From positions 1-64,000 of the IMG/VR virus record IMGVR_UViG_3300014695_000002: a stretch of DNA of 64,000 bases. The stretch is one strand, 5' to 3'. The notes below the pieces were generated by a model, which did not search any database, was not told the origin of the DNA, and saw nothing but the letters and a program-made list of their open reading frames with translations. Shown one piece after another: positions 1 to 64,000 of the stretch; the first letter of the stretch is position 1; every line of letters starts with the position of its first letter. Made by a program: the position numbers and the translations under genes. The stretch comes from a virus. Taxonomy: Duplodnaviria > Caudoviricetes.

Positions 1-167
1 TCATCCTTTAGATTCTTATTCAGAGTAACTACAGACTCATTAAGCAGACCTTCAGCTTTCTTGGTGTGAACTTGAGCTACCTCTTGCTGATAACCATAGT
101 AGGTGTAGCCACCGCATACTACTAGAAAGATTGCAGCACCGATCAGGGATTTGGTTGAACGTTTCAT
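1..167 (-). CDS. N-terminally anchored membrane protein (partial, runs off left edge)
   Basis: ATG at 167 after GAGG RBS; MKRSTKSLIGAAIFLVVCGGYTYYGYQQE..., hydrophobic segment then helical region; not in ORF track. Confidence 0.6.
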   Translation of the reverse strand, partial: MKRSTKSLIGAAIFLVVCGGYTYYGYQQEVAQVHTKKAEGLLNESVVTLNKNLKD

Positions 168-212
168 TTTGTATTCCTCAGTTTCCGTAAGTCAGGTAAG
201 AGATGATTGCTT

Positions 213-353
213 CTAGGATTGCTTGCATTTGTATATTTCCTTGCTGATAGCTTCAAGTTTACGCTCATAGTATGCGATTAGCAAGGGCATTTTAAACATT
301 TCTGCGTGGCGTAGTAGGCAGCTAAAATGCTCTAGCTTTTGTTCATTTGTCAT
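213..353 (-). CDS. hypothetical protein (46 aa)
   Basis: Hand-translated MTNEQKLEHFSCLLRHAEMF...KCKQS; overlaps the upstream stop. Confidence 0.45.
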   Translation of the reverse strand: MTNEQKLEHFSCLLRHAEMFKMPLLIAYYERKLEAISKEIYKCKQS

Positions 354-525
354 CAAAAAGTTTCTTCATCTTTTTATCAATGGACCTATTAATTGACGCA
401 TTATCTGTAGCTACAATCAACCAGACCAGAATCCACAAGCCTCCTGAGATTATGGATAGAATCAAATGCAATACATGGTTTGTCCTCTTTCTCTGACTAT
501 TCAAGAAAAACAGTTCACTATTCAC
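343..525 (-). CDS. small membrane protein, paralog of 27743..27949
   Basis: GGAG RBS, sigma70 promoter upstream; HLILSIISGGLW TM motif shared with 27743 ORF. Confidence 0.75.
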   Translation of the reverse strand: MNSELFFLNSQRKRTNHVLHLILSIISGGLWILVWLIVATDNASINRSIDKKMKKLFDDK

Positions 526-569
526 TTCAAATCTCCTTTGTCTGTGAAGCTTTCTGCTTCGGTAGGGGT

Positions 570-598
570 AGTATGGTTCAGTAGCTAACCTGTGTCAA
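570..598 (-). promoter_or_regulatory. sigma70-type promoter
   Basis: TTGACA-N17-CATACT on minus strand. Confidence 0.7.
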
Positions 599-629
599 CA
601 ACATTTTCAAATTTATTTTTTGATAGACA

Positions 630-665
630 AGAAAAAGCCCCACCTCTTGTTAGGAGGCAGGGCTA
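630..665 (-). terminator. intrinsic terminator after YadA-like gene
   Basis: AGCCC/GCCTC stems closing on GAGGTGGGGCT followed by TTTTTC on minus strand. Confidence 0.75.
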
Positions 666-671
666 GTCACA

Positions 672-1472
672 TCACTTCAGACGATAGGTAGCTGAGACAA
701 CACCACCACGAGTAGAACCAGATTGGCTAAAGGCTGCGTTGAAGAATAGATTCTCGCTAACAGCACCACCAACGCCTACAGCCAGGGCTTGCTTACCAGC
801 GATTGTAGAGCCTGATACAGCAGCTTGTACACCACAGTCTAGATCAGTACAGTAGGCGAATCCTGCCACAGCTAAAGCTACAGCAGCTGCTTCTTTAGCT
901 TGTCGTACATCACTTTCCAGAGTGTCTAGACGGCTATCTGTGCGGCTTTGATACTGAGCCATGTTAGAGGCTAGAGCATCATGAGATGAGCCGTAGCTGT
1001 CTAGTTTGTTACCATATTCGTTTAGGGTATAGTCTGTTTGTGTAGCACGTTTCTGTAGGTCTTTGGTTGCATACTCCAGCGATTCACCCTTAATTGTATT
1101 GTTAGTAATACGAGTCTCATGGTCTTGGATAACTTTGGTGTTATTACTAGTTCGCTCAGTTACATTTTTAATATTCTGAGTGTTTGCATTAGCTTGAACA
1201 GCCACTACATCTACTCGACGATTGACTGCGTTTACTTCTGAGCGATCAGCTTTGTTAGCTTGTAGGTCTTTGATTTGACCATCGTGAATCTTCAAGGCCA
1301 CCGAGTTACCATTTGTGTCTTTATTAAGTTCAGTCTCAACAGTACGAAGGTCAGCAAGGGTTGCATGAGTTTTGTAGATGTTGCCCTTATTCTCGTAAAC
1401 GTGGGTGGTTTCAGCAGCAAAGGCTTGAGTGGATAGAGCAAGGGCGATAGCGGTGATAGCGAAAGTTTTCAT
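672..1472 (-). CDS. YadA-like trimeric autotransporter (signal peptide, coiled-coil stalk, C-terminal beta-anchor)
   Basis: Signal peptide MKTFAITAIALALSTQAFA; Asn-rich coiled coil (NANTQNIKN, NNT); AAVALAVAG linker then four beta-strands (QALAVGVGG...GGVVSATY). Confidence 0.8.
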   Translation of the reverse strand: MKTFAITAIALALSTQAFAAETTHVYENKGNIYKTHATLADLRTVETELNKDTNGNSVALKIHDGQIKDLQANKADRSEVNAVNRRVDVVAVQANANTQNIKNVTERTSNNTKVIQDHETRITNNTIKGESLEYATKDLQKRATQTDYTLNEYGNKLDSYGSSHDALASNMAQYQSRTDSRLDTLESDVRQAKEAAAVALAVAGFAYCTDLDCGVQAAVSGSTIAGKQALAVGVGGAVSENLFFNAAFSQSGSTRGGVVSATYRLK

Positions 1473-1526
1473 TTGGTTCTCCTAAAGATTGATTTGGTTT
1501 AGACGATTGCTTGCTGTCTGAGGTGA

Positions 1527-1554
1527 ATGATAGCAGACCTAGTGAAAGCGTCTA
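1527..1554 (-). promoter_or_regulatory. sigma70-like promoter of YadA-like gene
   Basis: TAGACG-N16-TATCAT with TG just upstream of -10. Confidence 0.5.
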
Positions 1555-1569
1555 CTACCGTCGGTCGGG

Positions 1570-2088
1570 TTACTGATTTTCAAGCTTTTCCCATAAAGCC
1601 TTCCAGCGTCGCTTATGACGAATCAAAGAAATGTATCTTGGGTGGAGTGGGTAGATTTCTGCTAACGCTTTATTGGTATAACCCTGCCTCATAAGCTCGA
1701 TCATTTCAATGGCTTCAGTTTCTGTGATTTTAGATGAGACATGTGACTCTCCTGGCATACCCTTTCTTAAATCATTTTCAAAGGCATGAAAAGCATTTCT
1801 TGACTGACTAACAAGCTCAATGTTAGAAAGGGTATTATTTTCTTTGTTTCCATCAATGTGATTAATAACAAGCTTTTTGTCTTCAATAGGCCCGTTAAAA
1901 CATTCCCACACAAATCTATGCCAGCGAAATTGCTTGTAAGCTACTGTGATAACATTATAGCCAGTGTGGTGCAGAATAGGTTTTACCTTACCTCTTGGTC
2001 CATAAATTTCGCCTAACTCATTTGCTGAATATTGTGGGTATATTGGATGCTTTTTCATTACTTTCCTCCTTATATAAAAATACCCCAC
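1570..2088 (-). CDS. HNH homing endonuclease with C-terminal HTH (likely start 2058)
   Basis: WHRFVWECFNG..VINHIDGNKENNTLSNIELV HNH_3 motif; free-standing after nrdA. Confidence 0.85.
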   Translation of the reverse strand: MGYFYIRRKVMKKHPIYPQYSANELGEIYGPRGKVKPILHHTGYNVITVAYKQFRWHRFVWECFNGPIEDKKLVINHIDGNKENNTLSNIELVSQSRNAFHAFENDLRKGMPGESHVSSKITETEAIEMIELMRQGYTNKALAEIYPLHPRYISLIRHKRRWKALWEKLENQ

Positions 2089-2107
2089 ACAATTAAGTGC
2101 AGGGTAT
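2076..2107 (-). terminator. intrinsic terminator after nrdA
   Basis: ATACCC..CAC-TTAATT-GTG..GGGTAT followed by TTTT. Confidence 0.65.
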
Positions 2108-2119
2108 CAAGTATATCAC

Positions 2120-3853
2120 TTATTGACACATCTCACAATCAGTGACTCGACTGATTTCACCAGCTCCCCGCATACTGTAGATATAATACAGAGAGAGAAT
2201 CCCCTCGTCCTCAATAGCAAGCTTGTGAATCTTACTGATGTATTCCTCACTGTCGTTAGAAGTAAAATAGAGATTGATAGATTGAGCCTGATCAATGTAT
2301 CTTTGACGCTGTGAACATAGCCGTAGATAATCTTCCATTGGAATCTCAAATGCAGTTCTGAATACAGCTTTCTCTTCTTCATTCAACCAGTTTACTTTCT
2401 GCACACTTCCTTTAGCTTTAATAATCTCCTTAACAGTCTTTTCGTTGAATACACCTTTTTCTTTCATAAGTTCAAGTAGAACTTTGTTGATCCTGAAGAA
2501 CTCACCGCCTGCAGATTGCTTAGTAAATGCCATGGCAGTGTCAAGACCAATACCCTCAGAACCACCACCCATAAGCTCAGCAGTAGATTTAGTCGGGGGC
2601 ATCATAAGGCGCGTAGCATTACGAATACCTAACCCCTTACAACCCTCAGGCTCTCCTAAAACCCCTGCCAGCCAATGCGTAGCTTTCTTAGACTCATCAT
2701 CCAGATGTTTGAAAATCTGATTGTTCAGAAACATACAATCAAGCGATGAAACACTAATGCCTTTCTTCTGCATCAGAGTATGCCAAGCAAGAACACCACT
2801 ACCCAGTGAACGGAACTCCTTAGTAAATTTATAAATCTTTGACATTGCCTTCTTATCAAGGTCTGTCATTTCATCCATGGTTGCTAGGTACTCGCTGATA
2901 TTACAATCGGACATTACTTGTCCAATGAAAACGAGATGTTCAGGCCAGCTATCATAAAGCTCCAAATTGTAGTTAAGGATAACACAAGAGAAGGTATACT
3001 CTTCGTCTGAAGGTAAGCAAGTCTCTTGGCACAAATTACTGGCCTTTACAGTCATCCCCTTGCGTCGGAAAGCTTCTGCAAGGTGTCTATTCATCTTACT
3101 GATGAAAGTCATATACCCTTTACCACGAGGCATCTTAACACCGAGAATACGCTGGAATCGGCGTAGCATTTCAGGGTCTTGATCTTGTAGTAGACGACAA
3201 AACTCATCATCAAATAGCCAGCCAACATTATTCGACTCAGTACGTTCGTAGAGATGTTTAACTACCTTGTCAAAATCTCCATGTTGGGGGCGTAGGCTAT
3301 AAGCTAGGCTTCCTCGACGACTACCTTGAGTTACTTCCTCCATACCATTAATAAAGTCTCGAATCAATGGCATAACACCAAGACTACGACCACCACGTTT
3401 AAGTTCTGCACCTTCATGCGGCCAATGATCAATAGAGTAGCTAGTCCCATGGCTGTGTTTAGTCAGGATAGCAGCTTCAGTGACTGCATTATAACGATCA
3501 AACAAGTTATTACCCACATAACCACCAGCGCAGCTAACAGTAGTACCACGTTTACGCAGCCCACCATTAGACAGCAGAGGAGTAGAGCAGCTTACTAGAC
3601 CATCCCACAAAGTTTGAAAGAAAGCTTGTTCCCAAGTCTTACCTGCCGTGTATGGATCAAGCTCCCACCATTCAGGATAGGCTTTAGGTGCATGTTGGGC
3701 AAGGGCTTTAGCAACAGTCTCAAAGCGAGATTTGACAGTCTCTCCTTTGTATGAATACTTGTTGTAGAAAAGCTGTAGCCCACCAGTAGTGAACCAAGCA
3801 GGGCATTCACCCTGCTCTTGTTGTTTCTTACGCATTTCAGAAAAATTTAGCAC
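2120..3853 (-). CDS. nrdA: ribonucleotide reductase class Ia alpha subunit
   Basis: VSCAGG, SNLCQE (thiyl Cys), MMPPTKSTA, IDQAQSINLYF, LYY and C-terminal CxxC; no intron. Confidence 0.95.
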   Translation of the reverse strand: MLNFSEMRKKQQEQGECPAWFTTGGLQLFYNKYSYKGETVKSRFETVAKALAQHAPKAYPEWWELDPYTAGKTWEQAFFQTLWDGLVSCSTPLLSNGGLRKRGTTVSCAGGYVGNNLFDRYNAVTEAAILTKHSHGTSYSIDHWPHEGAELKRGGRSLGVMPLIRDFINGMEEVTQGSRRGSLAYSLRPQHGDFDKVVKHLYERTESNNVGWLFDDEFCRLLQDQDPEMLRRFQRILGVKMPRGKGYMTFISKMNRHLAEAFRRKGMTVKASNLCQETCLPSDEEYTFSCVILNYNLELYDSWPEHLVFIGQVMSDCNISEYLATMDEMTDLDKKAMSKIYKFTKEFRSLGSGVLAWHTLMQKKGISVSSLDCMFLNNQIFKHLDDESKKATHWLAGVLGEPEGCKGLGIRNATRLMMPPTKSTAELMGGGSEGIGLDTAMAFTKQSAGGEFFRINKVLLELMKEKGVFNEKTVKEIIKAKGSVQKVNWLNEEEKAVFRTAFEIPMEDYLRLCSQRQRYIDQAQSINLYFTSNDSEEYISKIHKLAIEDEGILSLYYIYSMRGAGEISRVTDCEMCQ

Positions 3854-4858
3854 TTATTCCTCCCAAGCTGAAGTAAATTTCTTTTCATTCCAACCCATCT
3901 CATACTCCATCCCCATGCCGGCAGAGAAGAAGTCAATCACCTTATAAGCATAGGTGTTATCTTCAAACCAGTCCTTAATGCTACACTCACCTTCTTTGAA
4001 TGCGTGAGGAAGACCCAAGCGTTCTAGATAGATATTAAGGCGACGTTTAACAAACTCTTTATATTCTTTCTTCTTAACCCCATTAAGTGAATCTCCAGGG
4101 ATTGCCATGTCAATGATTAGGCATTCGTGTTCGTATGCGTATTTTACTGCTTCGTTGATCTTTCTGACTCTCACCTTATCTTCTACAAGAGGCTTACCAA
4201 GCTCTGCATAACGTGTGTTAATAATCTCTGCGCTAATGATGCCGTGAAGGTCTTCATCAATTGCTGATTGGTTAGCTCCACGAGCAATAACAGGAATCAG
4301 ATTATAGCCATTAGACTGAAAGCTTTTCAAGATAGCAAAAGAACTAAATAGCAATGCAGTCTCAGTCAGAGAAAAGATAATAGCAGATAGGACTTTATCC
4401 TCACTAGAAATAATCTCATCCAACCAATCTACCCGAGCCTTTAGTTCAGGGTTGTTAGTATAGGCAATATAATCCTCATCCTTATCCATTCCCAGTACAG
4501 TATTAATTTGATTGTAGAATTCAGCATGGATTGCAAGTTCGGTCATACCTACAATACTTGCCGCAAGTTTAACTTCAGGCCGGGGGAACTCTTTAATAAC
4601 CAGAGAGTTCCAGTATTCCTCACCAACAATTAGTTCGTAACGCAGAAACAATTGAAGAACTGTCTTAACTGCATGAAGTTGTTCTTCACTAAGTTCATAA
4701 AGAAGCTGCATTCGATCAAGCTCTACAATCATCTCTGAGCTAAACCAAAGCTGATCCTCAAGCTGTTTGTTAGCCAACTCCACAATCTTTGGATAGTGTC
4801 GAGTATAACTATCAGTCGGTGTCTGAATCCGTGTTTTTTGATTAAAGTCGAAAGTCAC
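3854..4858 (-). CDS. nrdB: ribonucleotide reductase class Ia beta subunit
   Basis: Diiron ligands (ELAIH, ETALLFSSF, DEDLH), radical Tyr in HAEFY; adjacent to nrdA. Confidence 0.93.
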   Translation of the reverse strand: MTFDFNQKTRIQTPTDSYTRHYPKIVELANKQLEDQLWFSSEMIVELDRMQLLYELSEEQLHAVKTVLQLFLRYELIVGEEYWNSLVIKEFPRPEVKLAASIVGMTELAIHAEFYNQINTVLGMDKDEDYIAYTNNPELKARVDWLDEIISSEDKVLSAIIFSLTETALLFSSFAILKSFQSNGYNLIPVIARGANQSAIDEDLHGIISAEIINTRYAELGKPLVEDKVRVRKINEAVKYAYEHECLIIDMAIPGDSLNGVKKKEYKEFVKRRLNIYLERLGLPHAFKEGECSIKDWFEDNTYAYKVIDFFSAGMGMEYEMGWNEKKFTSAWEE

Positions 4859-5284
4859 TTAACCCTCCTTGCTCAATTGTTTACTAACTTTACGCGCTTC
4901 ACTGTAGGCTGCACGTTCTAGCATATCATCTACCTGTTTATCACAGCTAGTACGACTGTGCATCTTCAAGTCTACACGAAGACTAGCATCATCACAAGAT
5001 GCAATATAAGCGTCTAGGGAGGCTGCTCCCGTTGCGATGTAAGCATGGTCAGTACGTTCGTATCCCTCAAACCTAGGACCTGTCCAGGGCTCTTTACGGG
5101 TCAATACGCGATGGGTACAGCTTACAATGTCATAACCTAAATCAACACACATTCCTGAACGATAGAGAATATCATTGATAGCTGGTTTGTTCTGATCTTT
5201 AAGGGCTTGGTTAAACCCGTCTACTTGAGCTAGGTCATAAAAGCTTAGTGCGAATGGTACTGACATTACATTTTCTCTCCCCAA
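4859..5284 (-). CDS. hypothetical protein
   Basis: Co-oriented, abutting ORF in operon; no recognised motif. Confidence 0.7.
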   Translation of the reverse strand: MGRENVMSVPFALSFYDLAQVDGFNQALKDQNKPAINDILYRSGMCVDLGYDIVSCTHRVLTRKEPWTGPRFEGYERTDHAYIATGAASLDAYIASCDDASLRVDLKMHSRTSCDKQVDDMLERAAYSEARKVSKQLSKEG

Positions 5285-5469
5285 AATTTATGAAAAGCAT
5301 CTTCTGGAGTTAGACACAGCCAGTAGTATGCAAGGTATTCTTCTGCATTGTCAAAGAAACGATTCTGAGCTTCTTTACGGCTGATCATCTCTTTGATCTT
5401 AATCAAATCAACTACGTCATACAGCCATTGGGAGATAGGGTACTCTTCCGCATTGGTGAAGACTGGCAT
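5266..5469 (-). CDS. hypothetical protein
   Basis: Abuts thyX with GGAG RBS. Confidence 0.65.
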   Translation of the reverse strand: MPVFTNAEEYPISQWLYDVVDLIKIKEMISRKEAQNRFFDNAEEYLAYYWLCLTPEDAFHKFWGEKM

Positions 5470-5470
5470 T

Positions 5471-6145
5471 TTATTCTCCTTCTACAAGCGCCTTATAACT
5501 TACAGGAAAAAGTTCTTTAACAATCTCTGCAATCTTCTCAGCAACAATCCGAGTCTCAAGCTGTGTATGTGGATCAAGACGTAGCTTAAGCATATCACAG
5601 AATGCGCCTAGTGTACCACTCCAAATCCATGTTGTCATCATTGATTGTGGTAGCACTGAGCGAGCAAGTTCAGCACACACGCCAATTTCTAGCATTTTGT
5701 TGTATGTGTCAACAGCATTTTGGAACACCTCTTCAGGATAGCTGATACAATTACCTTCTGAATTCTCTGCTGTCTCAATCGGCGATAAATCAACCAATCT
5801 ATCACTACTTCCTTGTTTCACATTCTCAGCTTTACTACGCCAACCTTCGGGCACATAGAATTCAGGCTCTTCATCGACATAACGACGACTAACTTCATTC
5901 CAAGGCATGAACTTATGTTTTACAAGTTGGCGTGCTACGAACACAGGTGCCTTGACTCGAACAGAGATGAATGAGTGGTTGAAGGGGCTAAAGTGTTTAT
6001 GTTTAGCAAGATACTTAATAAGCTTCTCATCCTTACTGTCAAACTCATCCTTCCATTTATTGAAGCTAACTCTTGCTGCGTTCGATACGCTTGCGTCAGT
6101 ACCACAATGATCAATCAGGTTAACTTCAATATTGCTGGTCTTCAA
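5471..6145 (-). CDS. thyX: flavin-dependent thymidylate synthase
   Basis: NAARVSF, HFSPF.H, ARQLVKHK..WNEVSRRY, ELARSVLPQ, LRLDPHTQLE. Confidence 0.93.
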   Translation of the reverse strand: MKTSNIEVNLIDHCGTDASVSNAARVSFNKWKDEFDSKDEKLIKYLAKHKHFSPFNHSFISVRVKAPVFVARQLVKHKFMPWNEVSRRYVDEEPEFYVPEGWRSKAENVKQGSSDRLVDLSPIETAENSEGNCISYPEEVFQNAVDTYNKMLEIGVCAELARSVLPQSMMTTWIWSGTLGAFCDMLKLRLDPHTQLETRIVAEKIAEIVKELFPVSYKALVEGE

Positions 6146-6155
6146 TTCTCTCTCC

Positions 6156-6362
6156 TTAAATCGCTTTCAAAATATTCTGAGCACCAGATAGAACATTACC
6201 ATCAATCAACGCTGACGGAAGTGAACGAATGCAGTGCTTTGCTGCTAGTTCCATGCCGACTTCCGAATCCACGTCCACAGTATCGTAGCTAATGCATTTG
6301 CTGTCAAGGGTTTTCTTTAGACCAGAGCAAGATGAACACCACGAGGCAGTAAAAAGGATCAT
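6156..6362 (-). CDS. glutaredoxin/NrdH-like redoxin
   Basis: WCSSC motif, IRSLP cis-Pro loop; near nrdAB. Confidence 0.8.
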   Translation of the reverse strand: MILFTASWCSSCSGLKKTLDSKCISYDTVDVDSEVGMELAAKHCIRSLPSALIDGNVLSGAQNILKAI

Positions 6363-6769
6363 TTGTCCTCCTTACACAGATGCTTGTATTTAGTAAAAAG
6401 TTCTTTATATTTATCAGCCTTAGCAAGCTCTTGGTTCACATCATCCTTAGCCCCACAACGCAGACGGTATTTAAGAATATTGCCCAAACAGTATCCCTTG
6501 AACATATCTTGAGACATTGAACCTGCGATGATTTGGATAGCTTCAATGTTTTCTAGAACATTGTAGTGCTTAGGCGAGTGAACTTGCTCAGCTTTGATTT
6601 CTTCTGAAATCATTTCAAATGAATTAGGAAAATAATAATAATTATAATTCGATTGCCCCTCGTCGTCCAGAAAATAGTAAGCTTCTTCAGAGTCTTTTAG
6701 TAGCTCGTAAACTTTACCAATCGTCTGTTCTTCAGCACTTGCGTTAGGTTTAATGTAACGAACTTTCAT
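6359..6769 (-). CDS. DUF3310 (T7 gp1.7-like) domain protein
   Basis: VHSPKHY..IEAIQII..GYCLGNILKYRLRCGAKDD..ELAKA. Confidence 0.8.
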   Translation of the reverse strand: MKVRYIKPNASAEEQTIGKVYELLKDSEEAYYFLDDEGQSNYNYYYFPNSFEMISEEIKAEQVHSPKHYNVLENIEAIQIIAGSMSQDMFKGYCLGNILKYRLRCGAKDDVNQELAKADKYKELFTKYKHLCKEDK

Positions 6770-7120
6770 TTAAGCCACCTCCTTCTTAATATTCATATCC
6801 AAGTAAACAATCTCTTTACCAAGCTTCTTAGCATATTCCAACTCTTTAGTTACACCAATCGAGTTATCCCAATCTTCCAGCATAATAACATAGATATGGC
6901 TGCAATGGTCAATGACTCCGAAATCAATCTTTTCCCAAAAGTCAAACGTGCAGGGTAGCTTGTATTGTGCTGACATGTTGTGACTAGTAACGATGGGACT
7001 AAACACGGGAATACCTTGCAGAGTAAGCTCAGTCAACACTCTCAGGTTTTCTTGATAGCGCCATTCCATTAGAGCTTCATCTGCTTTGTAGCTATAAGGA
7101 GAAGCTAGATAGACGAGCAT
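6770..7120 (-). CDS. DUF1937 / nucleoside deoxyribosyltransferase-like protein
   Basis: VYLASPYS, VFSPIVTSH, WDNSIGVTKELEYA. Confidence 0.75.
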   Translation of the reverse strand: MLVYLASPYSYKADEALMEWRYQENLRVLTELTLQGIPVFSPIVTSHNMSAQYKLPCTFDFWEKIDFGVIDHCSHIYVIMLEDWDNSIGVTKELEYAKKLGKEIVYLDMNIKKEVA

Positions 7121-7614
7121 TACACCTCCGGTACAAACTTAGTCAGGTCAACGGATACGAAACCTTTAGGCTTCAAGATTTTACCAGTTTCAGCATTCTT
7201 AACAACAAACCAATCTTTACCTTTGTAGAACTTAGACTCAATATACACTGAAAGGTTCTTTTCCTCTTCGTAGTATTCTTTAGTCTCCAAAGCTTCAGAA
7301 TAAGTCTTGAAGAGCTTGCTCATATTATTCTCAGCTACAGCTTCCATTGCTGATTCCATATCAAAACCTGCTTGATACAAAAGCTCTTGTAGCCAGTCAG
7401 ATACTACACGAATATCACAGACAGCATCCGCTACTTCAGTCCAATCTTCTACAGCTACAGCCTCTTCTAGCTCCTTACACTCTTCTGCAATCAGAGCTAC
7501 TTGTCGTTTAACCACTTGCAGGAAGCTAATATCATCGAAATGCAGGTATTTGTTACCAGCAACAAGGTTAAAATCTACGGTAGAGTTATAGCTGTCTAGT
7601 ACGTTAAAGCTCAA
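7120..7614 (-). CDS. MazG-like nucleotide pyrophosphohydrolase
   Basis: LIAEECKEL..EVADAVCD..VAENNMSK..GKILKPKGF. Confidence 0.8.
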   Translation of the reverse strand: MSFNVLDSYNSTVDFNLVAGNKYLHFDDISFLQVVKRQVALIAEECKELEEAVAVEDWTEVADAVCDIRVVSDWLQELLYQAGFDMESAMEAVAENNMSKLFKTYSEALETKEYYEEEKNLSVYIESKFYKGKDWFVVKNAETGKILKPKGFVSVDLTKFVPEV

Positions 7615-7657
7615 TTTGTTCTCCTTAAGATAAGCTCAGCCGGGTTGACTGAGCTAT

Positions 7658-7686
7658 AGTATTTCATTGATTTGGGGTTGTGTCAA
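7658..7686 (-). promoter_or_regulatory. sigma70-type promoter with leader hairpin
   Basis: TTGACA-N17-AATACT; AGCTCAG/CTGAGCT hairpin at about 7633-7655. Confidence 0.65.
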
Positions 7687-8294
7687 GCAGGTTTTCCGTG
7701 TCTTTCTCCAAAACCTCCTATCTCCTGTTCCCATTCTAAGCGAGCTTTTGCAGCATCTTCAATCTTTTCAAAGATACCCAGATACTTCTTTTTATTTATT
7801 CCCTCTTCTGTCCAATGACCTTCGGCAACCCACTTCATCGAGCTTTTGTGCCAGTATACACCATTGACGCCAGAAGAGTTATTTTTCTTCCTCTGACTAT
7901 TCTTGCCATTAACAAACTTCTCTACATCCCTTAAGTTTGACCAAGAGTTGTTAAGTCCATTACCGTCTATATGGTCAACTTCATTTTCAGGCCAACTACC
8001 TTTTACAAACAAATGAGCAAGCCTATGGGCTAAGTATAGCTTATGGAAGACTCTGATTGAAACATATTCTGTGTTTAGTCCTTTAGTAATATGCCCAGCC
8101 TTTTTACCAGAGAACCTAGTCTTCCATACTCTGTATGCACTGATGTTTTTGAAGTGGTCTAAAGGTCTATCTTCTTTCCAGAAGAAATCTCCCGTCTCTT
8201 CGTTGTAAGTTAAAGCCTGAAAAATCTTCTCAGGCTGGTCTTGGTAAATCTTATACTTGTCCACTAGGTCCGATCCAGTCGCCATTTTTATCAA
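7683..8294 (-). CDS. HNH homing endonuclease with AP2-like domain
   Basis: YLAHRLAHL..EVDHIDGNGLNNSWSNLR; NNSSGVNGVYW..KYLGIF..AAKAR. Confidence 0.88.
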   Translation of the reverse strand: MIKMATGSDLVDKYKIYQDQPEKIFQALTYNEETGDFFWKEDRPLDHFKNISAYRVWKTRFSGKKAGHITKGLNTEYVSIRVFHKLYLAHRLAHLFVKGSWPENEVDHIDGNGLNNSWSNLRDVEKFVNGKNSQRKKNNSSGVNGVYWHKSSMKWVAEGHWTEEGINKKKYLGIFEKIEDAAKARLEWEQEIGGFGERHGKPA

Positions 8295-9153
8295 GGATCA
8301 TCGGTTCTAAGATAGGAATAGAGTCAATGATCAGTCCTGTTCCCAATACAGGGCGTTTTACGTTGACATTGTTGTAGCTGAACGCCAGAGCATTGTCGTC
8401 AATCAAACATCCAATCTGGAAACCCCAGAAAAGGCCAATTGGATTTCCCCAATACTCGATGCTGAAGTTATTGTGGTAATGGCCTTGTACAGCATTCATG
8501 CCCATTTGCTGGCTCAGTTGGATAGTCTTACTAACCTTGCCGTGGTGAAAGTAACAATGCTGTCCGTTAGGAAGCTTGATAGTCAAATCAAAATGCCACT
8601 TCCAATCGCTATTTACACCAAGAACCTCATTATAGGTCTTAATATAGTGCTTAGGAATTCCATTAGTCTTAGCTTTTCTCCAAACAAGGCTCCCATGGTT
8701 AGATTCCAAAAGATCCATCTTAGGGAACATCTTCTCTACTTCTTTAATCACCGGGATTGCCTGCCGAAGTTCGTCACCAGCTGATGCTAGATCAGGATCG
8801 TGATCGTGGAATGACAGGGAATGCCCGTCAACTTCATCGCCTAGACAGATAATCCGGGTAGGCTGGTATTTATCTTTAAGATATTGCAGAAACTTGAGCG
8901 TATGCTTGTGGTGATAAGGAATGTGCATATCACTAATCAGGAGAATTCGACTATTGTCGTCTTCCGCACTGTACTTACGCACTACAGGTTTATCTTTCTT
9001 TGAAATCTTTTCTTGATACTCTTCGCTGAAGTGTTTACGAAGAAAGTCACTCACAGTGCTACGGGCTACGTCTAGCTCTTTGCTAATCGAACGCCAAGAC
9101 ATGCCAGCAATGGCCATTTCAACAGCAGTTTGTTTCCACTCTTTGTTATCCAC
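8251..9153 (-). CDS. metallophosphoesterase with N-terminal HTH
   Basis: ISDMH, LGDEVD, SNHG, FHHG, GHYH; HTH SWRSISKELDVARSTV. Confidence 0.85.
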   Translation of the reverse strand: MDNKEWKQTAVEMAIAGMSWRSISKELDVARSTVSDFLRKHFSEEYQEKISKKDKPVVRKYSAEDDNSRILLISDMHIPYHHKHTLKFLQYLKDKYQPTRIICLGDEVDGHSLSFHDHDPDLASAGDELRQAIPVIKEVEKMFPKMDLLESNHGSLVWRKAKTNGIPKHYIKTYNEVLGVNSDWKWHFDLTIKLPNGQHCYFHHGKVSKTIQLSQQMGMNAVQGHYHNNFSIEYWGNPIGLFWGFQIGCLIDDNALAFSYNNVNVKRPVLGTGLIIDSIPILEPMILDKNGDWIGPSGQV

Positions 9154-9376
9154 TAAACTTCTCCTCTAATGCTTTCTGTAGAAATACAATCGTATCAAGT
9201 TGACTAAACGAATAACCAACTACGTTCTCAAACATTTGATATTGTTTTTCTGGCGCCAAAGTATCCCAACAATTTAGTAGGTTATTCATTGAATCTTTAT
9301 AGAACTTAATCTGTTGTTCGTCAAGATTCTTTAAGTCCACCTTATGTGGTGTAGGTAGGTTTATGACTTTACTCAT
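9146..9376 (-). CDS. hypothetical protein
   Basis: Overlapping start/stop in operon. Confidence 0.65.
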   Translation of the reverse strand: MSKVINLPTPHKVDLKNLDEQQIKFYKDSMNNLLNCWDTLAPEKQYQMFENVVGYSFSQLDTIVFLQKALEEKFSG

Positions 9377-9555
9377 TCTGGATTCTCGAAAGTATAGTCG
9401 GTAGGATGATCACACCTGTATTCACCAAAGCTGTTATTAAACTCACACCAACAATCGTCTTCTCCCTCATGTAAAATCTTATAGAACATCTCTGCTTGGT
9501 ATACTGGTATTAGATACCAATGTCCATCATCGTCTCTTGCGAATTTATATCTCAT
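9373..9555 (-). CDS. hypothetical protein
   Basis: ATGA overlap; begins RYKFARDDDGHWYLIP. Confidence 0.65.
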   Translation of the reverse strand: MRYKFARDDDGHWYLIPVYQAEMFYKILHEGEDDCWCEFNNSFGEYRCDHPTDYTFENPE

Positions 9556-9881
9556 TTAAGTGCTCCAGCAACTACTTCAGTCCAATGACCACCGCCGTTG
9601 TAGTGATAGGTGTCAAAATCAATTGAACCGTCTGGATTCTTCTTCACATTAGCAAAGAAGTCTAGATCTCCACCTTCAATTTCAAATTCTACTCTATACC
9701 ACCGACCGTCAACACGAACTACGTTTTCAGCATACCAGCTCGGATCGTCCGAAAACTGTTCTAGGTAATTTTCATAATACTCTTGCAGTAAATATCCCTT
9801 GTCAATCACAGCTTGTTTTGCAACTTCTTCGGTAATTTCAGTAGGGATAAGTTTACCTTTATTTCGTTCCATTTGACTCAT
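9552..9881 (-). CDS. hypothetical protein
   Basis: Overlapping in operon. Confidence 0.65.
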   Translation of the reverse strand: MSQMERNKGKLIPTEITEEVAKQAVIDKGYLLQEYYENYLEQFSDDPSWYAENVVRVDGRWYRVEFEIEGGDLDFFANVKKNPDGSIDFDTYHYNGGGHWTEVVAGALK

Positions 9882-10392
9882 TCTTCAAAACCTCCACAAC
9901 TTGCTGTCGTCTTAGTTTAGCATTTGATTTAGGCTCAATACCTTTATCAATAAGCCACTGCTTAGAATCTCCCTTACAAATCTGTATAGCCTGTTTCTCC
10001 ACCCAAGCCTCTTCAAAACTGATACCCATACGTTCACTATACGATTTGATTTTATGGGCCTCCTTAGTCACAAGCTGCATGTTACCCTTAGATGCACACA
10101 AGTGTTTAATGAAATTTTCAATATCAGACCAATCAGTGAACTTTACATGACCTTCTAAGTGATCTACCTCAAGCTTAGAAATTGCTACTTCCTCTCCTGT
10201 CAAAGCACACTTACCTAATCTCTTTGCCTTACCTTGATAACCTTCTGGTGGCTTGTAAGCTGACTCATTCTTAAACATCAACTTTGGTGGATACTTCTCC
10301 CAGATTCCACGTCTAAGACATCCTCTCAGGAAAACAAAGAAGCTACTCTTGGTGGGCCAAAGCTCAGGGTACTCAATCCATGGTTCAGCCAT
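9859..10392 (-). CDS. HNH-type endonuclease of the replication module
   Basis: KCALTG..LEVDHLEGH..NMQLVTKEAHKIKS; adjacent to exonuclease. Confidence 0.75.
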   Translation of the reverse strand: MAEPWIEYPELWPTKSSFFVFLRGCLRRGIWEKYPPKLMFKNESAYKPPEGYQGKAKRLGKCALTGEEVAISKLEVDHLEGHVKFTDWSDIENFIKHLCASKGNMQLVTKEAHKIKSYSERMGISFEEAWVEKQAIQICKGDSKQWLIDKGIEPKSNAKLRRQQVVEVLKNESNGTK

Positions 10393-11341
10393 TAATGTCT
10401 ACTCCCAATCCTTCCAAATATTCACCAAGACTAAACGTCTCACCCTCTCGCCTACGAAGATACAGGAAGAAGCAGTTGTCTTGCAAGCGTTTTATTCCTT
10501 CATCACCCCAAGATTCTTGATAGGCTTCCAGCACCCTTGTTGCCATATCAGCTTCCGTCTGACAGCCCTCCAGAAGCTTCTCAGCGGCCTTTGGACCAAC
10601 TCCCGTAGTAGATATGCGGTAATGCTGTTTCGTTACGTCAGCGAGCTTCTGGAGCCCTGGAACGTTATCTGCTGCATCACCCATCAAAGTCTGTGTCCAG
10701 AATGCCTTAGCTTGTGACAAAGCATCGTTCCAGAATATACCCTGTTCAAGCTTATTGTAGTTCAGCAGATAACCTCTTGCATTAGCTTTAATATCTTTAT
10801 CACAGTAAGCCACAACAATATTAGCTTGACTCTTATCCTTAGCTTCCAACGCTCGATTATAACTATCCCAAGCCATGTAGGTTACGTAATCATCAGTCTC
10901 TTCACCTTCGACAACATAGCAACGACCTTTGTATTTCTTAACTGTGTATTCAAAGCACTCTTCAAACAAGAGAGGCTTAGGTGGTCGCTGTGCTTTGTAT
11001 TGCACGTACTCAGACTGATAATATTTCCTAAAGTTCCCTTGTCCTTGAATACAAACTTGGTAGTCATCACAACCAGACGATTCAAAGATATTCTCTACTT
11101 TCTGTTTAATTGTTTGGAATGCAAATCGTGGTTCACCTTCAACTGAGCTTTGTGTTTGAAAGCTGAAATCTTCTTTCTTCCACTTCTCTTGATTCTTAAG
11201 CCAATTGTTAAACTCAGTCTTTGATTCATAGAGCTTAGTTCGACTTGAAGCAATGTGAGTAACTAGACAGCGGTTAACTTGCTGCATTGAAGCTGAGGAG
11301 TATAAAAGTGTGTCAGCATCAATCAATAGAATCCTTTTCAA
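10385..11341 (-). CDS. 5'-3' exonuclease (T7 gp6/PolI N-terminal-like)
   Basis: LLIDADTLLY, YKAQR..KP, EETDD, DKD, MGDAADNVPGL, GVGPKAA. Confidence 0.9.
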   Translation of the reverse strand: MKRILLIDADTLLYSSASMQQVNRCLVTHIASSRTKLYESKTEFNNWLKNQEKWKKEDFSFQTQSSVEGEPRFAFQTIKQKVENIFESSGCDDYQVCIQGQGNFRKYYQSEYVQYKAQRPPKPLLFEECFEYTVKKYKGRCYVVEGEETDDYVTYMAWDSYNRALEAKDKSQANIVVAYCDKDIKANARGYLLNYNKLEQGIFWNDALSQAKAFWTQTLMGDAADNVPGLQKLADVTKQHYRISTTGVGPKAAEKLLEGCQTEADMATRVLEAYQESWGDEGIKRLQDNCFFLYLRRREGETFSLGEYLEGLGVDING

Positions 11342-11513
11342 CCATCACCTCCACCATCATCTTAACCTTCTCAGGCAATTTCCCATACTCTACTGTCCCT
11401 AAAAACTGCTTATCGCCAATATTGCTAATCACATTCGCAGTAAGCTTGATTAGATCAATCTGATAGACAATCTTGCAGTCAGGGTAGGATAGTTTAATTT
11501 CTATAGAGTTCAT
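11319..11513 (-). CDS. hypothetical protein
   Basis: AGGTGAG RBS; co-oriented. Confidence 0.55.
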   Translation of the reverse strand: MNSIEIKLSYPDCKIVYQIDLIKLTANVISNIGDKQFLGTVEYGKLPEKVKMMVEVMVEKDSID

Positions 11514-11522
11514 ATCTCACCT

Positions 11523-11548
11523 AAAGAGAAGGGAGCACGAAGCTCCCT
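11523..11548 (-). terminator. intrinsic terminator
   Basis: GGGAGC-TTCGT-GCTCCC then TTCTCTTT. Confidence 0.75.
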
Positions 11549-11555
11549 ATTAATA

Positions 11556-11777
11556 TTAACGACTCTGAGGATAGTTTAGACGAGCATCAGTGAAAGCTTT
11601 GTTTAGCTGCTCTTTGATTTGATCCGCTACAACCTTACCCTCAAGCTTTGCTTTTTCTTCACCAAGAACTTTGAGAGCTTCATTGATTGCTTCAAGTTGT
11701 ACAGCATAATACTTATCTTTGGTAGAAGTAAACAGACTTTCTACATAACACATAACCATATTAGGCTTTAGCATCAC
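11556..11777 (-). CDS. hypothetical protein
   Basis: Co-oriented operon ORF. Confidence 0.65.
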   Translation of the reverse strand: MMLKPNMVMCYVESLFTSTKDKYYAVQLEAINEALKVLGEEKAKLEGKVVADQIKEQLNKAFTDARLNYPQSR

Positions 11778-12028
11778 TCATCCTCTCCAGAGAGTTCGAC
11801 ATACTTCTTAAACACGGCTTCCGCCTGCTCCTTCTTTTCAAAGAAGTCTTTCTTAGCATAAAGTTTTGCAGCCGCAGCAATCAGCTTAATCTCTTCAGCA
11901 CTGATACCAGAAGAATTGTCTTCAGACACTTTGCTGTCAGCCTTTAGCTGGCGAATGTCTTCGGATAGGGCTAGCTTCTGACCTTCTAGGCGGGCTAGGT
12001 TTTGGAAAAGTTCAGTTTGGTTTAGCAT
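11774..12028 (-). CDS. T4 DsbA/GapR (DUF2312)-like dsDNA-binding protein
   Basis: LARLEGQKLALSEDIRQLKAD..GIS..IKLI..LY..KDFFEKKEQAEAVFKKYVEL pattern recalled by eye. Confidence 0.55.
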   Translation of the reverse strand: MLNQTELFQNLARLEGQKLALSEDIRQLKADSKVSEDNSSGISAEEIKLIAAAAKLYAKKDFFEKKEQAEAVFKKYVELSGEDE

Positions 12029-12040
12029 TGTTTATTCTCC

Positions 12041-12223
12041 TTAAGCTACTACAACGTTTTTAAGTTTAAGAGTGAAGCCAGCTTTACGACCATTATTCTT
12101 AAGCGCATTTAAGAATTCCACAACAGTTTCATAATCACCGCCCTCTCCTACATTTACATATTCATAGCACTCCAGTGTTTGTGTATTTGACATATAGTCA
12201 AAGAATGCAATTACGGTTTTCAT
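12041..12223 (-). CDS. hypothetical protein
   Basis: GGAG RBS; co-oriented. Confidence 0.6.
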   Translation of the reverse strand: MKTVIAFFDYMSNTQTLECYEYVNVGEGGDYETVVEFLNALKNNGRKAGFTLKLKNVVVA

Positions 12224-12272
12224 TTCTCTCTCCTTTAATGTTGGCTCATCCTTGAGCCTGTGTCAGTTTAGA

Positions 12273-12971
12273 CTAAAAAGGTAGCTCGGAGTCCAGATCA
12301 TCTTCTGGTTCAACCTGTGGTGCTGGCTTACGTGTTGGGGCTTGTTCTTCCTCAGCAGGTTTAGCTTCAACCTTTTTAACCTTGTAGCTGCCTAGAACTT
12401 CGTCATCAACTTGATCAGATGAAGTTTTACCTTCATAGCTAACGTGTTCGACAACTTGCAGCGTATCTAGAGTCACAACAAGCTGACCATCGCGATTCCG
12501 GTAACCGAACAGCTTAAGCGTACAGATAGAGCCATTACCAACCAAATCAGTAAACGCATTACCTTCAGTGTCAATCACGTTAACAGACATCTTGTTGCCA
12601 GCTTTACTGATCTCAGGCTTAGCTACCGTGAAGCCCCAAAGACCTTTGACAGCATCATAATTCGCCTTACCTTCTTCAACTTGTGAAGATAGAGGATACT
12701 TGATCTTCTTAGGTGGCTTGGTGGTTTTAGTAACACCCACTTGGGCAAACTGCTTATTCAGCATTACTTCATCATCAAGCTTATCTTTAACATCTTCTGG
12801 AACGAATACAGTAGCAGAAAATTCCTTCTCAGTTTGAGACTGATACTTAAGCTTAGGCTCTTGTACAGACGCATAGAACACTGGAACGTTGGTGATGTAT
12901 ACGTTGAAGTTCTCTAGATCACCTTTCTTTGGTAGAGCTTTGACGATAACGTTGGATACTTGCTTAGTCAT
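12273..12971 (-). CDS. single-stranded DNA-binding protein (gp2.5-like)
   Basis: OB-like core (VGNGS.CTL), acidic tail ending DDLDSELPF, position near polymerase. Confidence 0.7.
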   Translation of the reverse strand: MTKQVSNVIVKALPKKGDLENFNVYITNVPVFYASVQEPKLKYQSQTEKEFSATVFVPEDVKDKLDDEVMLNKQFAQVGVTKTTKPPKKIKYPLSSQVEEGKANYDAVKGLWGFTVAKPEISKAGNKMSVNVIDTEGNAFTDLVGNGSICTLKLFGYRNRDGQLVVTLDTLQVVEHVSYEGKTSSDQVDDEVLGSYKVKKVEAKPAEEEQAPTRKPAPQVEPEDDLDSELPF

Positions 12972-12992
12972 ATATTATTTCTCCTGTTTGGT

Positions 12993-13223
12993 TTACTTGA
13001 TTTTGAACTTTTGTTTCAGACCGATATTACTCACAACCATCAGCAACACACTTGCAATGATACTAAATAGCCAAGTGTAAAGCAAGCTTGCGAGTAGATA
13101 AAATTCCCACACTACTAGGCAATATACAGTGTACACGAACAAGAATGGCGACACTGAGATTACCAAGAGTAGTACGAAGATTCCTAGAAAGCCTAGGGCT
13201 GCTGTAATAGCTTGCATAGTCAC
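12993..13223 (-). CDS. membrane protein
   Basis: Two long hydrophobic segments. Confidence 0.65.
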   Translation of the reverse strand: MTMQAITAALGFLGIFVLLLVISVSPFLFVYTVYCLVVWEFYLLASLLYTWLFSIIASVLLMVVSNIGLKQKFKIK

Positions 13224-13381
13224 CGAACCCGTTTTGTCTTAGCCATCTGATGAATATGAAACTTGCCAGTGTATTCTTGTTCAAGCTGGCGTTTCACTTC
13301 TCGGGCAGAGTCGCGTGAGAAAGCTACGTCGACAATGTAGCCGTTGGTTTTGCTTACGATTGCGTATACGAAATTGGTCAT
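13220..13381 (-). CDS. hypothetical protein (53 aa)
   Basis: Hand-translated MTNFVYAIVSKTNGYIVDVAFSRDSARE...; overlaps both neighbours. Confidence 0.55.
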   Translation of the reverse strand: MTNFVYAIVSKTNGYIVDVAFSRDSAREVKRQLEQEYTGKFHIHQMAKTKRVR

Positions 13382-13602
13382 TTGGTTTCTCCTTTAAATT
13401 GGGTTAGTGCATACAGTTGGTGAAACATATCATATGATTTGCTTGTATTTAATTCCCCGCCCTCACCAAGGTTGAACCATAAACCTCTGAGTTCACTTGG
13501 TGAATTATTCAAAGCTGCAATCAAAATATCTAGCTCGTCTTGAGTCTCAAGTGTAATAGTTACTGGTTGGAATTTAATCTCTTGCTGTACAACTTTCATC
13601 AC
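13378..13602 (-). CDS. hypothetical protein
   Basis: Follows promoter, AGGAG RBS; FQPVTITLETQDEL. Confidence 0.7.
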   Translation of the reverse strand: MMKVVQQEIKFQPVTITLETQDELDILIAALNNSPSELRGLWFNLGEGGELNTSKSYDMFHQLYALTQFKGETK

Positions 13603-13633
13603 ACTCTCCTTTCAGATTAATTTGGGTACAACC

Positions 13634-13661
13634 ATTATAGATTATTCTACAGCGATGTCAA
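13634..13661 (-). promoter_or_regulatory. consensus sigma70 promoter
   Basis: TTGACA-N16-TATAAT. Confidence 0.75.
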
Positions 13662-13674
13662 CGGGTTTTTATCA

Positions 13675-15813
13675 TCAATGGATCTCGCTGTAACGTTGGC
13701 CGTATTGAGTTTCACAACCAAGCTTCCTGCGTAGTTTAAACTCTTCGTTCACTTTGTCAATACTGCTACCGATAATTTCTTTAAACTCATCTCTATACTT
13801 CTGTAAGTCCTTGATTACTAAGACATTTTCGTCATGAAACGAGGCAGTAAGGGTCTTACGTCCGTACTTCTCTTGCATAGCATTTAGGATATTGTCAACC
13901 CACATGTCAAAAAAGAAGCTACCTGTACCTTGAGCCAGGGTAGAGAATCGGTCAGACTCTTTACGTAAGGCATAGCAGAATCCATTGATTGGATTTACAA
14001 GCCACTTGTTACCACGATTATCAGTCACCACAACCTGCTCATCTGCGATAGCTTTAACAGCCCAGTTTAGCTTCCAGTATGCTTCGTGCAGTTGCTTACC
14101 TTCAGCTTTTGACACACCTGCCGCAATAGCAATCTTATCAGGACCGGCATTGTACACGGAGGCATAGTTAGTTGTCTTACCTTTCTTACGCGCTGCTTTA
14201 GCATTGGCAGTCTTATTACCTTTCTTGAATTCATCAAACTCTTCCTGAGTAACCATCCCGGCAGTCAGTGCCATCAAAATATGTGGATCAAAGTCATCTT
14301 CCTGCATTGTAGCTACATATTCAGGGTCATGGGGTAGCATGAAGTGGTGCTTTGTACGATCCTCAAGACTACTCAAGTCAGAGCCTACACTTACCTTACC
14401 TTTACCAGCCACAAGAACGCCACGAACAATCTTACCATAAGGCTTATCTACACCTGCAAGGTTTACAATCTCTGCGTGCTGTACTCGAAGGGTATTAGTA
14501 AAGCCTTTAATACGTGCTTGCAACTTACCCTCATACATATCCCGCTTAAAGCCATTTAGAACGCCTAGGCGATGTTTTAGCACACAATACTTAGCATATA
14601 CCTTAATCTCTGGAACCTCTTCAGCTAGCTCCTCTAGCGACGTGCAGAGCTCCTTACCTTCATCACCTTGGATGGTGATTTGGGGAATAGCCCTGTCCTC
14701 GGGTTTGGAGTTCTTCCATGCCGTCCAAGCTTCACGCCTTGCACCTTCTCTTGGCTTCCGGGCAACCCATGCGCTGAAAGCTTCCTCATCCCGTTCATAC
14801 TTGAAGCTTTCGGGCTTCCACCCTTTTGAATACAGAAACGCTTTAATCTGATCTGGGCTATTACCGTTTGGTGGTTCGTATCCTGTCAAGACCTTAACAG
14901 AACCCTCTTTGGTTGAAGGTTTAACCATTGGATTGCCAAACTCATCAACAGCTTTAGATTGAATTAACTTCTTAACTTCCTCCCAAGCTTCACCTGATGC
15001 TGACAGTTCTCCATTCTTTTTGTAAGGCTTAACTGGCTGCTTTCTATCTGCATACTTTGGCACTTGTGGCATGACAGATTCTAGTTCTGCCTTTGCCTTT
15101 TCACCTTCAGCAGTCAGTTGCTTAATTGAAGATTCCAGCAGTTCGGTATCAACATCCCAGCCAGTCTGTTCCTGTAAGCGGGCACAATCCATTTTGAACA
15201 TTAGGAAAGTCAAGATACGATCTACAGCTTTTTCAATAGGTTGTCCAACAAACTGATCAATGTAAATCTTCTCCTTGGCAAACATCCTTTTGCCACCGAC
15301 ATTACCACTGTCAATTTGTTCTTGTGCCAAGGTATAAAGCTCAACAAGCCTTTCTTTCAAGTCTTCCCAAAGAGCTACGTTAATCTTAACGTCCTCGGAG
15401 CATCGATGGGCATACTCTTCATAGGTTAGGTTTTCCCAGTCCTCAACCGGAGGCTTCTCAATACCGTAATCTTCGTGGAACGTACCCAAGCCATGTTTTT
15501 GACGGTTAAAGTTTAGATACCAGCTAATAGCCAAACTGTCAATAATCATAAGCTTAGACAAGTTCATACCCAGAAGCTTCTCAAGCAAGACCACGTCGAA
15601 AGAGATTCCATTATGGATTACAAGGGGAATCTCATTATCTAGGTGATAGTTCAAGAAAGCTTTGATACGGTCATGGTCAGAACCTTCAATGGTTACGTCT
15701 TTTCCGTTGACCATATGACAGCAGACCACATGAATCTTTGTAGCCTCTCGGAGCAGCCCGTCCGATTCTAAATCGGCTACAGTAGCTTTTTGCCAGTTGT
15801 ATATCGCTTTCAT
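13675..15813 (-). CDS. family A DNA polymerase with 3'-5' exonuclease
   Basis: DLESDG (ExoI), HNGISFD, motif A DLSSLEDR, motif B KTTNYASVY, motif C FHDE. Confidence 0.95.
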   Translation of the reverse strand: MKAIYNWQKATVADLESDGLLREATKIHVVCCHMVNGKDVTIEGSDHDRIKAFLNYHLDNEIPLVIHNGISFDVVLLEKLLGMNLSKLMIIDSLAISWYLNFNRQKHGLGTFHEDYGIEKPPVEDWENLTYEEYAHRCSEDVKINVALWEDLKERLVELYTLAQEQIDSGNVGGKRMFAKEKIYIDQFVGQPIEKAVDRILTFLMFKMDCARLQEQTGWDVDTELLESSIKQLTAEGEKAKAELESVMPQVPKYADRKQPVKPYKKNGELSASGEAWEEVKKLIQSKAVDEFGNPMVKPSTKEGSVKVLTGYEPPNGNSPDQIKAFLYSKGWKPESFKYERDEEAFSAWVARKPREGARREAWTAWKNSKPEDRAIPQITIQGDEGKELCTSLEELAEEVPEIKVYAKYCVLKHRLGVLNGFKRDMYEGKLQARIKGFTNTLRVQHAEIVNLAGVDKPYGKIVRGVLVAGKGKVSVGSDLSSLEDRTKHHFMLPHDPEYVATMQEDDFDPHILMALTAGMVTQEEFDEFKKGNKTANAKAARKKGKTTNYASVYNAGPDKIAIAAGVSKAEGKQLHEAYWKLNWAVKAIADEQVVVTDNRGNKWLVNPINGFCYALRKESDRFSTLAQGTGSFFFDMWVDNILNAMQEKYGRKTLTASFHDENVLVIKDLQKYRDEFKEIIGSSIDKVNEEFKLRRKLGCETQYGQRYSEIH

Positions 15814-15826
15814 TTAATCTCCTATT

Positions 15827-16732
15827 TCATGATCCATGCCTCGCGCTGTAACCAGCCCCGGCTAGGTTTAGCAATTCAATCTGGCTGAGACGATACTCCT
15901 CTGCCAAGAATTCTGCAAGCTCTTTTCCGTACTTATTAACTGAAAAGCACTTAGTCTTAGGGTTGCCTTCTAAATCTCTCCACGCAGCTACATACCGATC
16001 AACATAATTTCCAGCCTTTGTCTTTACTGTTTGAAAACAAACCCCATGAATACCTGAAGTATTACTCTTCATCATCGGTTTATTACGGGCATTGAGTGTG
16101 TGCTCAACAAGCCTCAGATTTTCAATACAGTTGTTAGAAGGGTTGCCATCAATGTGGTCGATATGCAGGCCATCTTGATTCTGAAAATTATTATTTAGAG
16201 CCCAAACAATTTTGTGCGCTTTATAATGTCCGCCAAGTGCATGAACTCGCCAATAACCTTTGTCATTAGAACCTACAACATCCCCAATTTTTACCGTGCT
16301 GGATTTATTGTAAACCCTTTTCCATCTCAAACCACTTGGCGATGCCTCATCATAATAAAAGAACTCTGCTAAATATGATCCGTATTTGTATTCACTCCTA
16401 TCAATTTCAAAGTTGAGTTCAAGGTTTTCAATTTTCACATTTAGGACATTACCATCTTTGTGCATAATACTCCTCCCCTCTGGGACAGGTCCATTATGCA
16501 TTTCCCATACAACTTTATAAGCTGCATAGGGCCACTTATTGTAGGTTATGACTGGATAACCCTCTTTGTTAACATTTCCTGCCCAACCATTGTTTACACG
16601 TCTAACAGGTTTACCTCCACGCCCGATTCGATATGGATCAATCCAAGATAGACAAGTTGGGCTATCTTCATCATATTTAAAAACTTCAGACCAATTCAAA
16701 TTCAAAACTCCTGTGGGTTTTCTTGTGCCCAT
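15827..16732 (-). CDS. HNH homing endonuclease with tandem duplicated HNH domain
   Basis: Two repeats F.YDE.SP..L.W...GY...Y.A.K.VW...H.DGN..N..IENL, then SNTSGIHGV. Confidence 0.85.
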   Translation of the reverse strand: MGTRKPTGVLNLNWSEVFKYDEDSPTCLSWIDPYRIGRGGKPVRRVNNGWAGNVNKEGYPVITYNKWPYAAYKVVWEMHNGPVPEGRSIMHKDGNVLNVKIENLELNFEIDRSEYKYGSYLAEFFYYDEASPSGLRWKRVYNKSSTVKIGDVVGSNDKGYWRVHALGGHYKAHKIVWALNNNFQNQDGLHIDHIDGNPSNNCIENLRLVEHTLNARNKPMMKSNTSGIHGVCFQTVKTKAGNYVDRYVAAWRDLEGNPKTKCFSVNKYGKELAEFLAEEYRLSQIELLNLAGAGYSARHGS

Positions 16733-18450
16733 TCGTCGTAATCATACAGATTAGATGTTTGGATGTCAAAATACATACTACCTGCTGGACCCGTCTCACT
16801 AAAGTCCCGATTCTTCAGGATGTTAATATAGGTCCGATTACGTTCAATCGGGGACTCGCTTTGCTTGTCGCGTTCTAAGGAAAGCGTCTGTCCCGCAGCT
16901 TTTACTAGAAAGCTACTGCCTTGTGCGTCGTCCTCCGTCAGAGGGCCTGCGTTAGCGCCAGTTGAAGACTTACGGACATGAGAGACAATGATAGGGGTAA
17001 TGTCGTACTCCTTCATAATCTTCTTAAACCAAGTCGCAACTTCCTCTTGTTCACTAACAGACATACCAGAAAGCAAGTCTGAGTAAGGGTCAACTACTAG
17101 AATAGTCACTCCCATAGAAATAATCATCTCCAAGACCTTCTCTTTGATCTGATCCCAGTTCGCCCCACGGTCATCACACACATACAGAGTAGGAGTGCCA
17201 TCCTCCTTTTCGTAAAGCTTGTCAATCTTAGCCTTGATGTCAGCCCGCTCTAGATACTCCCTACGCTCTTCTTTGGACATACGATGCAAAGGTTTTTGCA
17301 GGTGGTATGAAAGAAGGTTCAAGGAAAATTTTCCTGCATCAGCTTCTAGTGAAAGTACGCCTGTCACCTCTTGCGGCTCATTGATAGCTAGATGTTGAGT
17401 CAGGCCAGACATTAGAGTCGTCTTCCCGATAGAAGTTTTTGCGAGGATAAGGCAAATCTCCTTCTTTACAATGCCGTTACCTAGCATAGCACCAGCTTTT
17501 TTCATAAAAGGTGGCAAGCTGATCATCTTCAAATCTAGGCGATCAAGTGCAGCCCTGTAGAGACCTGTTGAGGCGTGAACCCCGGCTGGTGTGTACGGCT
17601 GGCTTGCCCAGAAGTCATTAATAAAATCTTGCTCTTTGCCCTCAATAAGCGCCGCGTTAGCGTCTTTGTGGCGTTGCTTCATGATGTAGACTTTACCGCG
17701 TGGGAGTACCTTAGCAATCTTTTCTGCTGCTGCCTGTCCTGCCTCGTCGGAGTCCATAGCAATGATGCACTTCTTAAACTGACTGAAAAATGCATACTGC
17801 TTTTGAATCTGCTTATACCCCCCGGTCTCTCCAATAGTAGGACTAACAACTGCAATTGGATCGTACTGCTTATTTTTCTGGGCATCAGATAGCATCTGAA
17901 ATGCTGCTAGGCAATCGTGTTCACCACCGACAATTAGTACAGTGCCGGAATTAGTCTTAAACCGAAATTGACCGAATAGCTCACAGTCTTTACCAGTCTC
18001 TCCGATTGCTTCAAATTTCTTTGGCTCACCTCGGACTTTATAGCCACTAATCTCATAGCCTTGGGTAGTAGGGTAATAGGTAGATACTACATTACCAGTC
18101 TCTTCACTGTATCCATAGCGGACTCCAAATGGCTTGCTAATGTCTGTACGAACACTACGATAACCCCGACTATCTACGCCAGTCTGTTTCTTAATCTTTT
18201 CGTTAACTTCTAGATCAAAATAACTACCCACCAGTTCAATCTCCTCTTCTTTAATTTCGCCATTTTCTTCCAACCACTCATCACTCGGAATCGTGAATTC
18301 ACAACTCCAGCAGAAGGCGCCCTTGCCTGCACCATAGACGTGCAGGTTGTTCCTAGAATGATCACGTCCGTTATGAATACAACGTGGGCAACCTGTCTTG
18401 TGCTCGTGTGATAGGTCGATAGTAATACCGTATCGCTCTACCGAACTCAT
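16702..18450 (-). CDS. T7 gp4-like primase-helicase
   Basis: N-terminal zinc finger CPRC..CWSC, TOPRIM GGEHD..MDSDEAG, Walker A KTSIGKT, VVDPY, HVRK. Confidence 0.93.
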   Translation of the reverse strand: MSSVERYGITIDLSHEHKTGCPRCIHNGRDHSRNNLHVYGAGKGAFCWSCEFTIPSDEWLEENGEIKEEEIELVGSYFDLEVNEKIKKQTGVDSRGYRSVRTDISKPFGVRYGYSEETGNVVSTYYPTTQGYEISGYKVRGEPKKFEAIGETGKDCELFGQFRFKTNSGTVLIVGGEHDCLAAFQMLSDAQKNKQYDPIAVVSPTIGETGGYKQIQKQYAFFSQFKKCIIAMDSDEAGQAAAEKIAKVLPRGKVYIMKQRHKDANAALIEGKEQDFINDFWASQPYTPAGVHASTGLYRAALDRLDLKMISLPPFMKKAGAMLGNGIVKKEICLILAKTSIGKTTLMSGLTQHLAINEPQEVTGVLSLEADAGKFSLNLLSYHLQKPLHRMSKEERREYLERADIKAKIDKLYEKEDGTPTLYVCDDRGANWDQIKEKVLEMIISMGVTILVVDPYSDLLSGMSVSEQEEVATWFKKIMKEYDITPIIVSHVRKSSTGANAGPLTEDDAQGSSFLVKAAGQTLSLERDKQSESPIERNRTYINILKNRDFSETGPAGSMYFDIQTSNLYDYDEWAQENPQEF

Positions 18451-18562
18451 TTACTAACCCTATCAATCAACGCCAAATCCAGCAACACAGGCAGGACCAT
18501 AAGCCATCCGCTCCAAGTTGTTCCCACATAATAATTCAGCAAAATATAACTCGCGATGGTGG

Positions 18563-18721
18563 TCATTTTTTACTTACTCGCAGAGCTTCCTGCTGTTCCA
18601 TGCGCTCAAGCTGTTTGGTTAGCTCAATAACAAGCTTCTCAAGCATTTCTTCACGAGAGTTAATTATACCTGCTTCATAGGCGTGTACGTAAGCAGCTAC
18701 AATAGCATTTTTCATATTCAT
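18563..18721 (-). CDS. hypothetical protein (52 aa)
   Basis: Hand-translated MNMKNAIVAAYVHAYEAG...; GGAG RBS. Confidence 0.5.
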   Translation of the reverse strand: MNMKNAIVAAYVHAYEAGIINSREEMLEKLVIELTKQLERMEQQEALRVSKK

Positions 18722-18915
18722 CACTTGCTCTCCTTCACTTTAGCCGTAAGTTCGCATACTTGACTGCGAGGTAAGTCTTTTTGACATTGCTGGATTGCTA
18801 CCTGTGCTTTATCTATTAGCTCCCTGTTAGCTGCTGTAGGCATGCCCATTAGAAAACCCATAGCCAGCCAGAACGCGGTAAAGATAAACTCAAATCCCAA
18901 ACTCTTAATAGTCAT
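18721..18915 (-). CDS. small membrane protein
   Basis: N-terminal TM segment, two Cys. Confidence 0.6.
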   Translation of the reverse strand: MTIKSLGFEFIFTAFWLAMGFLMGMPTAANRELIDKAQVAIQQCQKDLPRSQVCELTAKVKESK

Positions 18916-19106
18916 TTCACCACCCTCAAATGACTTCTCTTCAACTCTCTTTGCTTCCTCTCAATCAAAGCTTCAGCCGCTTTAAGCTTTCGCTGTTGAA
19001 TGTAGACAGGAAGATTCTCCGCAAACTCATTCAAGAAGCTAATAGGCATATCTTCTAGTGCATTGTAAAATAGCTGACATTGTGCATCAAATTGACTTAC
19101 CATCAC
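18912..19106 (-). CDS. hypothetical protein
   Basis: Overlapping operon ORF. Confidence 0.6.
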   Translation of the reverse strand: MMVSQFDAQCQLFYNALEDMPISFLNEFAENLPVYIQQRKLKAAEALIERKQRELKRSHLRVVK

Positions 19107-19296
19107 TCATCTCCCCCAATAATCTCTCGGCATTCAACACAGCTTGCCTAATCAGGATCAACCTAGGACTATCTATCCTAAACCACTCCACGTCAAGCTG
19201 TAGTTCCTCGTAAAAATCTATCATCACCAGAATAGATTTGCAAGCATCGTATAGCTCTTGGTGGGACTGCTCAATGGTCATAATCCTCCCAACCAA
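19087..19296 (-). CDS. hypothetical protein
   Basis: Overlapping operon ORF. Confidence 0.6.
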   Translation of the reverse strand: MVGRIMTIEQSHQELYDACKSILVMIDFYEELQLDVEWFRIDSPRLILIRQAVLNAERLLGEMSDGKSI

Positions 19297-19501
19297 CTGG
19301 ATTATAAACTATCTCAGAACGCTCGTTCCAACCCCTATTGCATTCGTGAGCGGCAACCCTCAACACGATCTCACTAAAGTTATAGCCATCAACGGCAAGA
19401 ACGTTATCACGGGCAAGTTCTAGCAGTTCTTCTGCATTCAACATATCAAGCTGGTTAAGAGTCATATTATTTCCACCCATCGCGGTTAAACCAAGCTTCA
19501 A
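19271..19501 (-). CDS. hypothetical protein (likely start 19465)
   Basis: Co-oriented ORF. Confidence 0.55.
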   Translation of the reverse strand: MKLGLTAMGGNNMTLNQLDMLNAEELLELARDNVLAVDGYNFSEIVLRVAAHECNRGWNERSEIVYNPVGWEDYDH

Positions 19502-19676
19502 TTTTATCTTGGTGATTTGCTATCAAATAAATAAAAAATAGCATTGTAATTACGCCTGACCAAACAAATAGTAAACCTTTTACAACAGCGCTTGTCGCCA
19601 AGGCAAATAGAATCCAACCTGTTGCAATTACAATTAACGGTAAAACAAATTTCTTAAAGTTAGAGCTGATCATCAT
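19467..19676 (-). CDS. membrane protein
   Basis: Two TM segments. Confidence 0.6.
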   Translation of the reverse strand: MMISSNFKKFVLPLIVIATGWILFALATSAVVKGLLFVWSGVITMLFFIYLIANHQDKIEAWFNRDGWK

Positions 19677-19872
19677 ACCCTCCTTTCATCTCCAAAGCAT
19701 CCACAAGCATCATTGCTCCGTAGATATCAAGTTCGTGTAGTTTAGAATAATTATCAATCATCTTCCGACAAATCTCGAAATGAGATGGGAGCCAGCATGA
19801 GTCAATGTATCTTTTTACAGTTTCAAAATCTTTGTCCATTTTAAGACTCCTGGTAATTTTGATATCTTTCAA
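19660..19872 (-). CDS. hypothetical protein (likely start 19839)
   Basis: GGAG RBS before MDKDF. Confidence 0.55.
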   Translation of the reverse strand: MKDIKITRSLKMDKDFETVKRYIDSCWLPSHFEICRKMIDNYSKLHELDIYGAMMLVDALEMKGGYDDQL

Positions 19873-20454
19873 TCAACGCTTTAGCAATTCTTTGATCAGA
19901 AATTTCTGATGCGTATTTTACAGCTAATTTTAATTTAAAATCAAGCCAAGCTTTGTGTGCCTCTTGGGGACATTCAAAAAGTCCTAAATGTATTTGATTT
20001 TTATTCCCATCAGAGCAATGAGCTAAAAATTTCTTAGTAGGCTTATTATAAGTAACACCAATAGGCCACTCACCTCTAGCTTTCTTACTATCAGTCAAGA
20101 AAATGTTCACTTTCTTTTCTAGAAAACAGCAAGTATCGGGACCGTAGACCTTATTACCTTTTACCAAAAGGTCTTTATCTAACTGTTTACCTTCCCAATC
20201 TTGAGTTTCCATCCACTCTTTAAAGTTGCTCAAGTATAACCAATCTGATACTACGGTGCAACCTCTATGATAAGGAAACTTCTTTTCCCAGCTAGGAGGA
20301 TCGCACCTATACAGCATATCTTTCCATTTACGATAGAATGGGCAGCAAAAACCAGTCTAGGTTTACTACCGCTACGATCAAAAATTTGTGTTTGGTAGTC
20401 TACGTCATTAATACCAACTCCAAAAACTAGTTTATTGCTCATTTCTAATTCCAC
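19841..20454 (-). pseudogene. putative homing endonuclease split by a -1 frameshift (pseudogene or programmed frameshift)
   Basis: Frame 0 MSNKLVFGVGINDVDY...RLVF joins -1 frame CCPFYRKWKDMLYRC...QLDKDLLVKGNKVYGPDTC at G_GTT_TTT (20353-20347). Confidence 0.75.
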
Positions 20455-20456
20455 TC

Positions 20457-20735
20457 CTAAAATCGAATCACAGAACCATTATGGCTGATCTCAATCACGT
20501 TTGCAAGCGAAATCGTACGATACCCTTTAGCATCCATCGAGTAGGTAGGCATGAGGTCTTCCTTCCCAGCACAACGATTCACACCACCTTTGCTATGCTT
20601 GGACACGCCTTGGCGGCAGTTCATCTTGCGAATCGAGCCATCAGTTTTCTTAACAAAGGTTACAGTGTAGAAGTCGTTTTCCACGATGTTCTCAATATAG
20701 CTACGCACTGCTTGGCAATTGCTCATCTCGCTCAC
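20457..20735 (-). CDS. conserved phage hypothetical protein
   Basis: FYTVTFVKKTDGSIRKMNCRQGV..GYRTISL motif. Confidence 0.75.
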   Translation of the reverse strand: MSEMSNCQAVRSYIENIVENDFYTVTFVKKTDGSIRKMNCRQGVSKHSKGGVNRCAGKEDLMPTYSMDAKGYRTISLANVIEISHNGSVIRF

Positions 20736-20857
20736 CTCGTTGGTGTGTTTGCTTTAGATAGGTCTAGATTACTACGATCTGATGAGGATGCAAGAGGTTT
20801 GTTGATTGTGATTTTCTATTAGAAAGGGGTGAGTGATAGCTTTATACTTTTCTTTAG

Positions 20858-21063
20858 GGTGCGCAAGATCACCTTCATCTGCTGCCCATAGCTCCGAACC
20901 AAAAGGGCTCATCACAGCTACAAGCTAGACCTTAGTGAGGGTCTATACAGAATCCAGTATACCTAAGCCTGACAGCTAATCAAGCTTCATGTCCTTTCCC
21001 ATGGAACATGTCATCTCCCTAGATTTAACCCTCTAGGGCCATACAACCTACGACTATCGCAGG
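20858..21063 (-). ncRNA. candidate structured RNA (tandem hairpin array)
   Basis: At least 7 consecutive hairpins, with G-U pairs that form only on the minus strand; no ORF. Confidence 0.5.
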
Positions 21064-21077
21064 AAGCACATCAGTCC

Positions 21078-21106
21078 TTGACATGCTAGAGAAAGCATCG
21101 TACCTT
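21078..21106 (+). promoter_or_regulatory. sigma70-type promoter
   Basis: TTGACA-N17-TACCTT; ATGCT/AGCAT palindrome in spacer. Confidence 0.6.
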
Positions 21107-21109
21107 CTC

Positions 21110-21300
21110 ATTCGGTTGTACAGGTGCCGGGCTCGTTGGGCAGCATCGGAGGTTGCGGCTATTCAGAGCCTCCACTTTGTTTTAAAAGGTCTTGCATCAC
21201 TGATCAGCATCAACTATACTGACCTCAACAAACCAGTTATGGCGGGTTTTGCTTCTACCTGCTAAGGCTGGGGAAACCGTGGTAAACGCCCATGTAAATA
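21110..21300 (+). ncRNA. candidate structured RNA or long 5' leader
   Basis: GGAGGUU/AGCCUCC and GCGGGU/ACCUGC stems with G-U pairs; follows promoter. Confidence 0.4.
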
Positions 21301-21389
21301 ATCCAACATCCATTGTATAACGGAAAGCTCTAATCTGCAACAAATAGATTATTGTTTTCATTGATAGTGATTATTAAGGAGATTGATAA

Positions 21390-22184
21390 ATGCAAATCGT
21401 AAACCTCTACACCCTGAAAGTAGATCGAGTCCCTAGCTACAACCGTGATTGTCTCATACAGACTCGGCTGATGGACATCCGTAATGCTTACCCCATAGAC
21501 AGCGATACGATTATTGATAAGTCAGCTATTGAACACATTGAGATACCTATTCGTAAATACCGCTGGTCAAATGGTAAAGAGGTGTTAGCTGCATTTGATA
21601 GGGAAGTCTTAGAGCTGATCGGCATTGATGAAGAATCTATACAAGCTAAAATTTCTATTGCCACAATGCTCGCTAAAACAAAGCAGCAAGCTTCAGAATC
21701 TAAGCTCAAAGAAATGCTTGACATGAGCTTCTGGCAGCGTATAAAGTGGGCATTCAAAGCACTTAGGAAGAGCTGGATCATGACTCGTATAAACATTTTG
21801 AATCCTGCCGAACTAACTGATCAGCATCTGCTAGCCGAGTGCCGGGAGCTACCCCGCATGTTCACCTACATCGAGCAGCACGGGGACCCCAAGCGTTCTA
21901 TTCCAGCAGTCTATACCCTTGGTGCAGGTCATATGCTGTTCATGGCTAACAAGGCCGAATACATCTTTGGTAGGATGCTTGACCTATTGGCTGAGCATTA
22001 CGACAGAGGTTATAGATTCGATTTTGATCTAGATGAATGGCAAACAAGATTTGACAACCTGCCTGCTTGGTGTAAGAATGATTACACACCAACGGACGAA
22101 GCTTTGGCAATCAATCGTCAGAGAATCGCTGACAGGATTGCAGCTAAGCCAAACTATTATCGGATGAGAGGGAAGCCGTTATGA
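21390..22184 (+). CDS. denV: hypothetical domain fused in-frame to pyrimidine-dimer glycosylase (DenV from 21780)
   Basis: MTRINILNPAELTDQHLLAECRELPRMF..YTLGAGHMLF..INRQRIADRIAAKPNYY; in-frame ATG 21780 with AGGAAG RBS. Confidence 0.85.
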   Translation: MQIVNLYTLKVDRVPSYNRDCLIQTRLMDIRNAYPIDSDTIIDKSAIEHIEIPIRKYRWSNGKEVLAAFDREVLELIGIDEESIQAKISIATMLAKTKQQASESKLKEMLDMSFWQRIKWAFKALRKSWIMTRINILNPAELTDQHLLAECRELPRMFTYIEQHGDPKRSIPAVYTLGAGHMLFMANKAEYIFGRMLDLLAEHYDRGYRFDFDLDEWQTRFDNLPAWCKNDYTPTDEALAINRQRIADRIAAKPNYYRMRGKPL

Positions 22185-22489
22185 GAAATTTCGTAGTAAA
22201 ATTTATGCAGAAAAACAAGATTGAAGACTCGGAACTTGAAGAACTCAAGGAGAAAGCTCGCAAGTGGTATACCCAGGAATGGCTTAAAGCTTGGGAAGAA
22301 ACCAAAGCGAAGTCCCTTAAGATCGGTGATCGTGTTAAGGTTAAAGCTGGTTGCTCCGGTGCTGATGCTTATGCTACTGTGACCTACGTGCAACCTGATT
22401 ACAACACTATTTGGGTTCGGCGGGATCAGGCAGGCAGTGATTGCTTCTACTACGCTGACGAACTGGATAAATTGGAGGATGCGAAATGA
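22181..22489 (+). CDS. hypothetical protein (SH3/KOW-like C-terminus)
   Basis: LKIGDRVKVKAG..ATVTYV. Confidence 0.65.
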   Translation: MRNFVVKFMQKNKIEDSELEELKEKARKWYTQEWLKAWEETKAKSLKIGDRVKVKAGCSGADAYATVTYVQPDYNTIWVRRDQAGSDCFYYADELDKLEDAK

Positions 22490-22719
22490 GTAAGAATGAA
22501 ACAGGCGGTTCAGCTTTTCCTGTAGGATATCCGCATAATGGTGAAGGCATGGACCTTCGTGATTACTTCGCAGCTAAGGCTATGCAAGCTTTGATTGCTA
22601 CTGTAGGTCAGAATGCTAGCCGTGCTGAAGAGGCTGTCTGTGGTGTTGCATATCTGTATGCTGACCAGATGTTGAGACAGCGTGATATGTTTATTTATTA
22701 TGACAATAAAGGGGAATAG
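22486..22719 (+). CDS. conserved phage protein (GGxAFP/GMxLRDYFAAKAMQ family)
   Basis: TGGSAFP..GMDLRDYFAAKAMQALI..AYLYADQML. Confidence 0.85.
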   Translation: MSKNETGGSAFPVGYPHNGEGMDLRDYFAAKAMQALIATVGQNASRAEEAVCGVAYLYADQMLRQRDMFIYYDNKGE

Positions 22720-22721
22720 CC

Positions 22722-22955
22722 ATGAACACCGAAAACCAAACTCGCCTACTCCGTGAGCTAGAATTTCGTATCAACCAAGCTCGACAACCTGAGTTCTTCA
22801 TCATCCGTGATACTCTGCTGAGTGAGCTAAGAGGTTTCATCTCTGCTGTTGCTCATATGCCTGTGTCGGCCGAGCTTTATTCTGATATGTTTGCGCAGTA
22901 TAAGGATTTGGTAAGCTATCTGAAGAGTAGAGAAAATGAACAGTCTAATGACTAA
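22722..22955 (+). CDS. hypothetical protein
   Basis: GGGGA RBS; co-oriented. Confidence 0.65.
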   Translation: MNTENQTRLLRELEFRINQARQPEFFIIRDTLLSELRGFISAVAHMPVSAELYSDMFAQYKDLVSYLKSRENEQSND

Positions 22956-23301
22956 AGCCTACCGCCTGGCCCTGGAGCTTCCAAACGTCAAAGGTCAACA
23001 ACGTGTTAGCTGTCTGATTGTAGACAAGAGGGATAGAATCTTGACGTTTGGTGTGAACGATTACCAAACTACTCACCCTTATCAGAAGAAATTGTCTCAG
23101 AAACTAGGCTTCGACGGCGAAAGAGCATACTTGCATGCAGAAACCTTGGCGTGTCTTCGCTTAAGACCTCACCATAGGCCCTACAAGGCTCTCATTTGCA
23201 GAGTTGGACGACAAGGGGATCTACTCCCCTCCTGTCCCTGCCTAAGCTGTAGAGAGGCTTTTAGACAGCATGGAATAGGTGTTATAGAATGTACGATCTG
23301 A
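22936..23301 (+). CDS. zinc-dependent cytidine/nucleotide deaminase-fold protein
   Basis: LHAE and CPCLSC motifs. Confidence 0.8.
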   Translation: MNSLMTKAYRLALELPNVKGQQRVSCLIVDKRDRILTFGVNDYQTTHPYQKKLSQKLGFDGERAYLHAETLACLRLRPHHRPYKALICRVGRQGDLLPSCPCLSCREAFRQHGIGVIECTI

Positions 23302-23531
23302 AAGATTTGCTAGACACAATTCCAACCAATGACAACGAAGACAGAAAGTGTGCTTATTTAGATTGTCTATCAGCTATTGATTTTCAATCAGAAAATACTA
23401 TGAGAAATTTCCTTGCTACATGGGTTGACATGAAAGCTGAAGAGGTAGATATTCTATCCCAACAGGACGCACAATACCGTGACTTCCTAGTAACCTTCTC
23501 GGAGAAATACCATGACCATTGTAAACTTTGA
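23289..23531 (+). CDS. hypothetical protein
   Basis: Overlapping ORF. Confidence 0.6.
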   Translation: MYDLKDLLDTIPTNDNEDRKCAYLDCLSAIDFQSENTMRNFLATWVDMKAEEVDILSQQDAQYRDFLVTFSEKYHDHCKL

Positions 23532-23688
23532 ATACCTTGGCTACGAAATTGAAGCTGTAATTGTCGAGGAAGATGGCGAAGCTTATTGTGAATCCTACAT
23601 CGCCCGTTGCTTGACTACTGGTGAGATTTCAGAGTATATTCCTAAGCTTGATAAACTGATCGCTAACCGTGCTGTGGACGAGGTGTGA
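23512..23688 (+). CDS. hypothetical acidic protein (58 aa)
   Basis: Hand-translated MTIVNFEYLGYEIEAVIVEEDG...; GGAG RBS. Confidence 0.55.
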   Translation: MTIVNFEYLGYEIEAVIVEEDGEAYCESYIARCLTTGEISEYIPKLDKLIANRAVDEV

Positions 23689-23851
23689 TATGGATAAAGT
23701 AGAAGGGTTGTTTGTTGTGATGTTTTATGAATTTGGTCTGTGTTCAGATATTGTTGGACCTCACTATTATGAAGACGCTGTAGAGGCCTATCACTTAGCA
23801 ACAGCAAAGGGTGAAGAAGTTCGTCTTGCTAAGTTATCATTTCTCGATTAA
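23669..23851 (+). CDS. hypothetical protein (likely start 23690)
   Basis: GAGG RBS. Confidence 0.55.
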   Translation: MLWTRCDMDKVEGLFVVMFYEFGLCSDIVGPHYYEDAVEAYHLATAKGEEVRLAKLSFLD

Positions 23852-23864
23852 GCGGACTAAACGA

Positions 23865-24047
23865 ATGCAATATAGTAACAATTGGAAGACCTCTACTGCT
23901 AACTCCCAACGTATCCTCAAAGACCTAGGCTACACATTCAACAAAACAGACATATGGCAATGCAAAGAAGCTGGCAAGGTGGTAGAGTCGTCCAAGAGTC
24001 TCGGTGATTTGGTGAATAAAGTTGTTAAATCAATTGGAGGAATTTGA
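23865..24047 (+). CDS. hypothetical protein
   Basis: MQYSNNWKT... portion of track ORF 23811..24047. Confidence 0.6.
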   Translation: MQYSNNWKTSTANSQRILKDLGYTFNKTDIWQCKEAGKVVESSKSLGDLVNKVVKSIGGI

Positions 24048-24048
24048 T

Positions 24049-24186
24049 ATGTGTAAAAAGATTGATGAATTGATGGAAGAGAATGCTAAGCTCAAGCAAG
24101 CTCTGTTAGAAGCTACAGATATGTTCCGAAAAATTAACGCCCTCGCCACCCAGCCCGTCGCTGCGCATGGGGAAGAAACCAAATGA
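24049..24186 (+). CDS. hypothetical coiled-coil peptide (45 aa)
   Basis: GGAGG RBS; MCKKIDELMEENAKLKQALL. Confidence 0.5.
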   Translation: MCKKIDELMEENAKLKQALLEATDMFRKINALATQPVAAHGEETK

Positions 24187-24374
24187 CCCGACAATTCACC
24201 TACAAACTCTCCGCCGATGACTTAGAAGATGCTTTACAAATCTTGATTGACGTGAACAGTTTGAATGTAAAGCTATTCAAGCAAGATGGGATGGAAGCTG
24301 ATGCTATTGCAGCTCAAGCGCTTATGGATTTTCAGATACTGCTGTTGGATGAATTGATTGCTAAAGTGAATTAA
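24183..24374 (+). CDS. hypothetical protein
   Basis: ATGA overlap. Confidence 0.6.
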   Translation: MTRQFTYKLSADDLEDALQILIDVNSLNVKLFKQDGMEADAIAAQALMDFQILLLDELIAKVN

Positions 24375-24385
24375 AGGAGATATAA

Positions 24386-24652
24386 GTGAACAAATATGAG
24401 TTCTATTCAACGATTTTAAAAGAGGACTTTCCTGTCAAATATCGTGCAGTAATTGCAGAGCATGATTCTGAACAAAGGAAAAAGATAAATGGTCTAAAAG
24501 TCAAGCTAGGTAGGGCTGTCGATCTCTTGCTTGATGCATCAGAACCAACCGGACCTGTCATCCGTTATGAAGACATCAAGAACCTTTTGCTAGAATATGC
24601 TCAAGGAGATAGCCATGCTGCCTCTAATGTGTCCAAGATGCCACAAGCCTGA
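24386..24652 (+). CDS. hypothetical protein
   Basis: AAGGAG RBS. Confidence 0.6.
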   Translation: MNKYEFYSTILKEDFPVKYRAVIAEHDSEQRKKINGLKVKLGRAVDLLLDASEPTGPVIRYEDIKNLLLEYAQGDSHAASNVSKMPQA

Positions 24653-24715
24653 TGAAGAATGCAGTTGTTGGCCTAGGTTGGTGGTGACTGGTTTGAAATT
24701 TAAATAGGAGGGTGT

Positions 24716-24919
24716 ATGTTGATTCTTAAAGTTACATGGCTATTCTTTACTATATTCGCTGCCGTATTATTTTTAGTGTTCGGGGTCTCGTTTCATTCAG
24801 CCCATCGTCCAAACCTTGGCTGGATTGAGATGGTCGTGAGTTCTTATGTAATGGTCATGATCTGCGGTGTATGGATTTGGGGCAGTGTCCAAGTTATGAA
24901 CTGGGTTTTTGGTGGTTAA
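24716..24919 (+). CDS. membrane protein
   Basis: Two TM segments; AGGAGG RBS. Confidence 0.65.
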   Translation: MLILKVTWLFFTIFAAVLFLVFGVSFHSAHRPNLGWIEMVVSSYVMVMICGVWIWGSVQVMNWVFGG

Positions 24920-24936
24920 AAAGGCGACAAACGGTG

Positions 24937-24965
24937 TTGACAGAGTATTCGGTCTGAGAGATACT
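24937..24965 (+). promoter_or_regulatory. sigma70-type early promoter
   Basis: TTGACA-N17-GATACT. Confidence 0.75.
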
Positions 24966-25014
24966 AGTCACACAGAGCAAGCAGACAGCGGCTCACAAAC
25001 GAAGAGATAGAATC

Positions 25015-25242
25015 ATGCAAATCCTCAAGAAAGAAATTATCATCGACTCGCTGGATGTTATCGTAACTATCAGCTACGTCAAAGACCATGAGCAGTCCTA
25101 CGCTGTAGAAAAGATGGTTCAGATTTACGAAAATAATGCTTACGTTTCGTATGATGAAGAGGCGCTAGAAGATGTGATCAACTTTATGGGCATTGACATG
25201 CTTGATCGGTACGTGAAACAACAACTCAAAGAGGTAGCATGA
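25015..25242 (+). CDS. hypothetical protein
   Basis: Follows promoter and leader ATAGAATCATG. Confidence 0.7.
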   Translation: MQILKKEIIIDSLDVIVTISYVKDHEQSYAVEKMVQIYENNAYVSYDEEALEDVINFMGIDMLDRYVKQQLKEVA

Positions 25243-25454
25243 CATGACTTGCAAACAAGCTTTCGTTAGCAGCTTTGAGCTTTATCAGCAAGGAATTAAA
25301 CACAAGATTTTCAAAATCAATGGTAAGTGGAGTGTAACTGTATGAAGACTGTAAAAGCAAGCAACATGAAATCTTGGGAATACAACGCTGAACGTGATCA
25401 GATTAAGAAGCAGACTAAGCAACTTCGTAATCAGCGTCGGAACCGTAAAGCGAT

Positions 25455-25871
25455 GTGGAGTATTGTAGAATGAGTCTTGCATTAATTGTTTATCTGATCA
25501 ATGTTATTCCTGGAATTGGTTTCTTAGCTTTTGTTCTAGGGTTCTGTTGCGTAGTTGCTGCTGGACTTTCAATCTTCTGGATTGTTTCAGTTCTTGATAG
25601 CTATATGAATACAAATTCAGCGGAGTGTAAGCAAGAGCTAAAACGACCAAAGAAATTTATTAAAAACCTTCTTACCTCGGCAATAGGTCTTTTCTTTGTA
25701 GCTATCGTAATTCCATCTGAAAAGACACTCTACACAATGCTTGCAGCCTACGGTGTTGAGAAGGTAGCGACAAACGAGAAGACTCAGGAGATTTTAGGTA
25801 ACGGTGTTGACATCCTTAACCTTCAGTTACAGAAGTACAAGGAGGAGCTTCTGAAAGAAAAATCAAAATAA
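25455..25871 (+). CDS. membrane protein
   Basis: Multiple TM segments; IPSEKTLYTMLAAY motif. Confidence 0.7.
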   Translation: MEYCRMSLALIVYLINVIPGIGFLAFVLGFCCVVAAGLSIFWIVSVLDSYMNTNSAECKQELKRPKKFIKNLLTSAIGLFFVAIVIPSEKTLYTMLAAYGVEKVATNEKTQEILGNGVDILNLQLQKYKEELLKEKSK

Positions 25872-25875
25872 TCCT

Positions 25876-25914
25876 AGGGAGGGCCTTGACAGGTTCCTCC
25901 CTTTTTCGTATCCT
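25876..25914 (+). promoter_or_regulatory. sigma70 promoter overlapping an intrinsic terminator
   Basis: TTGACA (25886)-N17-TATCCT; -35 lies in loop of AGGGAGG/CCTCCCT+TTTT. Confidence 0.65.
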
Positions 25915-25948
25915 AAACCCATCGAAACCAAACACACTGGTGATTCAG

Positions 25949-26428
25949 ATGGCACGCACCTACGTACAGACCACTTGGAATGACGCTGACAAATTCGCCT
26001 ACAACGGCGCTCAACAGCATTTCAAGCCGAACGGTGCGGCTAACCCTAAAGCCTATGAAGAGAAGCCTGTGGAAAAGAAAGCTAAGAAAGTCAAAGCTCC
26101 TGACTACAGAACTTCGGACCAAAAGCGTGAGGATACCCTAGACAAGAAGCGTGTAGCCTTCGAAAAAGCTTTTGAGAATGGCGATATCACCTTTGATCAA
26201 TACAACCTCTTGCTGACTGAATGGGAAAAAGCTATGTCTCGATTGGAAAAGCGTATGGGAATTACCAAAGAAGAATCCACCTCACCTACTTCTTCCACCA
26301 AACCTTCTATCATGAACGCTGTAGAGGATGCTGCTAAGGGGTTTGCTGCACGTCATCCTTTTGCGTTTCTTGTGACTTCGATTATGGTTGGTGCTGGCGT
26401 GCTGAACATCTTCGGTTTTTGTGCCTAA
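25949..26428 (+). CDS. hypothetical protein with C-terminal TM helix
   Basis: MARTYVQTTW...; track ORF extends through the promoter. Confidence 0.7.
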   Translation: MARTYVQTTWNDADKFAYNGAQQHFKPNGAANPKAYEEKPVEKKAKKVKAPDYRTSDQKREDTLDKKRVAFEKAFENGDITFDQYNLLLTEWEKAMSRLEKRMGITKEESTSPTSSTKPSIMNAVEDAAKGFAARHPFAFLVTSIMVGAGVLNIFGFCA

Positions 26429-26447
26429 AAATATCTGAAAAAAGGTG

Positions 26448-26476
26448 TTGACAGGATGCCTTGAATGCCACATACT
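26448..26476 (+). promoter_or_regulatory. sigma70-type early promoter
   Basis: TTGACA-N17-TATACT. Confidence 0.8.
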
Positions 26477-26527
26477 GATCACAAGCCAGAGGGAATAAGC
26501 CCGAAGGCAAACTTAAGGAATAGAATC

Positions 26528-26707
26528 ATGAACGTCAAACTCGAAGATTTTATGAAAGAAGTTCGTAAGTCGGTCGAATCTTTTGAAAAAGATTGGTTGG
26601 CTAATCACAGAGAAAATCCTGAACACTATCCACTTGAAATCTCAGAAGAGAACGCAGGTGTATGGTATGAGTTTTTGATGGATCATTTGATGAATGATAA
26701 GTCTTGA
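26528..26707 (+). CDS. hypothetical protein
   Basis: AAGGA RBS; ENPEHYPLE..WYE motif. Confidence 0.7.
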   Translation: MNVKLEDFMKEVRKSVESFEKDWLANHRENPEHYPLEISEENAGVWYEFLMDHLMNDKS

Positions 26708-26765
26708 AAGGTAAGATAAACTCAAAGGCACTTTACAGCGAAAAGATAAATCTTCGACAGACAGG

Positions 26766-26954
26766 GTGATTATGAAGACTAAAAAGACCGCACAACAACT
26801 TGCTGCTAACCTAGAATTCCGTGCTGTGCTTGGTGACATGGGACGTAAGCCTGATAAGAACGACACACTTCGTTTGTCTGCTAAGCTTTTACGAGAACAA
26901 GCAGCCAAAATAACTTTGCTTGAGAAATTCATTTCTGATTTAAAATCACTTTGA
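26766..26954 (+). CDS. hypothetical protein
   Basis: Co-oriented ORF. Confidence 0.6.
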   Translation: MIMKTKKTAQQLAANLEFRAVLGDMGRKPDKNDTLRLSAKLLREQAAKITLLEKFISDLKSL

Positions 26955-26977
26955 GGTGAGAGTCTGACGAACGGCTG

Positions 26978-27006
26978 TTGACTACAATGTGTATCCGATA
27001 AATAAT
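26978..27006 (+). promoter_or_regulatory. sigma70-type promoter
   Basis: TTGACT-N17-AATAAT. Confidence 0.6.
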
Positions 27007-27196
27007 GAACCTACCAACCAAGCACACAGGAGTTCAGAAAATGGATGCAGCAAATTCAGAAATTAAAAAGATCAAATTTTGGGTTGAGACTATTGAATTA
27101 CTTATGTCTAAGGGTATGAATCGACAAGATGCCGAAGATCAACTCCTTATCTTTCTTCAAGATTTTAAAGAGGTTGCATATAAAAATGTCAAATAA
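27005..27196 (+). CDS. hypothetical protein (likely start 27041)
   Basis: AGGAG RBS before MDAANS. Confidence 0.6.
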   Translation: MNLPTKHTGVQKMDAANSEIKKIKFWVETIELLMSKGMNRQDAEDQLLIFLQDFKEVAYKNVK

Positions 27197-27455
27197 ACAA
27201 GAGACTCTTGAAATTATCGAGAAAATCTATAACTCTTTAGGTATCAATAAAGAAAATATTGATCAAGAGATAAAGGTATGTTCAAATTGTCCAAGAAAAT
27301 GTATCATTTATAGTAAGTGTGTAATTTGTCTCACAAAAGAATTATCTGAAATTTTAGATAACGATTTTCATGCACAAAGATTTTTACTAGCTGTTAGCGA
27401 ACTAGCTAAAGCTAAAACAACAATTCTATGGCTTGTTTCTGGAAATAAAATATGA
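27186..27455 (+). CDS. hypothetical Cys-containing protein
   Basis: CSNC..C..CVIC; very AT-rich. Confidence 0.55.
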   Translation: MSNKQETLEIIEKIYNSLGINKENIDQEIKVCSNCPRKCIIYSKCVICLTKELSEILDNDFHAQRFLLAVSELAKAKTTILWLVSGNKI

Positions 27456-27742
27456 CCCGCAACAGCAGCAATCTCAGCAAAGACTTTACATTTGCCTTGG
27501 AAGCTTACAAAGCTACAGGCTGCTACCGTGAGTTGTTTTATGTCCGTAAGTTTGCTCAAATGATTCTAGCTGGAAACTACTGAGGAGAAGAGAGATGACT
27601 AAACAACAATGGCTGTCGTGGGTAAAAGAGAATTATGGTTCTTGGCGTAATTGGGCCATGGTGAACGTTGCCCAAAATTGGCGTATCCGAAAGCGTCTTC
27701 CCCATATCACCAAAGCCGCAATTGCTAAAGGTTTGATTGATA

Positions 27743-27949
27743 ATGAACAGTGAAGACAAGCTTTGGGAACTCAATCGTCTCAAGGAATCTAAAAAGAAAG
27801 CATCTGGTCGAGAGATTCTATTCCATTTGATTCTCGTAATTTTGTCAGCAGGATTGTGGCTTGTACCAATGGGGTTGTATTTTGGTTTCAGGAGTCTACA
27901 CAATCAGAGTGTAGATAAGAAGATTAAGAAATTGCTTAAGGAGAAGTGA
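27743..27949 (+). CDS. small membrane protein, paralog of 343..525
   Basis: MNSE..HLILVILSAGLW..NQSVDKKIKKL. Confidence 0.75.
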   Translation: MNSEDKLWELNRLKESKKKASGREILFHLILVILSAGLWLVPMGLYFGFRSLHNQSVDKKIKKLLKEK

Positions 27950-27950
27950 G

Positions 27951-28172
27951 ATGAAAGTAGAATCGCAATACACAATTGAAGGTAAAGTTGTTACTAAAGA
28001 GTTTGAAAACAGTGAGATTATTGTTTACGATCATACAGTAGACTACGATCGTCAGGTTATATACTTCGTCTCTAAGAAGTCTGGTAAGGTAATGTTCAAG
28101 CAAGATATTACGGCTAGCGAGGGGCAGGGTTGCGGTTTTATTAGTGGTATTACATATATCAAGGTAGATTAA
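27951..28172 (+). CDS. hypothetical protein
   Basis: Abutting ORF. Confidence 0.65.
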   Translation: MKVESQYTIEGKVVTKEFENSEIIVYDHTVDYDRQVIYFVSKKSGKVMFKQDITASEGQGCGFISGITYIKVD

Positions 28173-28463
28173 ATGGCAAATCAAACAGGCTACGGTATCA
28201 ACTACGGCTCAGATGAATCAACCACTAACCCAGGAGAACCCGATATGCCCACTACCAACCAAGCAACCCTAGAAATGAACGATAGCCTTATCCTGCAAGG
28301 CTCTACTCTCAAGGCTACTGTGCAGACAGATAACATCCCTGTATATGTTCATACAATGCCTTCTGGCAAGCTTATCATTGTCCAACAAGCAGGTGAAGCA
28401 GGTGTTGCTGTCATTGAGCTTGAAGAGGCTGGGAAGGCTCTGGTTAAGGAGGTGTTGGGATGA
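28173..28463 (+). CDS. hypothetical protein
   Basis: Abutting ORF. Confidence 0.65.
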   Translation: MANQTGYGINYGSDESTTNPGEPDMPTTNQATLEMNDSLILQGSTLKATVQTDNIPVYVHTMPSGKLIIVQQAGEAGVAVIELEEAGKALVKEVLG

Positions 28464-28954
28464 GTTGGTTCAGCAATCTATTCAAATGGCCCGAAGATCA
28501 TCCAGCAAGCCCGTCTCGGCAAGTTGAAGTAACTCCACGTATTAAGCTACCAAAACAGATATCGGAGCCTGTGATTAGCTTTGTTGAGACTTTTAAGGCT
28601 AATCCTGGCAGGTTCTCTATTGTACTTGGTCAAGATATGATCCTTGGTAAAAAGGGTGATAAATTTTATGGTTATGAGTATACTGAAGGACCTCTTACAC
28701 ATCTTAAGCTAGTAGATAAGAAAGCAAAGCTTGAATGGAACTTTGCTTTACGATCAAAACAAGGTTACTTTGTTAGTGAGTATTTTCCACACCCGCTTTG
28801 GAGTTATCCTAAATTCCTCTCTGAAGATGAGGCACATTTTATCTTTGATGAGGTCAGAAAGGTTTATGAGAAAAGAGCAGAGCGATTGAAATCAATCTTT
28901 AACACTAAAGAACGTGAAGCTTTGAAGAAGGTATACTGTCGTGACTCTATATAA
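28460..28954 (+). CDS. hypothetical protein
   Basis: GGAGG RBS; ATGA overlap. Confidence 0.7.
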   Translation: MSWFSNLFKWPEDHPASPSRQVEVTPRIKLPKQISEPVISFVETFKANPGRFSIVLGQDMILGKKGDKFYGYEYTEGPLTHLKLVDKKAKLEWNFALRSKQGYFVSEYFPHPLWSYPKFLSEDEAHFIFDEVRKVYEKRAERLKSIFNTKEREALKKVYCRDSI

Positions 28955-29123
28955 CAAACAACGCCACAAAGCTCTCTTAGACGACACAGACAAGACCATC
29001 CAGGCAAGCAGGTATTGGCAGAAGCATTACTGGTCACACACGTCTGTAGCTATCCTTGTAGGAGCTTTGGCTGTGATTGTGCCTTATGTGCTGGTTGTGT
29101 TGGTAATTTGTTAGAGAAAACTC

Positions 29124-29152
29124 TTGACAAGCTATCCCAACCACCCTATACT
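29124..29152 (+). promoter_or_regulatory. sigma70-type early promoter
   Basis: TTGACA-N17-TATACT. Confidence 0.8.
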
Positions 29153-29185
29153 CCTCACATACAAACACAGAGCAGGAGCTTTCAT

Positions 29186-29326
29186 ATGAAAACTGTATTC
29201 AATCTGGGTGGTTGGGTTGTCAAAGAACGTAGTGAGGCTTGCTATCTTGTCTATATGAAAGGGAGCAGGATGCTGTATGCTTGCAAAGGATCATTCTCTG
29301 AAGCTGTGGCTTATTGCTATAGCTAG
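29186..29326 (+). CDS. hypothetical protein (46 aa)
   Basis: AGGAG RBS; single gene between promoter and terminator. Confidence 0.65.
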   Translation: MKTVFNLGGWVVKERSEACYLVYMKGSRMLYACKGSFSEAVAYCYS

Positions 29327-29334
29327 GATATGTC

Positions 29335-29360
29335 GCCCTCTTAACTGAGGGCTTTTGTTT
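29335..29360 (+). terminator. intrinsic terminator
   Basis: GCCCTC-TTAACT-GAGGGC-TTTTGTTT. Confidence 0.8.
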
Positions 29361-29420
29361 AGCATGTTTTATTGTAAATTATGGATTAGCTATAATTCTA
29401 TATAATTTGAAGGAGGAAAC

Positions 29421-29816
29421 ATGGAAATTAAAGGTAATGTCACTTTGTCTCGTGACAACCGCAACATTGTTACTATTGAAATTCAAGATCAGCAGTCTCG
29501 TTCCAAGTTTGTCAAGATTTGTCTCACACTTGAGAATTTCGCTCTTATGATGACGGGGATGAGTCATGTCGAGTGCGAAGGAAGGGTAAGGGATTTACAT
29601 GCTGTTGGTAAGAATAAAATTTCTGAATTTCGTAGAGTTGAAATTCCATCTAGTATGGTCTATGATCGTGTTGTGATTGAAAACTATGTTAGGGAGAACT
29701 TTCAAGAGGATGGTTGGCAAATCAACATCGCTCTTGTCAGTCATCGCTCAATAGATAATGAAGGTGGTAAGAAATTTGTGAACTACTCTGTGTTTAAATA
29801 TGAGGATGTCAAATGA
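29421..29816 (+). CDS. hypothetical protein
   Basis: AGGAGG RBS. Confidence 0.7.
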   Translation: MEIKGNVTLSRDNRNIVTIEIQDQQSRSKFVKICLTLENFALMMTGMSHVECEGRVRDLHAVGKNKISEFRRVEIPSSMVYDRVVIENYVRENFQEDGWQINIALVSHRSIDNEGGKKFVNYSVFKYEDVK

Positions 29817-29983
29817 ACCCTTGTAAAGTTTGTGGAAGCTATGATCTAAATGTTCGAGCTTTCAAGTACGCCTTTGATGTTTATTATATAGTTGAATGTG
29901 TGCACTGCCGTAATAAAAAGGCCTCATGGACAGAGGAGGAGGCCAGAGAAAATTGGAATCAAGAGCAAAAATCCGATGACTAA
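29813..29983 (+). CDS. Lar-like (restriction alleviation family) zinc-ribbon protein, 56 aa
   Basis: Hand-translated MNPCKVCGS..YIVECVHC..EEEARENWN; not in ORF track. Confidence 0.55.
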   Translation: MNPCKVCGSYDLNVRAFKYAFDVYYIVECVHCRNKKASWTEEEARENWNQEQKSDD

Positions 29984-30029
29984 ACAACATATCAAGATTG
30001 GTGAAAAGTAAGACTGATGGTGAAGAGTT

Positions 30030-30572
30030 TTGGGCAGATCGTTGGGAATTGAGGGAGGTGGAGTGATGAATAACGAAGCATATCAGCATGTAATCGATTG
30101 GTGTGAAGCTAACAAAGAGAACGTCAATGTGAAAGGTCAACGTGATCATGTAATGCTGAATCTTAACAATTGGATCAAAGGTCAGTTTGAAAAAGACAAG
30201 GATCACAAGTTCTGCAAACAATGTGGTTGTGTATACTTCCAAGACCTAGAACGAAATGAGTGTTTTCATTGTGACTTCTGGATAAAACGTCTTGGTAAAT
30301 ATGTCTCACAGAAAACCAGCAATAAAATGATGTTGGTTATTGATGGACACATCTACTCTGATGCAGGCGCTACCCATCCGAGTCAGTCTAAACGCTATAA
30401 TGGGTTTGGTGGCTCGGTATTTACTATCAAGCTTAAAGAGACAGGTGAAGTATGGACTACTAATAATCTATGGCATGGTGGAGATATCCCTCCTAGCTTC
30501 TATGAGAAGATGCCAGATAATGCAGAGTTTATTAAAGAGAAAGAAGTAGACTATCAGGAGATGTTTAAATGA
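30030..30572 (+). CDS. hypothetical zinc-finger protein
   Basis: CKQCG..CFHCDFW; GFGG..TNNLWHGGDIP. Confidence 0.7.
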   Translation: MGRSLGIEGGGVMNNEAYQHVIDWCEANKENVNVKGQRDHVMLNLNNWIKGQFEKDKDHKFCKQCGCVYFQDLERNECFHCDFWIKRLGKYVSQKTSNKMMLVIDGHIYSDAGATHPSQSKRYNGFGGSVFTIKLKETGEVWTTNNLWHGGDIPPSFYEKMPDNAEFIKEKEVDYQEMFK

Positions 30573-30736
30573 ATAGCCTTGACCGTATGTTTATTGCAGA
30601 CTTCTACCTAAAGCGTGAATCTAAGCTCTATGAACCTACTAAGCCAGAGCTACCAGAAGATATCCTAGCACTCTACAAAGAGCGTGATTATGAAGCCTAC
30701 GGGGCTGCTGTGAAGGCTTTCAGGAGTAAGCAATGA
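30569..30736 (+). CDS. hypothetical protein (55 aa)
   Basis: AGGAG RBS; MNSLDRMFIADFYLKRE. Confidence 0.5.
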   Translation: MNSLDRMFIADFYLKRESKLYEPTKPELPEDILALYKERDYEAYGAAVKAFRSKQ

Positions 30737-30880
30737 TAATCCCTGGCTGGAGCTATGGTAAGCCTTGTGCAAGACACAATGAGGTATTGGCTATGGCAGG
30801 TAAGTATTTACAACAATTTAAAATAAAAGACCTTAAAGAAGACTTAGAAAGAGCAGAGAAAGCAATAGAGGAGATTAGAC

Positions 30881-31462
30881 GTGCCCAGAGAATTAATCGA
30901 CGTTGAAACAGGAGAGGTGTTTGAGGAACGAACTAAGAAAGACCCACCACCAGAAGCCTCTACACTTCAATACCTTGGCATAGATGTTAAACACCCATCA
31001 GAGTGTGTGACAAAGGATAGCTTCTTAGAAAGTCTCAAGAACCTTGATGCTTGCTTACACTACAAAGTTGATATTGACTTGGAGATGCTAACTGAAGCTG
31101 TCATTAGGAAGATGATTAGTGTACAAGAGCTTGCTGTATTCAGATACATTTGCAAGAAGGTTGTAGGCTGGAATTACTTTATTGGAAATGTAAAAGAGTT
31201 TTCTAAGGTAGTTGATCCTAACAACTTATCTCGTTGTCTTGCTAAGCTTGAAGAGAACAGGTATATAGAGATAACACATAGAAATAAACCGTTCAGAGGT
31301 GATATAGTTATTAAAGCTAATCCTTTCTATGTTTGGAAAGGAACTTACAAGTTTAAGCTTTCAAGTGTTGAACATTGGTATTCACCTTATAAAAATAAGG
31401 AACCTATTCCCTTATCCTCATCTGTGAGGTATTGGAAGACTTCAAACACCGATAAAGACTGA
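30881..31462 (+). CDS. RepL-like winged-helix protein (putative replication or regulatory)
   Basis: LIDVETGEV start; NNLSRCLAKLEENRYI HTH; ANPFYVWKG motif. Confidence 0.6.
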   Translation: MPRELIDVETGEVFEERTKKDPPPEASTLQYLGIDVKHPSECVTKDSFLESLKNLDACLHYKVDIDLEMLTEAVIRKMISVQELAVFRYICKKVVGWNYFIGNVKEFSKVVDPNNLSRCLAKLEENRYIEITHRNKPFRGDIVIKANPFYVWKGTYKFKLSSVEHWYSPYKNKEPIPLSSSVRYWKTSNTDKD

Positions 31463-31907
31463 ACTTGCAAATCTCCTTCTGTATTAATATAGGGATAAGA
31501 ATGAAGATGACAATAAATATGGATAAAATATACTGATAACTATCATTTTATGTCATTATTTTGACAACGTAAGTTGGTCAAATAGAGGGCTCTAAATGAG
31601 CCCTTGAGTGGCTGAGAGTATAGTAAACACAATACTTAGAGGTTACTTTATGTCGATTACACTTTTGGTCTGGAATTGAGTCAAAATAACTACAAATGGA
31701 TGATCTCCCTACAACTATCTCTATTTGCTAAGCACGGCAACCTCTCGATAGACAAATTCTATCCACAACTTTCACACAATAGCCTCCCTAAATAACCCCA
31801 ATCAATAGATTTTAGCAACCAAACAACAGATAACAATAGAGATTGTTAATAAATAGGGAATTTATTACAACAGCTCTTTTAATAGAAATCTTTGTGAAAG
31901 AATCTTG

Positions 31908-31936
31908 TTGACGCGGTAGGAGAGAATGGAGATAAT
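31908..31936 (+). promoter_or_regulatory. sigma70-type early promoter
   Basis: TTGACG-N17-GATAAT. Confidence 0.7.
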
Positions 31937-31989
31937 AACTCCATCAAGACGAGACACGCAGTCTAGTCAAACAAGCCAGGAGCTACACC

Positions 31990-32175
31990 ATGATCATTGC
32001 AGCCTACGCTCTGATGACTGTTACTATCATCAACGGTGAAGAGTATGAAGCTATCCCTGCTGTATATGACTCTTACAAGGAGTGTCGTGTAGCTGAGGAT
32101 AAGATCACCAAGAATTACTATGAGACTTCTTGCTTCTACTCTCCTGCTATTAAGGTGAATAAATCTTCTAAATAA
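31990..32175 (+). CDS. small secreted or membrane protein
   Basis: Hydrophobic N-terminus; YDSYKEC..SCFY. Confidence 0.7.
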   Translation: MIIAAYALMTVTIINGEEYEAIPAVYDSYKECRVAEDKITKNYYETSCFYSPAIKVNKSSK

Positions 32176-32178
32176 TCC

Positions 32179-32207
32179 TTGACCTGTTGTGTGCAATCTC
32201 TTATACT
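32179..32207 (+). promoter_or_regulatory. sigma70-type early promoter
   Basis: TTGACC-N17-TATACT. Confidence 0.7.
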
Positions 32208-32253
32208 GAATCCATCAGAGACACAAAGTCTCTGCCAAGCCAGGAGCTACACC

Positions 32254-32391
32254 ATGAGCAGGTATTATGTATCCATGATCGATACCATCACTAACGAAGT
32301 GTTCACTGTGGTAGTGCCTGCTACAAGCCTGCATGAAGCTCGTAGGAGTGCTTGGCTTGACTGGTGGCAGTCAGCTACCCTGGTTCGTTAA
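32254..32391 (+). CDS. hypothetical protein (45 aa)
   Basis: Starts at repeated RBS; MSRYYVSMIDTIT. Confidence 0.65.
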   Translation: MSRYYVSMIDTITNEVFTVVVPATSLHEARRSAWLDWWQSATLVR

Positions 32392-32413
32392 GACCTTATA
32401 GACAGCCTCTCAC

Positions 32414-32461
32414 AGCCTCCTCTATCTCCCTAACAAGGATGTAGCCAGGAGGCTTTCTTTT
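32414..32461 (+). terminator. intrinsic terminator at end of plus-strand early block
   Basis: AGCCTCCT/AGGAGGCT then TTCTTTT. Confidence 0.7.
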
Positions 32462-32712
32462 GCCTAGAGGGTTTATACAACACGTGCTACTAACAGTTTA
32501 TCATGGACTGTATTGGATAGCTTATTATTTATAACTATTAGATCAGAAACCTTCATTCAAATATTTTATAATCATAAATGTTGACTGCAATTTGAATTTG
32601 GGGTACCGTTAAACCGTCGTGCGCTATATCCAGTCAGATTACACAAATCAATTAGCGCCCTCCTAGATATTTTCTCCCATACTCATCCTTGAGTATTAAG
32701 GTTTATGCAAGT

Positions 32713-32928
32713 CTATTTTCCGGGGGTTTGGGAAACATCCCTTTTGATACTGTCTATTTTATCTCTAATTGATTTTTCTAGGTTAATCCATCTCTCGTCT
32801 AACTTACCTCGCTCATATCCTTGTTCGTAGGCTACTTTAATCTTCTTGTCAACATGCTCTAAATAGTTTTGAATATTGAACCAAATAGATACGCCTAGTA
32901 AGAATGAGATAACATAGGTAATCTTCAC
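32713..32928 (-). CDS. small membrane-anchored protein
   Basis: N-terminal TM; AYEQGYERG. Confidence 0.6.
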   Translation of the reverse strand: MKITYVISFLLGVSIWFNIQNYLEHVDKKIKVAYEQGYERGKLDERWINLEKSIRDKIDSIKRDVSQTPGK

Positions 32929-33167
32929 TTCTTATTCTCCTTGTCTTTCAGTTGTTGTGCATAGGCAAAGACAAGACCAGCACTATAACCTGTTAGCTGA
33001 CCTTTACTATAGCCATCTGAATAACCTTTCTTGTACTCCTCTTTCATTCTTTCAGCAAGAGATAATATTACTCTGTCACTACTTTCTTGCTGGTATTTGT
33101 AAACAAGTGCTGCTGCAATTAAGATCAATGCTATTGCTACTGGATATGAAATGTCTTTCACTTCCAT
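32925..33167 (-). CDS. small membrane-anchored protein
   Basis: TM then GYSDGYSKG repeats. Confidence 0.6.
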   Translation of the reverse strand: MEVKDISYPVAIALILIAAALVYKYQQESSDRVILSLAERMKEEYKKGYSDGYSKGQLTGYSAGLVFAYAQQLKDKENKK

Positions 33168-33409
33168 TCCCTCCTCATATTAACTTTCTTCTCTCGTGTA
33201 GGCAGCATGCTATCCTCTGCCCATTTGTAAAGCTCGTATTCAAAGTCTTCTATATTGAAATAGTCTTCCTCAATGTATTCTATATAGGGATTTGGATAGT
33301 AGTCAAGAAAGTATAGTTCTTCTATCCATTCCTTCAAGACAGCCTTAGCCCACTCTTCGGTTTCATAGCCTTCACTGACTATTTCAAGGTTGTCCATTAT
33401 GTAATACAT
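33158..33409 (-). CDS. hypothetical acidic protein
   Basis: Overlapping ORF. Confidence 0.6.
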   Translation of the reverse strand: MYYIMDNLEIVSEGYETEEWAKAVLKEWIEELYFLDYYPNPYIEYIEEDYFNIEDFEYELYKWAEDSMLPTREKKVNMRREWK

Positions 33410-33549
33410 CTACCCCTACCTCATGCAATTTCTATTCCGACTCACCCACCAATCTTTCCCAAGCCAAGGATACTTCCAAAACAGCTTACGCCTAAGGCTT
33501 CGTTCAAGGTAATCAAGTCGTGCCTCACGTCTGCGTTTGAATGGTTTCA

Positions 33550-33966
33550 TCACTCAATCCTATTAACAACCCTGTGCAAGTTAACACCAGCCATAATCAA
33601 ATCAATCTTACGTGGTGTCACCTTCAATACATTCAATGCTTCTTCCAATATTTCATCACACCTCTTCCTTGAGATATTTACTTTAACAATCTTCCCTGAA
33701 TCTTGGTGGTAGGTGAGCATTTGTTCTACACAAAGTTTATCATGGACGCAGAACGCCTGTCCACAATTCTCTTCCCAAGGAGAGATGATACTCCATAATG
33801 ACTTAGGGATGCTACCACCATCGAACAGGAAGCCTTTAGGGATGTCAACTGTTATACCACTGCCCAAATGATCTACATCATAAAAGAACGGAGTGATTAC
33901 TTCCCACACAGATTCTGAGTGATAGCGTAGGTCTAACTGGCTTGAGAACCTAGTGAATGAACTCAC
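33550..33966 (-). CDS. DUF1353 family protein
   Basis: IPKGFLFDGGSIPK..AFCVHDKLC..SRKRCDEILEEAL. Confidence 0.85.
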   Translation of the reverse strand: MSSFTRFSSQLDLRYHSESVWEVITPFFYDVDHLGSGITVDIPKGFLFDGGSIPKSLWSIISPWEENCGQAFCVHDKLCVEQMLTYHQDSGKIVKVNISRKRCDEILEEALNVLKVTPRKIDLIMAGVNLHRVVNRIE

Positions 33967-34130
33967 TTATTATAACTCCTTAGCACAATATCATCAAGGA
34001 CATCTCTAAGCTCTTTCATCTGAGAGAATGTCATCTCATATTTGTATTGCTTGAGAGTAGCTAGAGCATTCTTGATATGCTGGTTTGTGTAATGTGTTTG
34101 TACGTCTTGTTTGGATTTAAGGTTCATTAA

Positions 34131-34409
34131 TTACTCCCCCAATTTATTATACTTGGTCCACAAACCTCTCTTTACCACAGAAATGTAGGTAATATCTTGA
34201 TTTTGGTGGTACACGAACCACTTTGGAGAATCCGCTATAAAGTCTTTTAGATGGATAGGTAAAACTAGAAAGTAGCTTTCTGGAGTGAACCAATCAGGGA
34301 TAGTTATTTTTTCCAAAAATACAGACCACAGTTCTTTTTCAAGTGACTTTGCCTCGGTCGGAATACCGCTACCGAAAAATGTTCCTGTGTTTCTAAGGTC
34401 AACTGACAT
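34131..34409 (-). CDS. hypothetical protein
   Basis: Operon ORF. Confidence 0.6.
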   Translation of the reverse strand: MSVDLRNTGTFFGSGIPTEAKSLEKELWSVFLEKITIPDWFTPESYFLVLPIHLKDFIADSPKWFVYHQNQDITYISVVKRGLWTKYNKLGE

Positions 34410-34623
34410 AATACACCCTCTCGCCTGCCTCTACCATCTTCTGAATATATCGACTACCTGAGCTACCAGATGATGGGATGTAAAATCCCTTCCTATCTTT
34501 GAGTACAGTAAATAGGCTGCCTTCCATTTCTACCATACTCAGACTGTTAACGATCTGGAAATTTGAATGGTATAGTTCAGTCTTACCGTTGCTGATTAGA
34601 ATCTTAATTTGTTTTGTGTTCAT
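34399..34623 (-). CDS. hypothetical protein
   Basis: Operon ORF. Confidence 0.6.
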   Translation of the reverse strand: MNTKQIKILISNGKTELYHSNFQIVNSLSMVEMEGSLFTVLKDRKGFYIPSSGSSGSRYIQKMVEAGERVYYVS

Positions 34624-34805
34624 TTTCTATCTTCTCCTCGTTCAAATTCTCTACACTTAACTTCCTTTAGATTGTCTTCTTTAAAAACATGTATAACCTT
34701 CATTTCTGTAAATGGCAGATGATTACATTTTCGGTGTAGGTGTGTGCAGGTTAAGCACATGAAACCCCTCGGCACATGTGTGATGTCTTTCATTTTCTGT
34801 TCCAC
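34620..34805 (-). CDS. small Cys-rich phage protein
   Basis: THVPRGFMCLTC..KCNHLPF..KCREF. Confidence 0.65.
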   Translation of the reverse strand: MEQKMKDITHVPRGFMCLTCTHLHRKCNHLPFTEMKVIHVFKEDNLKEVKCREFERGEDRK

Positions 34806-34973
34806 ACTAAATCCAACACCTCTTTCTTAAGATTGTCAGGAATCTCTTTGCTCAAGTTAATCTTGCTGGTGATCCCACGTCGTATTGTGCTGTCAATATC
34901 CCTTACTTGCCCTTCAAGCTGAGCAATACGTTTCAGTAGCTTGTCACGGTCAATATCAATCATAGTCATTCTC

Positions 34974-35213
34974 CTAACCGTAGTAGCTATGGGTGCGTCT
35001 GGTCGATTCAGAGCATTTTAGACAGATAGTACACTGATTGTAAAATTCTGTATAGGCTTTATTGTAATAGTCACCTTCATAGTAGCGCTCTTTAGCTACC
35101 AAGTACTCTCCAGGGTGATGACATTGGGCTTCAACTTCACTTTTAAGAAGGTTGTATTTCTCAAGTGCAGCTAGTGCTTGTTTCTTTTTCTTTAGAAGTT
35201 CTTTAGTTTCCAT
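34974..35213 (-). CDS. hypothetical zinc-ribbon protein
   Basis: CHHP..CTICLKC. Confidence 0.65.
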   Translation of the reverse strand: METKELLKKKKQALAALEKYNLLKSEVEAQCHHPGEYLVAKERYYEGDYYNKAYTEFYNQCTICLKCSESTRRTHSYYG

Positions 35214-35225
35214 CTTTAATTCTCC

Positions 35226-35426
35226 TCAATTCAGATTATGGAGACCAACACCATTGCAGCTATCTTCATAGGCAATCACATCCAGCATTGCTCGCTCAAT
35301 TTTCACTTGCTCAGCTCGTAGGACATGCACGGCCCTATTTATTTTACCAGTAAGCAGCTTAGAGTCCTCTCGGGACAGTTTAGCATCGAGAATCATAAGC
35401 AGGTCGATAATGTCGGAATGGGTCAT
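35226..35426 (-). CDS. hypothetical protein
   Basis: Operon ORF. Confidence 0.6.
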   Translation of the reverse strand: MTHSDIIDLLMILDAKLSREDSKLLTGKINRAVHVLRAEQVKIERAMLDVIAYEDSCNGVGLHNLN

Positions 35427-35752
35427 TTTTCATTGCTCCAGTAAAATTCAGCGTTAGTGGGAACGCCTGTCTCTGATTCTACACGTTCTGCGACTAGCTT
35501 GCAGAGAATTTCGTACTGTTCACGCCGGATAAAGTGAGGAAATTTATAGTCTGAATCTTCACCTGACCAAGAGTCAACCTGATCAAAAATTTGCTGACAA
35601 AGACTTAATAGTTCACGGGTCTCTGGAGAAAGAATGCCGTATAGGTAGATTTCGTCAATGAAGACAAATTGCCAACGTAGCTTTTCAAAGTCCCAAACGT
35701 TTTCCATAAGTCCGCTTGACATATAGTCTGGACAAACTTTATACATTTTCAT
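35423..35752 (-). CDS. hypothetical protein
   Basis: Begins YKVCPDYMSSGL. Confidence 0.65.
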   Translation of the reverse strand: MKMYKVCPDYMSSGLMENVWDFEKLRWQFVFIDEIYLYGILSPETRELLSLCQQIFDQVDSWSGEDSDYKFPHFIRREQYEILCKLVAERVESETGVPTNAEFYWSNEK

Positions 35753-35958
35753 CTCTTTCTCCCGTAATTATATTGCTTCTTCAATTCCACCAACACATCC
35801 TCGCATTGTTCACGAGTGAAGTCAAGATATTCTGCATCATTATCTAGAATCTGCATTTCGTCACGACTCTTGAACCAATCTAGGAAGTATTCCTCACCAG
35901 CTATAGAGAATTTAGCTGTGAGGGTGTATGGGTTGTCTGAGAGCGCGATCAGTTTCAT
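35749..35958 (-). CDS. hypothetical protein
   Basis: Operon ORF. Confidence 0.6.
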   Translation of the reverse strand: MKLIALSDNPYTLTAKFSIAGEEYFLDWFKSRDEMQILDNDAEYLDFTREQCEDVLVELKKQYNYGRKR

Positions 35959-36221
35959 TACCAGTCCCTTAACATTATTTTATACCAGTTAAGGGCAGTC
36001 TCTTCAATTGAAAAAGAAACAGATATGGCTTTACCTTCTACTAAAATATCTATACTCCGGCACTCATCAAGTTTAAATCCAAGAATCTTAAAAACCTCGT
36101 GTCGCGGTTTACTGAAAGCTGTAACCTTTGAGGGGTCTATAAGATAACCCTCGTCGCCTATCGAGATGAAACGTCCCATCATATTTTCCTCCTCTTTCAG
36201 ATACAAGAAAAGCCGCCCCAT
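35958..36221 (-). CDS. hypothetical protein (likely start about 36182)
   Basis: GAGGA RBS after promoter. Confidence 0.6.
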   Translation of the reverse strand: MGRLFLYLKEEENMMGRFISIGDEGYLIDPSKVTAFSKPRHEVFKILGFKLDECRSIDILVEGKAISVSFSIEETALNWYKIMLRDW

Positions 36222-36227
36222 GTAAAG

Positions 36228-36256
36228 AGTATCCTCTACACAAGCAGCTTTGTCAA
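36228..36256 (-). promoter_or_regulatory. sigma70-type promoter
   Basis: TTGACA-N17-GATACT. Confidence 0.7.
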
Positions 36257-36257
36257 A

Positions 36258-36752
36258 TTAGTTTTCATTAAATTTCTTAATCGAAACCCCATGTTGTGAT
36301 AGATATTTTAATCCAGAGGTATCACGGTACTCATCCTTGTAGATCACTTGTGTTACACCAGCTTGGTATAGCTGAATACTGCATTCCAAACAGGGGCTGC
36401 TTGTAACGACCACTGTTGCACCCTTTAGGCTCACACCTTCCTTAGCCGCTTTAGCAATGATGTTCCGCTCACTATGAAGGGTTGTGGATTTCGTGACAAG
36501 TTCGTATGGACCACGTTCATCTTCATAGATGTGCTCAGGTCTACGCAAGAATTCACCATTAAGGATCATAGGCGCATAGCGTTTATATTCACAGTCGTTA
36601 TCATCGCCTGATGCAGTACCGTTCCAAGAATACAGCATAACATCATCTGGTGTGATCGCAACACTACCGACTTTGAGACGCTTAGCTGAGGATAGGGATG
36701 CAAAACTCTCAGCACACTTCATGTAGATAGGAATCATCTTATCCTTAATCAT
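36258..36752 (-). CDS. dCMP deaminase
   Basis: RLKVGSV, SWNGT, LHSERN, SPCLEC, QAGV. Confidence 0.9.
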   Translation of the reverse strand: MIKDKMIPIYMKCAESFASLSSAKRLKVGSVAITPDDVMLYSWNGTASGDDNDCEYKRYAPMILNGEFLRRPEHIYEDERGPYELVTKSTTLHSERNIIAKAAKEGVSLKGATVVVTSSPCLECSIQLYQAGVTQVIYKDEYRDTSGLKYLSQHGVSIKKFNEN

Positions 36753-36948
36753 CTTTATTCAACTCCACTAGATCACCTACCCATCGAGCATAGAACGGAT
36801 ATCGTCCAACATCAACACCGCATTCACCGAAAGCAAAATACTGACATTCCCTAACATCTTCTGGAATGGTCAAGACTTCTCCTGTCTTATTGCATTTGAA
36901 TCTACGACCAACCCATATTTTGCGAAACTTCTCTAAATTGGTCATCAC
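36745..36948 (-). CDS. hypothetical protein
   Basis: Operon ORF. Confidence 0.6.
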   Translation of the reverse strand: MMTNLEKFRKIWVGRRFKCNKTGEVLTIPEDVRECQYFAFGECGVDVGRYPFYARWVGDLVELNKDD

Positions 36949-37175
36949 ACGTCTACAACCACGAGGCTAAAGAAATCCAATGCACCTGTCTGATGCTTCT
37001 GTTCAAGATCATGAAGACTATTTTGAGACAGAAGGTCATAGACATCTTCGTCTTGATTGTAAACACCTTCATCCGCAGTGGTGTAGACCAAAGGAATTGC
37101 TGTCACGCCGTCTGCATTACGGAGAGCTAAGCGGGCATCAGGACCATATAGGCGAACCATGTCAGATAGCTTCAT
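36945..37175 (-). CDS. hypothetical protein
   Basis: AGGAG RBS. Confidence 0.6.
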   Translation of the reverse strand: MKLSDMVRLYGPDARLALRNADGVTAIPLVYTTADEGVYNQDEDVYDLLSQNSLHDLEQKHQTGALDFFSLVVVDV

Positions 37176-37273
37176 TTCATACTCCTACAAATACTAGAAA
37201 GGTTAGGACTTCGTAGAGCATTAGACTACGTTCAAACAAAATTTGCAAGGGTAATTGCTGGCTTAGTTCGTAT

Positions 37274-37597
37274 TCAGTCATTTTCTCGTTCTCCTTCTAG
37301 TCGAAAATCTGTCGTATTCAATTTGTGAAGCAATTCGGGCCACGATAAGTATGTTTCAGCAGGCACCTTCCAAAGCAAGCTCTCATTAAACACTGTAAGC
37401 TTAGCTTCTCCATAGGTCAAGGGTTGATTATTCATACAGTTTATAAGCTTGTATCCATAAGCTTTCACAGCTGATTTACCTTGTGGCAGTTCAACCACTT
37501 TAGAGATTCGGTATAGGCTGTCGTATCCCATTAGCGATAGACGTACTACTTCGTTGAGTGCGTACCAAGGTTGTCTTACACAGTTTTCTTTAGCCAC
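37274..37597 (-). CDS. hypothetical protein
   Basis: Operon ORF. Confidence 0.6.
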   Translation of the reverse strand: MAKENCVRQPWYALNEVVRLSLMGYDSLYRISKVVELPQGKSAVKAYGYKLINCMNNQPLTYGEAKLTVFNESLLWKVPAETYLSWPELLHKLNTTDFRLEGEREND

Positions 37598-37914
37598 GAG
37601 CCTGTCCCCCGACGTGAAGTAGTACCATGACAGCTTACACCACCACTCTCTAGACGGCTTTTAGTCTTCTTGTCTGACGTGGTGCGTACAGTGTATTTGT
37701 TATCACCATAGATTTCATTACACTTCTCTTGTGCCTTCTTACGGTCACGGGTCATGAAAAATACGTAGTTTCCAAGAGCATCAATGATGTATAAACCACT
37801 TGCAAATTTTTCAACGTAACCTTGTTCTTCGTCTGACCACCAAAGTAGCTCACCCAGGGTCTTAGTTACTACTTCTACTTCTTTACTCATAGCTACCTCA
37901 GAATGGGCTAACAA
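37576..37914 (-). CDS. conserved hypothetical protein
   Basis: YIIDALGNYVFFMTRDRKKAQ..YTVR. Confidence 0.7.
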   Translation of the reverse strand: MLAHSEVAMSKEVEVVTKTLGELLWWSDEEQGYVEKFASGLYIIDALGNYVFFMTRDRKKAQEKCNEIYGDNKYTVRTTSDKKTKSRLESGGVSCHGTTSRRGTGSWLKKTV

Positions 37915-38158
37915 AGGAATTACTGTTTACAAAAGCTGGCATTGCTGCGTTACCCGCTAATGTGTCAATACGATATCCGCTATAGTGACCATTGTCAAAT
38001 ACTTCGCAGTAAATAAATCCGTTGTGCAGGCAAGCTGATCGAGAGTGGATGATCTTATTTGATCCTGGCAGATTGAAGTACACAGCGCCCTTCACACGAG
38101 ATTGTTCAAAAAGACGATAAGCTTTGTTAGGACTGACTTGTTTCACTGGCGATCTCAT
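37898..38158 (-). CDS. hypothetical protein
   Basis: Operon ORF. Confidence 0.6.
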   Translation of the reverse strand: MRSPVKQVSPNKAYRLFEQSRVKGAVYFNLPGSNKIIHSRSACLHNGFIYCEVFDNGHYSGYRIDTLAGNAAMPAFVNSNSFVSPF

Positions 38159-38649
38159 TACAGTTCTCCTTTAAATTTAGACCGAATCCAGTTCAAGTCT
38201 ACAGGCATAAAATCTGTATGCTCAAGGCAGACATTAAGGTAATTTGAATCTTTAATGTAGTCATAGTGCATATGACCATGAATATTCTTTTTACCTCTTA
38301 GCTCTTGGGGATGTAGAGGTGCATGTGAGAGCCAAAATTCTTTGTATTTTTTAAGTGAGTAAACCTCGTCGAAGTGTTTTACAATGGATTGCATACTCAT
38401 GCTATCAGTGCAGTGGTTGCCGACGATCAAAACTTTTCTTTCAGCTACCCACGAACCTACATCTTTCAAACATTCCTCATTGAACGCAATATCACCTAGG
38501 AAGAATACTTTATCCCTTTTAGTTACCACCTTGTGATAGTTTTCTTTTACGACTTCCCTGTGATGCTCTTCAGATTCGAAATCTTTACGAAACTTGTAGA
38601 TGTTCTTATGACCAAGGTGAAGGTCGCTCGTAAACCAAACATTTGCCAC
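38158..38649 (-). CDS. calcineurin-like metallophosphoesterase
   Basis: FTSDLHLGH, LGD, GNH, LSHAP, IHGHMH. Confidence 0.88.
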   Translation of the reverse strand: MANVWFTSDLHLGHKNIYKFRKDFESEEHHREVVKENYHKVVTKRDKVFFLGDIAFNEECLKDVGSWVAERKVLIVGNHCTDSMSMQSIVKHFDEVYSLKKYKEFWLSHAPLHPQELRGKKNIHGHMHYDYIKDSNYLNVCLEHTDFMPVDLNWIRSKFKGEL

Positions 38650-38680
38650 ATCAAGCTCCTTTCTCTTTGTTGATGGGGAC

Positions 38681-38709
38681 AGTTTATCGCCATCCCCAGC
38701 TTACGTCAA
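38681..38709 (-). promoter_or_regulatory. sigma70-type promoter
   Basis: TTGACG-N17-TAAACT; TGGGGA/TCCCCA inverted repeat flanks the -10. Confidence 0.6.
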
Positions 38710-38716
38710 CTACTTT

Positions 38717-39481
38717 TTAAGATTTCTTTCGACTGCGTTTTGGCTTAGCTTCAGGCTCGGACAGGAGTTTGCTGATTTCCTCTTCGGTTAGAGGCGTTTC
38801 TTCGGCAAACTGACCTTCTCCTGCCTCAGTATCTGCCTTGAACTGCTCGTAAAGCTCTTTTGATGCTAGCATTTCTTCACAGTCATCGCAACCACATTCT
38901 TCAGCATCACGCAAGGCACGAGCTTCGAACATACGTTCCAATCGCTCACCGATTTGCTCATCCGTTAGCCAGATTTCTCTGTTACGAATTACTTGCTCTA
39001 GCTCCTCGGGAGTGAGGAAATCTTGATAAATCTCACGAACAAGTTTTTCTGTCTGACTTTGCGTAAAAGATACATGATCGTAAACGTTTTGAGCCGTATT
39101 GTAAGTTCCGTAGCTTGCATTGTGCACGAGCATAGAAGCATAAGGTTTAACTTGAACACCGTCTGAAGAAAGCGCGATCATTGAGGCAGCACTATGGCAT
39201 TCACCCTCGATTACAGCTAACACATCTGCTTGGGATTCAGCGATAGAGTTACGGAACATAATAGCTGTGTCTAGCCGACCCCCTCCATTACAAATTAGCA
39301 GCTTTACGGTGTCCCCTGGATTTGCATTTCGAATAACTTGTAGCGCATCTCGATAATACCCAGGCTCGCGGATGCCTTCGTCAAGAAGGACCTCATAAAC
39401 CTTGGAGGTCATGGTGAACTCACTAACGGGACACTGGTTTTTGATAGGTAGTGCAATTTCTTCAAAATCATTCATGCGCAT
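38717..39481 (-). CDS. ClpP-like protease with acidic/basic tail
   Basis: ICNGGG, CHSAASMIALS (catalytic Ser), MLVH (His), EIWLT. Confidence 0.85.
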   Translation of the reverse strand: MRMNDFEEIALPIKNQCPVSEFTMTSKVYEVLLDEGIREPGYYRDALQVIRNANPGDTVKLLICNGGGRLDTAIMFRNSIAESQADVLAVIEGECHSAASMIALSSDGVQVKPYASMLVHNASYGTYNTAQNVYDHVSFTQSQTEKLVREIYQDFLTPEELEQVIRNREIWLTDEQIGERLERMFEARALRDAEECGCDDCEEMLASKELYEQFKADTEAGEGQFAEETPLTEEEISKLLSEPEAKPKRSRKKS

Positions 39482-39491
39482 AAGTTACTCC

Positions 39492-40277
39492 TTAATCGGT
39501 GATGTCAACTTGGTAATTTAGCAGAGCTTCATAAGCCCGATTATCAATCTTACCTTTCCATTTTTCTGCAAGTTTAACAGCCAACATTTCCTTATGCTGC
39601 TTATATACATAGAATGCCTCCTCTACAGTTTCAAATCCTCCAAGGCATATAGGTCTTCCATTTTCTACGCTTTGGCTCCTAAAGTAAGAACTGCCATTAT
39701 ACCTATAAGCAATGTCTACTCCAACAGGAAGATTGTTTTGTCTTTTCCTTTTGATAAATGAGTTTATCTCTTGAGGCAGATATATGCAAGTATTTTCTGA
39801 ATACTCTTTATTGTTTTTGATAAGTAAATCTTTATCTAATTGCCAAGTCTCTTCAAAACCTATTTGCTTTGTCGCCCACTCTGCAAAGATTTGAAAATTC
39901 CACCAAGCTTTATTAATGGACTTATCTTTATAGCTATCCCTTACCTGCGTCTTAGAATAGCATCTTTTCATCATACTGTTCCAATCTGCATATTCAGGGG
40001 TATGCTTACCGTCAATTTTTGCTACATAGGGTCCTTGTCCATAAAATCCAATACCACAAACGGAGGGTTTACCAGGGTTTTTAAAAGAACCCATGAGAAG
40101 GTTGGCTGTTGTTACTACAACCTCAGCGCCGTAGTCGTCTGTGAATTTAAGCTTGTATCGCCTTTTATCCACAAACTCTATAACTTGAGCCTCGCAACCT
40201 TGCTTGTTTTTGAATAACCCTCCCAAGAATATTTTACGGTTCTTATGAAGACTTCCGTCTTTGTTTGCATATATCAT
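39492..40277 (-). CDS. putative homing endonuclease (intact relative of the two frameshifted genes)
   Basis: WNSMMKRCYS..W.NFQIFAEW..WQLDKDLLIKNNKEYSENTCIYLP; inserted between phoH and clpP. Confidence 0.75.
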   Translation of the reverse strand: MIYANKDGSLHKNRKIFLGGLFKNKQGCEAQVIEFVDKRRYKLKFTDDYGAEVVVTTANLLMGSFKNPGKPSVCGIGFYGQGPYVAKIDGKHTPEYADWNSMMKRCYSKTQVRDSYKDKSINKAWWNFQIFAEWATKQIGFEETWQLDKDLLIKNNKEYSENTCIYLPQEINSFIKRKRQNNLPVGVDIAYRYNGSSYFRSQSVENGRPICLGGFETVEEAFYVYKQHKEMLAVKLAEKWKGKIDNRAYEALLNYQVDITD

Positions 40278-41023
40278 TTGGGCGCTGGTCCTTCCTCTTC
40301 AAAGATTTCAACGAAAATTCGAGTCAAACCTGAGCGAACAATATCTTGCGGTGTAAATTCTACAACACCACACCCAGGAATATTATTCTTCTTCACAAGA
40401 TTGCAAAGATATTCAATACCAGACAGCCCGTGCAAGTCTTTTTGCTTATCATCGCCACAAAATGCAGCCTGACAACCTTCAGCTAGTCGAGTAACTAGGC
40501 TACGGATTTCGTCTGGTGAGCAGTTTTGTGCTTCATCAATAATAACATAAGTTGCACTATCAAAGTTCATTCCACGCACAGCTTCCATCGGTTGAATTAA
40601 AATATTTCGACCAAAATCAGCTTCATAGCGTGCTGACCCAATTCGCTCTTTGATCGTATTTAGGATCGGAAGGAGGTATGGCTCCAACTTTTCTCGAATA
40701 GTACCCGGCCAAAATCCTGACGATTTACCCATGCCAACCAAAGGTCGCATGACAACAATTTGACTAATTTCTCCTTTTAGGTATTTGTTTGCAGCAACGC
40801 TAGCGGCGCACCAAGACTTACCACTACCAGCGCTCCCCCGACCTACAGTAATTGCGTTAAACTGTAGACTATGCAAGTATAGCTTTTGATTTTCTCCCTT
40901 TGCGGTGATTGGTTTAGCTTGTTCAAGACGGTCTTCTTGAAACTTTGCACGAACAACCTTCTCTCCCCGGTTTAGTCGTTTCTCTTCCCGTGCTGCCATT
41001 ACATCTGCTTGATTACGCTTCAT
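40274..41023 (-). CDS. phoH: PhoH family ATPase
   Basis: GSAGSGKS, MRP, GFWPGTIREKLEPY, RGMNF, IIDEAQN, GDDKQKD, VRSG. Confidence 0.93.
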   Translation of the reverse strand: MKRNQADVMAAREEKRLNRGEKVVRAKFQEDRLEQAKPITAKGENQKLYLHSLQFNAITVGRGSAGSGKSWCAASVAANKYLKGEISQIVVMRPLVGMGKSSGFWPGTIREKLEPYLLPILNTIKERIGSARYEADFGRNILIQPMEAVRGMNFDSATYVIIDEAQNCSPDEIRSLVTRLAEGCQAAFCGDDKQKDLHGLSGIEYLCNLVKKNNIPGCGVVEFTPQDIVRSGLTRIFVEIFEEEGPAPK

Positions 41024-41346
41024 AAAGTCTCCTTAGAAAATCAAAACACCGGCCCAAATTGCAATGCCAAGAGAGATCAGAAAATTTGCCAAGTCTGTTC
41101 CTTTGGTATTATTAACAACACGTGGGTAATTGGAACTGCTAATGTGAGTCATCATAATACCCATGTTTAATAGGTTTGAGATAAAAATGACCATAACAAA
41201 TGTAATCATCAACCGCCCTCCTTAAAAGGATCAATTCGCATACCACCTTTAGATGTGACGTGCAGTGTTTTAAGCTTCTTGTACTGTTTCAATATCTTAT
41301 TTTCTTCTTTAGTCAGGAAGAAAAGCATTCTAAATAAAGACAGCAT

Positions 41347-41526
41347 CTACTCCTCCTCCGGCACTGCAATAATAATCATCGGTTCAACATCTCTCGCAAC
41401 AACACACTGCTCACCAAACTCATCCAACTTTACCTGAAGCTGTTTTATCAAAGCTTTGTTTTGAACTTGCATAAACACAAGTCCAAGCACCACAATCAGA
41501 ACAAAGATGTTGGTGGCTTTAGTCAT
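41347..41526 (-). CDS. small membrane-anchored protein
   Basis: GGAGG RBS before MTKATN; TM helix. Confidence 0.55.
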   Translation of the reverse strand: MTKATNIFVLIVVLGLVFMQVQNKALIKQLQVKLDEFGEQCVVARDVEPMIIIAVPEEE

Positions 41527-41673
41527 TAGATTTATCCCTCCAGTTCTTAGATAGCTCAATCCGAGCTTGCAACTCTTCATCCGACTCATTGTCTTTACGC
41601 TTGATACCATGCAAGAAGGCTAGTGCGTCAATACCTTTACCAAGACCCTCAGCAAACTTCTGATACTGATCCA

Positions 41674-41865
41674 TCACAGACAGCCTCCAATAATGTAGCT
41701 AATAGTTTCTTTAGCAGTCATTCCAGACTTGTATGCTTGCCAGATATCATTAGCCTTACTCTTGATAAGAGCTTTCTGACTACCTTTAGCATCACCAACT
41801 ACTTGTGCGTAAAAATCTGACCACGAAATTTGTTGTTGTTGTGCGTTCATTTTATTTCTCCTCAA
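41674..41865 (-). CDS. hypothetical protein
   Basis: Operon ORF. Confidence 0.6.
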   Translation of the reverse strand: MRRNKMNAQQQQISWSDFYAQVVGDAKGSQKALIKSKANDIWQAYKSGMTAKETISYIIGGCL

Positions 41866-42053
41866 CGATTAGTCTTATTTTGTCTGCTGTCGATAGTGTA
41901 AATAATATCTTCTGCGGATTCAATCACCCAATGATTTTTACCTTCTGCGATGATTAATGTGTTCCCACCATCCTCTTCCATTGAGGTAATCCTATCTGGA
42001 CAGATGTATACATTCTTTTGATCACGTGCCCGGGTTAGCCTTAGTAAATTCAT
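41862..42053 (-). CDS. hypothetical protein (FlbD-like pattern)
   Basis: LLRLTR..VYICPDRITSMEE..TLII..HWVIESAEDI. Confidence 0.6.
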   Translation of the reverse strand: MNLLRLTRARDQKNVYICPDRITSMEEDGGNTLIIAEGKNHWVIESAEDIIYTIDSRQNKTNR

Positions 42054-42394
42054 ATCATGGCTCCTATTTGTGCGGCAGCCTCTACAATAGCTTGCCGAGT
42101 CATTAAGTCTACATTAGCATTGTTCGTATAATGTCGAACAGAGAGAACTTTTGAGTTTGGACCAGAGTTATCTGAAATTATTACAGAAAGCTTTTCACCA
42201 TTCAATCCCGACTTGCTGTGTGCTACACAAAAACTATGATAATTTGCTAATCGAAAGGCAACACCATCATCTTCTAGTGGTCTCCAAACTTCAAGCACAC
42301 CGTCAAAAAAGCTTGGACTATCTTTAAATGCGTCAGGAATTTTGTTTGCTGACAACGCAGCTAGCTCTAAAAGATTACGATAGTCCATCTTCAA
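42050..42394 (-). CDS. hypothetical protein
   Basis: WRPLEDDGVAFRLA..TRQAIVEAAAQIG. Confidence 0.7.
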   Translation of the reverse strand: MKMDYRNLLELAALSANKIPDAFKDSPSFFDGVLEVWRPLEDDGVAFRLANYHSFCVAHSKSGLNGEKLSVIISDNSGPNSKVLSVRHYTNNANVDLMTRQAIVEAAAQIGAMI

Positions 42395-42662
42395 TCTCCT
42401 CCTGTACTCTATAACCTGCTACTACAAAAATAGGCTCAAGTTTGATTACTTTGTAAGCCCCGTCGAGATGTCGGGAAGACTCTGAGCCGCCATCAGCACC
42501 TCTAAACTTACTCATAAATTCGGCAATTCTACCTCGGCTTTCAAATACAAGAACTCGGCTGTCATTCAAAACAGAAGTAGTCAATGCTTGGTTTTCATAA
42601 CCTTTTATGATCAAACGCTCTTTACCCTTCTTTGTCTTGTAGATACAACCGAACTTATTCAT
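42375..42662 (-). CDS. hypothetical protein, paralog of 46719..47126
   Basis: FG.IYK.K.G, LDG.YKVI.LEP shared. Confidence 0.7.
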   Translation of the reverse strand: MNKFGCIYKTKKGKERLIIKGYENQALTTSVLNDSRVLVFESRGRIAEFMSKFRGADGGSESSRHLDGAYKVIKLEPIFVVAGYRVQEEIEDGLS

Positions 42663-42826
42663 GTATTACTCCTTGTCTTTACACAAAAATTCATCTACCA
42701 ACTCTTCCCATTCAAAACTATTTAGGAAGGGCTCTGACTCCTTGATTCCGTCATAATGGAATAGTGTAGCATCTTTCTGAGTTTCTGCCCATTCCAAAAA
42801 AGACATAATTATAAATTTATCAGAAA

Positions 42827-43807
42827 TCACTTCTCTTCCTCCTGCTTTTTAAGCTTACCATTAAACTTCTCGTAGATTTTAACTATGTTGTCAAAATTGT
42901 TCAAGGTTGTTGTTTCAGTAAAACCTTCTTTCATAAAATCCTTACCTACAATACCTGTATTTAAAGCCAAAAAGCAAGCTTTTTCTGCTGATTTGCAATC
43001 AGACTCATTTAGAAAAATCCATGTACCTAGCAAGTCAAAGTCTAGCTTATTCACATTCTTGAGTGCCTGCACCCTTAAATTTGTATTATTAGCAATTCCA
43101 AACTTCAAGGCAACCTCAATTTCTGAATCTCTTACAAGCAAAATATAAGCCTCTTTCTGCCTATAGTAGCTACAACAGGGTTTTCTACCATCCTTAAGGT
43201 GATGACTTTTGCTTTCAGACAAGCTACCACACTCAGGGCATTTTAGTAATAAATGACCTTGCTTTTCACTTTTGCAGAAAATAGTTCCTTCAGGAAATCT
43301 GCCGGTTTTAAATATTTTCTCTAAAGTTACTTCCATCTCTTCCGTTAGAGATTCTTTTATTCTAAAAATTCTCCTATTACTGCATGCTTGTCCTATCATA
43401 AAATTAGCCATGATAGTATTTTCACTATACCCATAAGGTCCATCTAATTTAATCTTTGAGTGAACTCCGGTATACGGCTCAACAAAACCTAAGAAAATAT
43501 AACCTCTAGTTGAACACTCCCTGTCAATTCTCACTCTATTTTGTTCTTTAGTCCACTTAACAAGTTTACCACATCCACAAGGTAAGCTTCCGGACTTGAG
43601 TATGTAATACGGTATAGCAAAAATACCTTCTCCAAAAAGTTCCGAATCTTTACTACAGATAGAGCATCTACAAAAGTATTTTTTGGCAGTTCTTATTTTA
43701 CCACTCCAGCCTAAAATTTTAAACTGATCACTTTCTCCAAAAGTTTTTCCGGTGTTCTCATCTGTAATAAGTTCACTCTCCAATACACCAAAATCATCCC
43801 ATTTCAT
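42827..43807 (-). CDS. putative homing endonuclease with Cys motifs (DUF723/GIY-YIG-like C-terminus)
   Basis: CSIC, LPCGC, CPEC; AYILLV..LKFGIAN..CKSAEKAC..GFTET; AT-rich. Confidence 0.6.
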   Translation of the reverse strand: MKWDDFGVLESELITDENTGKTFGESDQFKILGWSGKIRTAKKYFCRCSICSKDSELFGEGIFAIPYYILKSGSLPCGCGKLVKWTKEQNRVRIDRECSTRGYIFLGFVEPYTGVHSKIKLDGPYGYSENTIMANFMIGQACSNRRIFRIKESLTEEMEVTLEKIFKTGRFPEGTIFCKSEKQGHLLLKCPECGSLSESKSHHLKDGRKPCCSYYRQKEAYILLVRDSEIEVALKFGIANNTNLRVQALKNVNKLDFDLLGTWIFLNESDCKSAEKACFLALNTGIVGKDFMKEGFTETTTLNNFDNIVKIYEKFNGKLKKQEEEK

Positions 43808-44495
43808 CTTTACTCTGCGCTTCCAGAATCATTTTAGTTAATTTCTTGCGATCACGCTGTTTGACGCCAAACTTCCGTCCAACTTCTTGAAGGTCAGTCC
43901 AATAAAGCTCATCAAGCTCTTCCTTCGTATAAACAATTTTACCACAATCTTCTGACTCTGCAAGCTTTTTCTTCTCATCAGCTTCAAAATTAATCTCATC
44001 ATCAATGTCCCACTTCTCTTGAATGGTTAGCTGCTTTTCATAGCCCATGTCAAGTTCTTGTGCTTGCTCCACTAACTCTTCCATAGCTCGATTTGATTCT
44101 GCCTTTTCCCTAAGCGCATTCATTCGATCAAGTAGTTCTGAAGGCAGAGGTTCTACGTTTTCTTGTTCGATATCTTTTTCAAGTAGTCTTAGGAAAAAGT
44201 AAACATCACCTTCAGCTTCATCGTAGCGTTGATTCAACTTATCAAGACGAGCTTGCTTACCCCTTTCGGAGATTCGCTTAGACTGTTCTTGTGTCATTTC
44301 AATTACAGGCTGTTCAATCTCATCAAAGTCCAAGCTTTCTCTTACAAGCTTATACTCAACCACAAATGCACTGCCTTGCCGCCTTGGTTGAAAAGGAGTT
44401 TCCATCACAGGCTCATAGCCATTCTTGAACATCTCAAAGGCTTTTGCAAGCACCTCGTGAAAATAACTTGTAGAGTGTTTTACGTTGTCAGTCAC
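43794..44495 (-). CDS. hypothetical acidic protein, possible C-terminal HeH/Rho-N-like module
   Basis: EELDELYWTDLQEVGRKFGVK..KKLTKMILEAQ. Confidence 0.65.
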   Translation of the reverse strand: MTDNVKHSTSYFHEVLAKAFEMFKNGYEPVMETPFQPRRQGSAFVVEYKLVRESLDFDEIEQPVIEMTQEQSKRISERGKQARLDKLNQRYDEAEGDVYFFLRLLEKDIEQENVEPLPSELLDRMNALREKAESNRAMEELVEQAQELDMGYEKQLTIQEKWDIDDEINFEADEKKKLAESEDCGKIVYTKEELDELYWTDLQEVGRKFGVKQRDRKKLTKMILEAQSKDEMG

Positions 44496-44707
44496 TTAAG
44501 CTTCTCCTGAGCACACCAAACAAGAATATCTATGGCTGCTTTCTGTGAATCTGTAAGCTCATATTCGCCAAAATACTTATTCTCTGTTTCTGTAATGGCC
44601 CAAAGAACTTCATAATTTGAAAATTCCATAGGTTGCCCATTAGAAGAGACTCGTTTTAACCAGAAATCTTCATAGTCTTTGTATTTTAGAAAGCTATACT
44701 CGCTCAT
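44492..44707 (-). CDS. hypothetical protein
   Basis: Operon ORF. Confidence 0.6.
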   Translation of the reverse strand: MSEYSFLKYKDYEDFWLKRVSSNGQPMEFSNYEVLWAITETENKYFGEYELTDSQKAAIDILVWCAQEKLK

Positions 44708-45016
44708 TCTTCCTCCAAATATTTTAAATATTCGTCAATAAGCTCTTCAGTTGCAGTGCTGTAAAGGATTGTTGGTTCATCATAACCATAGCAATAACAC
44801 AAATTAGTATCACAGCTATTTTCAGCCCATTCCAGAAACGCCAAAATGTCTTCTTTCATTTACTCAAAGCCTCCTGTGAATTAATAAATTCATCAATCAA
44901 GTCATTAATCTCTTCGTATGAAGTGTAGAAGTTAGTTGCATAACCTTCAAGATAACAAAGGCTAACTCTGTGCTGACCCTCTAACCAATACAAAAATGCC
45001 AAAATTTCTTCTTTCA

Positions 45017-45349
45017 TCACATCTCCTTCAATTTAGTCAATAATTCATCAATCTTAACCGTCTTAACTTCAATATGTCCAAGCAGCACAACCAGTGCATC
45101 CCTAAACACCCTATCCTTTTCACTCAAGCTTGATTTATTCTCCCCTACTTCCTCCATCTTGTCAACCTCTACTGGGTCATTTTCTTCCTTTGACCTGCTA
45201 TTGGTTACAGTTTCTTCTGCCATCTTAAGCTCAGTGTAGAATTTCTCATCATCTTGTGGGCAGTCAAAGCGAAATCCTCCTAAAAATGTTCGTGTGGTAG
45301 CAGGGATTGATTTGATTGCAGCCATTGTTTTGCTATCGATTTCGTTCAT
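45017..45349 (-). CDS. hypothetical protein
   Basis: Co-oriented ORF. Confidence 0.6.
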   Translation of the reverse strand: MNEIDSKTMAAIKSIPATTRTFLGGFRFDCPQDDEKFYTELKMAEETVTNSRSKEENDPVEVDKMEEVGENKSSLSEKDRVFRDALVVLLGHIEVKTVKIDELLTKLKEM

Positions 45350-45497
45350 TTCTCCATTCCAGTTATAAGATAACCAATTCTAACAGCTTTAGCGTAGGTT
45401 GTATATAGATAACCTTCACGCTTGCTATATGCAAGCACGATATGGCCGTCGTCAAGAATTTGACCTGAGTAATTCACGAAGTCTTTTAGGTGATACA

Positions 45498-45677
45498 TTA
45501 TTTACATTCCTTTTCGTACTGACTATACAGATTCTCATATTCTTTGTATTGTGCGCACCAAGTCAGGTGTGGGTGCTCTGGATTACGTCCATTCATGCTG
45601 GCAGCAAACCCACCACAGTTGCAGTATTCTTTGTAACTATTTACACCTTTGGATTTTAACCACTCTAGATAGGTCAT
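45498..45677 (-). CDS. small Cys/His protein (59 aa)
   Basis: Hand-translated MTYLEWLKSKG..YCNCGGFA..HPHLTWCAQY. Confidence 0.55.
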   Translation of the reverse strand: MTYLEWLKSKGVNSYKEYCNCGGFAASMNGRNPEHPHLTWCAQYKEYENLYSQYEKECK

Positions 45678-46108
45678 TATCGTTTACCTCGCTCTTCAAG
45701 TCTTTTCTTGATGTTAATACCAGCTTGTTTAGCAAGCTTACTGAGATTCAAAGGTCCTTCTGGATTCTCACTTACACAAAATCCACTCCGACATTCAATA
45801 CCATAATCAATAAAGGCGTAGTATTCGAGAACATATTGCACTGTAGCTCCCCAACCGAAGATGTGAACTACTTTACCTTCTGTAAGCTTATCACCGCCAT
45901 TAGCAAACCAGAGGGTGTCGCCAATTTTGTATTGCAAGTTATTGACATCTTTCAAGCCTAATGCCTGCTTCCAAGCTTTCTGCCAAGTAGTCCAAGCAAT
46001 CTGCACCTCAGCAGTCATATAGCCGTGACCGTCCGCATAGTTAATTTGGACAGGCTTTCTCTGGGATGCCATATAGTCTTCAAATTCTTGACGCATTAAA
46101 TTTGTCAT
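45677..46108 (-). CDS. hypothetical two-domain protein
   Basis: RQEFE..AWTTWQ N-terminus; YKIGDTLWF SH3-like C-terminus. Confidence 0.65.
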   Translation of the reverse strand: MTNLMRQEFEDYMASQRKPVQINYADGHGYMTAEVQIAWTTWQKAWKQALGLKDVNNLQYKIGDTLWFANGGDKLTEGKVVHIFGWGATVQYVLEYYAFIDYGIECRSGFCVSENPEGPLNLSKLAKQAGINIKKRLEERGKR

Positions 46109-46317
46109 TTTCCCTCCGGAAAATCAATCGGTTTATCAGACCACTTCACATCCTCTGGTGCATATTTAACAAGCATCCAAGAGTGTGTCCACTCGTTCCA
46201 ATAACTCAAGTCATCTTTATCCCACAGATAGTCGACTGGAACAATATCATGGTCTGTAATATTGTCTTTGTAGAAGTAGTAGCCGGGTGCGGTTGGTTTA
46301 TCTTTTGTCCAGATCAT
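46105..46317 (-). CDS. WTxxxP..GxY family small protein (copy 3)
   Basis: MIWTKDKPTAPGYYFY. Confidence 0.7.
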   Translation of the reverse strand: MIWTKDKPTAPGYYFYKDNITDHDIVPVDYLWDKDDLSYWNEWTHSWMLVKYAPEDVKWSDKPIDFPEGK

Positions 46318-46526
46318 AATTCTGGTTCCTTCAAAGGTCCAGCAAATAAACAGTTTTTATGATCTTTCTGAAACCAAGCTTCAAAGTCAGGTCCGCTACG
46401 GTATATCTGACCGTGTCCGTTTTCATAAAATTCAGCAATAAATGTGTAGTAAGAGTTATGGCCCCGACTAAGTACCCAGTAGTATCCTTCCTTAGTAGGA
46501 TAATTTTCAGTCCATTTCATTGACAT
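46314..46526 (-). CDS. WTxxxP..GxY family small protein (copy 2)
   Basis: MKWTENYPTKEGYYWV. Confidence 0.7.
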   Translation of the reverse strand: MSMKWTENYPTKEGYYWVLSRGHNSYYTFIAEFYENGHGQIYRSGPDFEAWFQKDHKNCLFAGPLKEPEL

Positions 46527-46762
46527 GATTTCACCTTCACCTCTTCTGGGATTTGCACAGGGATATTACTAAACTCAGCTTCGTATGGCAAGTCTGACCA
46601 GAAAATAAATTCTCTTTTTACTGGATGCCATACAGCACGACCTTGAAAGAAGATTCTTACCTCTGGCTCAGTTTCAGCATCGCGATACCAATATGCTCCA
46701 GGTTCTTTAGGAAATTGGCTAGTCCATTTCATTTCTTTTCTCCCAAGCATCACAATATTCAC
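46517..46762 (-). CDS. WTxxxP..GxY family small protein (copy 1; likely start 46732)
   Basis: MKWTSQFPKEPGAYWY. Confidence 0.7.
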   Translation of the reverse strand: MNIVMLGRKEMKWTSQFPKEPGAYWYRDAETEPEVRIFFQGRAVWHPVKREFIFWSDLPYEAEFSNIPVQIPEEVKVKSCQ

Positions 46763-47126
46763 AACGTTCTTCCCAACGCCCTTCGATACCGACCTGCTCT
46801 ACGAATCCATCACCAAAGCAGTGCCAGCAATCAGTCCATTTAGGTTTATCTTCAATCTTTTCAGGGAATCTCCAGTTAACAATTGAATAAACAGGCTCAA
46901 GCTCAATCACTTTGTATTCACCATCTAGCTCACGTTCTGCTGCCATATATCCTTGTGCAGTCCAATGACTCATGAATTTGTGAGCTTTGTCTTTACTGTA
47001 GAAAGCTAGCACAGATGAATCTGAGCTGTAAAGGTCTGGAATAGCTTCGTTGTAGCGATCTGTTGCGACAACGAGCTCTTGTCCACCTTTTGATTTGTAG
47101 ATTACTCCAAAGCGTCTGGTGCTCAT
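46719..47126 (-). CDS. hypothetical protein with C-terminal zinc finger; paralog of 42375..42662
   Basis: Shared motifs plus CWHCFGDG..CEYC. Confidence 0.7.
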   Translation of the reverse strand: MSTRRFGVIYKSKGGQELVVATDRYNEAIPDLYSSDSSVLAFYSKDKAHKFMSHWTAQGYMAAERELDGEYKVIELEPVYSIVNWRFPEKIEDKPKWTDCWHCFGDGFVEQVGIEGRWEERCEYCDAWEKRNEMD

Positions 47127-47219
47127 ATATTTATCCTCATTTTAAGGCCCCTACGAGCGCGTATAAGCAACGATCTACTATTAGGGGCTACGATGGTATT
47201 GGGTAGCCTTTACAGGCCC

Positions 47220-47402
47220 TCAGAGAGTCTTATAATAGCCTTTAGACTTTAGGAACTCATATGCTTCTGATAAAGCGCTATTCGATCCCTGTGAAAGCAC
47301 CAGTCTTTCAATCACTTCAAAAGCCTGATAAAGCTCTTTGTTATCTTGCATGAGCTTGCGATAGAGGTCAAATGAAATTTCTACCTTCTCTAAATTATTC
47401 AA
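47220..47402 (-). CDS. hypothetical protein
   Basis: GGAGG RBS, first gene after leftward promoter. Confidence 0.6.
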   Translation of the reverse strand: MNNLEKVEISFDLYRKLMQDNKELYQAFEVIERLVLSQGSNSALSEAYEFLKSKGYYKTL

Positions 47403-47433
47403 AGCGCACCTCCTCGTTTGGTTGATAGGACAT

Positions 47434-47461
47434 ACGATACCACAGATTTTCAGTGAGTCAA
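47434..47461 (-). promoter_or_regulatory. leftward sigma70-type promoter
   Basis: TTGACT-N16-TATCGT. Confidence 0.55.
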
Positions 47462-47505
47462 CAGGTGAGTGAAAATATTTTTAGAAAGATTTTTGGCGGA
47501 TGGGC

Positions 47506-47534
47506 TTGACATCACAGCTAGAGCATGAGATACT
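47506..47534 (+). promoter_or_regulatory. rightward sigma70 promoter driving non-coding RNA
   Basis: TTGACA-N17-GATACT. Confidence 0.75.
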
Positions 47535-47540
47535 TCTAAA

Positions 47541-47893
47541 GGTCAGAGAGAATCTGAATCGGCACTGATGGGGTATGCCTCTTGTTATAGGGAGGAGAGA
47601 CTTAGCGTCAGTTGCTTAAACCCCTACTACCGAGGCGATGGGATGGGGCGGGAGAAGCTTGAAGGTCGTTAAACTCCTGTATGGCCGTAGACTTTAGCAC
47701 AAGTAAAGACGATCCATCTGCCGAGGGTGCTACTTCGGGCAGATTACCACACACTCTATTGGTGTGTTCCTATCGAAATTGATAGGCTTGAATTCGGGAC
47801 GCTCAGTATAGTCTTGAAGAGAAGGTATGGGCTTTACTCTGGGGATTCAAGATTAATTTCTTGACCCTGGGGTAGGGCTTTTTATACCTTCTT
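47541..47893 (+). ncRNA. candidate ~350-nt structured ncRNA
   Basis: Begins right after promoter; multiple stems, possible pseudoknots, ends in a ~30-bp hairpin with at least 7 G-U pairs containing a U-tract. Confidence 0.6.
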
Positions 47894-47962
47894 GAAATCG
47901 AACTTTCAGTATAGTATAAAAGATATAAGAATTAATAGATAAATAAACATAGGAGTTAAGAT

Positions 47963-48157
47963 ATGAAATTAGAGATTAGATATGATTCTAATAGAAAGGA
48001 GTGGTTTTGTATGTTACCTGTAGACTATACCTCATGGCAAGCTTCAGGTGAGAGCCCCTTAGAAGCGTTTGAGATTTATCTGATTAAGGTTAATGGTTGT
48101 GCTGAAAAACATGAGATTGATTATAAGTGGTGTAAAGAAAGAGGACTGATCTGGTGA
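47963..48157 (+). CDS. hypothetical protein
   Basis: AGGAG RBS. Confidence 0.6.
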   Translation: MKLEIRYDSNRKEWFCMLPVDYTSWQASGESPLEAFEIYLIKVNGCAEKHEIDYKWCKERGLIW

Positions 48158-48351
48158 GAGATTATCTGATTATCGTGTTAGCTTTGGTGGCATTCATCCT
48201 GGTGTTTAACTCTATTAACGGTACAAGGGAAGAGAAGATTAATATGAAGCATATGCAAATGATGACTGAGCATTGCAAACAGCAGGGTGCAATTTATTAT
48301 AAAGAGCCTAGTAAGGATGGTATCTGTGTATTGCGAAGAGAGAAACCATGA
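48154..48351 (+). CDS. small membrane-anchored protein
   Basis: N-terminal TM; two Cys. Confidence 0.6.
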   Translation: MRDYLIIVLALVAFILVFNSINGTREEKINMKHMQMMTEHCKQQGAIYYKEPSKDGICVLRREKP

Positions 48352-48635
48352 GTTTGTTTAGTTGGTTCCAAGGAAAACCAAAACAAGTATATTGGTTCAT
48401 GGAGATGGAGAGTAGTAGCAGATTAACAACAGAAGATATTGCAGTTCTCAAAGAATTTCCTCTCTTTTCCGATTTTCAACAAGCTTTGCCCGGAAGACTA
48501 TTGATTAATATAAATAAGATTACGATAAAAGAGGCTGTAAGCTGGATGAGATTTAAAATGCTTTTCGGTAGATGGCCTTCTTGTCGAGAGGCCCGATTAA
48601 ATAGAGAATTCTTTAAATCAGGAGTAAAATTATGA
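48348..48635 (+). CDS. hypothetical protein
   Basis: ATGA overlaps. Confidence 0.55.
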   Translation: MSLFSWFQGKPKQVYWFMEMESSSRLTTEDIAVLKEFPLFSDFQQALPGRLLININKITIKEAVSWMRFKMLFGRWPSCREARLNREFFKSGVKL

Positions 48636-48841
48636 GTCGTTGTGCGTGCTGCCAGACTGTACTTACAGTCGGTGAAATGATGTTTGATCTTCCAGACGGA
48701 TCAATGAATGATATCTGCTGGTCGTGTCAAGGTGTTATTGATCATCCTGAGTGCTGTGAAGATCGTGAATACCAATTCGAGGATTATACGGAGGTTCCTT
48801 TCACATCAACTATTACAAAAGCTAAGAAAATTGCTTACTAA
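48632..48841 (+). CDS. zinc-finger protein
   Basis: RCACCQ..DICWSC. Confidence 0.7.
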   Translation: MSRCACCQTVLTVGEMMFDLPDGSMNDICWSCQGVIDHPECCEDREYQFEDYTEVPFTSTITKAKKIAY

Positions 48842-48931
48842 TATTGTAATTATTATTAAACAGGTGTATAATATATTGAATCCTGAGTCTCTGTTAGAGC
48901 GGAGGCTTTACCCTCTGATAGAGAATAATTT

Positions 48932-49273
48932 ATGTCAAACGATAAACCTAAGTCCAAAGGTGGCAGGCCAGTAGGTTCAACCAGCAACCTATCTTCCCGC
49001 CAGCGCAAGCTAAAGTCACTTCTACTCCAAGCATATGAACCTTTTGTCTCTGAGGCAATTGAGGTATGCTTGGAAGTGATGCGTGATAAGAATGAGAAAG
49101 GTCAGACTCGTATTGCTGCGGCACGTCATATCTCAGACCGTGCTTATGAGCTTGTCAACGAAATCCTTACTCCTGAGAAATCTGACAACAACTCAGAAGA
49201 CTCCGATGAGAAAGCTGAAGTGGTTGAAATGAAACCTCGCCTCTCTCTCACTGTAGCTCCAAAGAAAGACTGA
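48932..49273 (+). CDS. putative terminase small subunit
   Basis: KGGRPVGS N-terminus, helical core RIAAARHISDR, position at head of packaging region. Confidence 0.55.
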   Translation: MSNDKPKSKGGRPVGSTSNLSSRQRKLKSLLLQAYEPFVSEAIEVCLEVMRDKNEKGQTRIAAARHISDRAYELVNEILTPEKSDNNSEDSDEKAEVVEMKPRLSLTVAPKKD

Positions 49274-49352
49274 AACACGAATACACGCAAAGCCAAGTGA
49301 ACATAATTGTTCTGTAGTCTGGTTATTCTTTATATTTTAAAGGAAATAACTA

Positions 49353-50849
49353 ATGGCAACTCCTCTTGAAGTGTTGAAGTCAAAGGTTGGTATTCTTGCA
49401 GACCCTATTGCGGAATACGTTGCAGCTATCTTAGCTGATTATTCTGGTATTGTTGTTCCACCAGATGCAAGCTCTACTCCTGAACAACCTCCTGTTATTA
49501 CTCCGCCAGTAGAAGTGTCAGGTATCATTCTTGAAGTTGTCTCAAATGATCCTTATGGTAAAGTTCGTATTGTATCAGACAAGCAAATCAAGAAGGGTGG
49601 TAAGGTTAGAATTAACGTAACAGGTCAAGCATTTAATGTTGTTGGTGTGAATGCAGATAGCTCAGTGATTGACCTTGATCAGAAGATCGGCAACCCACAA
49701 GCTGCCTTGAACAGTGGCTACACTGTCATCCTTCCTATCACTGTTCCCCCTGTTGTCACACCTAATCCTGACGCAAGCTCAACTGTCCCTGATGGAAGTG
49801 GTGATTTATCTTACATGCGTAAGAAGGGCCGTATCTTTATCAACCTTGGTATGGGTGCTGGTGCTGACCACGTTCTTCCTGGCAAAGAGGGGACTAACTA
49901 CACCTTCCTAACCGAACCAGAGATTAAGCGTGCAGTAGGTTATGGCTTCAAGCAGTTCCGTGTCGGTTTTATCATGGGACGTGTTTATAAGCGAGCTAAT
50001 AGCCTTGACATGTATCGTGGTATTGATCCAAACGATACCACTCGCAAATACACGCTTGACACGATTATTGATCGGTTGAAGATTTGCAATAAGTACAATA
50101 CCAAGGTTTTGCTTGACAACCATGTCTATGCTTTCTGGCCTTCCAATGGCGCTCCTAACAAGGTAGAGCTTGGGACTTCTGGCTACACGGCTGAAATGCT
50201 TGCCAATCATTGGTATGGTATCATTCAGGAGCTTAAGAAAGACCCTGAAGCTTGGAACGCTGTGTATGGTTTTGATATTGTCAACGAGCCTTACACTTTA
50301 AGTGATGCTACTTGGTCTAAGTGTGTTCAAGCAGTAATCGACAAGTGTGCTTCTATCTCAGAAGATAAAATCTTTGTTATTGAAGGTATCAGTTATAGCT
50401 CAACCCGTAATTGGGTAGCCAATAATCCTTCACTTTCCAAGATTACCCATCCTCGTGGTAAAGCTTTCCTTGAGTTCTCTGGTCACTTGTATCTTGATGC
50501 CGGTGCTTCAGGTTATTACAGCGGAGATGTCCTTTCTCAGACTGATATTAATAACGGCATCACTTTTGAGACTGTTGGTACTGCACGTCTTGCAGGATTC
50601 AAGAAATGGAAGGATGACAACAAGGTAAATGCCAGCATTGGTGAAAACCTTGTAACCGGGACCTTGACTAATCTGATGAAGGGTGAAAGAAACCTTCTTG
50701 AAGATTGTATCAACAGTGGGATTGACGTTTACCTGTTTGGTATGGGTGACGGATTCGGCTCAGGTAACGCACATAATATTGAACTAAAGACTAGCTCAAT
50801 CGACAACACCAACATGCTTAATCTCGCAATTGAGATGGCTAAAAAATAA
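49353..50849 (+). CDS. glycoside hydrolase family 5 (cellulase-like) with Pro/Thr linkers
   Basis: LDNHVY, FDIVNEP (acid/base), GHLYLD, IGEN (nucleophile); PDASST linker twice. Confidence 0.85.
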   Translation: MATPLEVLKSKVGILADPIAEYVAAILADYSGIVVPPDASSTPEQPPVITPPVEVSGIILEVVSNDPYGKVRIVSDKQIKKGGKVRINVTGQAFNVVGVNADSSVIDLDQKIGNPQAALNSGYTVILPITVPPVVTPNPDASSTVPDGSGDLSYMRKKGRIFINLGMGAGADHVLPGKEGTNYTFLTEPEIKRAVGYGFKQFRVGFIMGRVYKRANSLDMYRGIDPNDTTRKYTLDTIIDRLKICNKYNTKVLLDNHVYAFWPSNGAPNKVELGTSGYTAEMLANHWYGIIQELKKDPEAWNAVYGFDIVNEPYTLSDATWSKCVQAVIDKCASISEDKIFVIEGISYSSTRNWVANNPSLSKITHPRGKAFLEFSGHLYLDAGASGYYSGDVLSQTDINNGITFETVGTARLAGFKKWKDDNKVNASIGENLVTGTLTNLMKGERNLLEDCINSGIDVYLFGMGDGFGSGNAHNIELKTSSIDNTNMLNLAIEMAKK

Positions 50850-50864
50850 TCATAAAGGTGCTTC

Positions 50865-52214
50865 ATGACAGAACGGGAATTGGCTAAGGTAATTAGCCGC
50901 ATTGGTTTACGTGGAGCACTGCTTTCTGGTGCTTTTGAGGATACGGTTGGGCAGGATATTAACACTGCCGTAGCTAATGTTCCCGTATACCAACCACTCA
51001 AAAGCGTAGGTTATAATCGTAACGTTGCAATGTTTGGCGACAGTCGTTGTTTCCTCTCCCACTTTGTTAGTGGAAACAACAAGTTCTTTAAAGGCTGGGG
51101 TATCGCCACTTGGGCTCAGACTTACTCTGAGGGTGAAGCAAGTTTCCCTCCAGCCCTGAACTTTGGCGTAGCAGGCGATACCACTAACCAGATGCTAGCT
51201 CGTATTGACACCGCTATTAAAGGTATTGTTGACGCCTCAGCTAACATTGTTGTGATCTTTGCCGGAACGAACGACGTCCCTACTTCCGATATTCCCCTTG
51301 AGCTAACCAAGCAGAATATTCGTGGGATGATTCGTAAGTTTATGGCTAAGGGTATTCTGCCTGTCTTTATGGGTGAGACCCCTCGTGGCCAAGGTTCCTA
51401 TGATCTAGGAAGTCAAGCTAAACGAGATCAACTAAAAGCAATTAGTGATTTTTATCAGAATGAGGTTAGCCTTACTTGTCCTGTTATCAATGCTTGGGAC
51501 TTGTGGGTTGATCCTGCCAGCGGAAGCAATTACTTCCCAAAAGCTGGAATGACTCGTGATGAGATTCACCCGTCAATTGTAGGTGCTCAGGTCATTGGTA
51601 AACCTCTTGGTGAATTGCTTAAGAAATACATTAGCATGTCAAGCTATGAGCTTTACAACAATGCTGTTTACAACTCAGCATCTAATGTGTTTGGTAGCTT
51701 CTCACCTAACCCTCTGTTCCAAGGGACTCCAAGCAACGGTCTTGCTCCAAGCTGGCAACCAAGTCATAGTAACAATGCTGGCTTGACTATTGTCCAGACA
51801 ACCGAAACTGATGCAAGTGGTGTTGTTTGGCAGGCAGCTACTGTTACTGGAACATCTGGTTCTACTTCACCAGAACTCACTTGGTATTCTAACGCAGATA
51901 TTAGCAAGATGGTTGTTGGACAAAGCTACAAGGCTGTTGGTAAGTTTAAGTCTCAAGGCACTGGCTGTATTGGTGTAGGCCTGGCTATTCTTCAGACTCC
52001 TAACTACTATCAGCTTCTTGATGGTGATGCTCCAGACGTTAGCCTTTCTTGGCCTACCTATCCAGTTGGTGGTACTAAAGAAAGTCCAGCTTATGTGCAT
52101 ACTTCTACTACCAATGGTGCTCTGACTCGCTGGATCGTTAACATTGCTCCAAGTGCTACTGTAAACTTCACTGTCAAGTTCGCTAAGACTGGCATTGTCA
52201 AAATCGACGTCTGA
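50865..52214 (+). CDS. SGNH/GDSL esterase with C-terminal beta-sandwich
   Basis: Blocks FGDS, NFGVAGDTT, AGTND, DEIHPS. Confidence 0.88.
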   Translation: MTERELAKVISRIGLRGALLSGAFEDTVGQDINTAVANVPVYQPLKSVGYNRNVAMFGDSRCFLSHFVSGNNKFFKGWGIATWAQTYSEGEASFPPALNFGVAGDTTNQMLARIDTAIKGIVDASANIVVIFAGTNDVPTSDIPLELTKQNIRGMIRKFMAKGILPVFMGETPRGQGSYDLGSQAKRDQLKAISDFYQNEVSLTCPVINAWDLWVDPASGSNYFPKAGMTRDEIHPSIVGAQVIGKPLGELLKKYISMSSYELYNNAVYNSASNVFGSFSPNPLFQGTPSNGLAPSWQPSHSNNAGLTIVQTTETDASGVVWQAATVTGTSGSTSPELTWYSNADISKMVVGQSYKAVGKFKSQGTGCIGVGLAILQTPNYYQLLDGDAPDVSLSWPTYPVGGTKESPAYVHTSTTNGALTRWIVNIAPSATVNFTVKFAKTGIVKIDV

Positions 52215-52222
52215 GGTGGCTG

Positions 52223-52756
52223 ATGGATAAAGTAGCTTTAGTATCCAGAGTTGGTTTAGTCGGAGCTTTGCAAGCCGGTGCTTTTGATGCGTCAGGACAC
52301 TCAAATCCTGTCGTTAGTAAAGCATCTGAACTTGTTAACGATGTAGGCTTCATTACTCAAGCAGATGTCTCTACTGTAACCAAAACCTCTCAGCTACAAA
52401 ACGACAGCGGATTTACCAACAATGCTTTCGTTATGCTGTATCCTAATGGAACTGAAGCTGCTCCAGCTACTTTGACAAAAGGTCAGCGTATTGAAATACC
52501 TTCACCATTTCCTTCTGGTAGTCAATTCTGGCCTATTCTTGAATTGAAGATCAATGGGATGTGGTCAGATGTTGGCTATATTTATGCTTCTGGTGGCTAC
52601 GGGTGTGTAGCACGCCAGTTCGGCGATCTTATCGTAGTTATGTCTGGCAGTGCTGCTATCGCTACCACTCCGTATAATACTCTGAATCCAAACACGACTT
52701 ATAGTGGTAACTTAGACAACCTTCCTTATCGAGTCAAGGTAATTAGGTTGTTTTAA
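52223..52756 (+). CDS. fibre-like virion appendage protein
   Basis: N-terminal motif shared with the SGNH protein; SELVNDVGF/SQLQNDSGF repeats; LYPNGTEAAPA..YRVKVIR tip. Confidence 0.65.
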   Translation: MDKVALVSRVGLVGALQAGAFDASGHSNPVVSKASELVNDVGFITQADVSTVTKTSQLQNDSGFTNNAFVMLYPNGTEAAPATLTKGQRIEIPSPFPSGSQFWPILELKINGMWSDVGYIYASGGYGCVARQFGDLIVVMSGSAAIATTPYNTLNPNTTYSGNLDNLPYRVKVIRLF

Positions 52757-52917
52757 AGAATTGCGGGTTTTCTCTCCTCCTTATCCCGCAACGCTTGCCA
52801 CGTAATGGCAGGTCTGGCTCACCCACGAGCCTTCTTTTCAGATAGCATTCAGAAAGTGTTATGCGGAAAGGGAAAATCCTATAAGAGAGATGGACCTCCA
52901 ATAAAGAGGCAACACAA

Positions 52918-53085
52918 ATGATTAATCTAATTCTAATCTTTCTACTGGTTGCTCTACTAGCCCCTCTTTTGGGTCTTGGTGCTCTTGCTGGCACTGCTCT
53001 TACTTTTGTTAAAATCTTGTTTGTTGTTCTTCTCGTTCTCATCATCGTAAACTACGCTGGTCCGAACGGAAGACGTTGGTGGTAA
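52918..53085 (+). CDS. DUF1328/UPF0391 (YtjA-like) small membrane protein, 55 aa
   Basis: Hand-translated MINLILIFLLVALLAPLLGLGALAGTALTFVKILFVV..; GAGG RBS; not in ORF track. Confidence 0.75.
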   Translation: MINLILIFLLVALLAPLLGLGALAGTALTFVKILFVVLLVLIIVNYAGPNGRRWW

Positions 53086-53400
53086 TGTGAACAAGCTTCC
53101 CCTAGTGGAGAAATTTAAGCGTTCTAAAGCTTACTATCATTTCTGTATGTTTAAGTTAAAACTAATCTGTTTGCTTCGTAAAGCAGAAGCTAAAATCAAG
53201 CAGAGAAGTAAAGGTTAGCGCAATGCTACCCAGTGGAGAGGCAGGCAGAATGGCCTTGCGAGAAGACAACATAGGCAGCGTGGTTAGTCTTCACCAATTT
53301 TTGTACATACACTTTAAACCTTCCCTTTAGCTAGCACGGAAGCGAATTTGAAGTGTAGCTTTAGCACTATAAATATATAAGCACCTGAGTTCAAATAATT
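53086..53400 (+). ncRNA. candidate structured RNA(s) with tRNA-like relics
   Basis: Several G-U-containing stems; GAAGAC/GUCUUC-ACCA end; GUUCAAAU loop. Confidence 0.35.
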
Positions 53401-53417
53401 ATTAAAGGTGTTTTATC

Positions 53418-53711
53418 ATGGCGGATACGCTTAATGATGTCACAATGCAAGCTAACACTTATGTTGACTTGTACAGTCTGACAGGTATTGCCCCAGGTAC
53501 AAGTTTAATCATCAACAATAAGAGTTCTGCTGTTGTGTTCCTTCAAGTGAGAGCATCACAGCCAAGCTCAGCTTCAAATGACGGATGGCCTCTTCGTAGC
53601 TCTCCTGCTCCTGACACTTGGGTGACTCTTACAGATGTTCCTGTTGGCAGTAGAGTATGGGCAAAAGGTACGGCTGCTGGACGACTTTTTGTCCAAGTCT
53701 ACGAGGAGTAA
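53418..53711 (+). CDS. small beta-rich putative virion protein
   Basis: AAGGTG RBS; beta-strand pattern; precedes fibre gene. Confidence 0.65.
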   Translation: MADTLNDVTMQANTYVDLYSLTGIAPGTSLIINNKSSAVVFLQVRASQPSSASNDGWPLRSSPAPDTWVTLTDVPVGSRVWAKGTAAGRLFVQVYEE

Positions 53712-53714
53712 GCT

Positions 53715-55940
53715 ATGTTTATTCCTGATAAGTCAAAAGTAAATATTATCGATGCTTCTGGAATGACAGCCGATTGGCCTATTCAGCAGCTTCCTTATAA
53801 AGCTTCAGATGGTACAATTAAAGGTTCTGGTCTTAGGATTCTAACCAGTGGTACAGTGCTCGCTCCTGTAGGCTTTGCTGTAGAATCTGGCTCTGTTGAC
53901 TTTGGTGATGTGCTAAGACTCTCTGAGTCTGCTGGTTTTCTAGCTTTTGAAAACATGGTAGATAAAAGTAAATATCAACTTCTAGATTATGCAGTCCCTC
54001 GTGATGCGGCATCCTCTAAACCATTTTACTTTAAACTTGCCGGACCTGAAGTGAGATTTGAAGCGAATAAATCTTCTGCTTCAGTTATCAAGACTAACCC
54101 CCTTAGCTGGGAATATACCACTAAGCTCACTGCTCGTACCAATGCTCTTATCTTCAATGCAGCAGAGAAGATGAACAATGTTCGTCTACGGATTACTGAT
54201 AAGAAGAGCGGGGTAGCAATCAAGTATTATCCATCTAAGTCGGCTTGGGTAGATGGTTCTGGTGGTACTATTCTTGATGTGGGCGAAAACAACCTAGACT
54301 TCCAAGATACTGCGGTAATTTTCTCTGCCAACACTGATATTATTTTTGATATTCAAGCTGATAATATTGCTTTGGTTGGTGGTACTATCCCTTGGTTTGC
54401 AGGATTGGTTCAGCAGGGAAGTTTTGTTGGCGTAGCGGATGTTTTTGACGTATCTGCATTGCAAGATCAAATCAATAAGCAGAAGGCATCTTTCAACGGT
54501 GATTATAGCGCCCTTACAGGCGTTCCTACGAGCTTTCCGCCTTCTCCCCATACGCATGTAGTGGATGACATTACCGACCTTCCTAGCAAGCTTACAGAGC
54601 TTTCTAGCGCTATATCTCAAAACACTCAAAGCCTGAATGGATTGGCTAAGGTTGCAACGACTGCAAGCTACACTGATCTTGTAAATCAACCCTTTATTCC
54701 AACCGCTACAAGTCAGATTGAGAATAATAGCGGATACATTACGATCCAACATACTCATCCAATAAGTGACGTTGTTGGTTTGCAAGATGCTTTAAACTCT
54801 AAAGCTGGAAGTAATGAGTCTATTCCCGTCTCTCGTGTGACAGGTTTAGCTACAGTTGCGACTAGTGGAAGCTACAATGATCTTAGCAACAAGCCAACTA
54901 TTCCAACCAATGTAAGTCAGCTTGCAAATGATAGTGGTTATATTACTGCTGCTCAAGTGCCTCAGCAGACAGTAACTTGGGCAAGTATTACAGGTAAACC
55001 AGTAACATTTACACCTTCTGCTCACCAGCATCCTATTAGTGATATAACTGGTTTGCAGAACACGCTAAATGCAAAAATAGATGCTTCTACTCAGATTAGC
55101 TACAACAATCTGACAGATAAGCCTAATCTATTTTCTGGCAATTATAACGATCTGATCAATAAGCCAACGTTGTTTTCTGGTAGCTATGCAGACCTTATCA
55201 ATAAACCTGTTTATGCCACTGTAGCAACTACTGGCAGTTATAATGACCTCTTGAACAAACCTGTAATTCCTACAGTTAACTATCCCGTGACTTCTGTTGC
55301 TGGTAAGACTGGTGCTGTGACTTTGGTTGCGGGTGACATTAGTGGTCTAGCTTCTGTAGCAACTACTGGAATGTATTCGAGTCTTTCTGGATTGCCTACT
55401 ATCCCTGCTGCTCAGGTTAACAGTGATTGGAATGCAACAAGTGGTGTTGCTCAGATTCTAAATAAACCAAGCCTTTTCAGTGGTTCTTGGACTGATCTGA
55501 CAAACAAGCCCACTACATTTACTCCGTCTGCGCATCAACACCCCATCAGTGATATTACCAATCTTCAAACAACGCTTGACACTAAAATTACTGCTGCAAG
55601 TTTACCGATAACAAGGCGTGCAGACAATAGCTTAGTGTCTCGCACAAAGGTTAAGTACTACAAAGTCACAAGCGACAGCACAAGCTCTATTTGGACTGTT
55701 AATCTGGGAAGTGATTTCAGCGAGATTCTAGATATTCAAGTTCAGGCAGAGTCAGTTAGTACCCTTCTAGGTGGCATTAGACAGGTAAGTATAAATAGTT
55801 GGACTTCTACCTCAACGACTATAACGGGTATGACTTTTGGTTCAAACACCATCACTACAATTCTTATTGGCGGCTCTCAGGGTCTAGCTTTAGTCCCAGG
55901 AACAGTTGTCCGTTGTCGAGTTGAAGGCGTAGGCGGTTGA
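53715..55940 (+). CDS. long fibre protein with HxH-type (phage tail repeat-like) repeats
   Basis: Repeats PSAHQHPISDI..LQ, HTHPISDV, ATVATSGSY.DL..KP, SQL.NDSGYIT. Confidence 0.8.
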   Translation: MFIPDKSKVNIIDASGMTADWPIQQLPYKASDGTIKGSGLRILTSGTVLAPVGFAVESGSVDFGDVLRLSESAGFLAFENMVDKSKYQLLDYAVPRDAASSKPFYFKLAGPEVRFEANKSSASVIKTNPLSWEYTTKLTARTNALIFNAAEKMNNVRLRITDKKSGVAIKYYPSKSAWVDGSGGTILDVGENNLDFQDTAVIFSANTDIIFDIQADNIALVGGTIPWFAGLVQQGSFVGVADVFDVSALQDQINKQKASFNGDYSALTGVPTSFPPSPHTHVVDDITDLPSKLTELSSAISQNTQSLNGLAKVATTASYTDLVNQPFIPTATSQIENNSGYITIQHTHPISDVVGLQDALNSKAGSNESIPVSRVTGLATVATSGSYNDLSNKPTIPTNVSQLANDSGYITAAQVPQQTVTWASITGKPVTFTPSAHQHPISDITGLQNTLNAKIDASTQISYNNLTDKPNLFSGNYNDLINKPTLFSGSYADLINKPVYATVATTGSYNDLLNKPVIPTVNYPVTSVAGKTGAVTLVAGDISGLASVATTGMYSSLSGLPTIPAAQVNSDWNATSGVAQILNKPSLFSGSWTDLTNKPTTFTPSAHQHPISDITNLQTTLDTKITAASLPITRRADNSLVSRTKVKYYKVTSDSTSSIWTVNLGSDFSEILDIQVQAESVSTLLGGIRQVSINSWTSTSTTITGMTFGSNTITTILIGGSQGLALVPGTVVRCRVEGVGG

Positions 55941-55964
55941 CAAGTACATTTTATCTGCTATAAT
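55937..55964 (+). promoter_or_regulatory. consensus sigma70 promoter
   Basis: TTGACA-N16-TATAAT with TG just upstream of -10. Confidence 0.75.
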
Positions 55965-55969
55965 TGTTT

Positions 55970-56120
55970 ACGCGTGGTCCCGGCGATACGGGACAACCAA
56001 AGACTGCGCAACGGTCTGAAAAACGTGTAACAGGTAAGACTTCTACAGCAAATCACTCTTTTAAGAGGGTTTGTTATGCGTCCCCTGTTGCGACTTAACT
56101 GGGTGATTTGACTATAGAGG
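55970..56120 (+). ncRNA. structured 5' RNA segment upstream of endonuclease
   Basis: GUCCC/GGGAC, AGACUG/CGGUCU, CAAAUCAC/GUGAUUUG stems. Confidence 0.45.
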
Positions 56121-56124
56121 TTTT

Positions 56125-56816
56125 ATGAAACTGCTTTGTGATTTTGGAATCAATGACTTAAATTATTCTGTTTTAGAAAGAGAGATTATTTCGGGAAAGG
56201 TTCAAACAGAAAATATAAGGTCTTATTTGCGTGCCCCTTCTATCAAACGTGGCATGACATGATTCATAGGTGTTATTCTAATAAAATGACATCAAGAAGA
56301 ATGAGGTACTTAGGTTGTTCGGTTAATCTTGCTTGGTCGAGAGCAACAGAATTTAAAAAGTGGATGTTAGAAAATAATTGGAACGAATCCCTTAGACTTG
56401 ATAAAGATATTCTTTTCCCTGGAAATAAAGAGTATGGTCCAGATACTTGTGCATTAGTACCTCACTATGTGAACGCAAGCATTGTTCTGCCAGATAGCTC
56501 GGATTCGTTTTTGCCGTATGGAGTTACTTATCAGAGTGTATATAAAGACGATCCACGTCCTGCGATAAAAAGGTATCAAGTTAGATGTTGTACTGGAGGT
56601 CCTGATAGCTTTAGAAGACATCTAGGAAGTTTTTCTTGTTCGATGGAAGCTCATAAAGTTTGGCAATTAGCAAAGATAGAATCACTTGATAACACTTTAA
56701 GCCATTATTCTAAAGAATCTTGCTACAGAAAAGATGTTGTCGATGCAATAGAGTTCAGAATAGCTATGATACTAAGCGATCTAAACCTAGGTATTGAAAC
56801 TAAAAGTTTTAAATAG
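56125..56816 (+). pseudogene. putative homing endonuclease split by a -1 frameshift (pseudogene or programmed frameshift)
   Basis: Frame 0 MKLLCDFGINDLNY..ISGK stops at 56262; -1 frame GSNRKYKVLFACPFYQTWHDMIHRCYS..LDKDILFPGNKEYGPDTC; in-frame G_GGA_AAG at 56193-56199. Confidence 0.75.
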
Positions 56817-56828
56817 GTAGTTTTTGAG

Positions 56829-56916
56829 AGTCAATTACTTTTCCTGGTTGACTTTCCTCTAGTGCAGCGAGTCTCCTACCCATCGTCGTCATGGGTCTGC
56901 ACAGACGGCACTTTTT
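56829..56916 (+). ncRNA. structured 3' RNA segment with predicted pseudoknot
   Basis: GUGCAG/CUGCAC enclosing ACCCAU/AUGGGU; loop GUCGUC pairs with GACGGC. Confidence 0.45.
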
Positions 56917-56952
56917 CGAATGATATCCTAATAGATTTTATCTGAAAGAGTC

Positions 56953-56982
56953 TTGACAGAAATAGACTGCTCCTATTAGAAT
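56953..56982 (+). promoter_or_regulatory. sigma70-type promoter for glycosyltransferase pair
   Basis: TTGACA-N18-TAGAAT. Confidence 0.6.
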
Positions 56983-57005
56983 ACAAGTTTACATAGGAGA
57001 GAATA

Positions 57006-57965
57006 ATGTCTCAAGTTGAATTAATTCAGTATGGTGATTTGCTTGTAGAGCATCGTCCTACATCAGGTTGCTGGTTCCATCGTATTGGTACGAGTTTAGA
57101 AGCTTTTGGTGAAGATATCCCTAAGCCTAAAACTACAACCATATGGTTTAGTCGCCTATCAGCTATTCCGCTTGAAAAGCTTCGTGAATACAAAGCTAAC
57201 GGAATTAAGCTGATACATGATATGGATGACCATTTCATCTTGTCTTCAAACCATATTCTTAAAGACACTTACCGTCAGCAGAATATGCCAGAGCGCTTCA
57301 AAGCTTTGCTTGAGCTTGCAGATGTTGTCACTGTCACCAATAGCTATCTTGCGTCTGAGCTAAAGCCTTATGTGAATGGTGAAATTGTCGTAGTGCCAAA
57401 TGCCATCAAGTTTGATCAAGGTCAATTTTTTATCAACCAAGATTTTGAATCTGGTACACCTTTGACGTATGTAGGCGGAAACACGCACTTGCATGATTTG
57501 GAACTTATCCGTAAAGCCGTTCCTTTGAATGAGCTTACAATTGGTGGAGTTAACAAGGATTGCCAAGTCTGGGAAGAGGTTACAAAGCGATTTCGTGGAG
57601 TATCTACTAAACCCCAGGCTACGTTAGATAGTTACATGGGTTTGTATGAAGGTCATAAGATTGCACTAGCTCCACTTGAAAAGAACAATTTCAATGCTTG
57701 TAAAAGCAATCTGAAAGTCTTGGAAGCAGGAGCTAAAGGATTACCTATTGTATGCTCTCGTGTACACCCTTACCTCAATGATCTTGATAAAGATGTGGTA
57801 ATGTACGGGAACAGCGAGAATAGCTGGCGTAGCGCTGTACAGAAGCTTTTGAAAGATGATGAGTATCGTAAAGATAAAGGTCTTGAGCTTGCTGAGCATG
57901 TTCGTAAGCACTATCAGTTAGATGACGCCAACAAGATCAGACGGCAAATTATCGAGTCGCTATGA
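57006..57965 (+). CDS. GT-B fold glycosyltransferase (GT4-like)
   Basis: IHDMDD, VVTVTNSYL, VVPNAI, ALAPLEKNNFNACKSNLKVLEAGAKGLPIVCS. Confidence 0.85.
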   Translation: MSQVELIQYGDLLVEHRPTSGCWFHRIGTSLEAFGEDIPKPKTTTIWFSRLSAIPLEKLREYKANGIKLIHDMDDHFILSSNHILKDTYRQQNMPERFKALLELADVVTVTNSYLASELKPYVNGEIVVVPNAIKFDQGQFFINQDFESGTPLTYVGGNTHLHDLELIRKAVPLNELTIGGVNKDCQVWEEVTKRFRGVSTKPQATLDSYMGLYEGHKIALAPLEKNNFNACKSNLKVLEAGAKGLPIVCSRVHPYLNDLDKDVVMYGNSENSWRSAVQKLLKDDEYRKDKGLELAEHVRKHYQLDDANKIRRQIIESL

Positions 57966-58600
57966 GTAGGGTAGGCGTTGGAGTTATCACAGCAGGTAAG
58001 AGAAAGATTCAAGAGTATCATATTCAATCAGACAGACATGAAGTAGACTTCCATATTCAATTAGATGAGAAACTTGAAGGTCCGGCTAAGATGCGTAATA
58101 AATGCTTAGCTAAGTTTGCTGATTATGATTTCATCTTTCTCTTTGACGATGACACATATCCTATTCGTTCTGGCTGGATTGATTACACAATTGATCACCA
58201 CTTGAAATCTGGTTGTCATTGGTTTGGTATTCCTGACCCCTTCAGAGACGAAGTGTTAAAGGTAGAGGGTGAAGTTGCTTATTGGAACAACCTGATAGGC
58301 GCTTTCTCCTTCTACTCTAAGAGTCTTCTTGAAACCATTGGTGGATACAATACAGCTTACAACCGATATGGCTATGAAGACGCTGGTTATCAATGGCGCG
58401 TACACAGATCAGGATTGATTGGTAGTGAAGGTTTTCCTAGTCCTCTTAAGCTTATGACTTGGATTAAAGCTGAAGATGTTCTTCATTGCGTCACTCAGCA
58501 GAACATGAGTCAGGAAGAAAAGAATTGGTATATTGAACAAAATAGACCTATCTTTGAAAAAGAGATTAGTGAAAATCAATTATTTTACGAATTTCGATAG
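57962..58600 (+). CDS. GT-A fold glycosyltransferase (GT2-like)
   Basis: GPAKMRNKCL, FLFDDD (DxD), IGGYN..YGYED. Confidence 0.85.
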   Translation: MSRVGVGVITAGKRKIQEYHIQSDRHEVDFHIQLDEKLEGPAKMRNKCLAKFADYDFIFLFDDDTYPIRSGWIDYTIDHHLKSGCHWFGIPDPFRDEVLKVEGEVAYWNNLIGAFSFYSKSLLETIGGYNTAYNRYGYEDAGYQWRVHRSGLIGSEGFPSPLKLMTWIKAEDVLHCVTQQNMSQEEKNWYIEQNRPIFEKEISENQLFYEFR

Positions 58601-58618
58601 AAATCTGCTATTAGGGTA

Positions 58619-58647
58619 TTGACGTATAGCAACTTCACGCTTATAAT
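58619..58647 (+). promoter_or_regulatory. sigma70 promoter upstream of terL
   Basis: TTGACG-N17-TATAAT. Confidence 0.75.
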
Positions 58648-58728
58648 GGCTAAATGAATTCAGAGAAATTCAAAAAGTTAATAAGAAGGATTGATCTAAT
58701 AAAAAGCGAAATGCTGTTAATCCTTTTC

Positions 58729-58763
58729 CCGACTAACCTGTAAAGAAAGTTTAGTCGGTTTTT
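58729..58763 (+). terminator. terminator-like hairpin in terL leader
   Basis: CCGACTAA/TTAGTCGG then TTTTT, about 17 nt before the ATG. Confidence 0.55.
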
Positions 58764-58780
58764 ATTCTATAGGAGATGAC

Positions 58781-60265
58781 ATGAGCGAGGCTGTATCATT
58801 TGGCCCTGCTAGCGAAAAGCAGGCCATGTTCCTACAAAGCGAAGCTAAGATCGTTGTGTATGGTGGTGCAGCAGGAGCGGGTAAGTCTTACTGTGGTCTT
58901 CTACACCATCTTAAATATATTGACGATCCAAACTATCGCGGTTATGTAATTCGTAAGAACTCTACAATGCTTATGAAAGCAGGTGGTCTTTTTGACGAAG
59001 CCTGTTTGCTGTATAAAGCATTTGAACCTAAAGTTAGAGTGGGAACAAAGTCCCAGACGATTACCTTCCCTAGCGGTGCTGTAGTTGCATTCTCTCACTA
59101 TGAGGATGACAAAGCTGGCGATATGTATCAGGGTATTCAGATTTCATCTATTCTTTATGATGAATCGACACAAGCCTCTGAGAGTCATATCCTTTGGTTG
59201 CTATCACGTCTACGCTCTAAAGCTAAAATGGATGGTAATATCCGTTTGACTTGTAACCCAGCACCTTCATCATTCTTACGTAAGTGGATCGACTGGTATC
59301 TTTATCCTAAAGACCACCCTTTGTTTGGTCGTCCTGATCCTGAAAAGGATGGTAAGATTCGCTGGTTCATTCAACGTAACAACCAGATGATTTGGGGTGA
59401 TTCAAAAGAAGAGCTTATTGAAAAATACGGAGAAAAGGCAAAGCCTCTTTCCTTCCAGTTTATCAGTGCTCGAATTTATGACAACCCTCCGCTCATTGAA
59501 GCTAACCCTGATTACCTTACATTCCTTGAAAACCTTAAGCGTGTTGAAAAAGAACGCTTGCTAGAAGGTAACTGGGAAGCTCGTGAAGAGTCAAGTGGAT
59601 TCTTTAAACGTGAGTGGCTAGAACCTGAACTCATTAATTATCCTGAAGATCACGAGATTGAGAAGGTTGTCAGAGCATACGACCTAGCTGGTACTTTGGC
59701 CTCAGAAAGCAATCCCAATCCTGACTACACCGCTTCCGTTAAGATGGCAAAGCTTAAATCAGGCCAATATGTAATTCTTGATGTATGCAGACTGAGAGCA
59801 CGCTATGGTGATCTTATGGTGCATATCCTTAAGAATGCAGAGCAAGATGGTCATGGTGTGGATATTATCCTCCCGATTGAACCGGGTCAAGCTGGTAAAG
59901 CCGCTGCTCAGATGATGATTCGTCAGATTGCTGAACATGGCTATTATGCCAAAGGTAAAACAACCAACAGAAGTAAGCTTGAACGTTTCCGACCTTTTGC
60001 TGCTGCTGCCGAATCTGGCTCTGTCAAGATTGTAAAAGGCTGCGCTAATTGCTTGGAATCTGGTATTACAGCAGACAATGACTTCTTCTATAAAGAAATG
60101 GAAGACTTTGTTCCAAACAATAGAAATCAAAAAGATGATATGGTCGATGCCTGCGGTGATGCCTTCTTAATGTTAGCACAGAAAATAACAATTCCAAACT
60201 TCCTCCCCGGAATGGCAAGCTTCGGCTTTGAACAAGTAAAGAACCCATTAACCTCTATACGTTAA
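58781..60265 (+). CDS. terL: terminase large subunit
   Basis: Walker A GGAAGAGKS, YDE, TCNP, nuclease AYDLAG..DYTA..DDMVDA. Confidence 0.95.
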   Translation: MSEAVSFGPASEKQAMFLQSEAKIVVYGGAAGAGKSYCGLLHHLKYIDDPNYRGYVIRKNSTMLMKAGGLFDEACLLYKAFEPKVRVGTKSQTITFPSGAVVAFSHYEDDKAGDMYQGIQISSILYDESTQASESHILWLLSRLRSKAKMDGNIRLTCNPAPSSFLRKWIDWYLYPKDHPLFGRPDPEKDGKIRWFIQRNNQMIWGDSKEELIEKYGEKAKPLSFQFISARIYDNPPLIEANPDYLTFLENLKRVEKERLLEGNWEAREESSGFFKREWLEPELINYPEDHEIEKVVRAYDLAGTLASESNPNPDYTASVKMAKLKSGQYVILDVCRLRARYGDLMVHILKNAEQDGHGVDIILPIEPGQAGKAAAQMMIRQIAEHGYYAKGKTTNRSKLERFRPFAAAAESGSVKIVKGCANCLESGITADNDFFYKEMEDFVPNNRNQKDDMVDACGDAFLMLAQKITIPNFLPGMASFGFEQVKNPLTSIR

Positions 60266-60274
60266 GGAGCCTCT

Positions 60275-61744
60275 ATGGCTGATACAGAACAGGCTCCCCT
60301 GACTCAAGGGACTGAGGTTTCAATTCCCAGATTACGTCTTGGGGAAGTTGGTCAACCCGGTCTTACTGTCCTAGGTGGCAGTGTTCTTGAATCCTGTCAG
60401 TATGAACTTCAGTGGCCTCAATGCATTCACACATTTGACAAAATGCGTCGTGATGCAACTATCAGCAGCGCCATTCAACTTCTTGAAACTATGATATCCA
60501 AGGTTAAGTGGGAAGTTAAGATTGCCCACAATGCCTCAGATGATCTTAAACGTAAAAAGCAATACCTTGAAGAAGTTATCCAGGATATGGATTGCTCTCT
60601 TCTTGAAGTGATTAAAGAGATTAGCAGCTTTAATACTTACGGTTTCTGTGTGATGGAGAAGGTGTTTCGTCGCCGTCTTCGTTCACAAGGTTCCTACTAC
60701 AACGATGGTCTTGTAGGCATTAAGAAGATTACTCCTCGTGCTCAAGAGACTATTGCTAAGTGGGAGTACGACGATGATAATCGTGAGCTTACCGGGATTC
60801 GTCAGTGGTATCGTAAGAACAACGGTGCTGTAAACGAGTTTGAGATTGCTCCAGGCAAACTTATCCCTCGCGAGAAGTTCATGTTGTTCCGTACCAACGC
60901 AAGGCGCAACAATCCCACAGGTACAAGCCCTCTGGTTTACTGCTGGGAAAGTTGGAAATTTAAGAAAGCTCTTGAAGAGTCAGAAGCCGTAGGTGTTGCT
61001 AAAGACTTACGTGGTCTTCCAATTCTCACCATCCCTGCTCAATATATGGCTGAAGGTGCCTCTGAATCAGATAAGGCTACTTACGAATATCTCAAACGTG
61101 TTATTCGTAACGTACACCGAGACGAACAAGAAGGTCTTATTCTTCCTGGCGTATATGATGATGGTGGACATGAACTATTCAAGTTTGAACTGGCTGGTGT
61201 TACAGGTAGTAAGAGCTACAACGTTGGTGACATTATCAATCGTTACAGCAATGAAATCCTAATGTCATTCTTTGCTGATGTTCTTAAGCTTGGTCAAGGG
61301 GCTACTGGCTCTTACTCTCTTGCAGATTCTAAGACATCAATCATTGCCACTCGCATTGAAGCTGCTTTGATGGAGATTCAAGACCAGTTCAATAACGATC
61401 TTATCAAACAGCTTGCAGAACTTAATGGCTGGAATCCCGTTGATATGCCTAAGCTTGTCTATGGTGATATCGATGATCGGGATATCGACGTACTATCCTC
61501 TGCATTGCAACGTACCAAAGCTACTGGTCTTGTCGTCCCCTCTCCAAGGAACGTTAACTACATCGCTGAACAGCTTGGCCTGCCAGATCGCGTTGATGAA
61601 AATATGCCTCAAGAAGAACTTAGTGAACTTCTTGGTCAAATGACATCATCCAGCGGTGAAGGTATGGTTGAAGGTCTGAGTAATGGTACTGGAAGTTCAG
61701 ACGGATCATCTGGTGACAGTTCAACAAGTAATAAAGAAAACTAA
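60275..61744 (+). CDS. portal protein
   Basis: Follows terL; YGFCVMEKVF, NPTGTSPL, GLP..IP, GSYSLA. Confidence 0.85.
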   Translation: MADTEQAPLTQGTEVSIPRLRLGEVGQPGLTVLGGSVLESCQYELQWPQCIHTFDKMRRDATISSAIQLLETMISKVKWEVKIAHNASDDLKRKKQYLEEVIQDMDCSLLEVIKEISSFNTYGFCVMEKVFRRRLRSQGSYYNDGLVGIKKITPRAQETIAKWEYDDDNRELTGIRQWYRKNNGAVNEFEIAPGKLIPREKFMLFRTNARRNNPTGTSPLVYCWESWKFKKALEESEAVGVAKDLRGLPILTIPAQYMAEGASESDKATYEYLKRVIRNVHRDEQEGLILPGVYDDGGHELFKFELAGVTGSKSYNVGDIINRYSNEILMSFFADVLKLGQGATGSYSLADSKTSIIATRIEAALMEIQDQFNNDLIKQLAELNGWNPVDMPKLVYGDIDDRDIDVLSSALQRTKATGLVVPSPRNVNYIAEQLGLPDRVDENMPQEELSELLGQMTSSSGEGMVEGLSNGTGSSDGSSGDSSTSNKEN

Positions 61745-61753
61745 GGAGCCTTT

Positions 61754-63127
61754 ATGGCACATGCTCTAAGGCTTCTTACTCAGAAGCTATACAATCAGCC
61801 TCATCTAATGGAGGCTAAGAGCTTTGAAGCTATCATGAGCTACCTTGATCATCGTAACAGTGGTCAAGCAGTATTGCAAGATAGCGAAGATGAACGCTCT
61901 AACAAATCCCATCTAATGTACAACCCAGACACCAAAGTCGGAATGCTTTCGGTAGAAGGTCCCCTCACTTATAAGCCCGTTACTATGATGGGTTTTGATT
62001 GTGGTGGTGCTAACTATCAAGCAATGAAAGCTGACATGGATGCTCTTGCTGAACAGGGTATGAAAACTCTTGTTCTGAACGTAGATAGTGGTGGCGGTGA
62101 AGCTTACCAAGTATTTGAAACTGCACAATACATTCGTAATGTAGCAAATGCTAATGGTATTCAAATCCTATCCTATATTGATGGTATGAGTGCTTCTTCT
62201 GCTTATGCTCTAACTTCTATTTCTGATCAGATCATTGTTAATCCTCAAGCTGAAGTTGGCAGCATTGGTGTTGTCGTTCGTTTGATGAATGATTCCAAAG
62301 CGCTTGAGAAAGAAGGCTATGAACGTACTTTCGTCTATGCCGGTGGCAGTAAGGTGCCGTTTGCAAAAGACGGTAGTTTCCGCGAAGACTTTATCTCAGA
62401 TATTCAAAGTAAAGTAGATACGCTTTACGAAAGCTTTACTGAGTTTGTTGCAGAACATCGTGACATCTCAGTAGAAACTGTTAGATCGACTGAAGCTAAG
62501 ACTTTCTTGCCAAAAGAAGCACTGAGCCTAGGTCTAGCAGATGCTGTAATGACTCATGAAGAGTTTTACTCACATTTAGCAGACGTAGCTCAAAAAGAGA
62601 ATAACATGCTCAAACTTAAATCCAAGATGTTTAATATGTCGCAAGACAGTGTTAGTGAGGTTGAAATGAAAGAACTTGAACTAGCTAAAGAACAACTATC
62701 TGAAGTGCAAGCTCTGCTTTCAGCCAAAGATGTTGAACTTCAAGCTGCCCTAGAAGATGCTGTAACCCTTAAAGCTTCCTTTGATACTCAAGCTGCTGAG
62801 CTAGCTGGTATTAAAGAGCAACTAGCTGTATTCCAAGCCCAGAAAGAAGCTGCTGACCTTGCTGCCAAACAAGCTGTTGCTCAAGCCCGTCTTGACAAGC
62901 TAACTGCTGCTGTTGGTACTGAGAAGGCTGCTGAACTTTCTGCTAAGTTTGAAGGTGCTGACGATGCTCTATTTGAAGCAATGGTTGGTGCTCTAGAATT
63001 CGCCTCTGTTGGCGAAAAACAATCTGCCCTTTTCACTGAGATGGGTGCGGATACTAAGGTTGAGACTAATCCCTCTATGGAAGAAGCTCTCGCTGCTGCA
63101 ATCAAAAAACAATACAAAACTAAGTAA
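61754..63127 (+). CDS. S49 family prohead protease with C-terminal scaffold
   Basis: VDSGGG, ASSAY, GSIGVV, K; coiled-coil C-terminal third. Confidence 0.9.
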   Translation: MAHALRLLTQKLYNQPHLMEAKSFEAIMSYLDHRNSGQAVLQDSEDERSNKSHLMYNPDTKVGMLSVEGPLTYKPVTMMGFDCGGANYQAMKADMDALAEQGMKTLVLNVDSGGGEAYQVFETAQYIRNVANANGIQILSYIDGMSASSAYALTSISDQIIVNPQAEVGSIGVVVRLMNDSKALEKEGYERTFVYAGGSKVPFAKDGSFREDFISDIQSKVDTLYESFTEFVAEHRDISVETVRSTEAKTFLPKEALSLGLADAVMTHEEFYSHLADVAQKENNMLKLKSKMFNMSQDSVSEVEMKELELAKEQLSEVQALLSAKDVELQAALEDAVTLKASFDTQAAELAGIKEQLAVFQAQKEAADLAAKQAVAQARLDKLTAAVGTEKAAELSAKFEGADDALFEAMVGALEFASVGEKQSALFTEMGADTKVETNPSMEEALAAAIKKQYKTK

Positions 63128-63144
63128 TTCGAGGACTATATCTA

Positions 63145-63573
63145 ATGGCTATTCTTGACCTAACCTACCGCACCCTTGGCGACCTAGTTGTACATGAACT
63201 TGATCCCAGTGTTGGTTATGCTCGTAAGGTAATCACCCTAAACTTCGCTGCTGCTGGTGATGCTTCTGCTGTCGTAATGGGCACTGTAGTTGCTAAAGCT
63301 GCTGCTGATACCACCTACCACAAAGCTGTGGCTGCTGATCTAACCACCGCTGGCACCAAGTTTGGTGTTGTGTTCGGTGACCGTTTTAGCTGGAAGCCTT
63401 CTTTCGCTATGACTGCTGGTCAGAACGCACAAGCTGTTGCTTTCGTTCGTGATGAAGTCATTCTTTCTGACTACCTCATTAAGCAAGTTAACACCCAATT
63501 CAATGCTGCTCAGATTGAGACCCTGAAAGGTCTGCTTGAAGCGCAGGGCGTTCTAGTTGAGATCGCGTGCTAA
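63145..63573 (+). CDS. head decoration protein
   Basis: Between protease and capsid; MGTVV, Ala/Gly-rich beta pattern. Confidence 0.75.
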   Translation: MAILDLTYRTLGDLVVHELDPSVGYARKVITLNFAAAGDASAVVMGTVVAKAAADTTYHKAVAADLTTAGTKFGVVFGDRFSWKPSFAMTAGQNAQAVAFVRDEVILSDYLIKQVNTQFNAAQIETLKGLLEAQGVLVEIAC

Positions 63574-63613
63574 GCGCTTCTCTTAAAGTATATCAATCTG
63601 GAGTATAATTAAT

Positions 63614-64000
63614 ATGGCTATTGCTTTTCAACCCAACAACACTGGTCGCGTACTAGAACTTACTAACCAACTAGTCACCATCCCTAACCAGTGGGGTCTA
63701 ATCAACTCTATGGGCCTGTTCAATGAGCAGGGTGTTACCCAAGATACCGTTGCTGTCACTTCAATGACTGAAGTTGATGGCCTACCAATCGACCGTAACT
63801 GGGATGAACGTAACAGTACCATCAAGCCTCCCAGCCGTGGTGTTCTAACTTTCCCAATCCCTCACTTCCCTCTAGATACCGCTATTCTACCCCGTGATCT
63901 ACAGGGTATTATCTCTTGGGAAAACTTTGCTCAGAACCTAGACCTTGAAAGCGCTGCTTCTGTCCGTGCTCGCAAGATGGATGCTCTACGTCGTCGCTAT
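63614..64000 (+). CDS. major capsid protein (partial)
   Basis: MAIAFQPNN..ELTNQL..IPNQWGLINSMGLF..FPIPHFP..LQG; open to window end. Confidence 0.85.
   Translation, partial: MAIAFQPNNTGRVLELTNQLVTIPNQWGLINSMGLFNEQGVTQDTVAVTSMTEVDGLPIDRNWDERNSTIKPPSRGVLTFPIPHFPLDTAILPRDLQGIISWENFAQNLDLESAASVRARKMDALRRRY

Follow-up and report, generated by a model that had tools for sequence, protein, structure and literature searches.

Large structured phage RNAs such as GOLLD, ROOL and the ICP1 transcript are among the least understood virological gene products. Structure in phage transcripts can also serve processing: the early transcripts of phage T7, which are made by the host polymerase, carry RNase III processing hairpins between their units. 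GOLLD and ROOL are found in phages and prophages and form multimers in cryo-EM (bioRxiv 10.1101/2024.12.08.627333), while the most abundant transcript of the Vibrio phage ICP1 is a ~800-nt ncRNA (PMC7567579). For the Pseudomonas phage PAK_P3, early antisense RNAs and 5'-UTR-derived ncRNA candidates have been described (PMC4933390; bioRxiv 10.1101/2023.10.13.562163).

Here we describe RNA1, a locus of an uncultured lytic phage (G000) represented by an 86-kb IMG/VR record that is rated 99% complete. The window, that is, the whole stretch of DNA analysed, is the first 64 kb of that record. The genome encodes a DNA polymerase, a primase-helicase, a ribonucleotide reductase, several HNH endonucleases, a terminase, a portal protein and a contractile-tail baseplate. 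Terminase identity to FelixO1/PAK_P3-like Pseudomonas myoviruses does not exceed 50%, so the phage has no close cultured relative. RNA1 is located in a 560-nt ORF-free gap between a leftward gene block that ends at 47402 and a rightward block that begins at 47963 and leads to the structural genes, and the locus coincides with the strand-switch and with the GC-skew minimum. To its left, a 135-aa ORF (46719-47126, minus strand) has a 41%-identical paralogue ~4 kb away (42387-42656, minus strand) and a homologue in the relative G002 that is only 50% identical to it; these ORFs constitute a fast-evolving early gene family. Our analysis indicates that RNA1 is, with little doubt, a real structured RNA gene of a new, uncatalogued family.

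Promoter, limits and predicted fold of RNA1

The preliminary description of this DNA had claimed a transcript without ORFs that starts just after a TTGACA-17-GATACT promoter. The promoter is present at 47506-47534, with a TG extension besides, and the region contains just three ORFs of 33-45 aa, all of them without Shine-Dalgarno sequences. The features of the locus, all on the plus strand, are the following:

47506-47534, plus: sigma-70-type promoter (-35 box TTGACA at 47506-47511, 17-nt spacer, TG-extended -10 box GATACT at 47529-47534)
47543-47557, plus: P1, the 5'-terminal hairpin UCAGA/UCUGA with loop GAGAA (minimum-energy fold)
47558-47620, plus: family signature, made of single-stranded AUC, helix P2 and single-stranded UAAA (47617-47620); found in 6/6 variants
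47561-47616, plus: P2, the GCACUGAUG helix, closed by the G47561.U47616 pair
47577-47595, plus: apical hairpin of P2, the 19-mer GCCUCUUGUUAUAGGGAGG, identical in RNA2
47621-47648, plus: P3, hairpin CCCC...GGGG whose loop begins with UACUAC (minimum-energy fold)
47649-47818, plus: central string of six predicted hairpins (minimum-energy fold only)
47716-47744, plus: AUCUGCC/GGCAGAU hairpin (minimum-energy fold)
47749-47767, plus: ACACAC/GUGUGU hairpin (minimum-energy fold)
47769-47786, plus: CCUAUC/GAUAGG hairpin (minimum-energy fold)
47793-47818, plus: large central hairpin (minimum-energy fold)
47819-47893, plus: terminal hairpin, 32 bp of which 8 are G-U pairs, its 3' arm being rich in U (predicted by folding)
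47894-47962, plus: A+T-rich 3' tail and spacer, with the ribosome-binding site of the next ORF and a possible TTGAAA-17-TATAAA promoter
47906, plus: second copy of UCAGUAUAGU, the first being at 47803
47963-48157, plus: ORF64 (64 aa), inside the block that is identical, together with the RNA body, in the relative G001

The promoter belongs to a class, TTGACA-17-NATACT, of which the genome has ~25 copies, mostly in the replication and early blocks (members are found, for example, at window positions 598, 5354, 6307, 7686, 24937, 26448, 29124 and 36256). These ~25 sites look like the early promoter set of the phage, meant for the host sigma-70 polymerase, and the RNA1 promoter is probably of this common, early type. 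Transcription is predicted to start at ~47540-47541 and, with a 3' end predicted likewise, the RNA1 gene would extend from 47541 to about 47895 on the plus strand, a length of ~355 nt. The G+C content of the RNA1 region is 0.495, compared with ~0.39 in the flanks. In the relative G001 the promoter segment is replaced and the RNA body is identical.

Beyond the terminal hairpin, the tail motif AGUAUAAA is found again after the paralogue RNA2 and, as AGUUAUAAA, after the variant V2, both of which are described below. The TATAAA tail motif was also considered as a late promoter and rejected, as a genome-wide pattern is lacking. In addition, UCAGUAUAGU forms an exact 10-nt direct repeat (47803-47812 and 47906-47915, with 15/18 matches over a longer span) that flanks the terminal hairpin unit; the repeat might indicate that a palindromic element, the terminal hairpin, was inserted here, or it might be due to chance.

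The RNA1 structure is specific to the plus strand. Folding of 47506-47893 gave a z score of -3.8 on the plus strand versus -3.1 on the minus strand, and folding of 47536-47900, compared with its own shuffles, gave -130 kcal/mol and a z score of about -3.9 on the plus strand versus -2.4 on the minus strand. The z score of the RNA1 fold was among the strongest of the 17 intergenic gaps tested in the genome. All the stems named in the preliminary description were found in the minimum-energy fold. Its terminal hairpin, which had been claimed to have ~30 bp, to be rich in G-U pairs and to form on the plus strand, was likewise recovered, at -41.7 kcal/mol (z -7.7) on the plus strand versus -22.8 kcal/mol on the minus strand; going by this model, the hairpin is likely a 3'-end protector or a processing site. 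On the contrary, no support was obtained for the pseudoknot that had been proposed at 47651-47686: the hairpin that would host it does not outperform shuffled sequence (z +0.37), its supposed partner AUGGCC is taken up by another helix in the minimum-energy fold, and the only homologue is identical in this region, so that there is zero sequence variation.

Since this homologue is identical from 47556 on, P4-P9 and the terminal hairpin of RNA1 rest on energy and on the analogy with RNA2. P1 lies before that point, and in both G001 and G002 it reads CGCU, loop GAGAAA, AGCG, so that every pair is changed yet kept. P1 goes with the site and not with the swapped body. A loop-loop pairing of P3 with other segments was also considered, and it was rejected because it is broken in one relative.

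Other stretches of the genome deserve mention. The one at 55937-57005 of the window contains a promoter (TTGACA-16-TATAAT, 12/12 matches), a ~290-nt leader, a 185-aa endonuclease-like ORF (56259-56816) and a ~190-nt trailer that folds well on the plus strand (z -3.2). It does not carry the UC / G.U / UAAA module of the RNA1 family and is therefore probably a different, free-standing homing-gene unit. At 31463-31962 of the window lies a 500-nt ORF-free gap of the early region, with promoter-like sites on both strands, a plus-strand z score of -3.1 and a G+C content of 0.34, which could be another RNA or a control region. The gap at 69763-70012 was rejected as an RNA gene: its minus-strand fold is strong, but it apparently holds the start of a small plus-strand ORF.

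The paralogue RNA2 and the shared module

A search of the phage's own genome located a paralogue, RNA2, through 24 matching nt on the minus strand (74536-74559). With the variants of the relatives, the family comprises six bodies:

G000:C1:74224-74607, minus: RNA2, in a gap without ORFs that separates the baseplate hub gene from the spike gene
V1: RNA1, at site 1 of G000 and G001
V2: at site 1 of G002
V3: RNA2, at site 2 of G000, G001 and G002
V4: at site 2 of the viral contig L019
V5: at site 2 of the contigs L020, L023 and L025
V6: at site 2 of L024; partial, as the contig ends before the 3' part

RNA2 has its own promoter (TTGACA-17-TACAAT, minus strand) and, in G000, no ORF of at least 20 aa. 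It is antisense to both of its neighbours, has no same-strand ORF downstream and points into the hub gene; V4 is also antisense to both neighbours and without a same-strand downstream ORF. The hub and spike genes of cultured relatives overlap, which identifies site 2 as an insertion. RNA2 can be aligned with RNA1 over its full length at roughly 55-60% identity, the 19-mer hairpin excepted: GCCUCUUGUUAUAGGGAGG is the sole long exact block common to both RNAs, and it is missing from V2, V4, V5 and V6. Between RNA1 and RNA2, 7/10 pairs of P2 covary, and the counterpart of P3 in RNA2 is GGUC...GACC, a compensated stem whose loop begins with UACCAC.

The homologues of RNA2 in G001 (87 kb) and G002 (90 kb) have 84% and 91% identity. 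Throughout the three phages, 99.1% of the 112 predicted pairs are paired, and 16 pairs are changed on both sides, compared with 0-1 in slid controls in which the partners were shifted by 1-3 columns. Compensated pairs are present in the region that matches the central string of RNA1, and the terminal hairpin (helices 15 and 16) has 7 pairs with both sides changed. Moreover, a small hairpin of RNA2 exchanges its loop among the phages (UUCG / UUCU / GUAA), and loop swapping of this kind is a habit of structural RNAs. These comparisons show the predicted RNA2 structure to be under purifying selection, and the covariation deduced from them is the main evidence for the family as a selected structured RNA.

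Members of the family are about 355-470 nt long, are present in exactly two copies in each of three complete genomes and were seen in about five phage lineages only. Our working definition of the family consists of a sigma-70 promoter, a 5' hairpin, UC, a G.U-closed helix, UAAA, a further hairpin and a long terminal hairpin, and RNA1 has every one of these elements. The 5' hairpin, the UC, the long helix with an invariant G.U as its first pair, the single-stranded UAAA and the further hairpin were found in 6/6 bodies. The three pairs adjoining the G.U are also paired in 6/6 variants, with 2, 5 and 4 pair types, and a long imperfect terminal hairpin ends 5/5 complete variants (V6 is cut before its 3' end). 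The promoter and P1 follow the site; everything past AAUCG follows the body.

MAFFT gave no alignment of the six variants, and the module was anchored by script on UCG and UUAAA. A covariance model whose training was limited to V1 and V3 returned V5 as its best non-training match (E 0.02-0.06). In an unfiltered run of a second covariance model over 25.6 kb, the top match was V2 (16.8 bits, E 0.06), followed by V6 (E 1.4), each of them where expected; V4 was missed by the covariance models R1 and R2. The family models, which carry little information, had no match in four cultured relatives, PAK_P3, vB_PseuGesM_254, vB_PsaM_M1 and phiPMW. A protein-anchored search with the spike protein yielded 3 viral and 6 metagenome loci, and the same search with the 143-aa left-flank protein yielded none. 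When IMG/VR was scanned for exact occurrences of the 19-mer and of the conserved left flank, just the two known relatives were recovered, and a blastn search of the RNA1 region against 50,697 phage records matched nothing. An 18-mer scan of 185,579 species genomes gave one match, in Pseudoduganella, which is fewer than the chance expectation and was disregarded.

An Rfam search had been proposed in the preliminary description, and in the 64-kb window it gave no match at gathering thresholds, the scope of Rfam 15 including GOLLD, ROOL, HEARO, 6S, group I/II introns, c4 antisense RNA, phage pRNA, tmRNA and RNase P. Under permissive settings, the best matches in 47300-48100 had E values of 2.2-5.3 and corresponded to eukaryotic miRNA/lncRNA models and, on the opposite strand, to 23 nt of the speF leader.

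Individual candidates were rejected as well. A group I intron interrupts a gene and has a U.G pair in P1 at the 5' splice site; RNA1 is intergenic with its own promoter, its P1 is all Watson-Crick in both alleles, and the Intron_gpI model had no match. For a retron msr/msd or a DGR template RNA, no reverse transcriptase is present in the 86-kb genome: RVT_1 (PF00078) was absent from the six-frame translation of the whole genome, and the control genomes matched. A type III toxin-antitoxin RNA (ToxI-like) has tandem ~30-40 nt direct repeats upstream of a toxin gene; here the repeats are scattered, 10-18 nt long and limited to two copies, a tandem array is absent, and the downstream ORFs are unrelated to one another. 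Regarding trans-antisense RNAs of the P1 c4 / P4 CI type, complements of RNA1 elsewhere in the genome reach 13 nt at most, a length seen three times and approximately as expected by chance, with none of at least 14 nt outside the locus, and the Rfam c4 model had no match. A tRNA- or tmRNA-like RNA was discarded because ARAGORN found zero tRNA/tmRNA genes in the window, and a CsrA sponge because the six GGA motifs of RNA1 are about chance.

The term 'functional phage RNA' used in the preliminary description is well borne out by these results, since the first three helices are compensated, the covariation of RNA2 is strong and the module is common to six diverged variants.

Cassette exchange and possible function

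Just left of the promoter, G000 and G001 have ~88-90% identity, which falls to 38% over the promoter and P1. The two are 100% identical from 47556 to about 48150, and divergence resumes after this block. A 100% identical block inside flanks of at most 90% identity points to a recently exchanged cassette. Judged by these alignments, the comparison shows that the RNA body and the small ORF were exchanged horizontally as a cassette, with the P1/AAUCG junction as its left border. The V1 body is also found at 97-99% identity, with a break near 47556, in contigs of several unrelated public metagenomes, and one public contig begins at 47556. The public runs in which the locus is present are plant, silage, fermentation and insect metagenomes. 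These contigs are probably DNA; one labelled 'RNA-Seq' also spans the promoter.

Between the same borders, G002 carries V2 and an unrelated 73-aa ORF. In one phage, the V5 body of site 2 has a frameshifted HNH_3 remnant behind it; V3 and V4 have no ORF after the body. As V5 precedes two different ORFs, the RNA is the constant part and the ORF is optional. In L025 (272-571, minus strand) a 99-aa ORF with an N-terminal signal peptide comes after V5, replacing the HNH remnant; it seems to be a moron-like accessory gene of this hot spot. ORF64 and its neighbours matched no family of Pfam, PHROG or PADLOC, and the structure prediction of ORF64 was poor (pLDDT 57) and unusable. As for target-site duplications at the cassette borders, the candidates (AAAUC or UAAUC at site 2 and UCAGUAUAGU around the terminal hairpin) are too short to be distinguished from chance. 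The paralogue, the cassette behavior and the linkage to small downstream ORFs are all absent from the preliminary description.

The copies without an ORF keep the fold, which argues for a function in the RNA itself rather than for a gene-specific leader. A strong promoter, a near-terminal 5' hairpin and a 32-bp 3' hairpin are traits that a stable, abundant RNA would have. Furthermore, the invariant UC, G.U and UAAA placed before fast-changing bodies suggest a common protein or processing contact combined with an exchangeable or diversifying specificity. Accessory hot spots with recent horizontal sweeps are typical of arms-race loci. Taken together, the hot-spot placement, the invariant junction, the swapped bodies and the stable-RNA traits lead us to favor a trans-acting early RNA for counter-defence or host takeover. 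The decoy or anti-defence role put forward in the preliminary description is possible and is the reading that we prefer, and we propose its trans-acting, protein-binding mechanism (decoy or counter-defence) tentatively, as one that may well turn out to be wrong.

According to this mechanism, the host RNA polymerase would make RNA1 early in infection, and the 5' hairpin, 2-3 nt from the predicted start, and the 32-bp 3' hairpin would protect the ends of the RNA. RNase III may also cut the 3' hairpin, which would split RNA1 from the message of the downstream ORF. The RNA would act in trans, binding a protein via the conserved module, and the variable body would track a fast-changing target, e.g., a host defence or takeover factor. 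The role as an RNase III substrate, which had also been suggested beforehand, is plausible for the terminal hairpin: such a substrate needs a nearly uninterrupted RNA duplex of at least ~20 bp and has to be cleaved by the enzyme, and the 32-bp helix is present.

A more speculative form of the trans-acting reading, to which we give rather little credence, sees the RNAs as 'cartridges', in which two docking sites (promoter plus 5' hairpin ending UC^G) would take alternative bodies, each neutralising a different host defence or rival phage. In a form that is bolder even than this, the UC / G.U / UAAA junction would be an RNA/DNA cleavage-joining site, the reaction being done or guided by the RNA itself.

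The foremost rival of the trans-acting RNA is a cis-acting leader, that is, a long 5' UTR that would serve to stabilise, insulate or regulate the downstream accessory ORFs, with no role of its own. The 3' end of RNA1 has no clear intrinsic terminator: the terminal hairpin is not followed by a terminator-like U-run, and 70 nt past it begins an ORF whose ribosome-binding site is good, so RNA1 could be just the 5' part of an mRNA. In the same sense, ORFs with a ribosome-binding site lie within ~60-70 nt on the same strand after RNA1, V2 and V5, and the RNA1 body and ORF64 travel as one 100% identical block. However, RNA2 and V4 have no downstream ORF, yet the fold of RNA2 is kept through 16 both-side changes; the V5 body precedes two unrelated ORFs, and no known riboswitch or leader model matches. 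We consider it unlikely that the family is explained in this way.

The exchange of bodies can also be read as the work of a selfish mobile cassette, with the RNA as a part or remnant of a homing-endonuclease-type element and its structure serving the expression of the endonuclease or its mobility. The bodies are swapped at fixed borders at both sites, the 100% identical block lies within diverged flanks, an HNH_3 remnant comes after V5 and the genome is rich in HNH genes. Likewise, site 2 was inserted between two genes whose counterparts in relatives overlap, and there are short direct repeats at the borders, but these are short enough to occur by chance, and neither inverted terminal repeats nor a recombinase was seen. 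An endonuclease is missing from most copies, the only one found is frameshifted, and the structure is kept without it; we therefore regard this explanation as improbable.

The position of RNA2, which lies in the late operon and is directed into the hub gene, raises the question of an antisense or interference regulator, mainly for RNA2, whose early transcription against or into late genes would time their expression. At the same hub/spike junction PAK_P3 has an antisense RNA defined by RNA-seq, and it has been proposed that early antisense RNAs silence structural genes (PMC4933390). Nevertheless, the PAK_P3 junction has no consensus promoter, RNA1 is sense to everything downstream and lacks complementarity of 14 nt or more to its own genome outside the locus, and interference requires no conserved fold, all of which makes this regulator a highly doubtful explanation of the family.

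Finally, a replication-origin transcript, i.e., a structured pre-primer RNA at the divergence point of the replication and structural genes, like ColE1 RNA II or the T4 origin R-loops, would fit the strand-switch and GC-skew minimum, the strong promoter and the A+T-rich stretch just downstream (47895-47960), but this role, listed in the preliminary description as a replication primer, is very improbable given that the same family is also found inside the baseplate operon, close relatives have different bodies at one site, iterons are absent from the region, a primase-helicase gene is present in the phage and the change in gene orientation explains the skew switch.

Unlike GOLLD, ROOL and the ICP1 transcript, the RNA1 family offers two copies per genome, a short and sharply defined module, and bodies traded at fixed borders that sometimes carry small ORFs or a homing endonuclease along; its allelic cassettes are natural swap experiments. 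This pattern resembles that of protein anti-defence and accessory hot spots, which makes the family a concrete candidate for RNA-based counter-defence or host takeover. The cartridge reading, if true, would provide the RNA counterpart of anti-defence protein islands. If RNA1 were merely an mRNA leader or the remnant of a mobile element, the family would still be a clean case of structured-RNA evolution by module exchange.

Comparison with known systems

The family shares with HEARO and the IscB omega RNA the placement, in one relative, of a structured RNA directly before an HNH ORF. However, the Rfam HEARO model had no match, the ORF is a small HNH_3 homing-type remnant and not IscB, and most copies of the family have no nuclease at all. 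As in phage T7, a long imperfect hairpin between transcript units could mark a cut and protect the 3' end, but this likeness accounts for the terminal hairpin only and not for the ~280 nt of conserved structure upstream of it.

PAK_P3 is a distant relative of the phage studied here (TerL about 44% identical), and its antisense RNA as07 (L018, record positions 15399-15700, minus strand) spans exactly the hub/spike junction that is the site of RNA2. In contrast with RNA2, there is no intergenic gap and no consensus promoter at that place, and the family model had no match in PAK_P3; the PAK_P3 RNAs are located within genes and have no demonstrated fold.

The ICP1 transcript is similar in that a large RNA comes from an ORF-less gap of a lytic phage without tRNA genes (PMC7567579). 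The ICP1 RNA is known by its expression, whereas RNA1 is known by its predicted structure, from sequence alone, and the two are thus compared by description. With GOLLD and ROOL the family has in common that they are large, intricately folded, phage-borne ncRNAs with no obligatory adjacent protein gene (bioRxiv 10.1101/2024.12.08.627333). It differs from them in its length (~355-470 nt versus ~580-800 nt) and in that the Rfam models had no match, RNA1 has no tRNA genes nearby, and the family has two copies per genome with bodies swapped behind a fixed 5' module. The RNA1 family belongs to none of GOLLD, ROOL, the ICP1 transcript or the PAK_P3 RNAs, and what is new in it is the two-site arrangement, the defined shared module and the exchange of bodies.
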